A stretch of 56,254 nt of DNA from Myxococcales bacterium (GCA_036393835.1 DASWGI010000112.1:1-56254); one strand, 5' to 3'; positions 1 through 56,254 are shown, numbered from the stretch's first letter. The notes: a model not told the origin generated them from the letters alone. Made by a program: numbers and translations.

Positions 1-2
1 TG

Positions 3-317
3 GTGGTGGGCGTCGACGCGAAAAACGCCGTCATCCTGGTGAACGCGGGCGACGTGCCGCCGGCGATCTCTGGACGCGCCCGCCTCTCGCGCCGCTCGGC
101 CATCCGCGCCGCGAAGTCGGCGCTGGCGGGGATGGTTCCGGGCGAGGTGGTGCGCGCGGCTCGCGGGTGGCGAGGGTTCGGGCAGGTCCTTCGCCCCGTC
201 TGGCGGGTGGATCTCGTCACCGCCCGTCCGCCCGGTGACTGGCGGACCTATGTCGACGCCGGGACCGGGAAGGTGCTCTTCCGCGCCGACCTCCGCACCA
301 CCGCCGCCACCCGGTAG
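3..317 (+). CDS. C-terminal fragment of a gene cut by the window edge (PepSY-like secreted-protein segment)
   Basis: Frame is open from the window start to TAG 315-317. Composition is balanced. VWRVDLVTARPPGDWRTYVDAGTGKVLFRADL resembles a PepSY hairpin. No start lies in the window. Confidence 0.4.
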   Translation: MVGVDAKNAVILVNAGDVPPAISGRARLSRRSAIRAAKSALAGMVPGEVVRAARGWRGFGQVLRPVWRVDLVTARPPGDWRTYVDAGTGKVLFRADLRTTAATR

Positions 318-336
318 GCCGGTCCTCGGCGCTCCG

Positions 337-783
337 TCACTTGTGGTACGGCCCGCCGCGCAGGATCTCGAACGCCCGGTACAGCTGCTCGAGCGCCACC
401 ACCCGGGCCAGCCGGTGCGGGAGGGTGAGGCGGGAGAGGCTCCAGTTGAACCGCGCCTCGCGCAGGACCAAAGGGCCCAGCCCCTCGTCGCCGCCCACGC
501 AGAGGGTGAGGGCCAGGGCGGAGTCGCGCAGGCGCGCGATGCGCCGCGACAGCTCGAGGCTGGTCGCCTGCGTGCCGCGCTCGTCGAGCGCCCACAGCTC
601 CCCGTGGGGAAGGCGCTTCGCCAGGATGCGCTCCGCCTCGCGGTCCTTCGCGTCGGGCCCGCTCGCCGCGGGGAGCTCGACCAGGTCCAGCGGGACGAAC
701 CGCCGGATGCGTTCGGCGTACTCCTGCGCTCCCTGCGCGGTGAACTCCTTGTCCCGGCCGACCGAGACGAGGCGGATCCGCAC
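337..783 (-). CDS. rlmH: 23S rRNA (pseudouridine1915-N3)-methyltransferase RlmH (SPOUT)
   Basis: 148 aa from GTG 783. SPOUT-type C-terminus (LCVGGDEG...SLSRLTLPH). The start overlaps the rsfS stop by 1 nt. Conserved rsfS-rlmH pairing. Confidence 0.9.
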   Translation of the reverse strand: MRIRLVSVGRDKEFTAQGAQEYAERIRRFVPLDLVELPAASGPDAKDREAERILAKRLPHGELWALDERGTQATSLELSRRIARLRDSALALTLCVGGDEGLGPLVLREARFNWSLSRLTLPHRLARVVALEQLYRAFEILRGGPYHK

Positions 784-1181
784 TACGGCCGCGTCATCGG
801 CGCGTCGGACCAGAGGCCTTCGAGGTCGTAGTAGGCGCGCTCCTCGGCATGGAACACGTGCACCACCACGTCGCCGAAGTCGAGCAGCACCCACCGTCCC
901 CCGCGCCCGCCTTCCGACCCGATCAGCCGCTCTCCCGATTCGCGCAACGACTTCTCCACCGAGTCGGCTACCGCCTCCAGCTGGCGCTCGTTGGTGCCCG
1001 AGCAGATGACCAGGAAGTCGGCATAGGTCGCCCTGCCGCGCAGGTCGACCAGCACCACGTCGTCGGCCTTCTTCTCCAGCGCGGCCTCGGCCGCGTGGCG
1101 GGCAGTGCTCTCCGCGTCGTGCGCGTGCGCGCGGGCGCGCGCGGGATTCATGGCGCTCAGTGCGATCGGGACGTTCTGCAT
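783..1181 (-). CDS. rsfS: ribosomal silencing factor RsfS (Iojap family)
   Basis: 132 aa. Motif VLVDLRGRATYADFLVICSGTNERQLEAVADSV...WVLLDFGDVVVHVFH. GAGGAGGAAGGA lies just upstream of ATG 1181 (alternative ATG at 1151). Confidence 0.9.
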   Translation of the reverse strand: MQNVPIALSAMNPARARAHAHDAESTARHAAEAALEKKADDVVLVDLRGRATYADFLVICSGTNERQLEAVADSVEKSLRESGERLIGSEGGRGGRWVLLDFGDVVVHVFHAEERAYYDLEGLWSDAPMTRP

Positions 1182-1207
1182 CCGTTTCCTTCCTCCTCGT
1201 GTCGCGT

Positions 1208-2467
1208 TCACGTACGTACCTGCCCATCGCCCCGCACCACGAACCGGGTGCAGGTCAGCTCGCGCAGCCCCATCGGGCCGTACGCGTGCAGCTTGCTGGT
1301 CGAGATGCCGATCTCGGCCCCCAGGCCCAGCTCGCCGCCGTCGTTGAAGCGGGTCGACGCGTTCACCAGCGTGCAGCTCGCGTCGACCTCCCTCACGAAC
1401 CTCTCGGCGAGCTGACCGTCGCGCGTGCAGATGGCCTCGGTGTGGCGCGAACCGTAACGCGCGATGTGCCCCAGCGCACCCTCGACGCCGTCCACCACCG
1501 CCACCGCCAGGGTCAGGTCGAGGAACTCCCGGCCGAAGTCGTCGGGCGCGGCCGGACGCGCGCCAGGCAGCCAGGGGAGCGCCCGCGCATCGGCGCGCAG
1601 CTCGACGCCGGCCGCCTGCAGCGCCGGGCCCAGCCGCGGCAGCGCCTGCGCGGCGATGCGGGCGTCGACCAGCAAGCACTCCAGCGCGTTGCACACCCCG
1701 GGCCGCTGCGCCTTCGCATTCACCGCGATGCTCTCCGCCTGCCCGAGGTCCGCGTCGGCCGCGACGTAGAGGTGGCAGACGCCTTGGTAGTGCCTCACCA
1801 CCGGGATGCGCGACCGCTCCGCCACGAATCGGATCAGCGAGGTCCCGCCCCTTGGGATGCACAGGTCGATCCGCTCGTCCTGCTGCAGGAGCGTGTCGAG
1901 CAGCGCGCGGTCGGGCGGCACCAACTGCACCGCGTCCTCCGGCAGGCCCGCCTTCTCCAGGGCGCGCTGGAACGCCTCCACCAGGACGGAGTTGCTCTGC
2001 AGCGCCTCCGACCCGCCGCGCAAGAGCGTCGCGTTGCCGCTGCGCAGGCACAGGGCGGCAGCGTCGGCCGTGACCCCGGGGCGCGATTCGTAGATCAGCA
2101 GCACCACGCCCAGGGGGGCCCGGACCCGCTCGACGCGCAGGCCGTTGGGCCGGGTGGTCCGCTCCACCACCTCGCCCACCGGATCGGGCAGCGCGGCCAC
2201 CTCGCGCACGGCCCGGGCGAGGTCCGAAAGCCGTCCGGCGTCGAGCCGGAGCCGATCCAGGAACGCCGCGTTCTGGCCGGCCGCGCCGCGCAGGTCGGCC
2301 GCATTCGCCGCCTCCATCGCGGTCGCCACGCGGGGCGACTCCAGCTCGGCCGCGAAGAACTGCAGCGCGCGGGCGCGCTGGTCGGAGGAGCCGCGCACCA
2401 GCTCGCGAGACGCGGTGCGCGCGCGCTCGGCCAGCTCGACGGCCAGAAGCTCCCGCTCCACGCTCAC
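1208..2467 (-). CDS. proA: gamma-glutamyl phosphate reductase
   Basis: 419 aa from GTG 2467. Aldehyde-dehydrogenase-type ProA motifs ([47 protein letters not shown]). GTGA overlap with the proB stop. Confidence 0.93.
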
Positions 2468-3609
2468 TGGTGCACCACCAGGTCGTCGCGGTGGACGACG
2501 CAGTCGAGGAGCCGGTAGCCGAGCCGCGCCTCGATCTCGGTGCTGCGCAGCCCCGCGATGCGGCGCACCTCGTCGGCGGCGTACACCGCCAGGCCGCGCG
2601 CGAACGGCCGGCCGTCGAGGGAGACGATCTCCACGGGATCGCCCTGTGCGAAGCTGCCGCGCACCTCGCGCACTCCGGAAGGCAGCAGGCTCTTCTTGCC
2701 CTCGAGCACGGCGGTGCGCGCGCCGTCGTCGACCCGCAGCTCGCCGCGCGCCTTGAGGTCGAGCATCCACCGCTGCCGCAGCCGCAGCCGCTCTCCCTGG
2801 GGGAGGACCAGCGTGCCCACGTCCTCGCCGAGGAGCAGCCGCTGCAGCGCCCGCGGCTCGCCGGGGATGATGGCGCAGGGCACGCCCGCCTCGGTGGCCC
2901 GCCGCGCGGCGCGCAGCTTGGTGACCATCCCTCCGGTGCCCACCTGGCCGGCGGCGTCGCCCGCCAAGGCTTCCACCGCCGGCGTGATGCGATCGATCAC
3001 GGAGATCCGCTGTGCGTCGGGGTCCTTGCGCGGGTCCGCCGAGCAGACGCCTACCGCGTCGGTGAGGATGACCAGGAGGTCCGCCTCGACCAGGTCGACC
3101 ACCATCGCCGCGAGCGCATCGTTGTCGCCGAACTTGATCTCCTCGACGGAGACGGTGTCGTTCTCGTTGATGACCGGCACCACGCCGCGCTCGACCAGCG
3201 CGCCGAGCGCGCGGCGCGCGTTCAAGTAGCGGCCGCGGTGCGCGATGTCCGCGTGGGTGAGCAAGACCTGCGCGCAGATCAGGCCGCGCGCCTCGAAGGC
3301 GTCGTCGTACAGGCGCATCAGCCGGCTCTGGCCGGCGGCCGCCGCCGCCTGCTTGAGCGCCATCTCGCGGGGGCGCGCAGGGAGCTGCAGGCGCTCGACG
3401 CCGAGGGCGACCGCGCCGCTCGACACCAAGACGGGCAGCCGCGCGCCCCCGCCCGCCACCGCGGCGACGTCGTCGCAAAGGGCCGAGAATCGTTCGCGAT
3501 CCAGCGTAGGGGCGCCCGCCTGCCCGCCCCGTCCCGCCAGCACCGCGGAGCCGATCTTGATCACCGGCCGCCGGGTCTGGGCGAGTTGGGTTCGGGGGCT
3601 CTGCGTCAT
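2464..3609 (-). CDS. proB: glutamate 5-kinase with C-terminal PUA domain
   Basis: 381 aa from ATG 3609 (the track ORF extends 11 aa further). Motifs [34 protein letters not shown]-like tail [17 protein letters not shown]. Confidence 0.93.
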
Positions 3610-3670
3610 CGGAAGCGCATCTGCGCACCCGTACGATAGCAAAGCCCCCGACTCGGTGCAGAGCCGCTAC

Positions 3671-4039
3671 CTACTCCGCGCGCAAGCAGACGGCCTCGAC
3701 GTTGTGGCCGTCGGGGTCGAGGACGAACGCCGCGTAGTACGTCTCGCCGTAGCTCGGCCTCGGGCCCGGTTTTCCGTTGTCTTTACCGCCGGCCGCGAGC
3801 GCGGCCGCGTGGAAGCGCTGGACGGATGCGCGGTCCTTGGCCTGGAAGGCCAGGTGGAGCGCGCTCCCGGTCCGGCCGGCCCCGAGCCACAGCTGAGGGG
3901 CGCCCGGCCTGCCGAACCCGGCGGACCCGGCCTGCGCGTCGTGGGACTCGAGGCCGTACCCGAGCGGCTCCAGGGCGGCGCGATAGAAGCTCAAGCTCCT
4001 GGCGAAATCCGACACCGGCAATCCGACGTGGTCGAACAT
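3671..4039 (-). CDS. VOC (glyoxalase/bleomycin-resistance/dioxygenase) family protein
   Basis: 122 aa from ATG 4039 with GGAGGA 5 nt upstream. MFDHVGLPVSDFARSLSFY...YYAAFVLDPDGHNVEAV is a typical VOC fold signature. Confidence 0.8.
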   Translation of the reverse strand: MFDHVGLPVSDFARSLSFYRAALEPLGYGLESHDAQAGSAGFGRPGAPQLWLGAGRTGSALHLAFQAKDRASVQRFHAAALAAGGKDNGKPGPRPSYGETYYAAFVLDPDGHNVEAVCLRAE

Positions 4040-4152
4040 GGTTTCCTCCGAGGGTGGAGACCGCCAGGTACCGCGCCGCGCGCGCGGCGTCTTGGCGAAA
4101 GTTGCGGTGCCCGCCACCCGTCCGGTTGCGACGCCTCGTCTACCCGAGCAGG

Positions 4153-5004
4153 ATGCCGGCCATGACGGTGGCGGTGCGGCGGACGAGTTGCGCTCCGGGC
4201 ATCTGCATGACGGACGTGCTCTGCAGCGCGGGGCCGGGGGACGCGCCGTTCGAGGAGTGGCACGCCATCGCGTCCGTCGCGTTCGTCACGCAGGGCGGGT
4301 TCGGGTACCGGTGCAGCGCCGGCTCGGCCGCGCTCGGGCCCGGCGCCGTGCTGCTGGGAAACGCGCGCGGCGCCTACACCTGCACGCACCTCGCTCCCGG
4401 CGGCGACCGCTGCCTCTCGTTCGGCTATTCCGCCGAGGTGGTGGAGGAAGTCGCCGCCTCGGCCGGCGCCACCGGGCGTTTCCGGCGCGCGGCCCTGCCC
4501 GCCGCGCCCGCCTTCGCCGCCCTGCCGGCACTGGCTTTGTCCGCGGTCGAGGGCGCCGGACCGTCGCTGGAGGAGATCGCGGTCGAGGCGCTCGGCCGGG
4601 CGCTCTCCGCGGACGCCGGGGACGGGGCGGGCGCGCCGCTGCGCGCGCGCGACGAGCGCCGGGCAATCGAGGCGATGCGCTCGATCGACGCGGGCGCTTC
4701 CGAGCCGCTCAGCTTGGGAGAGATGGCCGGCCGGGCGGGGCTGGGCCGGTTCCACTTCCTGCGCGCGTTCCGCGGCGCGACCGGCACCACGCCGCACCAG
4801 TACCTGCTCGCGGCCCGCCTGCGCCGGGCTGCGCGGCTGCTCCTGACCACCTCGCTGCCAGTCACCGAGGTCGCGCTGGAGGCCGGGTTCGGCGATCTCT
4901 CCAACTTCATCCGCACCTTCCGCCGCGCGGCCGGCCGGTCGCCGCGCGCGTTCCGGCTGCAGGGCGGCGCTCCCGGCCGCGCGCCTGTCCGGCGGCCCGG
5001 CTGA
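4153..5004 (+). CDS. AraC-family transcriptional regulator
   Basis: 283 aa. C-terminal double HTH (LSLGEMAGRAGLGRFHFLRAFRGATGTTPHQYLLAARL...VTEVALEAGFGDLSNFIRTFRRAAGRSP). Divergent from the VOC gene. Alternative ATG at 4162. Confidence 0.8.
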   Translation: MPAMTVAVRRTSCAPGICMTDVLCSAGPGDAPFEEWHAIASVAFVTQGGFGYRCSAGSAALGPGAVLLGNARGAYTCTHLAPGGDRCLSFGYSAEVVEEVAASAGATGRFRRAALPAAPAFAALPALALSAVEGAGPSLEEIAVEALGRALSADAGDGAGAPLRARDERRAIEAMRSIDAGASEPLSLGEMAGRAGLGRFHFLRAFRGATGTTPHQYLLAARLRRAARLLLTTSLPVTEVALEAGFGDLSNFIRTFRRAAGRSPRAFRLQGGAPGRAPVRRPG

Positions 5005-5034
5005 GGACGCTTTCGCCTGCCTTGGGCGGCGTCC
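5005..5034 (+). terminator. hairpin immediately after the AraC-family stop (possible terminator, weak U-tract)
   Basis: GGACGC-ttt-CGCC-tgccttg-GGCG-GCGTCC, followed by ATATGCTAAG. Confidence 0.3.
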
Positions 5035-5091
5035 ATATGCTAAGACCCAGGGCGCGGCCACCGCGCCGCGGGAGCAGGTACGCGCGACGAC

Positions 5092-6870
5092 CTGTACGGC
5101 AACACCGCGGGCCTGAAGGCGAGCCACTCCCGGCGGCTCCTCGCCACCTACCGCCGCCGCGTCCAGCCACGCGAGCTGTGCTCGCCGGAGCTGGCCCGCC
5201 ACCTGAGCGAGCTGTCGCGCGAGATCGGCCGCCAGATCGGCGTGCTGCTCAACCGCCGCGGCGAGGTCGAGTACGTCATCGTCGGCGACGCCCGCCAGAT
5301 CGAGTTGCCCGACGTTGGCCGCGCCCGCGCCGGCCAGCTCCGTCTGCGCGGTCTGCGCCTGGTGCACACGCACCTCAAGGACGAGCCGCTCACGCGCGAC
5401 GACCTGACCGACCTGGTCCTGCTGCGGCTCGACGCCATGGCGGCGGTGGTGGCGCGCGACGACGGCCTGCCGGGCAAGGTCTACCTGGCCACCTTGCTCC
5501 CGTTCAATCCGGGCGGCGACCTCTACCGCCAGGAGCAGGCGCCGTCGGTGCCTGATCTGGTGTTCGACGCGCTGGCACAGGTTGCGGCGCTGGAGCAGGA
5601 GATGGCCCGCGCCGCCCCGGGCCGGGCGGTGGGGAGCGAGGGCCGCGCCCTGCTGGTCGGGGCGTTCACCGGCGCCCGCCGCGCCGCCGAGGATTCCATG
5701 GCCGAGCTGCGCGAGCTGTCGCGCACCGCCGGCGTGGAGGTGCTCGACGTGATGCTGCAGGGCCGGAAGGAGATCGATCCGCGCACCGTCGTCGGCCAGG
5801 GGAAGCTGCAGGACATCCTGGTGAGGTCGATGGCGCTGGGCGCCGATCTGCTCGTCTTCGACCGCGACCTGTCGCCGTCGCAGGCGCGCCACATCGGCGA
5901 GGCGACCTCGCTGCGCATCATCGACCGCACCCAGCTCATCCTCGACATCTTCGCCCAGCGGGCGCGGAGCGCGGACGGCAAGCTGCAGGTCGAGCTGGCG
6001 CAGCTCAAGTACCTTTTGCCGCGCCTGGTGGGTCGCGACGACTCGCTCTCGCGCCTGGCGGGCGGCATCGGCGGGCGCGGACCCGGCGAGACGAAGCTGG
6101 AGGTGGACCGCCGCCGCGTGCGCGAGCGCATCTCGCACCTCGAGGACCGCATCGACCGGCTCAGCGCCGATCGCGCCACGCGCCGCCGGCAGCGCAGCCG
6201 CGCCGGCGTGCCCGTGATCTCGATCGTGGGCTATACCAACGCGGGCAAGAGCACCCTGCTCAACGCCCTGACCGACTCCGAGGTGCTGGCCCAGGACATC
6301 CTCTTCGCCACCCTCGACCCGACCAGCCGCAGGCTGCGCTTTCCTGGGAGGAGGGCGGCTTTGCCGACCGACGGGCCGAAGGCCGAAGGCCGAAGGCATG
6401 TGGAAGCGAGGGCGGCTTTGCCGACCGACGGGCCGAAGGCCGAAGGCCGAAGGCATGTGGAAGCCGGCGAGGTGATCATCACCGACACGGTGGGATTCAT
6501 CCGCGACCTGCCTCGCGACCTTCTCGCCGCCTTCCGCGCCACGCTCGAGGAGCTGGAGGAGGCCGATCTCCTGCTGCACGTCGTCGACGCGTCGGATCCG
6601 CGGCACGCCGAGCAGGCGCGCGCGGTGGAAGCGGTGCTCTCCGGCCTCGACCTGGAAGGCACGCCCCGCCTCCTGGTCTTCAACAAGCTGGACCGCGACC
6701 CGGACGCCGCCCGGGCGCTCGCCCACCGCGAGGGAGGAGTGGCGGTGTCGGCCCGGACGCGCGAAGGCTTCCCGGAGCTGCTCGCCCGGTGCGAGGAGGT
6801 CCTGTGGCGGCGCGGGCGCGTGCAGGCGCCGGGCCCGGAGCCCGAGTTCGTGCGTCCTCGGCACGGCTGA
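5092..6870 (+). CDS. hflX: GTPase HflX (start uncertain; carries an in-frame 38-aa repeat insertion)
   Basis: HflX N-domain plus G-domain motifs ([39 protein letters not shown]). The first canonical start is GTG 5242, but HflX-like sequence (LYGNTAGLK...) continues upstream to CTG 5092. The in-frame stop is TAA 5041. Confidence 0.85.
6351..6464 (+). repeat. perfect 2 x 57-bp tandem direct repeat inside hflX, in frame (2 x 19 aa)
   Basis: Bases 6351-6407 are identical to 6408-6464 (GAGGGCGGCTTTGCCGACCGACGGGCCGAAGGCCGAAGGCCGAAGGCATGTGGAAGC). There is an internal (CCGAAGG)x3. Confidence 0.95.
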
Positions 6871-6944
6871 CCAACTCGTTCCCGTCCAGCGAGCGCGCGG
6901 CCGCGTCCCGAAGCGGCTAGAACGCATCCCATGAGGTCCGCGCC

Positions 6945-6984
6945 ATGAAAAAGCGTAGCGCCGCCGAATACGGCGGCGGCTAGA
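6945..6984 (+). repeat. dispersed GC-hairpin element, copy A (A-tract + TAG-CGCCGCCG-AATA-CGGCGGCG-g-CTA)
   Basis: The 30 nt CGTAGCGCCGCCGAATACGGCGGCGGCTAG are identical to the reverse complement of 28787-28816. The copy is preceded by GAAAAA. It lies 75 bp after the hflX stop and 11 bp before the next start. Confidence 0.85.
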
Positions 6985-6994
6985 CTCGCCGTCC

Positions 6995-8614
6995 GTGGCG
7001 CTGCTCCTGCTCGGCCCCGGCGTCCTGCTGCATGCGCTCCTCGCGCCGCGTCGACGGGCCGTCGAGCTGCCGCTGCTCGCGGCGGCCTTCTGGGTGATCG
7101 CTCTCTGGTGGGTCCGCCTGCTGCCGTGGGGCTGGACGGCGCCGGTTCTGGTGGTCGGAGCCGCCTCGCTCTGCGCCGGCGTGCTCCTGTGGCGGCGATG
7201 GCCCGACCCGGGGAGCGCGCTCGTGTGGACAGCGGCCGCCGCGGTCGCGGTGGTGCTGGCGCATTCCGCGCTGGTCGCTCCAGGGGTCGACGCCGCGGCC
7301 CACACCGCGGTCGCGCGCATCATCGCCGAGTCGCAGGGCCACCCGCAGGGGTTCCGTCCGCTGTGGCCCATCGACGAGCTGCGCGGCTATCCGCTCGGCC
7401 AGCCGACCTTGACGGCGCTGCTCGCCCGACTCGCGGGCCTCGGTTGGCGCGAGGCCGGACTGTGGGGCCACGCCCTCGCCTACGGCCTGGTGGTGGTCGC
7501 GTTCGCGGCGGCGGTGTGGAGGTGGCGCGGCAGCGCGCTGGGCCTCGCGATCGGCGTCGCCGCGGTCCTCGTCGCCCGGGCGCCGCTCCATTTCTGGACC
7601 TGGGGCGGCGCGCCCAACGCGCTCGGCATTGCGTTCGGCGTGGCCGGGTTCGCGGCCGGACTGGATGCGTTGCGCCAGAAGGACGCGCGCAGCGCGGCCG
7701 CCTGCGCGCTCTACGCGGCGGCCGGCCTGCTCACGCACGCCGTGACGGTCGTGGCGTTCGCGTACTGCGGCGCCGTGCTTCTCGCAGCGGCGCTGCTGCG
7801 GCAGCGCGGTCTACTCCGTGGCTCCGTCCTTCTCCTCGCTGCCGGGGCGTTCGCCGCGCTCCTCTGCGCCCCCTACCTCGCGACCGTGAAGCCGATCGAC
7901 CCGCGCGGCGCGGCATGGATCCGGGCCTGGCTGCACGAATCGGCTACGCTCCGCGTCCTGCCGCGCATGCTGCACGACGTGCCGCTGATCGCCGGCGCCG
8001 CCGCGCTGGTGGCCGTGCTGGCGCGGGCGCCCGGCCGGGCCGTGCTCCCGGCCTCGCTCGCCGCGTTGCTCGTCCTGCTCGTCCTCCAGGGCCGCGCCGC
8101 GGCGCTGCCGGGCAGCGCGTTGCTCTACCCGGACCGCATCGCCGTGCTGCTGCTGTATCCGATCGCGCTGCTGGCGCACGACGCGCTGGACTCGCGGCCT
8201 CGAGCGGCGGCCGCTCTGACCATGGTGCTGCTCGTCCACGCTGGGATCCTCCAGCGCAAGCTCCTGCGGGACGGGAGCGCGCACGCGCTCGCCACGGAGG
8301 CCGACCTGCGCGTGATCGAAGGGGCGAGGCTCCCGGAGGGCTGCTGGGTGATGAACAACTACGGCGACGCGGGCCAGTGGATCCCCGCGCTGCTCGGCCG
8401 GCCCGTCACCTTCCCGCACATCCACGTCGCCTTCTTCGGGCTGGAGCAGCGCGTGCACCCCTGCGCCGCTTTCCGCGGAGAGAAACGCCCCTACCACGTC
8501 GACACCGTGACCTGCCCCGGCCCCGGGTGCGAACCCGTCTTGCGCGACGGCGGGGCGGAGCTGTTCCGCATCGTGGATCCCGCGCTCTCGGTGGAGCTGT
8601 CCGCGCAGCGCTGA
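6995..8614 (+). CDS. large polytopic membrane protein with C-terminal soluble domain (GT-C-like architecture)
   Basis: 539 aa from GTG 6995. More than 10 hydrophobic segments, then a Cys-containing soluble tail. The antisense ORFs are Arg-rich junk. Confidence 0.6.
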   Translation: MALLLLGPGVLLHALLAPRRRAVELPLLAAAFWVIALWWVRLLPWGWTAPVLVVGAASLCAGVLLWRRWPDPGSALVWTAAAAVAVVLAHSALVAPGVDAAAHTAVARIIAESQGHPQGFRPLWPIDELRGYPLGQPTLTALLARLAGLGWREAGLWGHALAYGLVVVAFAAAVWRWRGSALGLAIGVAAVLVARAPLHFWTWGGAPNALGIAFGVAGFAAGLDALRQKDARSAAACALYAAAGLLTHAVTVVAFAYCGAVLLAAALLRQRGLLRGSVLLLAAGAFAALLCAPYLATVKPIDPRGAAWIRAWLHESATLRVLPRMLHDVPLIAGAAALVAVLARAPGRAVLPASLAALLVLLVLQGRAAALPGSALLYPDRIAVLLLYPIALLAHDALDSRPRAAAALTMVLLVHAGILQRKLLRDGSAHALATEADLRVIEGARLPEGCWVMNNYGDAGQWIPALLGRPVTFPHIHVAFFGLEQRVHPCAAFRGEKRPYHVDTVTCPGPGCEPVLRDGGAELFRIVDPALSVELSAQR

Positions 8615-8678
8615 CCCCGCCGGTCGCCCCGGGAAGCCCGGCGTCGAACCGCGCAGACCCGCCGATGAGGGCGGCGGC

Positions 8679-9245
8679 TCACGGCGCCGAGGCGATCCGG
8701 CGGATCAGCTCCACCCGCAGGCGCTCGATGGCGTCCTGCGTCGCCTCGTCCAGCTTCTCCCGGTGCGCCACGCAGGGCACCGACCGGGCGTGCCCGGTGA
8801 CCGTCCCGTGCCAGACGAGCCTCCCCTCCCGCTCGAGGGTGGCATCCAGCGCCAGGCTGGTGTCGTCCCAGCCGGCGTTCACGCCGCCGCTGCGCTCCTC
8901 GAAGGCGAGCCCTGCGGGCGCCCCTCCGAATTGCGGAGGACCGCGGGGCGCGCCCACGTACTCGTCGCCCGTGCCGGCGAAGGTGACGGAGAGGGTGAGC
9001 ACCCACGGGGCCTGCTGCGCGAAGGACGCCCCGGTCTCGCCCAGCGAGGCGATCACCGCGCGCGCCACCGCCTGCGGCAGCTGGGGGGCGAACTGCCCGC
9101 AGCCGATGCTGTCCGATTTGCGCGCGTCCTGCGGCGTCGCCACCGCCAGCGTCACGCCCTTCAGCGCGGTGCGCGAGACCGGCGCCGGCTGCGGCCGGGC
9201 GGCGGCGCAGGCAGCGCAGAGAACCCCGATCGACCAAGCGCGCAT
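8679..9245 (-). CDS. secreted / possible lipoprotein, function unknown
   Basis: 188 aa. N-terminal signal-like MRAWSIGVLCAACAAA. Composition is balanced. Convergent with the upstream membrane gene. Confidence 0.5.
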   Translation of the reverse strand: MRAWSIGVLCAACAAARPQPAPVSRTALKGVTLAVATPQDARKSDSIGCGQFAPQLPQAVARAVIASLGETGASFAQQAPWVLTLSVTFAGTGDEYVGAPRGPPQFGGAPAGLAFEERSGGVNAGWDDTSLALDATLEREGRLVWHGTVTGHARSVPCVAHREKLDEATQDAIERLRVELIRRIASAP

Positions 9246-9324
9246 GCCGAGGAGTGTAACCCACGAAGCAGCGCGGCCGGCCCACCTTCCCGGACCGGCC
9301 GCAAGTCGCGAGCAGAAAGCCTGA

Positions 9325-10773
<1,449 letters not shown>

Positions 10774-10802
10774 CTTCCACTCCTCCCATTGGTGTGCGCG
10801 CC

Positions 10803-10831
10803 TTCGAAACGAACAACGGTCGCGCCGTTGA
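10803..10831 (-). terminator. intercistronic hairpin + U-rich tract between glnB and glnA (attenuator / partial terminator)
   Basis: Minus strand reads CAACGG-cgcga-CCGTTG followed by TTCGTTTCG. It starts 8 nt after the glnB stop. Confidence 0.4.
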
Positions 10832-10837
10832 GGTTCC

Positions 10838-11844
<1,007 letters not shown>

Positions 11845-11855
11845 GGCGGTTCCTC

Positions 11856-11893
11856 ACCGGGGCGGAGGCGGCGCCACGCCTCCGCACCCGGGC
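11856..11893 (+). terminator. strong GC hairpin after the DUF4142 gene (no U-tract)
   Basis: CCGGG-g-GCGGAGGCG-gcgcca-CGCCTCCGC-a-CCCGG. Confidence 0.35.
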
Positions 11894-11945
11894 GCACCGC
11901 GGCGCACTTGCCGCACACCGGGCCTTACCGTGCAGAGTTCCAGGC

Positions 11946-12749
11946 ATGGCCTTCCTCCCCGCCCGACCGCTGCAGCTCGATCCGCGCGCGCTCGCCCAGC
12001 GCCGCCTCCGCAACTTCGGGATCACCGCGGTCCTCATCGCCATGGGCGCGGCGTTCTGCGCCGGCTCGGTCATCTCCGCCCGGCAGGTGGTCGAGGAGCG
12101 CGTGCTCTGGGCGCGCGGCACGCAGGGGAAGCTCGTGCACCTCGCCGGCAAGGTGGAGGAGACGCAGAAGCTCGGCCTGACCTTCTTCTACGACTACGAC
12201 CTGGACGTGAAATGGGTGGACGCGCAGGGCCGGCAGCATTCCGGCAAGACGAGCTTCGGGCGCACCTTCCGGGGCGTCGGCAAGCGCGAGGCCCCGCGGC
12301 TCCGCTACGACCCCGCCGCCCCGGAGCGATTCGTCCTCTCCTGGGCGGCGCAAGGCGGGCTGCCCCGCGCCGGCCTCGCCATCGTCTGCGGCCTGCTCGG
12401 CGCGCTGATGCTCGTGTGCGCCCGGACCCTGGCCAGGGTCGAGCGCCGGCGTCTGGAGCTGCTCCGGATGTGCGCCGAGGACGGCGAGGAGGTGGTGGGC
12501 GAGGTGGAGAAAGCCTGGAGCCACAAGGGCGTCCACTACCTGCGCTACCGCCTGCCGGACGACGTGCGGGTGCGCAAGTACCAGGGGGACGCGCCGTTCG
12601 TCTTCGCCCGCGAGGGCGCCCTGCACGTGCTCGCGCTGCGCTCGCCGCGCGCTCCCGACGCCCCCTTGCTGGTCGAGGCGGACCTGCGCTCCTTCGACCT
12701 CCCCGTCGAGGTTCGCGCGCGGGTGCTCTCCGCGGCGGCCGCGGGGTAG
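11946..12749 (+). CDS. two-TM membrane protein, DUF3592-like
   Basis: 267 aa. Two hydrophobic helices (ITAVLIAMGAAFCAGSVI; LAIVCGLLGALMLVCA), each followed by a beta-rich segment. Same strand as the downstream 898-aa gene. Confidence 0.55.
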   Translation: MAFLPARPLQLDPRALAQRRLRNFGITAVLIAMGAAFCAGSVISARQVVEERVLWARGTQGKLVHLAGKVEETQKLGLTFFYDYDLDVKWVDAQGRQHSGKTSFGRTFRGVGKREAPRLRYDPAAPERFVLSWAAQGGLPRAGLAIVCGLLGALMLVCARTLARVERRRLELLRMCAEDGEEVVGEVEKAWSHKGVHYLRYRLPDDVRVRKYQGDAPFVFAREGALHVLALRSPRAPDAPLLVEADLRSFDLPVEVRARVLSAAAAG

Positions 12750-12854
12750 GGGCCCTCCTCACCCACGTCCACCTCCGTCTCCGGTGTAACCGCGCCGGCT
12801 GGACCGCTGAGGTTCAAAGGTTCAGGCGCCGCTTCGTGCTGCTACAGTGACCGG

Positions 12855-15551
12855 GTGGGTTACGCCGACGAGCGCCCGGCGCTGCTCGCGCGCCTGCGGA
12901 AGCACGCTGAGGGCCGCGCCCTGCAGGACGCGCTCCGCCTCGATGGGCGCGCGCTGCGCTTCCACCTCGGCACCTCGCTCGCCGACCTCCGCGTCCCGGT
13001 CGCGCTCGGCGCCGACTTGCGCCGCGCGTTCACGGCGGCGGTACGCGACCTGTACTTCCTGCTCTGCCTGCGCCACCGGGCGTCGCTCAAGGAGAGCGAA
13101 TTCGACCAGCTCCTCCTGCAGGACGGGTTCGATTCCAAGGCCCTGCGGCCGGTGTCCTTCTCTCCGCCGCCGACGGTCACGGGAGAGAACGTGCGCCGGG
13201 CCTTCGCCGAGGCCCCCGAGCTGCACCCCGCGCTGGACGCCGGCGTGCTGGCCTCGTGGATCGCTTCCGGGCGCCCCGGCCGCGTTTGGGTCGGGGTGCT
13301 CAATGCCGTCCTGCGCCGGGCCATGACGGAAGCGGCGGCGAGCGATCGCCACGAGCCCACCGCTTACCTGCTCTTGCTCTCGCTGCGCATCCTGGCCGAC
13401 GAAGCGTACGGCATCCTGCGCGCTGTCCCGCTCGCGCAGGGAATGCACCGCGTCGTCCACGGGGCGGTGGCGACCGGGCTGCTCGTCGCCGCGCGCCTCG
13501 CCGCCCGCGAGGCCCGCGCCTTCGACGCGCCGGGGGGCGTCCTGTCGGAAGCGGCCACGCATGCGCTGAGCTGGATGGGCGGGCTGCGCCACCTGGCCGG
13601 AGGCTCGAGTCACGCGTACGGCGTCGCCTTCGCCGAGCCGGCCGCGCGCATGGACCTGTACGCCCACAAGGTGGTGCAGGGCGCCTCTCCGGAGCAGCTC
13701 GTAAAGGACGTGAATGCCGAGTTGGAGGGCGCGGAGGATGCCTTCCACCGCGCCGAGCGCGCCTTCGCGCTGGCGACCATCCGCTCCGACCTGCTGCACC
13801 TGCTGCGGCTGTCCGAGACGACGCGCACGCCGCCCTTCGGGCTGGACGGCGTGGCGCCGGCGCAGCTCTTCGGATCGCCCGGCGTGCTGGAGCGCGTGCT
13901 CGCCTCCCCGGAGCGCCGCAAGGAGATGCACGCGCGGGCCAAGGCGGCGGCCAAGGCGGCGAGCCAGGACGAGGCGCGCGCCGCGCTGCAATCGCTGTCC
14001 CGCGTCAGCAAGGAATGGCGCGAGGAGGGGTCGTCCGTCTTCGCCGCGGCCGACGTGCGGGAAGGCAACGGGCGGGCGGTGGTCGCGCTGGCCGTGGACG
14101 CCGCGCTGGAGAAGCTGCTCGACCAGGCCGAGCTGTCGCTCCTGCACCGCTCCGGGCAGGAGAGCGCCGACGGCATCGAAGCCGAGCACGAGCGGGGCCG
14201 GCTCTACCTGGTCCGCGCCGAGGAGCGGCCGATCCTGCGGGCCAGGGCCCAGGCGCTGCAGATGGGGCATCTCTTCTGCGACGTGAAGGACTTCACCCGC
14301 CGGACGGCCTTCCTCAAGGAAGCGGTGGTCGCCGACTTCCTCTCGCGCGAGTTCTACACGCCGATCCTCACCGCGGCGGCGCGCCATCACCACGGAGCGG
14401 GTCACCTCCACGACAAGGGCGGCATCTACCTCAACAACCTGCTCGGCGACGCCGTCAGCTTCTCGGGCGACGTGGCCGCGCTGGTGGCACTGGCGCACGA
14501 CATCCGCCGGGCGCTGAACAGCTACTCCAAGCGGCTCGACAGCGAGAGCAGCTCCGAGGCGGTGGCGAGGAGCATCGCCTCCATCGAGCAGCGCGCGGCC
14601 GCTCGCCGAGCCGAGTTGGAGCAGCAGATGGCCGAGGCCGATGCGGAGCTGCGCCAGGGCCTCGCGGACAAGACCCGCGATGAGCCCCGCGCGCGCCTCT
14701 CGCGGCTCCACCTGGAGCTGTCCCGCCTCGAGGAGGAGCGCCAGTCGGAAATCGCCCTCGCCGCGGGCGAGAAGCTGGAGGCGGGCATCTTCATCTCCTA
14801 CGGCGCCGCGCCGGAAGTGGCCACCTTCGAGGACCACGTGTTCGGCTCCATCAAGGTGGCGATCGCGGAGAAGATCAACGAAAGCGCCCGCGGCACCGCG
14901 CGCAACGGCGGCGTGCGCGCGCGCATCGACAGCCTGGTCAGGCAGGTGCGCTCTTCGCACGGCCGCGCCGACCTGTCTTGTCCATTCTCCGTGTTCGTCT
15001 CGCAGCCGCTGGTCATCCCCGTGCCCCCGGAGGCCGAGCTCGCGGTGCGCGGGTGCCTGGAGGACGGCGACCTGGGCGGGGCGGAGCTCATGCTGCAGGA
15101 ATCCGTCCGCCAGTTCGTCGCCCGTCTCTCGCAGGACACCGGGATCGCGGGCGGAGGCGACATCTACAACGGCGGCGCGGCGCTCTCCGAGGAGGCGTTG
15201 CGCGCGTACGTCCGGGCGCGCGGAGGCGAGCTGACGTTCCTGCGCCGCCGCCTCCCGGTGGCTTCGCTGCACGCCTCGATCACCGAGCGGTTCGTCTTCC
15301 CCATGCAGACCCTGCGGCTGGTCGCGGCGGTGGCGCCCGACGGGCAGAGCCTGCACGAGCTGTACGTCCACGTCGGGCGCGCGCTCTTCAAGGGCTTCGA
15401 GAAGACCGGCGGCCTCGGCGTCTACGAGATGGTGCCGCCCTCCTCCGGGCTGTTCTCCCTGCTCGCCCAGCACCACCTGCCCGGGTGGCTGCTCGAGCAC
15501 GAACAGGGCAAGGACGAGGAGGAGCCGAGGCCGGAGGCCGCGGGAGCATGA
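12855..15551 (+). CDS. large orphan protein with divergent, split class-III nucleotidyl-cyclase-like palm domain
   Basis: 898 aa from GTG 12855. Motifs in order: LFCD(476)VKDFT, LLGD(532)AVSFSG, then GIFISYG...FGSIKVAIAEKINESARG. They are separated by an approximately 85-aa coiled-coil-like insert. The antisense 892-aa ORF is low-complexity. Confidence 0.7.
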   Translation: MGYADERPALLARLRKHAEGRALQDALRLDGRALRFHLGTSLADLRVPVALGADLRRAFTAAVRDLYFLLCLRHRASLKESEFDQLLLQDGFDSKALRPVSFSPPPTVTGENVRRAFAEAPELHPALDAGVLASWIASGRPGRVWVGVLNAVLRRAMTEAAASDRHEPTAYLLLLSLRILADEAYGILRAVPLAQGMHRVVHGAVATGLLVAARLAAREARAFDAPGGVLSEAATHALSWMGGLRHLAGGSSHAYGVAFAEPAARMDLYAHKVVQGASPEQLVKDVNAELEGAEDAFHRAERAFALATIRSDLLHLLRLSETTRTPPFGLDGVAPAQLFGSPGVLERVLASPERRKEMHARAKAAAKAASQDEARAALQSLSRVSKEWREEGSSVFAAADVREGNGRAVVALAVDAALEKLLDQAELSLLHRSGQESADGIEAEHERGRLYLVRAEERPILRARAQALQMGHLFCDVKDFTRRTAFLKEAVVADFLSREFYTPILTAAARHHHGAGHLHDKGGIYLNNLLGDAVSFSGDVAALVALAHDIRRALNSYSKRLDSESSSEAVARSIASIEQRAAARRAELEQQMAEADAELRQGLADKTRDEPRARLSRLHLELSRLEEERQSEIALAAGEKLEAGIFISYGAAPEVATFEDHVFGSIKVAIAEKINESARGTARNGGVRARIDSLVRQVRSSHGRADLSCPFSVFVSQPLVIPVPPEAELAVRGCLEDGDLGGAELMLQESVRQFVARLSQDTGIAGGGDIYNGGAALSEEALRAYVRARGGELTFLRRRLPVASLHASITERFVFPMQTLRLVAAVAPDGQSLHELYVHVGRALFKGFEKTGGLGVYEMVPPSSGLFSLLAQHHLPGWLLEHEQGKDEEEPRPEAAGA

Positions 15552-15703
15552 GCGACCAGAAGCAGGTGCAGCAGTTCCCGCCGCCCGAGCCGGAGCCGCC
15601 CGAGCCGAGCTTCAAGCATTACCTGCTCGGCTGGGGCGCCATCTTCCTCGCGCTGGTCGCGCTGGGCGTGCTGCTGGGCGTCCTGATGCGCGTGCTCCGT
15701 TAG
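15548..15703 (+). CDS. 51-aa single-TM micro-protein translationally coupled to the cyclase-like gene
   Basis: ATGA start/stop overlap at 15548-15551, with GGAGG 10 nt upstream. Sequence is MSDQKQVQQFPPPEPEPPEPSFKHYLLGWGAIFLALVALGVLLGVLMRVLR. Confidence 0.5.
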   Translation: MSDQKQVQQFPPPEPEPPEPSFKHYLLGWGAIFLALVALGVLLGVLMRVLR

Positions 15704-17499
15704 TCCAGCTGGAAGGTCTGGAACACGCCCTTCTCGTCCAGCATGGTGCCCCAGACCTTGTGCGAGGCTTGGTGCTCGCTCATGCCGAAGCTGAGCGAAG
15801 CGCCGGTGCCCAGGTCGAGGCCGCGGATGCTCTCCAGCGCGTCGATGACCTTCTCGGTCTCGAGCGCCTGGGCGCGCTTGAGGCCCTCCACCAGCAGGGT
15901 GCCGGCGAGGTAGCCCTCCAGCGAGACGAAGTCCGGCTTCTCGCCCGGCGCGTACTTGCGCAGCGCCTCCTGGTACTTCAACACCGCGGTGGCGCTCGAC
16001 TGGGGCAGCGGGACGACCTGGGTCACCATCACGCCCTGGGCGAACCTCGGGCCCAGCGCGGCCAACTCCTCGGCGAGCGCGTTCGAGCCGACGAAGGAGA
16101 CGTTGGTGAAGATGATGTCCGACCCCTTCTCCCGCATCTTCTCGACCAGCCTGGCGGCGGCCTTGTACGTGGGGACGCACACCACGGCGCGCACGTTGGA
16201 GTGCTTCCCGAGCTCGGTGACCGCTTCCGAGACGTCGGATGTGTTGCGCTGGTAACCGAGGCGCAGGATCTTGGACGGGTCGCGGCCGTAGCGGCGCATC
16301 GCGCGCGCCACGCCCTCGAAGCCCGCGTCCCCGTAGGAGTCCTGCTGCGCGAAGACGGCGATGTCCGCCGGCTTGATGCGCTTCACGTCGACCAGGTGCT
16401 TGACGATCGCCGCGGTCTCCTCGGCGTAGCTGGCGCGGTAGTTGAACACGTAGCGGTCGGGCGGATCCTTGCGGAGCAGGGGCGCGCCGGTGAACGGACC
16501 GAAGAAGAGCATCTTGTGCTCCACCGCGTACGGGACGGCCACGGCGGCCGTGGGAGTGCCCACGTTGCCGATGAAGCCGAACACCCGCCGCTGCTCCCTC
16601 AGCTCCTTCATCACGACGACCGTGCGGGTCGGCTCGTAGCCGTCGTCGAGCGCGATCAGCTGCAGCCTGCGCCCTTGCACGCCGCCGGCCTCGTTGGCGG
16701 CCGCGAACGCGACCTCCACGCCCGTCTTCATCATCCGGCCCAGCTCCTTGGCGGGGCCGGTGAGCGGCGAGGCCATGCCGAACAGCAGGTCGCCCTGCGC
16801 CACCGGCGCGGGCTGCGCCGAGGGCTGCACCACCGACGCGACCTTCACGCCGTCCTTCGCGCCGCCGATTCCCATCGGCCCTTCGCCCGACCAGTGAGAG
16901 CGCAGCAGGAGCACGCCGGGACCGCCCAGCGCCAGCGCGGCGACCACGCCGAGGAGCAGCGCCCCGCGGTGGTTCTTGGCGGGCGCCACCATCGGCGGCG
17001 GGGGTGGCATCGGCACCCGCCCGGTGGGGGGGCGCATCGGCCCCGGAGTCGGGCGGGCCGGAGTGGGCTTGCGATCCGAAGTCACGACTGCCTCCTTGTC
17101 GAGGCCGGCGAGCACGTCTTCCACGTCGCGGTTGGCCTCGTCCTCGCGCCAGGCTTCCTCGAGCAGCACCTTGGTCCAGGGCTCATGGATCGCGCGGGCG
17201 GGGCAGACCGCGTTCTTGTCCACGCGGAAGGTCCCGTCGCGCAGCCTCATGGCCGTACGAATCGCGTCGAGGCCGCGGTGGTTGCCCAGGTGCGCGTCGA
17301 CCACGTCCCCGTTCTCGATGAAGAACGTGCCCTCGCCTCGCGAGGTCCGCACCACGAGCGCGACGGTCTCCCGGCGCTGGCAATAGAACTGCACCAGGTC
17401 GGTGAACGGCGTTTCGCTCAAGTCTCCGGTCAAGGCCACGGCGGCTTCTCCCCTGGGCGACCAGAGTAGCGCGCCTTGTAAAAAATCCCAAAATTTCAC
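15700..17499 (-). CDS. DUF4388 domain - Pro-rich linker - TM - type-I periplasmic binding (LivK/Peripla_BP_6-like) fusion protein
   Basis: 599 aa from GTG 17499. N-terminal LTGDLSETPFTDLVQFYCQ...GTFFIENGDVVDA (DUF4388). TM segment ALLLGVVAALALGGPGVLLL. C-terminal PBP motifs. Confidence 0.85.
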   Translation of the reverse strand: MKFWDFLQGALLWSPRGEAAVALTGDLSETPFTDLVQFYCQRRETVALVVRTSRGEGTFFIENGDVVDAHLGNHRGLDAIRTAMRLRDGTFRVDKNAVCPARAIHEPWTKVLLEEAWREDEANRDVEDVLAGLDKEAVVTSDRKPTPARPTPGPMRPPTGRVPMPPPPPMVAPAKNHRGALLLGVVAALALGGPGVLLLRSHWSGEGPMGIGGAKDGVKVASVVQPSAQPAPVAQGDLLFGMASPLTGPAKELGRMMKTGVEVAFAAANEAGGVQGRRLQLIALDDGYEPTRTVVVMKELREQRRVFGFIGNVGTPTAAVAVPYAVEHKMLFFGPFTGAPLLRKDPPDRYVFNYRASYAEETAAIVKHLVDVKRIKPADIAVFAQQDSYGDAGFEGVARAMRRYGRDPSKILRLGYQRNTSDVSEAVTELGKHSNVRAVVCVPTYKAAARLVEKMREKGSDIIFTNVSFVGSNALAEELAALGPRFAQGVMVTQVVPLPQSSATAVLKYQEALRKYAPGEKPDFVSLEGYLAGTLLVEGLKRAQALETEKVIDALESIRGLDLGTGASLSFGMSEHQASHKVWGTMLDEKGVFQTFQLD

Positions 17500-17687
17500 C
17501 GCATTAGCTCACATCCGCCCACCGTGGAGTGGCGGGTGGGGTGGGCTCCGCCCGCCTTCGGATTCGCCCGTTCTCCAGCGGCAGTCGCCTGCGCCGGCCG
17601 GCCACTTGTTTGTAAAATATCAGTGCAACTGAATACGCCGCGAGACCGCTCGCAAGCTCCGGCGCGCGAAATCCGGCGTGACGCGGG

Positions 17688-18416
17688 TCACTGGTCCTCG
17701 ACCAGCCGGAGGTGCGCTTCCGCCAGCGCCCGGGAGGCCGCCGCGAAGATGCGGTCGCCGGCGGACGCCGACGCGAGCGACGGGTCCGAGCCCACGTGCC
17801 CGTCGGGATACCGGCGGCGGAAGTCCTGCGCGCCCCACGCCACCATCTGCTGCACGGCCTCGAACCGTTCCATCGGCGGGAGCTCGAGCACCGCCCGCGG
17901 GTAGAAGCGCCGGACCACCGACAGCTCGGCGGGAGTCGCGTGGTGCCCCTCGCGCGCGCCGAAGAGCTCGAGGACGAGCGACTGCACCTCGGGCAGCTCC
18001 CACCAGGAGACCAGGAGGCAGCGTGAATCGGGCAGCTCCGCGTGGGCCTGCGCGCAGGCAGCCTGCAGCGCTCCGGCCGACCCGGGGTGCGCGTTGACCA
18101 GGAGGAAGCGGCGGAACCCCTGCGCGTGCAGGGCGTGCAGCGCGTCGCCCACCAGTGCGAGCAGCGTGGACGGCTGCACCGCGATGGTCCCCGGGAACGC
18201 GGAGTGGACCGCGGAGACGCCGAACGGGATGGCCGGGGCCACCATGGCGCGCCGGTCCTCGCCCAGCTCCTGCGCTAGCTCCTCGGCCACGATCAGGTCG
18301 CTGCCCAGAGGGCCCGAGGGACCGTGCTGCTCGGTGGAGCCGACCGGCACCACCACGTCGTCGCGCCGGGCGAGGTACTCCTCCACGTCCTGCCAGATGG
18401 CCAGCTTGAGCAGCAC
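17688..18416 (-). CDS. creatininase-family amidohydrolase
   Basis: 242 aa from GTG 18416. VVVPVGSTEQHGP...LLVNAHPGS...GHHATPAELS are creatininase-fold metal-ligand motifs. Confidence 0.85.
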   Translation of the reverse strand: MLLKLAIWQDVEEYLARRDDVVVPVGSTEQHGPSGPLGSDLIVAEELAQELGEDRRAMVAPAIPFGVSAVHSAFPGTIAVQPSTLLALVGDALHALHAQGFRRFLLVNAHPGSAGALQAACAQAHAELPDSRCLLVSWWELPEVQSLVLELFGAREGHHATPAELSVVRRFYPRAVLELPPMERFEAVQQMVAWGAQDFRRRYPDGHVGSDPSLASASAGDRIFAAASRALAEAHLRLVEDQ

Positions 18417-18465
18417 CCTTCCAGTCTACCCGCCCCTGGAATCGCCACACCAGCCGCTGAACTAC

Positions 18466-18559
18466 GTTTCATGGGAGCGCGGGAGATTCGGAAGCGCGGG
18501 AGGAGTCCTTGGGAAAAACAGACTCCCGCGCTCCCGTTCCTCCCGCGCTCCCCTGAAAC
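18466..18559. repeat. 94-nt long imperfect hairpin built from four copies of AGCGCGGGAG (two direct, two inverted)
   Basis: GTTTCA-t-GGGAGCGCGGGAG...AGCGCGGGaGGAGTC-loop-GACTCCCGCGCT...CTCCCGCGCTCCC-c-TGAAAC. It lies between the znuA-like stop and the creatininase start. Confidence 0.8.
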
Positions 18560-18568
18560 ACTTCTAGC

Positions 18569-19468
18569 CTAGATCGCGGAGGAGAGTTGCTTGAGGATGG
18601 TTTCGACCAGGATGAACCAGTCCTTGATCTGGGGCTTGGCGCCGACGTCGGTGGGCAGGTCGAGCAGCTTCGCGCTGCCCTTCTCGGCGACGAGGCGCGC
18701 GGTGTTCAGGTTGTAGAAGTCCTCGACCAGCACCAGCTGCACGTGCTCGGCGCGCATCGCCTGGATCAAGCGGAAGAGATGGTCGGGGTCGGGCGGGATG
18801 CCCGGCTTGGGTTCCAGGTAGCCGATCTCCTGGAGCCCGAGCCACTGCGACATGTACGTCCAGCTCTTGTGATACGTGACGACCTTCGCGCCGCGCACCT
18901 TGTCGACCATCGGCTGCCACTTCTTCACCGCCGCGTCGACCCTGGCGTTGAACGCCGCCAGGTTCTTCTGGTAGGTCGCCGCGCCTCCGGGGTCGATCTG
19001 CGAGAGCCGCAGGGCGATCTCGCGCGCGATGATCCTCGCGTTCGACGGCGGGAGCCAGTAGTGGGGGTTCCCCTGCGGGTGGATGTCGCCCATCGAGCGG
19101 TCCACCTTGGTGGTGGGCACGTCGAGAACGGGGATGGCGCGCGAGCAGTCGAGGTTGCCCAGCTCGCCGGTCTGGATCTTCGGGTTGCGCGAGCCGAGCA
19201 CCAGGGGCGGCAGCCAGCCGATCTCCAGCTCCAGGCCGACGTACAGCAGCAGGTCGGCGCGGTTCAGGAGCAGCATCAGGCTGGGCTTCGGCTCGACGAA
19301 GTGCGGATCCTGGTAGCCCTTGGCGAGGGACTCGACCTCGACGCGATCGCCCCCCACTTCCTTGGCGAGCGAGCCCAGCGTCGGGATGGAGGACACGACG
19401 CGCAGCGCGGCGGCGGCGGGGCGCGGTACGCACAGCGCCAGCGCGGCGAGCAGGGCGAATCGTCTCAT
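18569..19468 (-). CDS. metal (Zn/Mn-type, cluster A-I) ABC transporter substrate-binding protein
   Basis: 299 aa from ATG 19468 (GTG 19474 is also possible). Signal peptide. ZnuA/TroA motifs DPHFVEPKPS, DIHPQGNPHYW, VTYHKSW. Confidence 0.85.
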   Translation of the reverse strand: MRRFALLAALALCVPRPAAAALRVVSSIPTLGSLAKEVGGDRVEVESLAKGYQDPHFVEPKPSLMLLLNRADLLLYVGLELEIGWLPPLVLGSRNPKIQTGELGNLDCSRAIPVLDVPTTKVDRSMGDIHPQGNPHYWLPPSNARIIAREIALRLSQIDPGGAATYQKNLAAFNARVDAAVKKWQPMVDKVRGAKVVTYHKSWTYMSQWLGLQEIGYLEPKPGIPPDPDHLFRLIQAMRAEHVQLVLVEDFYNLNTARLVAEKGSAKLLDLPTDVGAKPQIKDWFILVETILKQLSSAI

Positions 19469-19503
19469 GGCCACCTCTTCGACTCTCCTCTGCGCTCGAA
19501 TCT

Positions 19504-20907
19504 TCAGAACGGGTGCGCGCCGTGCGCGCCCATGGAGATCTCCAGCTGCAGGAAGGCGGCGACCGCGTCGCCCGGCTGCACGGCAGCCAGCGACACGCCG
19601 GGGATCGACGGTCCGGACGCCGCGTGTTCCGCCTCGACGTACGCTCGCACGCGCGCGAACTCGCTCATCTGGAAAGTCACGCTGGCCGACCCGCGCAGGG
19701 TCTGGCCCAGCGAGCTGGAGGTGGGAATGCCGAGCACGTCCCCGCGCAGACCGAGGAACCAGCGCCGCGCGACTTGCAGCACCACCTGGCTGTAGAGCCC
19801 GCCGTCCCAGCCGCCCGGCACCCCCTCCGCGTCATCCAGGTGGCGCCAGATGGCCTCGGTCTGCCACGCCACCGAGTTGTATCCCGCGGCGACGTTGGGA
19901 GGCTTCCACTTTACGTAGAGGTCGGCTCCGACCAGGTAGCTGCGGCGGTTCGCGCCGAGCACGACGACGCCGGTGTCCGTCGGTTGGAAGAGGCCAGGCG
20001 AGACGCCCGTCGCTCCGTTCAGGCCCAGGTAGACCGACCAGGCGTCGCCGAAGGGGAAGAACGCCTTCGCCTCCGCCGTGTAGGTCAGGTCGTGCGGCTC
20101 GCCGCCGCCGAAGCTCGCCACCGGCGGCGCGAGCGTGGTCCCCGGCCCCGGCTCCTCGGGAGCGCCCAGCGAGAACGCCTCCGCGTAGAGGGTCAGGTAG
20201 AAGGGCAGCGGCGCGAGCCAGGACACCTGGGCCCCGGGCCCCCGAAGCCCGTCGGCGCCGAGGAAGGCGGCGTTGATGAGCGGCCGCCGCGTGAAGTCCT
20301 GCATGTGCAGGTGCTGCCCGTTCTGCCGGCCGAAGGCGCTGCGGAAGCTGCCGCCCTTGAGCTGCAGGTTCCAGGGCAGGCTGGTGCTGGTCGCGAACGC
20401 CTCCTCGACCTCCAGCCCCGTAAGGTTCGGGATGGTCAGGAACACGTCGCCGCGGAAGTACGGATCCACGATGGCGCTGAAGGCCAGCTCCACTTCTTGC
20501 ACCGCGAAGCCCAGCGCCTTCTTTCCCTCCTCGCCGCGCAAGACGGGGTCGTCGCCGTTGAGGAACTGGAGCGGTCGTCGCTGGTACCCGGCTTCGGCGT
20601 CGAGGATGACGCTGATGTCCGGGTTGAGCGACTGCGCCCCGCGGAATAGCGGCGCGGGGGGCGCGGCGCCGCTGGTCGCGCTCGCGGGCGCCTGCGTCGG
20701 CGGCGCTGACGACGTCTGCCCAGCGGCGGCCGCGGCGTCCCTGCCGAGCGCCTTCTCCAGCTCGCGCCGGAGCGCCTCGTCATCCTGTCCAGCGTCGGCC
20801 GAGCCGGCCGGCGCCGGAGGACCCGTATCCGCGCGGGTGCCTGGGCCGCCGGCCGGCTGGCCGGCCTGCGCAGGGGCGGCGATCAACGCGAGGAGCAACA
20901 TCAACAT
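19504..20907 (-). CDS. outer-membrane beta-barrel protein embedded in the metal-uptake operon
   Basis: 467 aa from ATG 20907 with GGGAGGGG RBS. Signal peptide MLMLLLALIAAPAQA, then an Ala/Pro-rich linker and alternating beta-strand pattern. C-terminal ...MGAHGAHPF ends in Phe. Confidence 0.6.
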   Translation of the reverse strand: MLMLLLALIAAPAQAGQPAGGPGTRADTGPPAPAGSADAGQDDEALRRELEKALGRDAAAAAGQTSSAPPTQAPASATSGAAPPAPLFRGAQSLNPDISVILDAEAGYQRRPLQFLNGDDPVLRGEEGKKALGFAVQEVELAFSAIVDPYFRGDVFLTIPNLTGLEVEEAFATSTSLPWNLQLKGGSFRSAFGRQNGQHLHMQDFTRRPLINAAFLGADGLRGPGAQVSWLAPLPFYLTLYAEAFSLGAPEEPGPGTTLAPPVASFGGGEPHDLTYTAEAKAFFPFGDAWSVYLGLNGATGVSPGLFQPTDTGVVVLGANRRSYLVGADLYVKWKPPNVAAGYNSVAWQTEAIWRHLDDAEGVPGGWDGGLYSQVVLQVARRWFLGLRGDVLGIPTSSSLGQTLRGSASVTFQMSEFARVRAYVEAEHAASGPSIPGVSLAAVQPGDAVAAFLQLEISMGAHGAHPF

Positions 20908-20960
20908 CGGGTCCCCTCCCGGCCTGTTGGAGCGCTCGGACGGCCGGCTGCCTGCTTTAT

Positions 20961-21836
20961 TCAGACCGTGCTGCGCTTCGCCAGGCGCGCGAGCCCGGGG
21001 AGCAGGAAAACGGACGCCACGACGACCATCGTCGCACCGGTGGGGAGCTGCTCGATCCAGCTGGCGTAGTAGCCGACCGCCGCGGAGACGACGCCGAAGA
21101 CGATGGAGAGCGGGATGGTGGCGCGGATGTTCTCCGTCAGCATCAGCGCGGCCGCCGCCGGGACCACCGTGAAGGCGAACACGGGCAGGGCGCCGACCGC
21201 GCGGGTCGCGACCGAGATGACGACGGCGACGATCACGTTGAGCAGCATCTCGTAGCGGAAGACGCCCACACCTTGCACCACGGCGGTCTCGGGGTCGTAG
21301 CTGACGAAGAGCAGCTCCTTGAAGAAGAGGACGTGCGCCAGCACCGCCACGGAGCCCGCGCCGGCCAGAGCGTAGATCTGCGCGCGAGGCACGGTCACCG
21401 CGTTGCCGAAGAGGATGTCGCCCACCGCGTGCGCTTCCTGCGCGATGCGCGGGCTGTTCAGGATGGCGAGGACGAGCGCGCTGGCGACGATGTACCCCAG
21501 GCCCACGATGGTCTCGGGCGCGAGCTTGCGGTGGCCGGGGCGCAGCGAGAACAGCGCCGCGGCGGCGCAGGCGAACACCAGCGAGAACCAGACCGGCTCG
21601 AGCAGGAGCGGGATGGCCCGGTGGGTGTGCGGATCGATTCCGGCGACCGCGCCCACGTAGAAGGCAGTCGCGACGCCCACGCCGCTGATCTCCGACAGCG
21701 CGGCGGAGACGAACACCATCCGCCGCAGCACGACGAAGACGCCCAGGTACGAGAGCAACCCGCCGGCGAGCACGCCGGCCAGCAGGGGCTCGCGCCACAG
21801 CTCGCGGCCCGCCCAGAATTCCGCGAAGCCGGTCAC
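20961..21836 (-). CDS. metal ABC transporter permease (ZnuB/TroC family)
   Basis: 291 aa from GTG 21836 (GTGA overlap with the ATPase stop). 8-9 TM segments. ABC-3 family pattern. Confidence 0.85.
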   Translation of the reverse strand: MTGFAEFWAGRELWREPLLAGVLAGGLLSYLGVFVVLRRMVFVSAALSEISGVGVATAFYVGAVAGIDPHTHRAIPLLLEPVWFSLVFACAAAALFSLRPGHRKLAPETIVGLGYIVASALVLAILNSPRIAQEAHAVGDILFGNAVTVPRAQIYALAGAGSVAVLAHVLFFKELLFVSYDPETAVVQGVGVFRYEMLLNVIVAVVISVATRAVGALPVFAFTVVPAAAALMLTENIRATIPLSIVFGVVSAAVGYYASWIEQLPTGATMVVVASVFLLPGLARLAKRSTV

Positions 21837-22630
21837 CCGGCGTCCTCGCGTGACCGGCCGTCGCCGGCGTCGTGCTCGACTGCGCGCGCGATCACGATTG
21901 CGATCTGGCCGTCCAGCTCGGCGACGCGCACCTCCCGGCCGTAGAGGCGGCCTAGCCGCTCGGGCGTCATCATCTCGCGCGCGGGGCCGATCTCGAAGAG
22001 CCCGCGCGCGCGGTCGACCAGGGCGACCTCGGTCGCGAACCCGGCCACCGCGGTCAGCTGGTGCGTCACCAGCACCACCGACAGGTTGTGCGCGCGCTTG
22101 AGCCGCTCGACCAGCTCGAGAAGGACGCGCTCGGCGGCCGGATCCATCGCGCTGGTCGGCTCGTCGAGCACCAGGAGCTCCGGCTCGGCGGCGATGGCCC
22201 GGGCGATGAGCACGCGCTGGTGCTGGCCGCCCGAGAGCGCGTAGAGGGGCCGTTCGGCGAGCTCGCCGACCCCGATCTCCTCCAGCGCCTCGCGCGCCTG
22301 CTTCCGGTCCTCGGGACCGAATCGCCGCAGCGGTCCGAGGAGGCTGGTGCGGCCCATCAGGACGACGTCCAGGACCGAGAGCGGCCAGCTCTGGTCTAGC
22401 CGGTCGCGTTGCGGAACGTAACCGACGCGCGGCGGCCGGCCCGTGGGGAAGACGAGCCGGCCGCCGAGGAGCGGCAAGAGGCCGAGCATCGACTTGAGCA
22501 GCGCGGTCTTTCCGGCCCCGTTGGGGCCCAGGACGCCCAGGGTGCTGCCGGAGCGGACGGAGAGGTCGAGCGGCGGGAGGAGCGGAGTGCGATAGCCGAT
22601 GACCGCGCGTTCCAGGCGAACGAGGTCCAA
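21833..22630 (-). CDS. metal ABC transporter ATP-binding protein (ZnuC family)
   Basis: 265 aa. Walker A GPNGAGKT, signature LSGGQHQR, Walker B LLVLDEP. Confidence 0.88.
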   Translation of the reverse strand: MDLVRLERAVIGYRTPLLPPLDLSVRSGSTLGVLGPNGAGKTALLKSMLGLLPLLGGRLVFPTGRPPRVGYVPQRDRLDQSWPLSVLDVVLMGRTSLLGPLRRFGPEDRKQAREALEEIGVGELAERPLYALSGGQHQRVLIARAIAAEPELLVLDEPTSAMDPAAERVLLELVERLKRAHNLSVVLVTHQLTAVAGFATEVALVDRARGLFEIGPAREMMTPERLGRLYGREVRVAELDGQIAIVIARAVEHDAGDGRSREDAG

Positions 22631-22660
22631 GGGGGGAGGGAATTACCAGAGGCAGGGAGG

Positions 22661-22740
22661 GGATGTCGAGGTTCGACTGCGAGGTTCGAGGTTCGACTGC
22701 CAGGTTCGAGGTTCGACTCCGACTTCGACGGCGTGGTTCG
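22661..22740. repeat. 3.5 tandem copies of a 20-bp unit (GAGGTTCGAGGTTCGACTGC) in the znuC / sfsA divergent intergenic region
   Basis: Units at 22661-80, 22681-700 and 22701-20 (U2 vs U3 18/20; U1 vs U2 16/20), plus a degenerate fourth. Each unit holds TCGA-GGT-TCGA. Confidence 0.85.
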
Positions 22741-22756
22741 GTGTACGTTCTGAACG

Positions 22757-23515
22757 ATGCGCGTTGTGGAGCCAGGGCTGATCCCGCACCGGTGGCCTGG
22801 GCCGCCCATCTTCGCGACGCTGATCGAACGGCCGAACAAGTTCCTGGCGATTTGCCGGATCGGGCGACGGGCGGTGGAGGCGCATGTGCCCGACCGGGGG
22901 AGATGTCTGGACTTGTTGGTGCCCGGGCAGCCGCTGGTGCTGGTCGAGCCCGAGCGAGAGGCGGGGATGCTGGCGCGGAGGACGCGGTACACGGTGCTGC
23001 TCGCGAGGGCGCGCACGCCGCCGTCGCCGTGGGTCAGCCTGGACCCGGCAGGAGCGCCGCGGCTGGTGGCGGCGGCGTTGGAGCGCGGCCTGTTGCCCGA
23101 GCTGGCGGGGTGCTCGGTCGTCCGGAGGGAGCTGACGCTTCCGCGCCTCCGCGCGCGGCCGCGGCCGCGCATCGACCTGCTCCTGCGCGCCCCGTCCGGC
23201 GACGACGTCGCGTGCGAGGTGAAGAGCGTGGGAGCGGCGCGCGGAGGCGTGGCGCTGTTCCCCGACGCGCCCACGCTGCGCGGTCTGCGGCACCTCGCCT
23301 TGCTCGCGCGCCTCGCCCGGCGCGGGCTGCCGGCCGCGCTCGTCCTCTGCGCGCAGCGCGGCGACGTCCGCGCGATCGCGGCGGACGAGTCGATCGATCC
23401 GGCGTTCGCGCGAGCGCTCCGGGCGGCGCGCCGCGCGGGCGTGGCCGTCGCCGGCCTTTCCTGCGCGGCCCACCCCGGCGGGATGGAGCTGCTCGGCCCG
23501 GTGCCGGTGCTGTAG
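22757..23515 (+). CDS. sfsA: SfsA-family nuclease / sugar fermentation stimulation protein
   Basis: 252 aa. RPNKFLAICRIGRR..EAHVPDRGRCLDLLVPG...IDLLL...CEVKSV. Confidence 0.85.
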   Translation: MRVVEPGLIPHRWPGPPIFATLIERPNKFLAICRIGRRAVEAHVPDRGRCLDLLVPGQPLVLVEPEREAGMLARRTRYTVLLARARTPPSPWVSLDPAGAPRLVAAALERGLLPELAGCSVVRRELTLPRLRARPRPRIDLLLRAPSGDDVACEVKSVGAARGGVALFPDAPTLRGLRHLALLARLARRGLPAALVLCAQRGDVRAIAADESIDPAFARALRAARRAGVAVAGLSCAAHPGGMELLGPVPVL

Positions 23516-23518
23516 GCG

Positions 23519-24427
23519 CTACTTCGCCAGCGCGGCCGAGTTCACCGGCGGCTTGGCCGCCGCGTTCGGCGATTCGGGCTCGCGCACCAGCGGGCACGGC
23601 CCCTTTTCCTTCGGGTAGCGCAGGCGGAGGTTCTGATCGCGGCAGACGTAGCGGCAGGTGCCGTCCTCGGCCCGCCCTTCGTCCTCGACCACGCACTTGC
23701 CCGGGTTCTCCAGCTCGAGCAGCGCCGCCTTGATGCGCCCCTTGGTGCTCTGGTCGTCTTCCTTGGCGTACGCCGTCTCCAGCGAAGCGCGGGTGGACGC
23801 GTCGCGGCGCTCGCGCACCTTCTCGAGGATCAGCTCGCGCGCCTCCCACTCCGGTTCCGAGGCGAGCTGGGCGGCGAGCTGCGCCGGAGTGCGCCACGCG
23901 GGCATCGACATCAGCCGGTACAGGGCGCCTTCCCAGACTTCCTTGGCGCCCTTCCGCTCGCTGGCGACCTTCTCCAGCGTCGCCACGGCCGCCGGAGACT
24001 GATCGGCGCGCCGGCCGAGCACGTCCAGCGCCACGCATTGCGGGACCGGATACTCGTTCTTGGGGAGCTGGCACGAGTCGACCACCTTGGCCGCATAGGC
24101 GACGACGTCCTCGCCGGTGGCGTCGAGCAACCGGTCCACGGTCGAGTGCTGTGCGGCGCCGCGGATGCAGTCGTGCTTGATCATGCCGCGCTTGCGCGCG
24201 TCGCTGTCGAAGGTGGTCGGGGGGACCGCGTCCAGCGCCACCGCCGCCGCGAACGCCTTGGTCAGCGGCCCTTGAGGAAGGCACGCGTGTGGCTTCACGT
24301 CGGGCTTGAGCGTTTCCACCTCGTGGAGCGCGCGGGCGCGGCGCGAGTCAGGGCTGTAGTAGTCGTAGAGGGCGAAGCCGCCGAGGGCAGCGACGCCGAC
24401 ACCGATGAGGATCGCGCGGACGTTCAT
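23519..24427 (-). CDS. membrane-anchored Cys-rich hypothetical protein
   Basis: 302 aa from ATG 24427. N-terminal TM AILIGVGVAALGGFALY, then a helical, Cys-containing periplasmic region. Convergent with sfsA (3-bp gap). Confidence 0.55.
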   Translation of the reverse strand: MNVRAILIGVGVAALGGFALYDYYSPDSRRARALHEVETLKPDVKPHACLPQGPLTKAFAAAVALDAVPPTTFDSDARKRGMIKHDCIRGAAQHSTVDRLLDATGEDVVAYAAKVVDSCQLPKNEYPVPQCVALDVLGRRADQSPAAVATLEKVASERKGAKEVWEGALYRLMSMPAWRTPAQLAAQLASEPEWEARELILEKVRERRDASTRASLETAYAKEDDQSTKGRIKAALLELENPGKCVVEDEGRAEDGTCRYVCRDQNLRLRYPKEKGPCPLVREPESPNAAAKPPVNSAALAK

Positions 24428-24518
24428 GTAAGCGAGCCTACGCCCGTGTGGCAGGCTGGCGTCAAGACGCATATCGCCAACCCGCGGCGCGGGGGCCATC
24501 GGGACCTGCGGGCCGGGA

Positions 24519-25238
24519 TCAGCTCCGGCGGGCTTCGTCGGCGAACGCGCGCAGGAGTCGCGCGGAGGCCGTCTCGCGCACGTCCGCGCGCAAGGAGTCG
24601 GGGTCGAGCCCCTCGGCGCGCAGCGCGCCGGCGCGGGAATCGATCAGGTCGCGGAGGGTCTCCGGCCGCAGCTCGGGGTGGAACTGGACCGACGCCACCG
24701 CGTCGGACAGCCGCAGCGCCTGCGTGGCGCACCGTTCGTTCGAGGCGAGCAGGGTGGCGCCGGGGGGAACCGGGTCGACGGAGTCGACGTGGGTCGCCTG
24801 GACGTCGGCGAGCCCCTCCTCCGGGACCCAGCCGCGGAACAGCGGATCCGTCCGGCCCGCGGCGGTCAGCTGCACGCGCACGGTGCCCATCTCCCGTCCT
24901 TTGGGATTGCGGACCACCTGCGAGCCCGCCGCGCGGCCGAGCAACTGATGACCGAAGCAGACGCCCAGGACCGGCGTGCCCCGCTCGCCGATGCGGAGCA
25001 GCTCCTCGGCGACCTCGTCCATCCACGGCTCGGGAAGCGTCAGGGACAGAGGCGATCCCGAGACGAGCACTCCCTGCGTCCCGGCCGGCAGCTCGAGCCT
25101 CTCGCCCAGGTGCGCGCGCAGCACCGGCAGCTCGGCTCCGAGGGCCTGGTTGAACCAGTCGGGGTAGTCCCCGTGCTGGCGCACGATCTCCGGCGCCGCC
25201 GTGCCGGTCTGGACGATGACCAGTCGAGGAATGGACAT
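24519..25238 (-). CDS. class I glutamine amidotransferase-like protein
   Basis: 239 aa from ATG 25238 with GGAGGG RBS. Nucleophile elbow GVCFGHQLL, and FHPE near the C-terminus. Confidence 0.8.
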   Translation of the reverse strand: MSIPRLVIVQTGTAAPEIVRQHGDYPDWFNQALGAELPVLRAHLGERLELPAGTQGVLVSGSPLSLTLPEPWMDEVAEELLRIGERGTPVLGVCFGHQLLGRAAGSQVVRNPKGREMGTVRVQLTAAGRTDPLFRGWVPEEGLADVQATHVDSVDPVPPGATLLASNERCATQALRLSDAVASVQFHPELRPETLRDLIDSRAGALRAEGLDPDSLRADVRETASARLLRAFADEARRS

Positions 25239-25379
25239 GGAAGCCCTCCGCTGAGGAAACATAACGGTTCCGGGCCGCCTGCGCGAGTCCTCGTCCCGCG
25301 GCCGGTTCGCCGAGCGCTTGACGGCCGTTCCCCCCGGCTCCACCGTGGTGTGGCGGCTCCCCGAGCAAAGGCGGCCCCC

Positions 25380-26747
25380 ATGGAGAAGACGCGAGCCACC
25401 CAGATCGAAGCCCTGCGCGAGGAGTTCCAGAAGCACGGCGTGCGCAAGGTAAAGCTGGGCGGCTTCGACGTCGACGGCGTCCTGCGCGGCAAGTACCTGT
25501 CACTGGACAAGTTCTGGGGCGCGGCCGACGGCGGGCTGGGCTTCTGCGACGTGATCTTCGGCTGGGACCTCATGGACCAGCTCTACGACAACGCGACCGT
25601 GACGGGATGGCACACCGGCTACCCGGACGTGCGCGCCACCGTCGACCTCTCCACCTTTCGCATGATCCCGTGGGAACCGGGGACGGCCGCCTTCCTGCTC
25701 GACTTCGAAGCCGAGCCCGGGAAGCCGCTCGCGGTCTCTCCGCGCCAGCTCCTCAAGCGGATCGAGGAGAAGGCGCGCTCGATGGGGTTCGCGGTGAAGG
25801 TGGCCTCCGAATACGAATTCTTCCTCTTCCGCGAGACGCCGGAATCGGTGCGGGCCAAGGGGTACGCGAACCTGACGCCGCTCTCTCCCGGGATGTTCGG
25901 ATACTCGTGGCTGCGGGCCAGCGAGAACGCCGGGCTGGTGCACGACCTCCAGGACCAGCTCGCCGCCTTCGACCTCGAGTTGGAAGCTTTCCACACCGAG
26001 ACCGGGCCCGGCGTCTACGAGGCCGCCATCCGCTACGACCAGATGCTCCGCGGAGCGGACAAGGCGGCACTCTTCAAGACCGCGGTGAAGGAGATCTGCG
26101 CGCGTCACGCGGTCATGCCGACCTTCATGGCGAAGTGGAACAAGGAGCTGCCCGGCTGCAGCGGGCACCTGCACCAGTCGCTCTGGACGCTAGACGGGCA
26201 TCCGCTGTTCCTCGATCCGCGCGCGCACAAGGGGATGGGGAAGCTGCTGCAGCACTACGTGGCCGGGCAGGTGGCGCTGCTGCCGGCGATGACCGCGCTC
26301 ATCGCGCCGACCGTGAACTCGTACAAGCGGATGGTGCGCGGCGCCTGGTCGCCGACGATGGCGACCTGGGGGGTGGAGAACCGCACCACCGCCTTGCGCG
26401 TCATCCCGGGGTCGCCCGCCTCGACGCGCGTCGAGTACCGATTCGCCGCCGCCGACATGAATCCCTACGTGGCCATCGCCGCCTCGGTCGCCGCCGGCCT
26501 GCACGGCGTGCAGCACGAGATGCCGCTTCCACCCGAGACGGTGGGGAACGGCTACGACGCGAAGGCGGAGCCGCTCCCGCCGACGCTGCGCGCCGCCACC
26601 GAGGCGCTCTCGCGCAGCAAGGAGGTCCGCGAGCTCCTGGGCGAGGCCTTCGTCGACCACTACGTGCGCACCCGCGACTGGGAATGCCGCCAGTTCGAGG
26701 CCGCGGTGACGAAGTGGGAGCTGGAGCGGTACTTCGAGATCATCTGA
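25380..26747 (+). CDS. glutamine-synthetase-family ligase (gamma-glutamyl-amine synthetase, PuuA/GlnA3-like)
   Basis: 455 aa from ATG 25380. GS catalytic motifs (EYEFFLF, FHTETGPGVYE, GCSGHLHQSLW, NSYKRMV, RVEYR). Confidence 0.88.
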   Translation: MEKTRATQIEALREEFQKHGVRKVKLGGFDVDGVLRGKYLSLDKFWGAADGGLGFCDVIFGWDLMDQLYDNATVTGWHTGYPDVRATVDLSTFRMIPWEPGTAAFLLDFEAEPGKPLAVSPRQLLKRIEEKARSMGFAVKVASEYEFFLFRETPESVRAKGYANLTPLSPGMFGYSWLRASENAGLVHDLQDQLAAFDLELEAFHTETGPGVYEAAIRYDQMLRGADKAALFKTAVKEICARHAVMPTFMAKWNKELPGCSGHLHQSLWTLDGHPLFLDPRAHKGMGKLLQHYVAGQVALLPAMTALIAPTVNSYKRMVRGAWSPTMATWGVENRTTALRVIPGSPASTRVEYRFAAADMNPYVAIAASVAAGLHGVQHEMPLPPETVGNGYDAKAEPLPPTLRAATEALSRSKEVRELLGEAFVDHYVRTRDWECRQFEAAVTKWELERYFEII

Positions 26748-26757
26748 GGAGAGTCCG

Positions 26758-27906
26758 ATGCCTTCGGTCATGTCCTTTCCCACGCGGATCGTCCACGGGC
26801 GCGGCGCCATTCGCGAGCTGCCCGCCGAGCTGAAGCGGGCGGGTGCGGGCAAGCTGCTGCTCGTCACCGACAAGGGGATCCTGCAGGCCGGGCTCCTGCG
26901 GTTCGTGACGCCGCTGCTCGAGCAGGCCGGAGTGCCGTTCGGGGTCTTCAGCGAGTTCGATCCCAACCCCACCGACAAGGACGCGCTGAAGGGCATCGAG
27001 GCGTACCGCGCCTCGGGCGCGGACGCGATCGTGTCGGTGGGCGGCGGCGCCTCGCTCGACATGGGCAAGGCGATCCGCCTGCTCGTGCACCACGACCCGC
27101 CGCTGGACCGCTACGACGACGCGCAGGGCGGCGACCGGTACATCACCGGGAGGCAGCCCCCGTTCCTCGCGGTGCCCACCACCGCGGGCACCGGCAGCGA
27201 GGTGGGGCGCTCCACCGTGCTGGTGATCGACGGGACCAAGGTGGTGATCTTCAGCCCGCACTTGCTCGCGAACGCCGCCATCCTCGACCCCGAGCTGACG
27301 GTGGGCCTGCCGCCGTTCATCACCGCCGCGACGGGCATGGACGCGCTCACCCACAACCTGGAGGCATACGTGGCGAAGGGCGATCACCCGCTCGCCGACG
27401 CCATCGCGCTCGACGGGTTGCGCCGCATCGCGCAGCACCTCGGGCGCGCGGTGAAGAACGGCAAGGACGTCGAGGCGCGCGAGCAGATGCTGCTCGGCAG
27501 CGCGATGGGGGCCATCGCCTTCCAGAAGGGCCTGGGCGCCTGCCACTCGGTCGCGCACGCGCTCACGCCGGTCGCGGGCACCCATCACGGGTTGGCGAAC
27601 TCGCTCATGCTCCCGACCGTGATCCAGTTCAACCGCTCCGCGGCCGAGGAGCGGCTGGCGACCGCGGCCGTCGCCCTGGGCGCCGATCCGCGGATGAGCG
27701 TGCAGGAACGCGCGCACGCCTGCGCGCAGCTGGTCGACGATCTGCGCGGGGCGTGCGGGCTTCCGCGCAAGCTGTCGCAGGCGGGCGTGAAGCGCGAGAT
27801 GATCCCGCGGCTGGTCGAGAAGGCCTTCGCGGACGCCTGCCACCAGTCGAATCCCCGACCCTGCACCCAGGTCGACTTCGAGCGCCTCATCCAGGAGGCG
27901 TTCTAG
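26758..27906 (+). CDS. iron-containing (group III) alcohol dehydrogenase
   Basis: 382 aa with GAGGAG RBS. GGGASLDMGKA, PTTAGTGSEV, DALTHNLEAY, HSVAHAL. Confidence 0.88.
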   Translation: MPSVMSFPTRIVHGRGAIRELPAELKRAGAGKLLLVTDKGILQAGLLRFVTPLLEQAGVPFGVFSEFDPNPTDKDALKGIEAYRASGADAIVSVGGGASLDMGKAIRLLVHHDPPLDRYDDAQGGDRYITGRQPPFLAVPTTAGTGSEVGRSTVLVIDGTKVVIFSPHLLANAAILDPELTVGLPPFITAATGMDALTHNLEAYVAKGDHPLADAIALDGLRRIAQHLGRAVKNGKDVEAREQMLLGSAMGAIAFQKGLGACHSVAHALTPVAGTHHGLANSLMLPTVIQFNRSAAEERLATAAVALGADPRMSVQERAHACAQLVDDLRGACGLPRKLSQAGVKREMIPRLVEKAFADACHQSNPRPCTQVDFERLIQEAF

Positions 27907-27956
27907 CGTGGGAGGCTGTCCCACCTCGCCGCACACGATCAGGATAGAATGGGCTG

Positions 27957-28790
27957 GTGGACCCTTCCGCTGCGTCGCGCCGCGAGTTGGAGCAGCTCGC
28001 CAGACGGGAGCCGATCGATCTGGCTCGCGCGGCGCTGGCCATCGCCCGCGAGGAATACCCCCAGCTCGACGAGGCGCAGTACCTGCGGGCGCTGGACGAG
28101 TTCGCTCTTCAGGTCATGCGCGGCCTCCCGGCCGGCGCACTCCCGGAGCGCCGGGTGGGCCGGCTCAACGCGGTGCTCTTCCACGAGCTCGGCTTCGCCG
28201 GCAACCAGGCCGACTACTACGACCCGCGCAACAGCTTCTTCAACGAGGTGATCGAGCGGCGCACCGGGATCCCCATCACGCTCTCGCTCGTGTACATGGA
28301 AGTGGGACGGCGCTGCGGCTTGCGGGTGGACGGCGTCTCCTTCCCGGGCCACTTCCTCTGCAAGGTGACGCTCGACGACGGCGAGCTGATCGTCGACGCG
28401 TTCAACCGCGGCCAGCTGCTGGGGCTCGCGGAGCTCAAGCGCCGCCTCGCGTCCGCCGCCGGCGACGCCGCGCGCTTCGACACGCGCCTCCTGCGCGCGG
28501 CGCGGCCCAAGGAGATGCTGGCGCGCGTGCTGCAGAACCTGCGCTCCATCTACCTCGAGCGCGGCGACCTGCCCCGTGCGCTGTCCGCCGTCGACCGCCA
28601 GCTCCTGCTGCAGCCCGACGACGTGCGCGTGCTGCGCGACCGCGCGCGGCTGTGCGAGCAGCTGGGCGGCCCCGAAGCCGCCGCCGCCGATCTGGAGAGG
28701 GTGCTGCGCCTCGAACCGGCCGCGTCCGACGCAGCGGCGCTCCGCGCCCGGGTCGACCGTCTGCGCGGCGGCGGCAAGCTGATGAACTAG
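27957..28790 (+). CDS. SirB1/UPF0162-type transglutaminase-like + TPR protein
   Basis: 277 aa from GTG 27957. RRTGIPITLSLVYMEVGRRCGLRVDGVSFPGHFLCKV, plus a C-terminal TPR. Confidence 0.75.
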   Translation: MDPSAASRRELEQLARREPIDLARAALAIAREEYPQLDEAQYLRALDEFALQVMRGLPAGALPERRVGRLNAVLFHELGFAGNQADYYDPRNSFFNEVIERRTGIPITLSLVYMEVGRRCGLRVDGVSFPGHFLCKVTLDDGELIVDAFNRGQLLGLAELKRRLASAAGDAARFDTRLLRAARPKEMLARVLQNLRSIYLERGDLPRALSAVDRQLLLQPDDVRVLRDRARLCEQLGGPEAAAADLERVLRLEPAASDAAALRARVDRLRGGGKLMN

Positions 28791-28825
28791 CCGCCGCCGT
28801 ATTCGGCGGCGCTACGATTTTCGAT
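28787..28825 (-). repeat. dispersed GC-hairpin element, copy B (inverted); acts as U-tract terminator for the + gene and contains both convergent stop codons
   Basis: On the + strand: TAG-c-CGCCGCCG-tatt-CGGCGGCG-CTA followed by CGATTTTCGAT. TAG 28788-90 is the + gene stop. CTA 28812-14 is the ferredoxin stop on the - strand. The two stops pair in the stem. Confidence 0.85.
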
Positions 28826-29168
28826 CGCGGACATCGCCGGATGTATTCGGGGCCTCGTAGAGCCGCAGGCGCTCGACCGGCTCGCCGCCGACGAGGTGCT
28901 TCTCGACGATCTCGTCGACGTCCTGCAGGGTGACCCGGCCGTACCAGACGCCCTCGGGGTAGACGACCACCGAGCAGCCCCGCTCGCAGTTGTCCAGGCA
29001 GCCTGCCTTGTTGGCGCGGATGTCCGCGCTCAGCCCGCGCGCCTTCAAGGCCGCCTTGAAGGCCTGGTGCAACGCCTCGCTCCCCTTCTGCGCGCACGAG
29101 CCGCGCGGGTGGCCGGGGCCGCGGTCGTTGAGGCAGACGAAGAGGTGCTTGCGGAAGGGCGGCGGCAT
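28812..29168 (-). CDS. thioredoxin-like [2Fe-2S] ferredoxin
   Basis: 118 aa from ATG 29168. HLFVCLNDRGPGHPRGSCAQKGS...KAGCLDNCERGCSVVVYPEGVWYG. Confidence 0.8.
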   Translation of the reverse strand: MPPPFRKHLFVCLNDRGPGHPRGSCAQKGSEALHQAFKAALKARGLSADIRANKAGCLDNCERGCSVVVYPEGVWYGRVTLQDVDEIVEKHLVGGEPVERLRLYEAPNTSGDVRDRKS

Positions 29169-29169
29169 G

Positions 29170-29859
29170 TCAGTCCTGCTCCAGCGCGGCGCGGAAGGCA
29201 GCGGCCGGGTCGGGCGCGGCGCCGATCGCCTCGTCGAGCAAGGCATCGGCGCGGCGGCGCACCGCGGCGGCGGGATCCAGCGCCAGCACCAGCACGCGCC
29301 GGGGGACGGCGGCGAAGAGCTCCTCGCCGCCGCGTGCCAGCGCGACGGCGGCGGCGCGAGCGGCGGCGGCGCGCTGCACCTCCTCGGACGTCTCGCAGAC
29401 GACGCAGGCGGCCATGTGCGTCGCCCGGGCGGCGCCGCACAGCCGCTCGAGCTGCTCGCCGGGCAGGAGCGCCGCATGGAGCAGCACCGCGTCGGCCCCT
29501 GCCGCGCGCGACTCGTAGACCTGGAACTCTTCCAGCAGGAGGTCGCAGCGCAGCACCGGGACCGAGACCGCCTGGGCCGCCTGCGCGAGCGCCGGAAGCT
29601 CGGCCTGCGGATCGCCGACGGAAATGGCGAGCGCGGCGACCTCCGCCTCGTCGAGGGCGCGCGCCGCCTCCGTCAGCCCCGGGCGCGACGCGGCGAGAAG
29701 AGGGACGTGCTCCACCGCCTGCCGCTGCCGGTCGATGGCGTGGGCGAAGCTCCGGATACTGGGCGTGATCGACCGCGTATCCGGCCGAGCCGCCGCGAGG
29801 TTCTGCTCCCTCCTCCTCCGCACCGCCGCCTCATCCACCCGCACGCCGACAGCATTCAT
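29170..29859 (-). CDS. indole-3-glycerol-phosphate-synthase-like TIM-barrel protein, catalytic residues apparently degenerate
   Basis: 229 aa from ATG 29859. The backbone resembles TrpC (VPVLRCDLLLEEFQVYESRAAGADAVLL...). The KKASPS, RKDF, EVH and NNRDL positions are substituted. Confidence 0.5.
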   Translation of the reverse strand: MNAVGVRVDEAAVRRRREQNLAAARPDTRSITPSIRSFAHAIDRQRQAVEHVPLLAASRPGLTEAARALDEAEVAALAISVGDPQAELPALAQAAQAVSVPVLRCDLLLEEFQVYESRAAGADAVLLHAALLPGEQLERLCGAARATHMAACVVCETSEEVQRAAAARAAAVALARGGEELFAAVPRRVLVLALDPAAAVRRRADALLDEAIGAAPDPAAAFRAALEQD

Positions 29860-29990
29860 CGCACCGGGCTCAATCGCAATGCGAAAGCGGCAAACGGATT
29901 GCACCACTGAGCACACGGAGAACAGGGAGAAGGCGTGCGAATCCACGTCTCCGTGAGCTCCGTGCCCCCCGTGGTGCGATTGTGTTGAAC

Positions 29991-31385
29991 CTACAAGAGG
30001 CGGAGGAGGCGGGTGCGGATGCCGTCGCGGGTGCGGCCGTCAGGGGCGCAGTTGAGCGCGCGCTCGAGCGCTTCGACGGCTTTGCGGCGGAATCCCTTCT
30101 CCAGGTACAGCTCGGCCAGGCTGCAGAGCGCGGCGAAGTGGGTCGGCCGCAGCTCGACAGCCTTCTCGTACGCGCTCATCGCGCGGAAGGCTTCGCCCGT
30201 CTCGCGCAGCGCCCGCCCCAGCGCGAAGTGGTTGCGCGCCGAGAACGGGTCGTCCTTCGCCGCCTGCTCCAGCGCGCCGCGCGCCTTCGCGGGGCGGCCG
30301 TGGGAGAGGTGCTCCACGCCCTCCTTGTAGCTGGCGTCGGCAGCCTCTTTCTGCTCGGCCGACATGCCTCGCGGGCTCTCCAGCCGCTGGTGCACGCGGC
30401 GCAGCACGTCGGCGAGGTGGAACGGCTTCTCCACGTAGTCGTCGGCGCCGAAGGCCTCCCGGGCATCCTGCGCGAAGCGCCAGCCGCGGTAGACGGCGCT
30501 CATCATCAGCACCGGCACGTTGCGCAGCCGCGCATCGCCCTTGATTCGGCTGCACAGCTCGAACCCGTGCACGTGCGGGAGCATGGCGTCGAGCACCACC
30601 AGGTCGGGCGGGGGGCCCTTCAGCTTCTGCTCCGCCTCGAGCCCGTCCCGCGCGGTCTCCACCGCGTAGCCCTCGGCGCGCAGCGACTTCTCCAAGAGGC
30701 GCAGGATCTCCGGCTCGTCGTCCACCACCAGCACGCGAGCAGGGCCGACGCGCACGGTTTCCTGGTGGACGACCTCCTCGTCGGCGGAGGCGTCCGCGCC
30801 TTCGACCTCGAACGCCAGCGCGTCGATCTCCATGGTGGGGATGTCCACCTCGTCGGTGCGCACGCCGATCTCTCCCGGCCGGATGGCGGCGATGCCGGGG
30901 GGCGCCTCGCGCGAGAGGCCCTCGCCGTGCCAGGACTCCTCGCCGCGATCGCGCGCCTCGTACGCGGCCGCGATCGCCTTCTCCAGGGTGGCGGGGAGGG
31001 CCGCGTACGGCGACACCAGCATCCCGGTGATGAATTGCAGCTCGGCGAGCGTCTCCTGCGTGTACGAGGTGCAGTCGACGGCCACGTGCAGGCGCGCGCC
31101 CTCGGTGGAGAGGGGAAGGAGCAGGTCGGCTTCGGCGACGGGCCGCGGGATCAGCTCGAGCGCGGCGAGCGGGATGGCGGTGCGCGAGAGGTCGGCCGCC
31201 GGCATGCCCGACTGCTCCGCCACGATGGACAGCAGCTCGGGCTCGTTGACGGCGCCGCTCTCCAGCACGCGCTCGAGGAAGGCCGCCGCGGATCCGGGCG
31301 TGGCGGCCAGCGCGCTCCGCATCCACCGGTCCTCGACGTATCCCTTCGAGACCAGCAGCCGGCCGATCTGCTCCGCTCCCGACAA
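29991..31385 (-). CDS. MshEN/T2SSE_N domain - response-regulator receiver - TPR protein
   Basis: 464 aa from TTG 31385. IGRLLVSKGYV...LELIP. Receiver VLVVDDEPEI...LVVLDAMLP...DDYVEKPF. C-terminal TPRs. Confidence 0.85.
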   Translation of the reverse strand: MSGAEQIGRLLVSKGYVEDRWMRSALAATPGSAAAFLERVLESGAVNEPELLSIVAEQSGMPAADLSRTAIPLAALELIPRPVAEADLLLPLSTEGARLHVAVDCTSYTQETLAELQFITGMLVSPYAALPATLEKAIAAAYEARDRGEESWHGEGLSREAPPGIAAIRPGEIGVRTDEVDIPTMEIDALAFEVEGADASADEEVVHQETVRVGPARVLVVDDEPEILRLLEKSLRAEGYAVETARDGLEAEQKLKGPPPDLVVLDAMLPHVHGFELCSRIKGDARLRNVPVLMMSAVYRGWRFAQDAREAFGADDYVEKPFHLADVLRRVHQRLESPRGMSAEQKEAADASYKEGVEHLSHGRPAKARGALEQAAKDDPFSARNHFALGRALRETGEAFRAMSAYEKAVELRPTHFAALCSLAELYLEKGFRRKAVEALERALNCAPDGRTRDGIRTRLLRLL

Positions 31386-31456
31386 CGTTTCCCCCGGGCG
31401 AGAATCCGCGCAGCGAACACGCTAGCACGAGGAACGCGGATCCTCCGTGAGGAAGG

Positions 31457-32445
31457 TCACGCGGCGAAGAGAAAGTCGCGTCCTTCCTGGAACCCGCGCG
31501 TCGCCAGCTCTGCGCGGATGTCCTCCCGCGCCCCCGCCCTGCCCACTGCGCAGAGGATCAGCGCTCCGTCCGGCGCGCGCAGCTCCGCGGGCGCGACGAC
31601 GCGCAGTCCGCGCGCCACGCGCTTGCGCGGGTCCACGTCCCAGAAGCGGCGGGGACGCAGCCCGTGCGCCTCCAGCGCCCGCGCCAGCCGCTTGCCCGTC
31701 GGTCCCGCGCCCCACATGTCGAACGAGCGTTCCCGGAGCGGGCCCGTTGCGAGGTGGTGGGCGCGCAGCTCGGTCATCTGCTCCGGCCTGTACGCCCCGC
31801 CGTTGCGAGTCAGCCGGCCTGGTGAGTCGCGCCACCAGAGCAGGACCTGGGGAACTTTCGCCAGCCGCCACCCGCCCGCCGCCAGCCGGAGCAGCAGGTC
31901 CCAGTCCTCCGCCCACCCGGCGTCGCGCCAGCCCCCCACCGCCTCGAGCGCCTCGCGGCGGAAGGTGGTGCTGGGGTGCACCAGCGGCGCCTCGACGAAT
32001 CGCGCCGCGTCGCACTGCTCTGGAGTGACCACGGAGTCCAGCCACGCCTCGAGCCGGGCGAGGCCAGGCGTGAGCGGCCGCGGGAAGCACCGGACGAGGC
32101 TGCCGACCGCGCCGAGCGAGACGTCGCCGGCGAGCATCTCCGCTTGCAGGCGGAGCCGGTCCGGATCCACCAGGTCGTCCGCGTCCATGCGCGCGATCAA
32201 GTCGCCGCGGCAGCGGGCGAGCCCCAGCTGCAGCGCCGCGACCAGACCGCGGCCCTCGCCCGGGAAGACCCGCACGCGCGCGTCCGACTGCGCGAAGTGC
32301 GCCAGCGCCTCGCCCGTCCCGTCGGTCGACGCGTCGTCGATGCAGATCACCTCGAACGGGGGCGCCCCGCGCTGCCGCAGGATCCCCTCCAGCGCGGCGC
32401 CGGCGGTCGCCGCTGCGTTCCGCGCCGGCAAGAGCACGCTGATCA
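31457..32445 (-). CDS. family 2 glycosyltransferase with extra C-terminal Rossmann-like domain
   Basis: 329 aa from GTG 32445. ISVLLPARNAA...VICIDDASTDGT...ARMDADD. Confidence 0.8.
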
Positions 32446-32533
32446 CGGCCGGAGGATATCGCTGTACCGCAATCGACGCCGCGCCGCGGACGGGTTTACG
32501 GGCGGACGCGGTCCGCGCGAATCTCTCCGTGCA

Positions 32534-32752
32534 ATGCCCGCCTTGCACGAGCTGCCGCCTCGGGACCATCAGGGGACCTTGCGGGCGGTCGTCGAGGCGC
32601 CCAAGGGCGCGCGCGTGAAGACCAAGTGGGATCCGAAGCTGGACACCACCTTCTTCACCGACAAGGACGCGCGCTCGCTGGGGTTCGCGGGACCGGGCGC
32701 GGCGCGGCGGCTGGTCCACGACGCCGTGGACGCGTACGAGAGGAAGCGGTGA
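32534..32752 (+). CDS. 72-aa inorganic-pyrophosphatase-like remnant lacking the catalytic core
   Basis: The N-terminus LRAVVEAPKGARVKTKWDPKLDTTFF resembles the family-I PPase (V)IEIPxGSxxKYExD strand. The C-terminus AARRLVHDAVDAYERKR resembles the PPase terminal helix. About 100 aa of core are absent. GTGA overlap with CHAD. Confidence 0.45.
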   Translation: MPALHELPPRDHQGTLRAVVEAPKGARVKTKWDPKLDTTFFTDKDARSLGFAGPGAARRLVHDAVDAYERKR

Positions 32753-33549
32753 CGCGGCCGGCAAAGGTGTCGGGGCTGCGCGCGGAGACGCCCCTGCGCG
32801 CCGCCGCCGAGCAGCTGCTGCACGCGCGGCTGGCCGACGTGCGCGCGGCGGAAGCGCGTGCCGCGCGGCGGCTGGATGCGAAGACCGTCCACGATCTGCG
32901 GGTCGCCTGCCGCAGGCTCCGCGCAGCCGTGAAGATGTTCGGCAAGAAGCGGCTGCGGGCGCTGGACGGCCGCATCGAGCGCCTGCAGGACGCGCTGGGG
33001 GAGGTGCGCGATCTGCAACTGCAGCTGCGCTGGCTTGCGCGCCACCGCGCCGACGTCCGAGAGGTCGGGAGGCGCCTGCGCGACGCCGAGGCCCGCCTGC
33101 GCCTCGTGCTCGCGCTCTGGACGCGCCGGTCGGAGCCGCTGCTCCTGCGCGCTTTGACTGGCGTGCACGCCGGGGGCCGCCTGGGAGGCTCGCGGACCCG
33201 CAAGCGGCTGCGGAAGCGGATCGACAGGCTGGAAGAGGCTCTCGCCGGCGCGGAGCGGCTCGAGCCGCGCGAGGCGCACCTGCTCCGCATCGCGGCGAAG
33301 AAGCTGCGCTACGACGCCGAGCTCTTGCGGAATGCCTTCGACCTCGCGGGCGCGATCGCAGTGTTGTCCGAGGTGCAGAGCGCGCTGGGAGAGCTGCACG
33401 ATGCCGACGTGGGTCTCGAGAGGGTGCGGGCGAAGCCACGGCTCGCGCGTGCCGCGCGCGCGGAGCGCTCGCGGATCACCGCTCTCGCGCGGCGCAGCGT
33501 GCGTCGCGCGAAGCTGCTCTGCTCGAGGCTCCGGAAGGAACGGCTGTGA
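32749..33549 (+). CDS. CHAD-domain protein (polyphosphate-granule associated family)
   Basis: 266 aa from GTG 32749. VHDLRVACRRLRAAVKMF...LLRIAAKKLRYDAELL...LGELHDADV. Confidence 0.8.
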   Translation: MTRPAKVSGLRAETPLRAAAEQLLHARLADVRAAEARAARRLDAKTVHDLRVACRRLRAAVKMFGKKRLRALDGRIERLQDALGEVRDLQLQLRWLARHRADVREVGRRLRDAEARLRLVLALWTRRSEPLLLRALTGVHAGGRLGGSRTRKRLRKRIDRLEEALAGAERLEPREAHLLRIAAKKLRYDAELLRNAFDLAGAIAVLSEVQSALGELHDADVGLERVRAKPRLARAARAERSRITALARRSVRRAKLLCSRLRKERL

Positions 33550-33672
33550 ACGGTCACCTGGCCGCGGCGAGCGGCGCCGGCGGCACGGGCGGAGCCCGGG
33601 AGAGGAGCCTGCGCAACCCTCCCGCGGTGGCGAGGAATTCCACGCGGCAGCCGGTTCACCGGTTCCGCCGTT

Positions 33673-34329
33673 CTACCTTGGCGCGTCACAGGACTTGAGG
33701 ACGCGGTCGCGGACGAAGAGCGCCAGGTTGTTTCGCCGCGGGCGGATGCGAATCTCCTTTTCGATGCAGCCGCGCCCGAACACGCTCTCGACCAACTCGC
33801 GAAGCTGCGCGGCGCGCAGGAACTGGACGCGGTCGCCGGTCAGGAAGCGATCGCTGAGCCACGCCAATGCGTGCGGTATGCCTGGAATCCGCTCCCATTC
33901 CTTGAGCACGAACCGCCCACCCGGCCGCAGCACGCGCCGGATGCCTTGCAGCAACGGCGCGCGCTCTTCCGGCGTCACGTGGTGCAGCACGTCCGCCAGC
34001 ACCACCACGTCGTACGCCGCCGGCGCCGATTCGGCGATCTGCTGGACAGACGCCTGCCGGAAGGCCGTCCGTGCCGGATGGCCCCGATACAAACGGCCGA
34101 TCCGCGGCGTAATGTCGATGCCGGTGATCGCGCTCTGCGGAAAGCATCTCGCGATCTCCTCCGTCAGCGAGCCCTCGCCGCAGCCCACCTCCAGGACGGC
34201 GTCCGCCGGGCCGCCGATGCGGATCTCCTCCGCGAGCTGGGCGAGATCGACGAAGTAGCCACGGTACAGGCGCCCGATCGGCACCTCCAACGGTCCAAGC
34301 ACGGCGCGGATGCGCGGTCCGAGCGGCAA
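33673..34329 (-). CDS. class I SAM-dependent methyltransferase
   Basis: About 218 aa from TTG 34329 with GGGAGG 6 nt upstream. Motif I VLEVGCGEGSL, post-I DVVVLADVLHH, LRPGGRFVL. Confidence 0.75.
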   Translation of the reverse strand: MPLGPRIRAVLGPLEVPIGRLYRGYFVDLAQLAEEIRIGGPADAVLEVGCGEGSLTEEIARCFPQSAITGIDITPRIGRLYRGHPARTAFRQASVQQIAESAPAAYDVVVLADVLHHVTPEERAPLLQGIRRVLRPGGRFVLKEWERIPGIPHALAWLSDRFLTGDRVQFLRAAQLRELVESVFGRGCIEKEIRIRPRRNNLALFVRDRVLKSCDAPR

Positions 34330-34608
34330 TCCCGACCTCCCGGGTCGCGGCGGCGTCAGCCACCTCGGCAGGTTGCCGAGGCCGGCTGACGCAGACGAGC
34401 TCGATTGTACAGGCTCTCGACGCGCATGCCGCTTTACGGCTGTGGCCGGCGCTGGCGGCCGAGGCGAAACGACGCCCGATCGCAGATCGACAGCCGTGTC
34501 CGATCGTCGCGAATTGTAGTCGCGCGTCGCACCGGCTCGCCTGAAGACGACGAAATCGGCATCCTTGCACGGCGTGTGTCGCGCTGTTAGCGTCGCCCGA
34601 CCCATCCG

Positions 34609-36330
34609 ATGCGCGCGATGTTCCCGCACACAGACGCAAGGCGCGCCCCGCTTCGAACCGAGATCGTGCTTTTCCGAGTCGCGATCGGGGCGCTCGTCCT
34701 ACTGCGGCTCTGGCTCGGTTCCCGGCTTCACGTCACGCCGAAGGTCGCGCCCCACGACGATCTGTTGTTCCTGGATCAAGCCAAAGCGCTGCTCGACGGC
34801 CAGTGGCTCGGCAAGCTCGACGCGCTCACGTTGATCAAGGGTCCCTTCTATCCCCTCTTCATCGCGGCCACCCAGGTGGCCGGCATTCGGCTCATCGCAG
34901 CCGAGCAATGGTTTTACGTCGCCTCGTGCGGTCTCTTCGCGGTGGCGCTGACCCCTTGGGTACCGAGCCGGTGGGGACGCGCTCTTGCATTCGCCGTGCT
35001 GGCCTTCAACCCGATGAGCTTCGCCACCGATCCCGCCACACGGGTGATCCGGGAAGGCATCTATCCCGCGCTCACGCTCGCCGTCCTTGCGTGCTCGATC
35101 GGGCTCGTTGCTCGGATTCATCGATCCCTCGCCGTGCGGACGGCGTGGGCGCTCGGGTTGGGCTTTGCGCTTTCCGCGTTCTGGCTCACCCGCGAGGAGG
35201 GCATCTGGATCGTTCCATCTCTCCTTGCCCTCGCTTCGATTGCAGTCCTGCAGCTGCGCGGATGGCCGGCAGCCCGGGCGAAGACCCTGCTTCACGCCGC
35301 GGTCATTCCGGCGTTCCTGCTGGTGGCGTCGATCGACGGCGTGATCGTGACCAACTGCCGGAGTACTCCGTCTGCGCGACGACCGAGTTCAGCACGGATT
35401 GGTTCTCCAGTGCGACGCGGGCCCTTTACCGGGTGAAGCCGCGGCAGGAAAAGCCGTACTACCTGCTTCCGCGCGAGGCGCGAGAACGCGCCTACGCGGT
35501 CAGCCCCGCCTTCCGCGAACTCCGGCCGTACATCGAGGGCCCGCTCGGCGAAGAGTGGATCCGGTACGGGCCCTGCGATGCCCTTCGAATTTGCGACGAC
35601 CTTGCGGGTAGCTGGGTCGTGTGGTCTGTCCGGGACGCCGTTCGAGATGGCGGGGTACTACCGTGCCGGCGCGGACGCAGTCGCGAGCTATTACAGACGG
35701 CTTGCCTCGGAGTTGGAGGAGGCGTGCTCCACCGGGCGGCTGGAGTGCACCGCCGCGGGGCGCTCCATCCTGCCGCCTTGGCGTGCGGACTACACCGCCC
35801 GGTTCATTCCGACCTTGTTTCGAGCCGGGTGGTTCGTCGCCTCGTTCACAGGGTTCACGCCAGGCAGCGACTCGTCTCGTGCACCGCCGAGAACGCTCGC
35901 AGTGTACGCCTCCGTTCGGGAATTCGACGAGTCCTGGGAAACGCCGCCCGTCCGCAGCATCCTGTCCGCGCTCGGCACCGCATACTCGGCAGTTCCACTC
36001 GCGCTCCTGCTTGCGATCGGGATCTACCTGCTCAGGTGTCGGATCGCTCTGAAAATCCGGAGGGACGTGCCGGTGCTCGTCGCGACGGGATCGATCGCGC
36101 TCGCGATACTGGCGCGACTCGTCCTCCTCACGCTCATCGACGTCACCTCGAGCCCCGGGATCAGCGTCCTGTATGCTGCTCCACTCTATCCGCTGGTGCT
36201 CGCATTCATCGTCCTCGCTCTCGGGCAGGCATGGTGGGCCCGGCAGAGCGCGCACGCCGACCTGCAAGGAGCAAGGGACGACCATGCAAGACCGCCACTG
36301 CTCTTGGCAGGTCCGAAGGGCCCGCCCTGA
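34609..36330 (+). pseudogene. GT-C-like polytopic membrane protein gene interrupted by two compensating frameshifts
   Basis: Protein-like sequence runs in frame 1 (34609 to about 35355), then frame 3 (about 35360-35645), then frame 1 again (about 35645-36330). Frame 1 hits a stop at 35434-36. Confidence 0.6.
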
Positions 36331-36339
36331 CCGACGGCC

Positions 36340-37518
36340 TCACACCCAGCGGCCGGTGCGCGAGGCCTTCAGGATGGAGAGGAAGAAGCTGGAGAAGACG
36401 ATCTCCAGCCCCACCGCGCAGAGGGTGCCGCCGAGGATCGCGAGGTGCGTCGCCTTCGCATCCAAGGCGCCGCCATGGGTTGCGATCCAGCCGGCGAGGA
36501 TCCGCGCATCGACCGTCAGGCCGGCGAGGAAGATCATCGCACCGGCGACGATGCCGGTCTCCAGCCGCAGCCCTTCGAGCAGCCGTTCTGCGCCGGCGCT
36601 CTTGCCGACGCCGTCGAGGACGAACACGGCCTTGGCAAAAAGGCCGAGGATCGAGAGCTGTACCCCGACGATGGCGAGCGAGCTGCCCAGGAGCGCGAAA
36701 TGCGTGTTGAGCTGGTGGCCGAACACGGTCACCCTCGCGAAGGCCACGGCGGTGGCGAGGACGAGCCCGGCGGCCGAGATGATCGAGCCCGGCACGAGAA
36801 ACAGCCACAGGGGGCTGAACAGCAGCATGAAGCGAAGATGGCGCCACCCGTCGCGCCAGGTGCGCAGGTGGGGCCTGCGTCCCCGGCCATCCGGGCGCAG
36901 ACTGGTGGGGACCTCCCGCACGCTCAGCTTCTCCTGCGCGGCGCGGATGATCATCTCGCTGGCGAACTCCATCCCGGACGACCGCAGCGAGAGCCCGCGG
37001 ATCGCGTCGCGGGAGAAGCCGCGCATCCCGCAATGCGCGTCGCTGATCCCCGCCCCGAAGAAGAGATTCAGGATCCAGGTCAACACCGGGTTGCCGAGGA
37101 ACCGGTGGAGCAACGGCATCGCGCCTGGGTGGATGGTGCCGCGGAACCGGGAGCCCATGACCAGATGCGCCCCGGCGCGGAGCTGCGCGAGGAAGGCCGG
37201 GATGTCGCCGAAGTCGTAGCTGTCGTCCGCGTCCGCGATGACGACGTAGCGTCCCCTGGCGGCGTCGATCCCGGCGCGCAGGGCAGAGCCGTACCCGCGC
37301 GAGGGGACATGGATGACGCGGGCGCCCGACTCGCCGGCGAGCCGCTGGGAACCGTCGGTCGAGCCGTTGTCGGCCACCAGGATCTCCGCCGCGATGTCGT
37401 TCGCGCGGCAAGTCTCGCGCGCCTTGGCCACGCAGGCCCCGACGGTCCTCGCCTCGTCGAGGCAGGGCATCAGGACCGTCAGCTCGACTGGAGCGGCTTC
37501 GATCGCGGCGGCTTGCAT
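36340..37518 (-). CDS. GT2 polyprenyl-phosphate sugar synthase-like glycosyltransferase with C-terminal TM bundle (GtrB/ArnC/DPM1-like)
   Basis: 392 aa from ATG 37518. LTVLMPCLDEA...LVADNGSTDGS...IADADDSY. Four C-terminal TM helices. Confidence 0.85.
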   Translation of the reverse strand: MQAAAIEAAPVELTVLMPCLDEARTVGACVAKARETCRANDIAAEILVADNGSTDGSQRLAGESGARVIHVPSRGYGSALRAGIDAARGRYVVIADADDSYDFGDIPAFLAQLRAGAHLVMGSRFRGTIHPGAMPLLHRFLGNPVLTWILNLFFGAGISDAHCGMRGFSRDAIRGLSLRSSGMEFASEMIIRAAQEKLSVREVPTSLRPDGRGRRPHLRTWRDGWRHLRFMLLFSPLWLFLVPGSIISAAGLVLATAVAFARVTVFGHQLNTHFALLGSSLAIVGVQLSILGLFAKAVFVLDGVGKSAGAERLLEGLRLETGIVAGAMIFLAGLTVDARILAGWIATHGGALDAKATHLAILGGTLCAVGLEIVFSSFFLSILKASRTGRWV

Positions 37519-37552
37519 CGACGCCGCAACTCTATCGGCCGGTTTGCGCCGA

Positions 37553-38140
37553 TCAATTTCGCCGCCGGCTGACGGAAATGAATTCGTTGTAGTGAAAAAT
37601 GCGACCGACGGCTCGCGGGAAAGGAAACGAGTACTCCCGCACCGGAAGGAATCCCGCCTGCGCAACCGCTGCGCGGATCTTCGCCAGATCGAAGAACTCC
37701 ACGTGCGTAGGGTCGCTGCGAAACCCGGCCTCCTGCGGCGTCATCACGAGGATGCGACCCTCGGGCTTGAGCAGCGGCACGTGCTCCCGCAAGAGCTGCA
37801 CGAACTCGGCAAAGGTCATGTGCTCGGCGACGTGGGAGAGGAGCATGGAGTCGAAGCGCCCGGCCGCGTGGTGGTGCGAGCGGCGGAACTCCTCCGGCGT
37901 AAAGGCGATGAATCCCGCTCGGCGGCAGGCTTCCACCGAGTGCGGGTTGTGATCGACTCCGACGCCCGCCCCTCGCAAGTGGGACAGGTTGCGCCCCACG
38001 CCGCAACCGACCTCCAGCGTGAATCCGGGCCGCAGGCGCCGCAGGTTCCAGCGATAGGGCGCCTGGACGTCGAGGAGCCGCTTCCAGCGGGCGCCTTGCT
38101 CGCGCAAGAGCCTCCGCGTGTATTCCGCGTCCCTGGTCAT
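37553..38140 (-). CDS. class I SAM-dependent methyltransferase
   Basis: 195 aa from ATG 38140 (ATGA overlap with the upstream GT2 stop). LEVGCGVGRNL...FDSMLLSHVAEH...LKPEGRILV. Confidence 0.8.
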   Translation of the reverse strand: MTRDAEYTRRLLREQGARWKRLLDVQAPYRWNLRRLRPGFTLEVGCGVGRNLSHLRGAGVGVDHNPHSVEACRRAGFIAFTPEEFRRSHHHAAGRFDSMLLSHVAEHMTFAEFVQLLREHVPLLKPEGRILVMTPQEAGFRSDPTHVEFFDLAKIRAAVAQAGFLPVREYSFPFPRAVGRIFHYNEFISVSRRRN

Positions 38141-39096
38141 GCCGCTGCGCGGGCGCGGCCGCGTTCGCCGAGCAGGCGCAGGCGCGCTGCCACCCGCTCG
38201 GCGATGCGCGAGTCGCGCAGGTAGCGCCTCCAGCCGGACGGACCGAGGGCGAGAAAGGCTGCGCTCAGCCTTGCCCAGGGGGCGGCGCGGCGGTGCAGCC
38301 CGCCCGCCAGCGCCAGGTTCAGCTCCACGGAGAACTCGGCGACCGACGCGAGGTGCCGGTCGCCTCCCGCCGCGGCGGGCAGGTGCCGGCGCAGGACGGT
38401 CTCCAGTTGCAGACGCAGGTCCTCGCCGCCGGCCGATCGCTGCGCGGTCTGCGAGGCGGCGTGGATGCGGAACGCGGCCAGTGGTTCCGGGTGGTGAAGG
38501 ACGGTGCCTCCGCGCGAGAGCTTCAGCCAGAGATCCCAGTCGGCAGCGTACCAGAGCGACTCGTCCATGCCGCCGGCTTGCAGCGCCAGGTCGCGCCGGA
38601 AGAGCGGCGCCGGCACGGCCAGGAAATTCTGCACGATGAGCCGCTCCAGCACGAGCGCCGGGTCGACCCTGCCCGGCGGCAGGGGACAGCGCCAGCGGCC
38701 GAGGCGCGCGCCGCGCGCATCGACGAACCACGACGGGTGCACGACGAGCGCGGCATCAGGAGCGGCGTCCAGCGCCGCGCGCAGCGCCCGCAGCCGCCCG
38801 TCCATCCAGAGGTCGTCCTGGTGGAGCAGGCAGGCGTACTCCCCGCGGGCGACCGCGAGCCCGTGGTTGGTGCTCGCCACCCAATTTCCGCTTCGCGGGC
38901 GTCGCACGATGCGCAGCGGCAGCCGGGAAGAGTACGTCTCCAGGGTGGCGACGGTCCCATCCTCGGACCCGTCGTCGACCGCGATCACCTCGAATTCGCC
39001 ACCCGCCTGCTGGGCGCGGATGCTCTCGAGCGCCGCCACCAGGAACGCGCCACCGTTGTACGTGGGCATGAGGACCGAGAGCCACGGCGTGCTCAT
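38137..39096 (-). CDS. family 2 glycosyltransferase
   Basis: 319 aa from ATG 39096. LSVLMPTYNGGAFL...VIAVDDGSEDGT...LLHQDDLW. Confidence 0.85.
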   Translation of the reverse strand: MSTPWLSVLMPTYNGGAFLVAALESIRAQQAGGEFEVIAVDDGSEDGTVATLETYSSRLPLRIVRRPRSGNWVASTNHGLAVARGEYACLLHQDDLWMDGRLRALRAALDAAPDAALVVHPSWFVDARGARLGRWRCPLPPGRVDPALVLERLIVQNFLAVPAPLFRRDLALQAGGMDESLWYAADWDLWLKLSRGGTVLHHPEPLAAFRIHAASQTAQRSAGGEDLRLQLETVLRRHLPAAAGGDRHLASVAEFSVELNLALAGGLHRRAAPWARLSAAFLALGPSGWRRYLRDSRIAERVAARLRLLGERGRARAAA

Positions 39097-39131
39097 CTTC
39101 GCCGCCTCGTTCCGGGGCTTGCAGCCGGGCC

Positions 39132-39947
39132 ATGATACCTTACCGCTCCGATGGCCCGCAGGCTGCCGAGCGCGCATCGATGAGGAAAGTGAGGTTCCTG
39201 GGCAGCCTCCTGGCCGAGAACGGCCTCCTCTGGACGTTCGGGTGGGCGCTCTCGCAGCTCCTCAAGGGCGTGCTCGGGCGGGTGGAGCGGGGCCTGGAGG
39301 CGCTGGAGCGCCGGCGCGGGCTCCCGGGGCTCAGCGGCGCGGCGACCAACCGGAGAATCTGGGATGCCTACGACTGGCGCCGCCGCGGCGAGGAGTGGAC
39401 CCCGTCTGCCGAATGGAAGGAGTCGCTGACCGCGCTCATCCAGGAGCGCGCGCCCAAGCAAGAGGCCATCCTCGAAATCGGGCCTGGCGCAGGACGGTGG
39501 ACCGAGGCGCTCCAGAAGCTGGCCGGCTCGCTGACCGTCGTCGACGTCTCGCGGACGAGCATCGAAGCGTGCCGCGCGCGATTCGCAGGTTGCGAGAACG
39601 TCCGCTACCTGGTGAACGATGGACGGACGCTGCCGGGCATCGCCGATGAGTCGATCGACTTCATCTGGTCGTTCGACACTTTCGTCCACGTCTCGCCGGA
39701 GGATACTGCCGCCTACGCCGGCGAGTTCCGGCGCGTCCTGCGCCGAGGCGGGCGCGGCATCGTCCACCATCCCGCGGCGGGAGGCCTGCGCGGCGGGTTC
39801 CGTAGCCGCATGACCAGCGAGGCGTTCGCGTCCCTCCTGCGCTCCAGCGGGCTCGTTCCGCTCGAGCAGTTCGATGCGTGGGGACCGCAAGGCGCGTTCG
39901 ACGTCAAGCACTTCGAGGACGCGATCACCGTCTTCGTCAAGGAGTGA
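39132..39947 (+). CDS. class I SAM-dependent methyltransferase
   Basis: 271 aa (alternative ATG at 39180). ILEIGPGAGRWT...VVDVS...IDFIWSFDTFVHV...LRRGGRGIV. Confidence 0.8.
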   Translation: MIPYRSDGPQAAERASMRKVRFLGSLLAENGLLWTFGWALSQLLKGVLGRVERGLEALERRRGLPGLSGAATNRRIWDAYDWRRRGEEWTPSAEWKESLTALIQERAPKQEAILEIGPGAGRWTEALQKLAGSLTVVDVSRTSIEACRARFAGCENVRYLVNDGRTLPGIADESIDFIWSFDTFVHVSPEDTAAYAGEFRRVLRRGGRGIVHHPAAGGLRGGFRSRMTSEAFASLLRSSGLVPLEQFDAWGPQGAFDVKHFEDAITVFVKE

Positions 39948-39991
39948 GCCAGAGGCCTCGCGCCGCGCGCCCCCGGTGGCGGCGGTCGTGC

Positions 39992-41725
39992 TCACTCGAC
40001 GGCCCACACCGAGGCCACCTCGTTCGCCGCGATCCTCCGCGAGCCCGGGAAGGCCCGCCGCATCCATTGCGCGTCGGACTCGTCTCCGGCGCTGAGCAGG
40101 ATCCAGCGCGAACCGTCCAGGAACGGGTCGTTCTGCACCAGGTCCTGCGAGTAGTAGCCGCGGTCCCGGTGCACGAAGACGACCCGCCGCTCCTGCGACG
40201 TCGCGGCGCGCGGAAGCTGCGCCAGGTGATCCTCGATGAAACCGCGCACCTGCGCGAAGCGGAGACCGGTCCCGAGGGCGAGGCTCAGCGCGGCGCACAC
40301 GAGCATCGCCCGCGGCAGGAAGGTCTTCTGGACGTCGGGGCTGGTGAGGAAGGCGGCTGCGAGCAGCGGCACGACACCCCAGGCGGAGTGGAAGTAGCGG
40401 AACCCCCAGCCGTGGCCTTGGTTGAAGGGCACGAACATGTAGCCAGCCAGCGTGCAGACACCCGAGAGGGCGAGGAGGAACAGCCTGCGGTCGCCCGTCC
40501 GGCGCAGGGATCGCAGTGCGCCCCAGGAGGCCACCAGCAAGAGGCCCGGCACCGCCCAGAGGATCAGCTCGATCAGGCCGGCCGCCCGCGCAAGGACGAG
40601 GTCGAGGCCCGGCGCGTTGAAGGCGATTCGTGCCAGGCCGGCTGCAAGCTCCACGGGGCCCGGACCCTGCGCGGTGGTGCCGGCGAGCCGCGATCGTACC
40701 CAGAGCCACCCGAGGCCGAGCACGGCCGACAGCGGGACGTATCCGAGGAGCAGCGCGGCGAGGCGCCGCGCGCCGCCCTGGCGCAGTCCGATCCACGCCA
40801 TCCAGGGGAGCGCGAACAGGAGGTGCGGCACCGGATTATGCAACGCCAACGCGAAAGAGCCGACCGCGCCCGCCGCGAACAGCCGCCGTGGCTCCGGCTC
40901 GAGGATCAGGGACACGAAGAGCAGATTGAACAAGAGATGGGCGCTCATCGAATAGAACGAGATTGCGTTCGCGGCGAACGCGGGAGAGGCGGCCGTCAAG
41001 AGCACGGCCCAGCCGGCTGCCGACGGCGAAGGCAAGAGCCTCCGGGCGAGGCGCCAGACGATCCAGAGGGTCGCTCCGCCGAGCAACGGATTGAGGAGCC
41101 AGGGGACGCCGAGCGCGGCGAACGGAGCGAGGAGCAGGGCGAAGCCGGGCCAGTAGGAGGAGATGACGCGTCCGTCGAGCGAGGCTTCGAGGAAGTCGCC
41201 GCTGCGGATGGGGACGAGCCGCGGAAGGACCTCGGGAGGCACCTCTCCCCAGAGCGACCCTCGGGCGAACGCACGCGCCTGGAAGAGCGGTGCGTACTCG
41301 TCCATCGAGAGCGGATGGCGGTGGTAGACGACCACGGCCGCCACCGCCAAGGTGGCCGTTGCCGCGGCGATGAACGTCCAGGGCCGCGCGGCGAGCCTTT
41401 CGAGCGCCCCGTCCAAGGCAGCGGGCCAGGCCAGCCGCGCGATCAGGACGGCGGCGAGCGCGACGCCGAGGCCGAGCACGGCCGCGGCCGGCTCGTCGCG
41501 CAGGAACAGGTGCCAGAAGATGTGCAGCTTCGCGCCGGGCCGGACGTCCTCGAGCACCACCGCGCGCAGCGCGAAGCAGACGAGCGCGCTCGCCGCGGTC
41601 CAGCCGATCAGCGCGCGAAGCGCGCGCCGCTGCAGCCCGGCGACGGGTGCGTCCGCGGAGGCGAAAGTGGGAGCGACGCGCTTTGGATCGCCGTTGCCGA
41701 AAACCGGGTTGTGCATCGACCCCAT
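39992..41725 (-). CDS. large polytopic membrane protein (GT-C-like), C-terminal soluble domain
   Basis: 577 aa from ATG 41725 (or 41716). It occupies only the last third of the 1217-aa track ORF. More than 10 TM segments. Confidence 0.7.
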   Translation of the reverse strand: MGSMHNPVFGNGDPKRVAPTFASADAPVAGLQRRALRALIGWTAASALVCFALRAVVLEDVRPGAKLHIFWHLFLRDEPAAAVLGLGVALAAVLIARLAWPAALDGALERLAARPWTFIAAATATLAVAAVVVYHRHPLSMDEYAPLFQARAFARGSLWGEVPPEVLPRLVPIRSGDFLEASLDGRVISSYWPGFALLLAPFAALGVPWLLNPLLGGATLWIVWRLARRLLPSPSAAGWAVLLTAASPAFAANAISFYSMSAHLLFNLLFVSLILEPEPRRLFAAGAVGSFALALHNPVPHLLFALPWMAWIGLRQGGARRLAALLLGYVPLSAVLGLGWLWVRSRLAGTTAQGPGPVELAAGLARIAFNAPGLDLVLARAAGLIELILWAVPGLLLVASWGALRSLRRTGDRRLFLLALSGVCTLAGYMFVPFNQGHGWGFRYFHSAWGVVPLLAAAFLTSPDVQKTFLPRAMLVCAALSLALGTGLRFAQVRGFIEDHLAQLPRAATSQERRVVFVHRDRGYYSQDLVQNDPFLDGSRWILLSAGDESDAQWMRRAFPGSRRIAANEVASVWAVE

Positions 41726-41743
41726 GCTAGCATCGCTTTGCAA

Positions 41744-43225
41744 ATGAACGAGACGAAGGTTGCGATCCTCGGCGCGGGCCCGGCGGGCCTGACCGCCGCA
41801 TACCTCCTCGGCAAGAAGGGCGTCCCGGCGACGGTCTTCGAGCGCGATCCCCGCTACGTGGGCGGAATCTCGCGCACAGAGCACTACAAAGGATTCCATT
41901 TCGATATCGGCGGCCATCGCTTCTTTTCCAAATCGAAACAGGTCGAGGACTTGTGGACGGAGATCCTGCCGCACGACCTCCTCTTGCGGCCGCGCTCCTC
42001 GCGCATCTACTACAAGGGCAGGTTCTTCGGCTATCCGCTCAAGGGAGCCGAGGCGCTCATCAAGTTGGGCCCGCTGGAGGCGGCGCGCTGCGCGCTCTCG
42101 TACGCGCGCGCCCGCCTCGCACCGCACCGGCCGCCGCGCAGCTTCGAGGATTGGGTGGTCGCCCAGTTCGGCAGGAGGCTCTTCGAGATCTTCTTCAAGA
42201 CCTACACCGAGAAGGTGTGGGGCATGTCCTGCAAGGAGATCTCCGCCGACTGGGCGGCGCAGAGGATCAAGGGCCTGTCGCTCTCGTCGGCCGCGCTCCG
42301 CGCGCTCTTTCCTCGGCGCAAGCCGCGCGGCGAGGTCATCAAGACGCTCATCGAGTCCTTCCGCTACCCGCGCAAGGGTCCCGGGATGATGTGGGAAGCG
42401 TGTGCCGAGAAGGTGCGCGCCCAGGGCGGCCGGGTGCTGATGGGCACGGCCGTGGACGAGCTCGCCCACGACCGATCCGCCCGCCGCTGGACGGTGGTGG
42501 CTTCGCGCGGAGGCACTCGCGAGCAGCTCGTCGCCGAGCATGTGGTCTCCTCGGTCCCTCTGCGAAGCCTTGCCCGCATGCTCAGGCCGCAGCTTTCGCG
42601 GCGCGCCCTCGACTCCGCCGGCGCTCTGCGCTACCGCGACTTCCTCACCGTGATGCTCGTCTTGAAGGACGCGAAGCGGTTCGACGACAACTGGATCTAC
42701 ATCCACGACCCGGGCGTGAAGGTCGGGCGGATCCAGAACTTCAAGTCCTGGTCGCCGGAGATGGTGCCCGACCCCGCCCTCTGCTGCTACGGCCTCGAGT
42801 ACTTCTGCTTCGAGGGAGACGGGCTCTGGAGCTCGTCCGACGCCGACCTGCTCGCTCTCGCCGCGGGCGAGCTGGAGAAGATCGGGCTCGCGGCGCGCAA
42901 CGAGGTCCTCGACGGCTGCGTCGTCCGCCAGCCCAAGGCCTACCCGGTCTACGACGCGAGCTACGCCGCGAACGTCGAAGTGATCCGGCGCGAGATGAAG
43001 GAGCGTTTCCCGACCCTGCACCTGACCGGGCGCAATGGGATGCACAAGTACAACAACCAGGACCATTCGATGATGACCGCCATGCTGACGGTGGAGAACA
43101 TCCTCGCCGGGCGGGAGGTGTACGACGTCTGGCGCGTCAACGAGGACGCCGAGTACCACGAAGAGGGCGAGCGCGCGTCGGATGCGTCGGTGAGCGGGCT
43201 GCGCCAGGTGCCGCAGCGTGCTTGA
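41744..43225 (+). CDS. NAD(P)/FAD-dependent oxidoreductase (amine-oxidase / UDP-galactopyranose-mutase-like fold)
   Basis: 493 aa from ATG 41744. Dinucleotide motif VAILGAGPAGLTAAYLL...ERD, FDIGGHRFF, C-terminal LTGRNGMHKYNNQDHSM. Confidence 0.85.
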   Translation: MNETKVAILGAGPAGLTAAYLLGKKGVPATVFERDPRYVGGISRTEHYKGFHFDIGGHRFFSKSKQVEDLWTEILPHDLLLRPRSSRIYYKGRFFGYPLKGAEALIKLGPLEAARCALSYARARLAPHRPPRSFEDWVVAQFGRRLFEIFFKTYTEKVWGMSCKEISADWAAQRIKGLSLSSAALRALFPRRKPRGEVIKTLIESFRYPRKGPGMMWEACAEKVRAQGGRVLMGTAVDELAHDRSARRWTVVASRGGTREQLVAEHVVSSVPLRSLARMLRPQLSRRALDSAGALRYRDFLTVMLVLKDAKRFDDNWIYIHDPGVKVGRIQNFKSWSPEMVPDPALCCYGLEYFCFEGDGLWSSSDADLLALAAGELEKIGLAARNEVLDGCVVRQPKAYPVYDASYAANVEVIRREMKERFPTLHLTGRNGMHKYNNQDHSMMTAMLTVENILAGREVYDVWRVNEDAEYHEEGERASDASVSGLRQVPQRA

Positions 43226-44795
43226 GGCCGGGCGGCGCAGGGCCGACCTGGCCGTCGCCGGTGCGCTGGCGTTCGCGTTCGCGGCAGCCTGCGCTTCCGG
43301 CATCGACGGCCTCGGCGACAGCGACCCGTACCGCCACCTGCAAACCGCGCGCGACCTGGTTCGAAGCGGGTTCCGGTTGCGCGGCGCTCCGTTCCTCCCC
43401 TTCACTCTTCTGGACAGCTCCGGGGTCGATCTGTGGCTCGGGTTCCACTGGCTCATGGTGCCGTTCACGCTCCTTGGCACGCTCTGGGGGGCGCGGCTCG
43501 CCGGCGCTGCGATCGCGGCATTCGCCGCGGTGGCGCTGGCGTGGCTGTTGCGGCGGCTCGGCCAGGAGCGTCCCGCCGCCTTCGCCCTGGCTCCGCTGGC
43601 CATCTCGCCGTTCTTCGCTTTCCGCGACCACCTTGCGCGGCCCACTCACCTGACCGTGCCGCTCGTCCTCGCGGGCCTCGCTGCGGGCGCGGGGGAGTTG
43701 CATCCCGGCTTCGCGCTCGCCGCCGCCTTCCTCCACGGCCTCCTTCACCTCTCCTCGCCGCTCTCGCCGTTCTTCGTCCTCCTCGGGCTCTGCGGCGCGC
43801 GCATCGCAGGCGGGCGCGGCTCGCCGCGCGCGCTCCTCTGGTCGATCGCGGGGCTCGCCCTCGCCTTCCTGGTGCGGCCCGATCGGGCGCAGTACCTCAC
43901 CGTCGCCTTCCTCCACAACGCGACGACCCTCGACCTGCTCGGGAGCCAGCCGCTTCCGAATTCGGGGCTGGAGGCGAAGCCCCTCGCACTGGAGTTCCTG
44001 CTTGCGGAGACCTGGTTCGGGCTCGCGCTCGTTGCCGGCGCCTTTTGGGCATCGCGCGGGCGGACGCCCGCCGGGAGCCGGGCGATGCGGGCATCCGCGC
44101 TGCTCGCGATCGCGGTGGTGCTCCCTCTCTCGCTGCGCACCGCGCGATTCCTCGACTACGTCCCGCCGCTCCTGGCGCTCGCCGCGGGCCTCTTCTGGCC
44201 GCGGGAGGGGCTGGGCGAAGGAGCGCGGCGGTTCCTCCCTGCCGCTGCGGCCCTCTGCGCCGCCGCGCTGGCGGCCCGGAACCTGTCCATCGCCTGGGAG
44301 GCGGGGAACGGAAACCTCGGCCCGCCTTCGACCTACGAGCGACTCGCCGAAGAGGTGCGCGCCCGCGTGCCGCCCCGATCGTTGCTCTTCACCGACGACA
44401 CCTTCCGTACCGCGCCCATCTACGCCTCGCTGCCCGAATACCGCTACATCTCGATGGCCGATCCGTCGCTCCTGCACGCGGCCAATCCGGAGCTGTTCTG
44501 GCAGTGGCACCACGCCGTCCATGATGCCACCTACTGCCGGGCGCGCAGGTGCGACGGCGCGCCTTCCGGGTCGGACGCCGTCGCCGAGGCGGTACGCGGC
44601 TTCTCCAGCGAGTGGATCGTGACCGACGCCTCGCCCCACCCTTCGGCCATGGTGCGCGTGATGGCGGCGGCGCCGGACCGCTTCGAGCTGGTCGCCGGCG
44701 CCCACGCGGGAGGATTCGGTCTGGTCCTCTGGCACCTCAAGCCCGCGTCGCCGGGACCTTCGCTTGCTGCTCCCCGCGCCGGATCCGGAGGGTGA
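43218..44795 (+). CDS. large polytopic membrane protein (GT-C-like), C-terminal soluble domain
   Basis: 525 aa from GTG 43218, overlapping the oxidoreductase stop by 8 nt. Multiple TM segments, then a soluble tail. Confidence 0.7.
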   Translation: MLEAGRRRADLAVAGALAFAFAAACASGIDGLGDSDPYRHLQTARDLVRSGFRLRGAPFLPFTLLDSSGVDLWLGFHWLMVPFTLLGTLWGARLAGAAIAAFAAVALAWLLRRLGQERPAAFALAPLAISPFFAFRDHLARPTHLTVPLVLAGLAAGAGELHPGFALAAAFLHGLLHLSSPLSPFFVLLGLCGARIAGGRGSPRALLWSIAGLALAFLVRPDRAQYLTVAFLHNATTLDLLGSQPLPNSGLEAKPLALEFLLAETWFGLALVAGAFWASRGRTPAGSRAMRASALLAIAVVLPLSLRTARFLDYVPPLLALAAGLFWPREGLGEGARRFLPAAAALCAAALAARNLSIAWEAGNGNLGPPSTYERLAEEVRARVPPRSLLFTDDTFRTAPIYASLPEYRYISMADPSLLHAANPELFWQWHHAVHDATYCRARRCDGAPSGSDAVAEAVRGFSSEWIVTDASPHPSAMVRVMAAAPDRFELVAGAHAGGFGLVLWHLKPASPGPSLAAPRAGSGG

Positions 44796-44829
44796 AGACG
44801 CGAGCGTTCTGGCAAGCAGTCTTGACGAA

Positions 44830-46488
<1,659 letters not shown>

Positions 46489-46537
46489 GTGCGTCCTCGA
46501 GGCTACAGCCTAAACGGATGCCACGACATCCGCGCTG

Positions 46538-46575
46538 GGAAAAGGCGTAGCGCCGCCCTATCGGCGGCGACTACT
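46538..46575 (+). repeat. dispersed GC-hairpin element, copy C (variant loop); U-tract terminator for the minus-strand methyltransferase gene
   Basis: GAAAAGGC-GTAG-CGCCGCC-ctatc-GGCGGCG-a-CTAC. On the minus strand the stem is followed by CCTTTTCCC, 9 nt after the stop at 46584. Confidence 0.8.
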
Positions 46576-46583
46576 GCCTCCGG

Positions 46584-47387
46584 TCATTTGACGCCTTCCG
46601 CGTACGCGACGGCGTACCAGAATGCGGCCTCGGGGCGCTTCCCGAAACGGCGGATCTGCGCCAGCGCCTCGTCCATCTCGGCCGCCCCGAGCAGCCCGTT
46701 CCCCACGATGCTGTCGCGGGTCGCGGCGAGCAGGAAGTGCAGGTTCTCGACGAAGGCCGGAAAGGCGGGCTCGCCGGCGCAGGCGCCGAAGAAGAGCCAG
46801 GTGCATCGGGTCGGCCGCGCTCCGGCTTCGTGCAGGAGCGCCGCGAGCCGGCGTCCCACGATGGGGTCGTTGCCGAGCCGATCGTAGGTGCGCATGTACG
46901 CCTGCCAGAGCGGCCGCAGTCCGGGCGGCTCCGGCCAGAGGCGCAGGACGTCGTGATCGTCGTCCTGGAGCACGATGCGCCCGCCGGGGCGCACGGCGCG
47001 CACCATGGCCTTCACCACCGCGAGCGGATCGGGGACGTGCTCCAGCACGAACCGCGCGTGCGCCAGGTCGTAGGCGCCCGGCTCCACCTGCGCGAAGAGC
47101 ACGTCGGCCTCTCGCAGATCGAGGAGGCGCTCCTCGCCCGCCGCCCGCGCCTGCTGCATCGCCTCGGCGATCTGCTCGGCGCTCCGCTCCAGGCCCACGG
47201 CGCGCACGCCCGCCTGGCGCGCCATCGCGCGCGTCAGCTGCGCCAGCCCGCAGCCGAAATCGACGATGCGCTCGCCGCCGCGCAGGCTCAGCTCGCGCAA
47301 GGCCGCGTCGTTGAGCAGCTGGTTGAGCTGCGAGAGCCGCGCCTGCTCCTCGGGCGCGGTGCCGTGGATGTAGCGGGATTCGCTCAA
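46584..47387 (-). CDS. class I SAM-dependent methyltransferase
   Basis: 267 aa from TTG 47387 (TTGA overlap with the upstream stop). IVDFGCGLAQLT...YDLAHARFVLEHVPDP...VRPGGRIVL. Confidence 0.8.
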   Translation of the reverse strand: MSESRYIHGTAPEEQARLSQLNQLLNDAALRELSLRGGERIVDFGCGLAQLTRAMARQAGVRAVGLERSAEQIAEAMQQARAAGEERLLDLREADVLFAQVEPGAYDLAHARFVLEHVPDPLAVVKAMVRAVRPGGRIVLQDDDHDVLRLWPEPPGLRPLWQAYMRTYDRLGNDPIVGRRLAALLHEAGARPTRCTWLFFGACAGEPAFPAFVENLHFLLAATRDSIVGNGLLGAAEMDEALAQIRRFGKRPEAAFWYAVAYAEGVK

Positions 47388-48589
47388 GAGCGCCTCGCCA
47401 GCGCCAGCGCCGCCCAGGGAACGGTCGCGCTGAGGAACGCCGCGGCCGAAGCGCCCAGCCAGAGGTGGAAGTGGGGCGGGTCCACCTCGAGCAAGACGCG
47501 CGCGACCAGCGCCGCGACGAGCAGCGCGCACGAGGCGACGAGCTGCCAGGGCCGCCCGCGCAGCGGCCCGGGGCGGTCGCCGTGCGACAGGCCCACCTGG
47601 GTCGAGACGGCGAGCACCAGGGCGGTGAAGCAGCCGAGGAAGACGAGGTGGAGCCCCGCGCGCCGGTACTCGGGCGCGACCGCCACCCACAGGTACCCGG
47701 CCGGCAGCATCCACACCGAAAAGCGCGCCACGCGCCGGTGCAGGCCGGGCAGGGTCGGGGGCTGCAACGCCTCCAGCGAGCCGATCACGACGGCGAGCGT
47801 GATCGCGGCGCGCACGGCATAGGCCATGGGCACCGAGAGGCCGTGCTCGAGGAAGAAGGTGGCGGCGAAGGCCGCCGCGAGCAGCGCGTGAAGCCCGTAT
47901 GCCCAGGCGCGCGGCGGAAGCGTAGACGTGGGATCGACGCCGCGGGTCATGGCCGGCAGGAGCAGGCCAAAGGTCCCCAGGACCAGGCCGGTGAACAGGC
48001 CTTGCAGCAGGAGCCCGCGCCCGACCAGGTGCAGCCAGAAGCGGGGAGGGTCGAGCGCGGAGCCGAGGCCCGCGAGCACCGCTCCCGCGGCGCCCATCAG
48101 CAGACCCGCGGCCAGCCAGACGAAGCTGGGCGGGATCCGCCGGCTGCCGTGCCTGGCTCGCCGGACGACGAATCCGACCAGCACCGCGATGAGCGCGATC
48201 CAGGAGATCTGCGCCAGGAGCCACCGCTCGAACCAGGCGCAGACGACCGAGGCGACCGGCGCGGCCAGCGCGACCGCCATCTGCCACGGCGAGGGCGGCG
48301 CCGTCCCGGTGCGGCGCGGGATGAAGGTGAAGAGGAAGCCCACCGCGAAGCAGGTGAGGAAACCTTCCACCTGCGCGACCGGATGGAACGCGGCGCGGTA
48401 ACCGATCGCCGCGAACATCGGGCGGTACAGCTCGGTCGCGCCGAGCGAGAACAACAGCCAGGGCAAGACGCCGGCCCAGGCGAGCAGCGCGCCGAGGGGA
48501 AAGAGCAGCAGGTACGGCTCGCGGCGCCAGGCCGGCGCGCCTGCGAGCACCTCCGGCGGTTCAGCGAGGGGCAGTGGTGGGGCGTCCAT
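47384..48589 (-). CDS. NnrS-family-like polytopic membrane protein
   Basis: 401 aa. About 12 TM segments. FHPVAQVEGFLTCFAVGFLFTFIPRRTG resembles the NnrS HxHEMxFGF...GFLLTAxPxWTG region. The ATG abuts the BCCP stop (TAGATG). Confidence 0.55.
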   Translation of the reverse strand: MDAPPLPLAEPPEVLAGAPAWRREPYLLLFPLGALLAWAGVLPWLLFSLGATELYRPMFAAIGYRAAFHPVAQVEGFLTCFAVGFLFTFIPRRTGTAPPSPWQMAVALAAPVASVVCAWFERWLLAQISWIALIAVLVGFVVRRARHGSRRIPPSFVWLAAGLLMGAAGAVLAGLGSALDPPRFWLHLVGRGLLLQGLFTGLVLGTFGLLLPAMTRGVDPTSTLPPRAWAYGLHALLAAAFAATFFLEHGLSVPMAYAVRAAITLAVVIGSLEALQPPTLPGLHRRVARFSVWMLPAGYLWVAVAPEYRRAGLHLVFLGCFTALVLAVSTQVGLSHGDRPGPLRGRPWQLVASCALLVAALVARVLLEVDPPHFHLWLGASAAAFLSATVPWAALALARRS

Positions 48590-49113
48590 CTAGACCACCA
48601 CGGCCAGCTTCGCTCCCGCCTCCACCGCCTGCCCTTCCTGCGCGTGCAGCTCGGCGACCACGCCGACCTTCGGGCTCTTCAGCTCGTTCTCCATCTTCAT
48701 CGCCTCGACGACCACCAGACCCTGACCTTCCTGCACCTGGTCGCCCTGCTTGACCAGCACGCGCACCACCTTCCCGGGCATAGGCGAGTCGACGCGCTGC
48801 GGGCCCTCCAGGCTGAACTTGCCCGAGGCGCGGCGCAGGCGCAGGCGGCGCTCGTCGAGGATCTCCAACTCGTGCACCTCGTCCCCGACCAGCACCGCGA
48901 CCCGGCCGTCCTTGCCGGGCTCGACCTCGCAGCGGACGCTCCGCCCGTCGACGATGAGGGACATCGCGTGCCCGGCGAGATGCACGGTGTCGACTTCCAG
49001 CGCGCGAGCGTTCGCCGCTTGGTCCGTCCCGCCGTGGATCGTCACCCGGTACGTCTGCCCGCGCGGGGTCACCTCGACCAGGCGCTCCACGGTTCCGATG
49101 ATGGCCTGGTATC

Positions 49114-49117
<4 letters not shown>
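48590..49117 (-). CDS. biotin carboxyl carrier / biotinyl-domain protein
   Basis: 175 aa from GTG 49117 (GTGA overlap). C-terminal MPGKVVRVLV...GLVVVEAMKMENELKSP (the AMKM biotinylation site). Confidence 0.85.
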
Positions 49118-50658
<1,541 letters not shown>

Positions 50659-50729
50659 GCTGCATTCCTCCCGGGAGGCGGGAAACTTATCGCGCGGGAG
50701 CCGCCGCGGCCAGCCTGGAAGTCCGGCGC

Positions 50730-52247
50730 GTGTTAGAAGCGGACCGCGTGGAGGAGGCGGCTCCGCAGGCGTCGGTGAGCGCGCGGCGCGCCGCGCTGCT
50801 GGTTGCGCTCGGCACCGTCGCCTTGCACCTCGCCTGCGGCGGGAGCTACGGCTGGTTCCGCGACGAGCTGTACTTCATCGCCTGCGGGCGGCGGCTCGCC
50901 TGGGGCTACGTGGACCAGCCCCCGCTGGTGGCCCTCGTCGCTCGCGCCTCGCTATGGCTGAGCGGCGGGTCGGTGCTGGCGTTCCGCGCGCCCGCGATCC
51001 TGGCGCACGCGTCGACGGTGCTGCTCGTGGGACTCTTCGCCGCGCGCCTCGGCGGCGGCCGCTTCGCAGCCGCGCTGGCGGGCATCTGCGCCGCGCTGGC
51101 GCCGACGCTCCTCGCCGAGGGGCACCTCCTCAGCATGAACGTGTTCGAGATCCTCCTCTGGATGGCCCTGCTGCACGTGATCTTGCGCGTGATCGACGGC
51201 GGCGATCCGCGGCTGTTGCTCGCGGCCGGCGGGCTGGCGGGCATCGGGGTCCTCAACAAGCACTCGTTCGCGCTGCTGTGCGCGACCCTTCTGGCCGGTC
51301 TGCTCGCGACTCCGCAGCGCAGCATCCTGCGTTCCCGGTATGCCCTGCTGGGAGCGGCGCTCGGAGCGGCCATCGTGCTGCCGCACGCCGTCTGGCAGGC
51401 ACGGAACGGGTTCCCCATGCTGGAGCTGCTCGCCGCGCAGCAGTGGAAGAACGTGCGATTGCCGCCGCTGCGGTTCGTGGCGCAGCTCGCGCTGGAGATG
51501 CACCCGGTGACGGTCCCGGTGTGGATTGCCGGCCTGTGGCTCTCCTGGCGCACGCCGCGCCTGCGCCCGTTCGCGCTCTCGGCGGTAGGGATCGTCGCCC
51601 TCTTCGCGCTGCTCCGGGGAAAGCCCTATTACGCCTCGCCCGTATTCCCGCCGCTCTTCGCGGCCGGTGGCGTGCAGCTCGAGCGCGTCCTGGGCCGCGG
51701 CGCCCGCGCCGTCGCGCTGGCCGCCGTGGCCGTGCTCGGGCTCGCCACCGCGCCGCTCGCAATTCCGCTCCTCGCTCCGAATGCCCTCGTCCGCTGGCAA
51801 GCACTGCTCCGAGCCGAGCCACCGCGGACGGAGCAGCACCGCTTCGGCGCGCTCTCGCAGCATTTCGCCGACCAGCTCGGCTGGCCCGAGCTCGCGCGCG
51901 CGGTGGAGCAGGCGGCCGCGCAGCTTGCGCCGGGAGAGCGGGCCGCCGTGTTCACGCAGAACTACGGCGAGGCGGGCGCGCTGGAGCTGCTCGGCCGCGG
52001 CCTGCCGCCGGTGGTCAGCGGCCACAACAGCTACTTCACCTGGGGCCCCCCCCGCGCCGACGTCCTCCTGGTCGTCGGCGGGCGGGAGGAGGACCACCGC
52101 CGCGCCTGCTCCGAGGTGCGCACCCTGGCGCGCGTGTCCCACGTGGAGCACGCGATGCCGTATGAGCAGGACCTGCCGATCTTCTCCTGCCGCGGTCTGC
52201 GCGTCCCTGCCGCCGAGCTGTGGGTGCGCGTGAAGCACTACGAGTGA
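50730..52247 (+). CDS. GT39/PMT_2-type (ArnT-like) glycosyltransferase
   Basis: 505 aa from GTG 50730. YGWFRDELYFIACGRRLAWGYVDQPPL is a typical first-loop motif. Multiple TM segments plus a soluble C-terminus. Confidence 0.8.
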   Translation: MLEADRVEEAAPQASVSARRAALLVALGTVALHLACGGSYGWFRDELYFIACGRRLAWGYVDQPPLVALVARASLWLSGGSVLAFRAPAILAHASTVLLVGLFAARLGGGRFAAALAGICAALAPTLLAEGHLLSMNVFEILLWMALLHVILRVIDGGDPRLLLAAGGLAGIGVLNKHSFALLCATLLAGLLATPQRSILRSRYALLGAALGAAIVLPHAVWQARNGFPMLELLAAQQWKNVRLPPLRFVAQLALEMHPVTVPVWIAGLWLSWRTPRLRPFALSAVGIVALFALLRGKPYYASPVFPPLFAAGGVQLERVLGRGARAVALAAVAVLGLATAPLAIPLLAPNALVRWQALLRAEPPRTEQHRFGALSQHFADQLGWPELARAVEQAAAQLAPGERAAVFTQNYGEAGALELLGRGLPPVVSGHNSYFTWGPPRADVLLVVGGREEDHRRACSEVRTLARVSHVEHAMPYEQDLPIFSCRGLRVPAAELWVRVKHYE

Positions 52248-52577
52248 CGCTCCGCCCCACCTCGCGCGAGAGCCACCCGTCGCCGCCCCCCGGGCGTAGC
52301 CTTGCACTCTTACACTCCTCTCTTGCTACTCCCCTGGCGACGCGCATTCGCAGTCCGGGGGAAGCCATGGAGTTCGACCGGCAGGACCTTTCCTGGAAGG
52401 CCAGGGATGACCGGCGCGCCCCGAGCCGCGGCGCGGGCCGGCTGATTTTCGCGCTCGCGCTCCTCGCCGCCGCCGCCCTGGCCGCGCAGGTCGAATCTTC
52501 GCCTTCGCGCAATGCCCGTGCGAAGGTCACCATGACGGCCGCGGCGACTCCCGACGCACCGTGACCTGGAGAAACTG

Positions 52578-53990
52578 ATGAAGCGAATCTTGTTTGGTCT
52601 CGCGTTCTGTGCCGCCGCGTGCAAGCCGGCCGCGGAGGCGCCGCAGGCGCCCAAGGGCTCGGTGATCGTCCTCGGCCAGCTGATCGACCGCACCGGCTCG
52701 ATCGCGACGCCCAGCTGGGCCGAGTCGATCCGGCTGGCGGTCACGCACGCCAACGAGGCCCTGAAGCAGTCCGGCAAGACGGTGCGCTTCGAGGTGGCCG
52801 AGGCCAACTCGGGCAATGCGCCCGACATGGCGCGCGCCGGCGCCCTCCAGCTGGTGAAGCAGCAGAACGCCAAGGCGATCATCACCGACTCGAGCCAGGA
52901 CGACATCGGCGTGAACATGCTCAACTACGACGGCGACGCCTCCCACCAGCTCGACGTCCCCATCGTTTGCATGGCCTGCACCTCGCCGGCCATCGACAAT
53001 CCCAAGGCGCAGGACGCCGACCCGGTGAAGCAGGCGGCGCTCCGCAACGGCAAGGGCTGGAACTTCCGTACCACCATGTCGGACGCGTACCAGGCGCGCA
53101 TGGTGGTCCACATGCTCGTCTCCGCCGGCCAGAAGGGCGACGTGAACGGCGACGGCAAGTTCAAGCTCTCCATCTACGCCAGCGACGATCCGTACGGGCA
53201 CGGCTTCTCGGATGCGATCAAGAGCGACGCCCTCAAGGCGAATCCGAGCGCGATGATCGAGCAGGTGTACCACGACGTGAAGGCCAACCCGGCCGAGTAC
53301 GACTGGGCGGCCGACGTGGCCAAGGTCACCGACAAGAAGAGCCACGCGAAGGCCGACGTGCTGCCGGACGCGGTGGTCGAGATCACCTTCCCGAAGTTCT
53401 CGGTGGGCTTCACCAAGGCCTACCTGGCGAGCGGGTCGAAGGTCAGGCTGGTGCACACGCACAACTTCCGTGCGGCGCGCGTGATCGAGACCCTCAAGGC
53501 CGCCGTCGAGGGACAGGAAGGGACCTCGCAGGCGGTGCTGGGCGAGGGCGCCTCCGGGCACGCTTTCGCCGAGGACCTGAAGGCCTCGACCGGCCAGGCG
53601 CCCGCGTTCCGCGACGCGGCCGCCTACGATGCCGCGATGACGGTGATGCTGGCGGCGCTGCGGGCCGCCGAGCACAGGCACCTTTCGGACCCCGCGCTGG
53701 TGAGCGGCGCCGAGATTCGCGACGCCCTCCGCGCCATCAACGACGCGCGTGGCGAGCGGGTGGGCGCCGGGGCGGCCGGCGTGTCGCACGCGATGCAGCT
53801 GATCGCGGCCGGCAAGCCGATCGACTACCAGGGCGCTTCCGGCCCCTGCAACTTCGATGAGCGCGGCGACATCGTGGCGCAATTGGCGCGCTTCCAGGTG
53901 CAGGGCGGGAAGTTCGTGGACGTCGACCGGTTCGACTGCCTGAAGGACCCCTCCTGCCCGCAGGTGCACGAGCGCGCCGAGAGCCGCTGA
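52578..53990 (+). CDS. type-I periplasmic binding protein (LivK/Peripla_BP_6-like), probable lipoprotein
   Basis: 470 aa with GGAGA RBS. Signal peptide MKRILFGLAFCAAAC. Alternating PBP-fold pattern. Confidence 0.8.
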   Translation: MKRILFGLAFCAAACKPAAEAPQAPKGSVIVLGQLIDRTGSIATPSWAESIRLAVTHANEALKQSGKTVRFEVAEANSGNAPDMARAGALQLVKQQNAKAIITDSSQDDIGVNMLNYDGDASHQLDVPIVCMACTSPAIDNPKAQDADPVKQAALRNGKGWNFRTTMSDAYQARMVVHMLVSAGQKGDVNGDGKFKLSIYASDDPYGHGFSDAIKSDALKANPSAMIEQVYHDVKANPAEYDWAADVAKVTDKKSHAKADVLPDAVVEITFPKFSVGFTKAYLASGSKVRLVHTHNFRAARVIETLKAAVEGQEGTSQAVLGEGASGHAFAEDLKASTGQAPAFRDAAAYDAAMTVMLAALRAAEHRHLSDPALVSGAEIRDALRAINDARGERVGAGAAGVSHAMQLIAAGKPIDYQGASGPCNFDERGDIVAQLARFQVQGGKFVDVDRFDCLKDPSCPQVHERAESR

Positions 53991-54008
53991 CGCAGATCCG
54001 CCGTTCCG

Positions 54009-54048
54009 GGACGCCCGTCCGCGATTCGCGGGTGGGCGTTCTCTTTTT
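54009..54048 (+). terminator. rho-independent terminator
   Basis: About 14-bp GC stem (GGACGCCCGTCCGCG-att-CGCGGGTGGGCGTT) followed by CTCTTTTT, 19 nt after the stop. Confidence 0.8.
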
Positions 54049-54081
54049 CAGAGCGCCGCTCGGGCGGCCGCCTTCCCGCGG

Positions 54082-55050
54082 TCAAGGTTCCGTTCCGCCG
54101 GCGGCGAACTGAGGCGGGCGCGCACCGCGGAAGAGGAGAGGGTCCGCCGGGCCCTGGGGGAGGTCGAGCTGGTAGTGCAGGTGTGGACCGGTGGAGAGCC
54201 CGCTGTTTCCGGAGAGGGCGATGACCTGTCCTTTGGCCACGGCGTCGCCCGGCGCGACCAGCAGTGCGTCGTTGTGGCAGTACACGGTGGAGACGCCGCT
54301 GCCGTGGTCCAGCAGCACCAGCCGGCCGCTCACGCGGTCGTCGCTGGCGCGGCGCACGACGCCTTCGGCCGCCGCGCGGACGGGAGTGCCGACCGGGACC
54401 CCCAGGTCGATCCCGGAGTGGAACCGGCGTCCGCCCAGCAGCGGATGCGCGCGCACGCCGAAGAAAGAGGTCACCTGCGCCGAGTCGGGCAGCGGCCACG
54501 CCAGCGCGTACGCGGTGCCGAGCGTCAGTGCGGTGGCGGCCAGCCCGACCCGGTCCGCGTAGCGCGGCGGGAGCTGGCGCGCGAGCTCCTCGAGGGTGGC
54601 CGCGCCCCGCGCTCCGCCGGCGCGGTCGCGGGCGAAACGCGCCGCCTCCTCCCCGCAGAAGAGGGACAGCACGGCGGCCTCGCGAGATCCCTGCCGCTGG
54701 GCCTCGCGCCCGATCCAGTCGCCCAGCGCGTCCGTGGATCCCGACCGCAGCCCGGCCCGGGCGAGCACCTGGGCCCGGTCTGCCGGTGACGCCCTCTCCA
54801 GGGCCGACTGCGCGCCGAGGCCCAGCGCCGCTCCCGGCGAGAGCGCCGCGCGCGGCGGCAGGGGTTCGGCGAGCTGGAGCGGGCGCGCGCCCGCGCCGTA
54901 GTACGAGAGAAGCGCCGGCGTCGCGCCCCGCCCCCCGAGCAGGCGCGCCAAGGCGGTGCGCAGGAGCGCGCCCGGCGGGGTGTGGTACCAGGCCGCCCAC
55001 AGGCAGAGGGCCGCCAGCGCCAGGTCGGCGAGGCTGCGCGCGCGCCGCAT
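54082..55050 (-). CDS. M23-family metallopeptidase
   Basis: 322 aa from ATG 55050. FHSGIDLGVPVGTPV...VLLDHGSGVSTVYCHN...GNSGLSTGPHLHY. Confidence 0.85.
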   Translation of the reverse strand: MRRARSLADLALAALCLWAAWYHTPPGALLRTALARLLGGRGATPALLSYYGAGARPLQLAEPLPPRAALSPGAALGLGAQSALERASPADRAQVLARAGLRSGSTDALGDWIGREAQRQGSREAAVLSLFCGEEAARFARDRAGGARGAATLEELARQLPPRYADRVGLAATALTLGTAYALAWPLPDSAQVTSFFGVRAHPLLGGRRFHSGIDLGVPVGTPVRAAAEGVVRRASDDRVSGRLVLLDHGSGVSTVYCHNDALLVAPGDAVAKGQVIALSGNSGLSTGPHLHYQLDLPQGPADPLLFRGARPPQFAAGGTEP

Positions 55051-55793
55051 CACCGGAGGAACGAGAGGAGGGGCGCGGCGCGGAGAGCGGCGAGCGCCAG
55101 CGGCAGGAGCAGCAGCGCGCCGGGGAGCCCCACGGTGAACGCCCGCGCCCGCCGGAGCGGGATGCGATCGGACCGCGCGTCGGCGCGGACGAGCGCGTGC
55201 ACGACGGCGCGCCAGGCGATGAAGGCGACCAGACCGAGCACCGCGGCGAGCGCGCATCCGCGGGCGAGCGCGTCCGCCGCGGAGCCGACCGCGCCGCGCA
55301 GGCCGAAGTGCAGCGTGCCCTCCAGGAGGCGTCCGACCGCGCACGATCCGGCGAGCGCGACCGCGCCCGTCGCGAGTGGATGCACGAGGCGCAGCGTGGT
55401 CGGACGTGCCCACGCCTTGGCCGCGAGCTGCCGGAACCTCTTCACCTCGTCCGCGCGCTCGTCGTAGCCGAGCATGGGCAGCGCGAGCAGCGCGTCCGCG
55501 ACCAGCTCCCAGAGGAGCGCGACCCCTCGGGCGAAGAAGACGCGCTGCGAAGGACCGACGAGGTCGACCAGTGGAGCGGTGAGGGTCCATCGGGCGGCCA
55601 GCCCGTCGAAGGCGGCATCGGCGGCGTCGACCATCCGCAGGATGAGCTCGCCCACCACGTCCGCCGCGGTGTGCACGCCCACCGCGACCAGCGCGCAGAG
55701 CGCCAGCGGCAGGAAGAACCAGCGCAGCCGATCGGCGAGCCGGGCGGCTGCGTCGAGCGCGCCGGCGGGCGGAGCGGATTCGGGCACGGGCAT
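55050..55793 (-). CDS. membrane protein, function unknown
   Basis: 247 aa from ATG 55793. Several hydrophobic helices. The stop overlaps the M23 start by 1 nt. Confidence 0.5.
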   Translation of the reverse strand: MPVPESAPPAGALDAAARLADRLRWFFLPLALCALVAVGVHTAADVVGELILRMVDAADAAFDGLAARWTLTAPLVDLVGPSQRVFFARGVALLWELVADALLALPMLGYDERADEVKRFRQLAAKAWARPTTLRLVHPLATGAVALAGSCAVGRLLEGTLHFGLRGAVGSAADALARGCALAAVLGLVAFIAWRAVVHALVRADARSDRIPLRRARAFTVGLPGALLLLPLALAALRAAPLLSFLR

Positions 55794-55900
55794 CGGCCGG
55801 ATCCTCACCGCGCGCCCGCCGCGGGCGCAAGACTTCAGCCCGGAACGTGGGTGGGTGCGGCGGCGACATGGTTCAACGCCGCAACCCGTGAACGCTCCGG

Positions 55901-56254
55901 TCAGTCGGCCTTGCGCGCCACCAGCCTGCGCAAGTTGCGGTTCGCGCGGCGCTCGTCGATCCGGAAGGCGGCGCGCCGCACCGCGGCCTCGGTGTCGCGG
56001 TTGGGATGGCACCCGCCGGTGATGCGAGTCCAGGCGGGTTGGATGAAGTCCTGCAACCGAGCCTCCCACCGCCGCTCCGAGCGGACGTGCTCGAGCATGC
56101 GCAGCGCTCCCGGATCGCGCAGCACGCGGCGGACCTCGGCGAGCGCCGAGCCGGGGTCGGGGACGCTGCAGAGGACGAGGCTGATCGCGACCGTGTCGAA
56201 GCTCTTCTCGCGGAACGGCAGGGCCTCCGCCTTCGCGCAGACGAGCGGGACGTC
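55901..56254 (-). CDS. class I SAM-dependent methyltransferase (Methyltransf_11-like), 5' end outside the window
   Basis: The frame is open to the window edge. ...LPFREKSFDTVAISLVLCSVPDPGSALAEVRRVLRDPGALRMLEH. Confidence 0.7.
   Translation of the reverse strand, partial: DVPLVCAKAEALPFREKSFDTVAISLVLCSVPDPGSALAEVRRVLRDPGALRMLEHVRSERRWEARLQDFIQPAWTRITGGCHPNRDTEAAVRRAAFRIDERRANRNLRRLVARKAD

Follow-up and report, generated by a model that had tools for sequence, protein, structure and literature searches.

In bacteria and eukaryotes alike, cAMP and cGMP signals come mainly from class III cyclases, and inventories of these enzymes rely on the Pfam profile PF00211 (Guanylate_cyc). Their substrate-specifying residue pair is Lys-Asp for ATP and Glu-Cys/Ser etc. 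for GTP, Lys being found in adenylyl and Glu in guanylyl cyclases, and it defines base specificity more than class III membership. Members such as CyaC of Spirulina (1wc3), Cya2 (2w01), P. aeruginosa CyaB (3r5g) and M. tuberculosis Rv1900c (1ybt) share one fold and order of elements: an F-x-D-x-x-[GD]-F-T block with the first metal-binding Asp, a G-D turn with the second, a conserved helix alpha4 with a basic residue and a C-terminal ..KG....vY.. block. In many bacterial cyclases this domain lies at the C-terminus of a multi-domain protein. The membrane-anchored class III cyclases (Rv1625c-type and mammalian ACs) carry a fused multi-helix TM domain, and in Pycsar and Pucsar a class III-type cyclase gene is directly followed by a membrane-protein gene. 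Diverged bacterial relatives are also known; the DUF2652-type class III cyclase-like proteins are recognised only by sensitive comparison, their metal aspartates being conserved and their specificity or transition-state residues non-canonical (Ramakrishnan et al. 2016, PMC4886424). Active class III cyclases may have atypical specificity pairs (PMC4886424).

The locus analysed here lies in a 56,254-nucleotide stretch of DNA from a Myxococcales bacterium (the window), and its features are listed in Table 1. The product of the large gene is a soluble protein of several domains that lacks TM segments (maximum 19-residue hydropathy 1.59). The 898-aa ORF given in a preliminary description of this DNA agreed with the ORF list, the GTG start and the N-termini of homologues, which begin at the same M/V-G/A-Y-A-D/E-E-R sequence. 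GC content by codon position was 0.76/0.48/0.94 (GC3 0.94), which identified the + strand as the coding strand; an 892-aa ORF antisense to the gene was rejected on the same measure as a high-GC shadow. A 267-aa upstream ORF had the two hydrophobic segments previously described and ended 105 nt before the large gene, but its designation as DUF3592-like was not upheld, as no Pfam match was found at E ≤ 1.

Table 1. Positions of the features of the locus, counted from the first nucleotide of the window
Feature	Position	Strand	Basis
Large gene, 898 aa, GTG start, TGA stop	12855–15551	+	ORF list; N-terminus common to homologues
N-terminal ~450-aa all-alpha domain, family-specific	12855–14204	+	AF2 helical; invariant columns
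Predicted cyclase homology domain, first half (beta1-alpha1/2-beta2-beta3-alpha3), with GHLFCD476VKDFT and NNLLGD532A	14247–14549	+	hhalign; AF2
Asp476 codon, aligned with the first metal-binding Asp (F-x-D-x-x-G-F-T of class III cyclases)	14280–14282	+	hhalign; invariant
Asn528 codon, at the substrate-specifying Lys/Glu position, four residues before the second Asp	14436–14438	+	hhalign, LNNLLGD vs iDKfiGD
Asp532 codon, aligned with the second metal-binding Asp (GD of the beta2-beta3 turn)	14448–14450	+	hhalign; invariant
Insert 1, Ala/Glu/Arg-rich coiled-coil-like helical hairpin between alpha3 and beta4 (residues ~566–640)	14550–14774	+	AF2; composition
Predicted cyclase homology domain, second block (beta4, beta5, helix alpha4)	14775–14906	+	AF2; contiguous hhalign with insert-less master
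EKINESARG (672–680), the family's most conserved motif, probable alpha4 catalytic helix	14868–14894	+	Invariance
Insert 2, conserved helical elaboration after alpha4 (~80 aa)	14907–15155	+	AF2; present in all clades
C-terminal alpha/beta part, with GDIYN772GGA..SEEAL and VGRALFK846GFEK..GVYE	15156–15449	+	Foldseek; weak hhalign; pLDDT 83–95
GGAGG, Shine-Dalgarno-like motif near the 3' end of the large gene, 10 nt upstream of the micro-ORF ATG	15533–15537	+	Sequence
ATGA, micro-ORF start overlapping the large-gene stop (translational coupling)	15548–15551	+	Sequence; kept in related loci
Micro-ORF, 51 aa, conserved small membrane protein	15548–15703	+	Hydropathy 2.68; codon statistics; NCBI/JGI annotation

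Predicted structure and profile comparison assign residues ~465–865, in the C-terminal part of the protein as in many bacterial cyclases, to a class III cyclase homology domain that is strongly diverged and interrupted. A Foldseek search with the domain model returned class III cyclases as all of the top ~30 PDB matches, the best being CyaC (1wc3; E = 1.6e-4), with Cya2 (2w01), bPAC, mammalian AC C1 (1cjk), Rv1900c (1ybt) and sGC (3uvj) also among the top matches. Foldseek probability was 0.93–1.00 across the top 29 matches; TM(target) was 0.45–0.52 for the single-domain targets CyaC, Cya2, 1cjk and Rv1900c and 0.13–0.38 for the larger bPAC, OaPAC and 6fht entries. Class III cyclases again headed the list with the full-length model. 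Alignment of the family profile by hhalign with 16 diverse PF00211 proteins gave P = 3e-5 with the window protein as master, and P = 3.4e-6 (88% probability over 129 columns, beta1 to alpha4) when L075, a naturally insert-less homologue, was the master. Thinner profiles reproduced the same register, and all probabilities against PF00211 were below 90%. These structural and profile matches bear out the palm of class III-cyclase type, split by an insert, that had been proposed previously.

The order of secondary structure predicted by AF2 was strand 470–477, helix 489–512, strands 524–527 and 533–539, helix 540–565, strands 643–649, 654–660 and 664–669 and helix 671–682, and the blocks are collinear with those of canonical class III cyclases. 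The last three strands and the final helix, which starts at 671 or 674, belong to the second block; this reads LEAGIFISYGAAPEVATFED660HVFG664SIKV668AIAEK673IN675ESAR679GTAR. AF2 confidence for the large protein was lowest (pLDDT 37–50) precisely where the catalytic loops and helix alpha4 lie.

The Glu/Arg/Ala-rich insert noted earlier between the palm halves was recovered from its composition and from two AF2 helices (568–600 and 609–637). Its length varies among homologues, from absent in L075, L056 and L080 to >200 aa in L076. In insert 2, the modelled short strand CPFSVFV may be the equivalent of beta6. Nothing had been recognised before in the C-terminal ~170 aa, a reading that did not hold, as structural alignment, and to a weak degree profile alignment, placed this region on the C-terminal part of the cyclase domain. 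Foldseek alignments to Cya2 and sGC spanned 368 columns (TM(target) 0.51–0.52), hhalign gave a weak alternative match (E 0.04–0.06), and VGRALFK846GFEK..GVYE is similar to G...vKG...v.iY.l, with which class III cyclases end; judged from model and sequence, this part probably completes the cyclase domain. The N-terminal region, by comparison, was as unrecognisable as first described, with no Pfam, NCBIfam or PDB sequence match and no significant Foldseek match outside the cyclase region. It is helical with pLDDT mostly 85–95, contains many invariant polar residues (e.g. R73-H74, D93, H124, D128 and R143) and may be a sensory or regulatory module.

D476 and D532 were aligned by hhalign with the two Asp of CyaB, Cya2, CyaC and 12 other PF00211 proteins. 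Together with N528, G644, G664, V668, E672–G680 and G847 they were invariant in 17 sequences of 28–71% identity, and the same set was invariant in 41 sequences. LFCD(476)VKDFT, NNLLGD(532)AVSFSG and EKINESARG were found at the residues first reported for them and were invariant in homologues down to 27–30% identity. Conservation of Asp476 and Asp532 had been set beforehand as a point on which the assignment depended, and both were invariant in every alignment made. For alpha4, the invariant N675 and R679, at i/i+4, fit [VI]-N-x-x-x-R and the AF2 helix start agrees, with low pLDDT there; hhalign instead puts A669 and K673 on the canonical Asn and Arg positions. It is plausible that N675/R679 or A669/K673 is the transition-state Asn/Arg pair, and the G..G....G..[IV]N.A.R register is likewise plausible for this helix; a basic residue is present in either register. 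The canonical Lys/Glu specificity residue is replaced by the invariant Asn528 (N89 of alignment A2), so base specificity is unreadable from the sequence, and the hhalign register offers D660 as a possible partner residue.

Asn528 in place of Lys/Glu and, in the hhalign register, Ala669 in place of the transition-state Asn would also suit a catalytically dead scaffold of cyclase fold, whose palm would serve to bind nucleotides or proteins as part of a larger protein with a structural or regulatory task. The two large insertions and the 450-aa domain with no known relative fit such a pseudo-enzyme too, and a cell-division protein whose nucleotidyl-cyclase-like fold is novel has been reported in a 2026 preprint (PMC13060281). 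We consider this explanation improbable, as the metal Asp pair and the nine-residue alpha4 motif, with its Asn/Arg at i/i+4, are invariant across homologues as is typical of a conserved active site, and established cyclases without the transition-state Asn exist, Rv1900c having His (PMC4886424).

The non-canonical Asn528 leaves the substrate open, and an active palm nucleotidyltransferase of non-cyclase chemistry could make di- or oligonucleotides, as GGDEF or Cas10/mCpol proteins do, or a non-canonical product. The beta1 sequence D-x-K-D-F-T and the motif AEKINESARGTARN resemble the GGDEF consensus motifs D-x-D-x-F-K and A-D-x-A-L-Y-x-A-K-x-x-G-R-N, and GGDEF and Csm structures were among the weaker Foldseek matches of the domain model (first GGDEF at rank 38, E = 0.22; Cas10/Csm at rank 46). 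Such chemistry is nevertheless unlikely: in Foldseek E-value, class III cyclases led GGDEF by ~3 orders of magnitude, a GG[DE]EF motif is missing, the turn reading LLGDA as in cyclases, and the C-terminal ..FKG....VYE block is cyclase-like. Membership of the GGDEF diguanylate cyclases is contradicted by this turn, by the rank and E-value of the first GGDEF match against the 1.6e-4 of CyaC, and by the Pfam scan, in which the family had no PF00990 match.

The large protein had been labelled an orphan, which proved incorrect, as hundreds of homologue clusters were found. Homologues of ~850–1000 aa formed at least 300 clusters at 50% identity (302) in Myxococcota and Thermodesulfobacteriota MAGs; clusters at 90% identity numbered 140, or 443 with the domain profile. 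Many soil Myxococcota and some Thermodesulfobacteriota have the gene in a single copy, and in the genome scan its carriers were solely uncultured MAGs. A check by Pfam and structure search, suggested in the preliminary description, gave a divided result: Foldseek matched the fold to class III cyclases, but neither the PF00211 nor the GGDEF profile matched. PF00211 matched none of the 36 members scanned, namely the window protein, 25 others at E ≤ 10 and 10 distant ones at E ≤ 0.1, and no NCBIfam model matched the large protein. Four homologues were already labelled 'class 3 adenylate cyclase' by the JGI pipeline. The large gene encodes a member of a previously unmodelled family. Like the DUF2652-type proteins it is bacterial and diverged, retains the metal aspartates and has a non-canonical specificity residue, but it belongs to a separate family (no DUF2652 match in the Pfam scan), is much larger, with insertions and an extra N-terminal domain, and occurs in other taxa. 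From PF00211 cyclases it differs in lying below Pfam and NCBIfam detection, in the variable coiled-coil hairpin between alpha3 and beta4 and the conserved module after alpha4, in the invariant Asn at the specificity position, in the N-terminal domain and, in one clade, in its coupling to a micro membrane protein.

This micro-protein begins with an acidic, Pro-rich head of ~24 aa, followed by one TM helix and a basic tail of 5 residues (M-R/K-x-L-R C-terminus). The sequence agreed with the earlier account of the ATGA overlap, of GGAGG 10 nt upstream and of a stop overlapping the convergent gene; the TAG (15701–15703) overlaps the TAA of a DUF4388-Peripla_BP_6 gene (15700–17499, − strand). The micro-ORF was present at 29 of the 34 close-clade loci, with a 4-nt overlap (ATGA or GTGA) at 27, and its product is 51–60 aa long in the window's clade. 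It was missing at loci L014, L020, L031 and L082, and L035 has a single-TM ORF of 86 aa that is not homologous but overlaps in the same way. It occurs in one family clade only, being absent from the Anaeromyxobacter and Thermodesulfobacteriota clades, so the neighbourhood of large gene plus micro-ORF, whose conservation had been proposed as a check, is conserved in the close clade and not in these two.

These absences, the lack of any family-model match to the micro-protein and a frame that stays open for 241 codons upstream, which is usual at 72% GC, could indicate an incidental frame in GC-rich DNA or a neighbour with no functional link to the large protein. That is highly unlikely given that the peptide sequence is conserved across genomes of 54–96% identity, that third codon positions vary most (codon-position entropy 21.4/10.6/33.0) with dN/dS ~0.33, that the start/stop overlap recurs at the 27 loci, that GC3 is 0.96 and that NCBI and JGI gene callers independently annotated the ORF, as a hypothetical protein. 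The dN/dS and the presence at 29/34 close-clade loci substantiate the previous view of the micro-ORF as a conserved, translationally coupled gene under purifying selection. Since it is missing from the distant clades and from a few close-clade loci, the enzyme is independent of it; since it is confined to one clade, it is better regarded as an accessory membrane partner than as a nucleotide-sensing effector.

A cyclase-type palm gene followed on the same strand by a translationally coupled membrane-protein gene recalls anti-phage modules of the Pycsar/Pucsar or Panoptes kind, in which the large protein would make an infection-triggered nucleotide signal and the peptide would be a membrane-disrupting effector. 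TM effectors accompany class III-like or Cas10-like cyclases in known systems (e.g. PMC11224242 and PMC12657218), and the uridylate cyclase structure 8jsz was among the weak matches of the first fold search. The effectors of Pycsar and Pucsar, however, carry a cyclic-nucleotide-binding domain (fused to TM or TIR), for which a peptide of 51–60 aa is too small, and most of the family lacks the micro-ORF. PADLOC (2023 version, which predates the newest systems) gave no match for any of the four local proteins, and Foldseek gave no structural match to viral proteins. The large gene is single-copy with sequence identity that tracks taxonomy, GC content is uniform across the window, and the neighbourhood is one of conserved glnB-glnA/creatininase/ZnuA core genes, glnB-glnA lying divergently upstream in nearly all loci of ≥44% identity. 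An anti-phage role is therefore very improbable, and the locus is a vertically inherited housekeeping signalling gene in the core genome and not a mobile defence system or island. The 'cyclase plus membrane effector' logic suggested at first fails on these grounds, and a micro-protein acting as a nucleotide-activated effector is unlikely.

We favour, with moderate confidence, a soluble signalling enzyme of class III cyclase type that is co-translated with a membrane micro-protein as a vertically inherited housekeeping module. The large protein would form a head-to-tail homodimer like other class III cyclases, D476 and D532 of one subunit would bind two Mg2+/Mn2+, and an NTP would be converted to a 3',5'-cyclic NMP and pyrophosphate. 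In the window's clade the overlapping stop and start would allow co-translation with the 51–60-aa single-pass protein, whose most likely role would be to anchor the cyclase to the inner membrane or modulate it there. Against this role, the positive-inside rule would place its acidic head in the periplasm, with only ~5 cytoplasmic residues left to contact the enzyme. If it does tether the enzyme, the cyclase homology domain would be membrane-associated as in Rv1625c-type and mammalian enzymes, but through a putatively associated separate 51-aa subunit, made by translational coupling, in place of the fused multi-helix domain; the micro-protein may thus be the separate-subunit equivalent of the anchors fused to many class III cyclases. 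A stronger form of this reading is doubtful: a two-subunit, 'split' version of a fused membrane cyclase, with the ~50-residue tail-anchored or Pf3-coat-like peptide as its membrane-sensing or regulatory subunit. It is equally doubtful that the Asn528 pocket, together with the novel N-terminal domain, specifies a non-canonical nucleotide product.

In the libraries and literature searched the architecture is undescribed, and it elaborates on an enzyme class already known, with no new signalling logic. Neither Pfam nor NCBIfam detects the family, so counts of second-messenger enzymes taken from genomes of these lineages miss it, and as all carriers found are uncultured MAGs, functional work on it requires heterologous expression. 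The alpha3-beta4 site tolerates insertions of 0 to >200 residues and could serve to study or engineer regulation there, and the N-terminal domain, with its many invariant polar residues, is without a relative in the sequence and structure libraries searched. The micro-protein offers a concrete example, open to testing, of a signalling enzyme with a small membrane protein attached.

The reading frames around the large gene, which encodes a class III cyclase-like protein (residues are numbered in this protein), were analysed at the DNA level; the features are given in the table. G+C content was 70–75% across the whole window and the large gene had codon-position GC values of 0.76/0.48/0.94, the mark of a genuine gene in a high-GC genome. 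Given these + strand values, an 892-aa ORF antisense to it was rejected as the usual shadow. Every motif quoted in the preliminary description was found at the residues where it had been placed, as were the stop/start overlap with the following micro-ORF, the GGAGG upstream of it and the overlap of stop codons with the convergent gene, where TAG and TAA share two bases.

Features of the large-gene locus and of two homologous loci (L035, L036)
Feature	Position	Strand	Detail or source
glnA and glnB (P-II)	9325–11176	-	also in loci L001–L034 and L082
211-aa ORF	11209–11844	+	between glnB and the 267-aa gene
267-aa ORF	11946–12749	+	two hydrophobic segments (~aa 24–46 and 138–165); ends 105 nt upstream of the large gene
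Large gene	12855 (GTG) to TGA 15549–15551	+	898 codons; ORF list
N-terminal domain (residues 1–450)	12855–14204	+	
Acidic C-terminal tail (W-L-x-E-H-E-x-G…)	15450–15548	+	
GGAGG	15533–15537	+	10 nt 5′ of the micro-ORF start; sequence
ATGA	15548–15551	+	large-gene stop and micro-ORF ATG start; sequence
Micro-ORF	ATG 15548 to TAG 15701–15703	+	51 codons; sequence
DUF4388 and Peripla_BP_6 gene	15700–17499	-	convergent; Pfam
Canonical class III cyclase	L036, 1982–4441	-	820 aa
86-aa ORF	L035, ~1200–1460	+	one TM helix

The protein had been described as an orphan, which the homology searches contradicted. The first search returned 140 clusters at 90% identity (all ~890–950 aa, identity 54–96%), and a domain-profile search returned 443. 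When 1.84 billion representatives were searched exhaustively with HMMER, 302 clusters at 50% identity emerged, of which 170 reached E≤1e-30. The 78 loci in species-representative genomes were from MAGs only, with one gene copy per genome, and identity followed the taxonomic labels: 54–96% for 'Myxococcales/Deltaproteobacteria bacterium' homologues, 34–38% for Anaeromyxobacter and Anaeromyxobacteraceae, and 27–33% for Thermodesulfobacteriota and unclassified bacteria. The large gene is thus vertically inherited. An apparent C-terminal fusion in locus L031 was discarded as an artefact of extending the frame, the real gene there being 907 aa. Pfam, named in the preliminary description as a check for a cyclase or GGDEF domain, gave no domain in any of the 36 family members scanned, and the large protein was without a match in NCBIfam and PADLOC. 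PDB sequence and profile searches gave chance-level matches only (a CopG/Arc segment, E 0.06), and an exact-sequence look-up of the window's protein returned no record. Four homologues carried the JGI pipeline label 'class 3 adenylate cyclase'.

An AF2 model of the full-length protein (pLDDT 77) had a confident, all-helical N-terminal half and a C-terminal half of lower confidence, in which the order of strands and helices was that of a cyclase homology domain. A Foldseek search with this model ranked class III cyclases first, yet with E≥0.05, which is suggestive; significance was reached only with a domain model from a more diverse alignment (residues 440–898; 41 sequences, including the Anaeromyxobacter clade at 40–47% identity). 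With the domain model the first ~30 places were all taken by class III cyclases, headed by CyaC 1wc3 (E 1.6e-4) and then including Cya2 2w01, bPAC, mammalian AC C1, Rv1900c, sGC and OaPAC, in agreement with the cyclase-type palm proposed in the preliminary description. Foldseek probability was 0.93–1.00 across the top 29, and target TM-scores were 0.45–0.52 for single-domain structures and 0.13–0.38 for larger entries. Certain alignments, to Cya2 and sGC, extended over 368 columns and therefore crossed both insertions (described below) into the C-terminal part. GGDEF domains did not appear before rank 38 (E 0.22), and rank 46 was a Cas10/Csm complex; that the protein is instead a nucleotidyltransferase other than a cyclase is improbable. 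A search of the BFVD viral structures gave no match.

The family was also aligned by hhalign with a cyclase profile. A thin four-sequence profile had given a probability of 25–48% only and was then enriched, so that it comprised three PDB cyclases, one canonical cyclase from locus L036 and twelve diverse PF00211 proteins. Taking the window protein as master, hhalign aligned beta1 to alpha3 of the cyclase homology domain (P=3e-5, 73% probability); with L075, a natural homologue without the first insertion, it covered 129 columns from beta1 to alpha4 (P=3.4e-6, 88%). The register of the two Asp blocks was unchanged in all runs, GHLFCD476VKDFT pairing with ..lFsDirGFT and LNNLLGD532A with iDKfvGDa. 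By this alignment D476 and D532 are therefore the two metal-binding aspartates, as had been suggested, and the invariant N528 lies at the position of Lys in adenylyl cyclases and Glu in guanylyl cyclases. Both aspartates were invariant in 17 sequences of 28–71% identity, together with F474, K478, F480, N528, G531, A533, G644, G650, G664, V668, E672–G680, R683, N772, G774, G841 and G847. That the large protein is a pseudo-enzyme is considered unlikely.

The preliminary description had also read IN675ESAR679 as the [VI]-N-x-x-x-R element of alpha4. The invariance of E672–G680 agrees with this, as do both AF2 models, in which residues 664–669 form a strand and a helix begins at 671–674. Against it stands the low AF2 confidence in this region (37–47). 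hhalign, moreover, consistently preferred a register six residues earlier, in which the specificity Asp is matched by D660, the conserved Gly by G664, V-N by V668-A669 and Arg by K673, and a sub-alignment of alpha4 again favoured A669/K673, with an insignificant score of 11. Both registers leave a basic residue in place, and established cyclases may also lack the transition-state Asn; Rv1900c has His (PMC4886424). Together, the models and alignments show a predicted fold of the class III cyclase type, in which the two metal aspartates are kept and helix alpha4 is conserved.

The coiled-coil-like segment said to split the domain proved to be an Ala/Glu/Arg-rich helical hairpin (residues ~566–640) between alpha3 and beta4. 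Homologues L075, L056 and L080 lack it, L030 and L036 have a shorter form, and in L076 it exceeds 200 residues; because its length varies among natural homologues, it is a variable insertion in a domain loop. A second helical elaboration (residues ~685–767), following alpha4, was conserved in all clades. The C-terminal 170 residues, previously thought unrecognisable, are most likely the remainder of the cyclase domain, since the region after this module was modelled confidently (pLDDT 83–95) and its ending, VGRALFKGFEK..GVYE, was paired by hhalign, weakly (E 0.04–0.06), with the canonical cyclase ending G.i.vKG...Pv.iY.v. Residues 1–450 gave a high-confidence, all-alpha AF2 model, and many charged or polar residues were invariant here (R73-H74, D93, H124, D128, R143, E159 and others). 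With no sequence or structure relative in the libraries searched, this domain might bind a ligand or even be catalytic.

One clade carries a conserved, coupled micro membrane protein. Of the 34 loci in the clade with at least 44% identity, 29 had a match to a peptide HMM directly behind the large gene, the start overlapping the stop by 4 nt (ATG or GTG) in 27 loci, by 1 nt in one and lying 23 nt downstream in one. In six-frame translations of ~1 Mb of related loci the HMM matched nowhere else. The expected presence in orthologous loci was thus borne out within the close clade, L014, L020, L031 and L082 excepted, but not in the distant clades. Every locus there lacks the micro-ORF and has a convergent gene in its place, and ORFs downstream of the large gene were dismissed as shadows of such genes. 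Purifying selection was indicated by a Nei-Gojobori dN/dS of ~0.33 (323 pairs) and by summed entropies of 21.4/10.6/33.0 at codon positions 1/2/3 (33 gap-free C-terminal codons), the third position being the most variable. The consensus was ..V-E/Q-H/Q-Y/F-P-P-P..E/D..P-P-P-S/T-F-K/R-Q.L.G-Y/W-G.I...L..L-G-V-L-I/L-G-V/L-L-M-R/K-V-L-R*. The micro-ORF had no Pfam, NCBIfam or PADLOC match and is annotated 'hypothetical protein' in many MAGs (NCBI, JGI).

Hydropathy analysis revealed one very hydrophobic segment in the micro-protein (mean 2.68) and none in the large protein (maximum 1.59). Under the positive-inside rule, the basic M-R-V-L-R tail and acidic head favour a head-out/tail-in orientation, which would limit cytoplasmic contact of the peptide with the enzyme; in a tail-anchored, head-in orientation the Pro-rich head would face the enzyme. 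The acidic tail of the large protein was missing in L020 and L082, both without the micro-ORF, and kept in L014, also without it; the correlation is suggestive, contradicted by L014 and too weak to be called co-evolution. In L035 a non-homologous ORF with one TM helix (…RRRKLVVALGALAAAAVVLGVMWVRSLFH) occupied the identical position after the cyclase-like gene with a 4-nt overlap, which hints that a small membrane partner was acquired more than once, possibly independently.

Across the close clade the large gene lay divergently next to glnB and glnA in almost every locus, often at a distance of only 92–170 nt from them, which may reflect regulatory sequence in common or no more than conserved gene order. 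This arrangement was not seen in the Anaeromyxobacter clade, where panD and the trp operon lay upstream and a DsbA-like gene downstream. Close-clade loci had a gene of the creatininase family and a ZnuA/ABC cluster downstream. Only the subclade of at least 83% identity, to which the window belongs, had the 267-aa gene, a DUF4142-like gene and the DUF4388-PBP gene. The product of the last carries DUF4388 at its N-terminus, a Pro-rich linker that includes a hydrophobic stretch, and a binding domain of the Leu/Ile/Val type (Peripla_BP_6). The 267-aa gene was always ~100–120 nt upstream of the large gene; its earlier 'DUF3592-like' label was not upheld, as no match was found in Pfam, NCBIfam or PADLOC. 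The 211-aa ORF, also limited to the closest subclade, resembled CopM-family metallochaperones weakly, below threshold (E 0.003). In L036, from a Myxococcaceae MAG, the divergent family member had a canonical cyclase with a strong PF00211-type match ~1.5 kb away; no other canonical cyclase occurred in the ~1 Mb of related loci. Scanning 10.5–18 kb for promoters, terminators and Rfam families gave no feature.

A Pycsar-like reading of the predicted cyclase and its membrane peptide was rejected as the main explanation and is held to be highly improbable, because the peptide cannot sense a nucleotide and is confined to one clade, the locus is core genome with no sign of a mobile or defence island, and no PADLOC defence model matches. 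We instead regard the large protein as a putative active, dimeric nucleotide cyclase, whose base specificity is not readable with Asn528. It would be regulated through its novel N-terminal domain, possibly also through the coiled-coil insert, and the micro-protein may tether or modulate it at the membrane.

Literature searches found no paper describing the family. The closest precedent is DUF2652, a separate family recognised computationally as cyclase-like in a 2016 paper on 'cyclase-like proteins' (PMC4886424). The large-protein family is not categorically new: it belongs to a very well-known enzyme class, as a new variant that Pfam does not recognise, with an N-terminal domain unmatched in the libraries searched, an unusual insertion architecture and a micro-protein partner.
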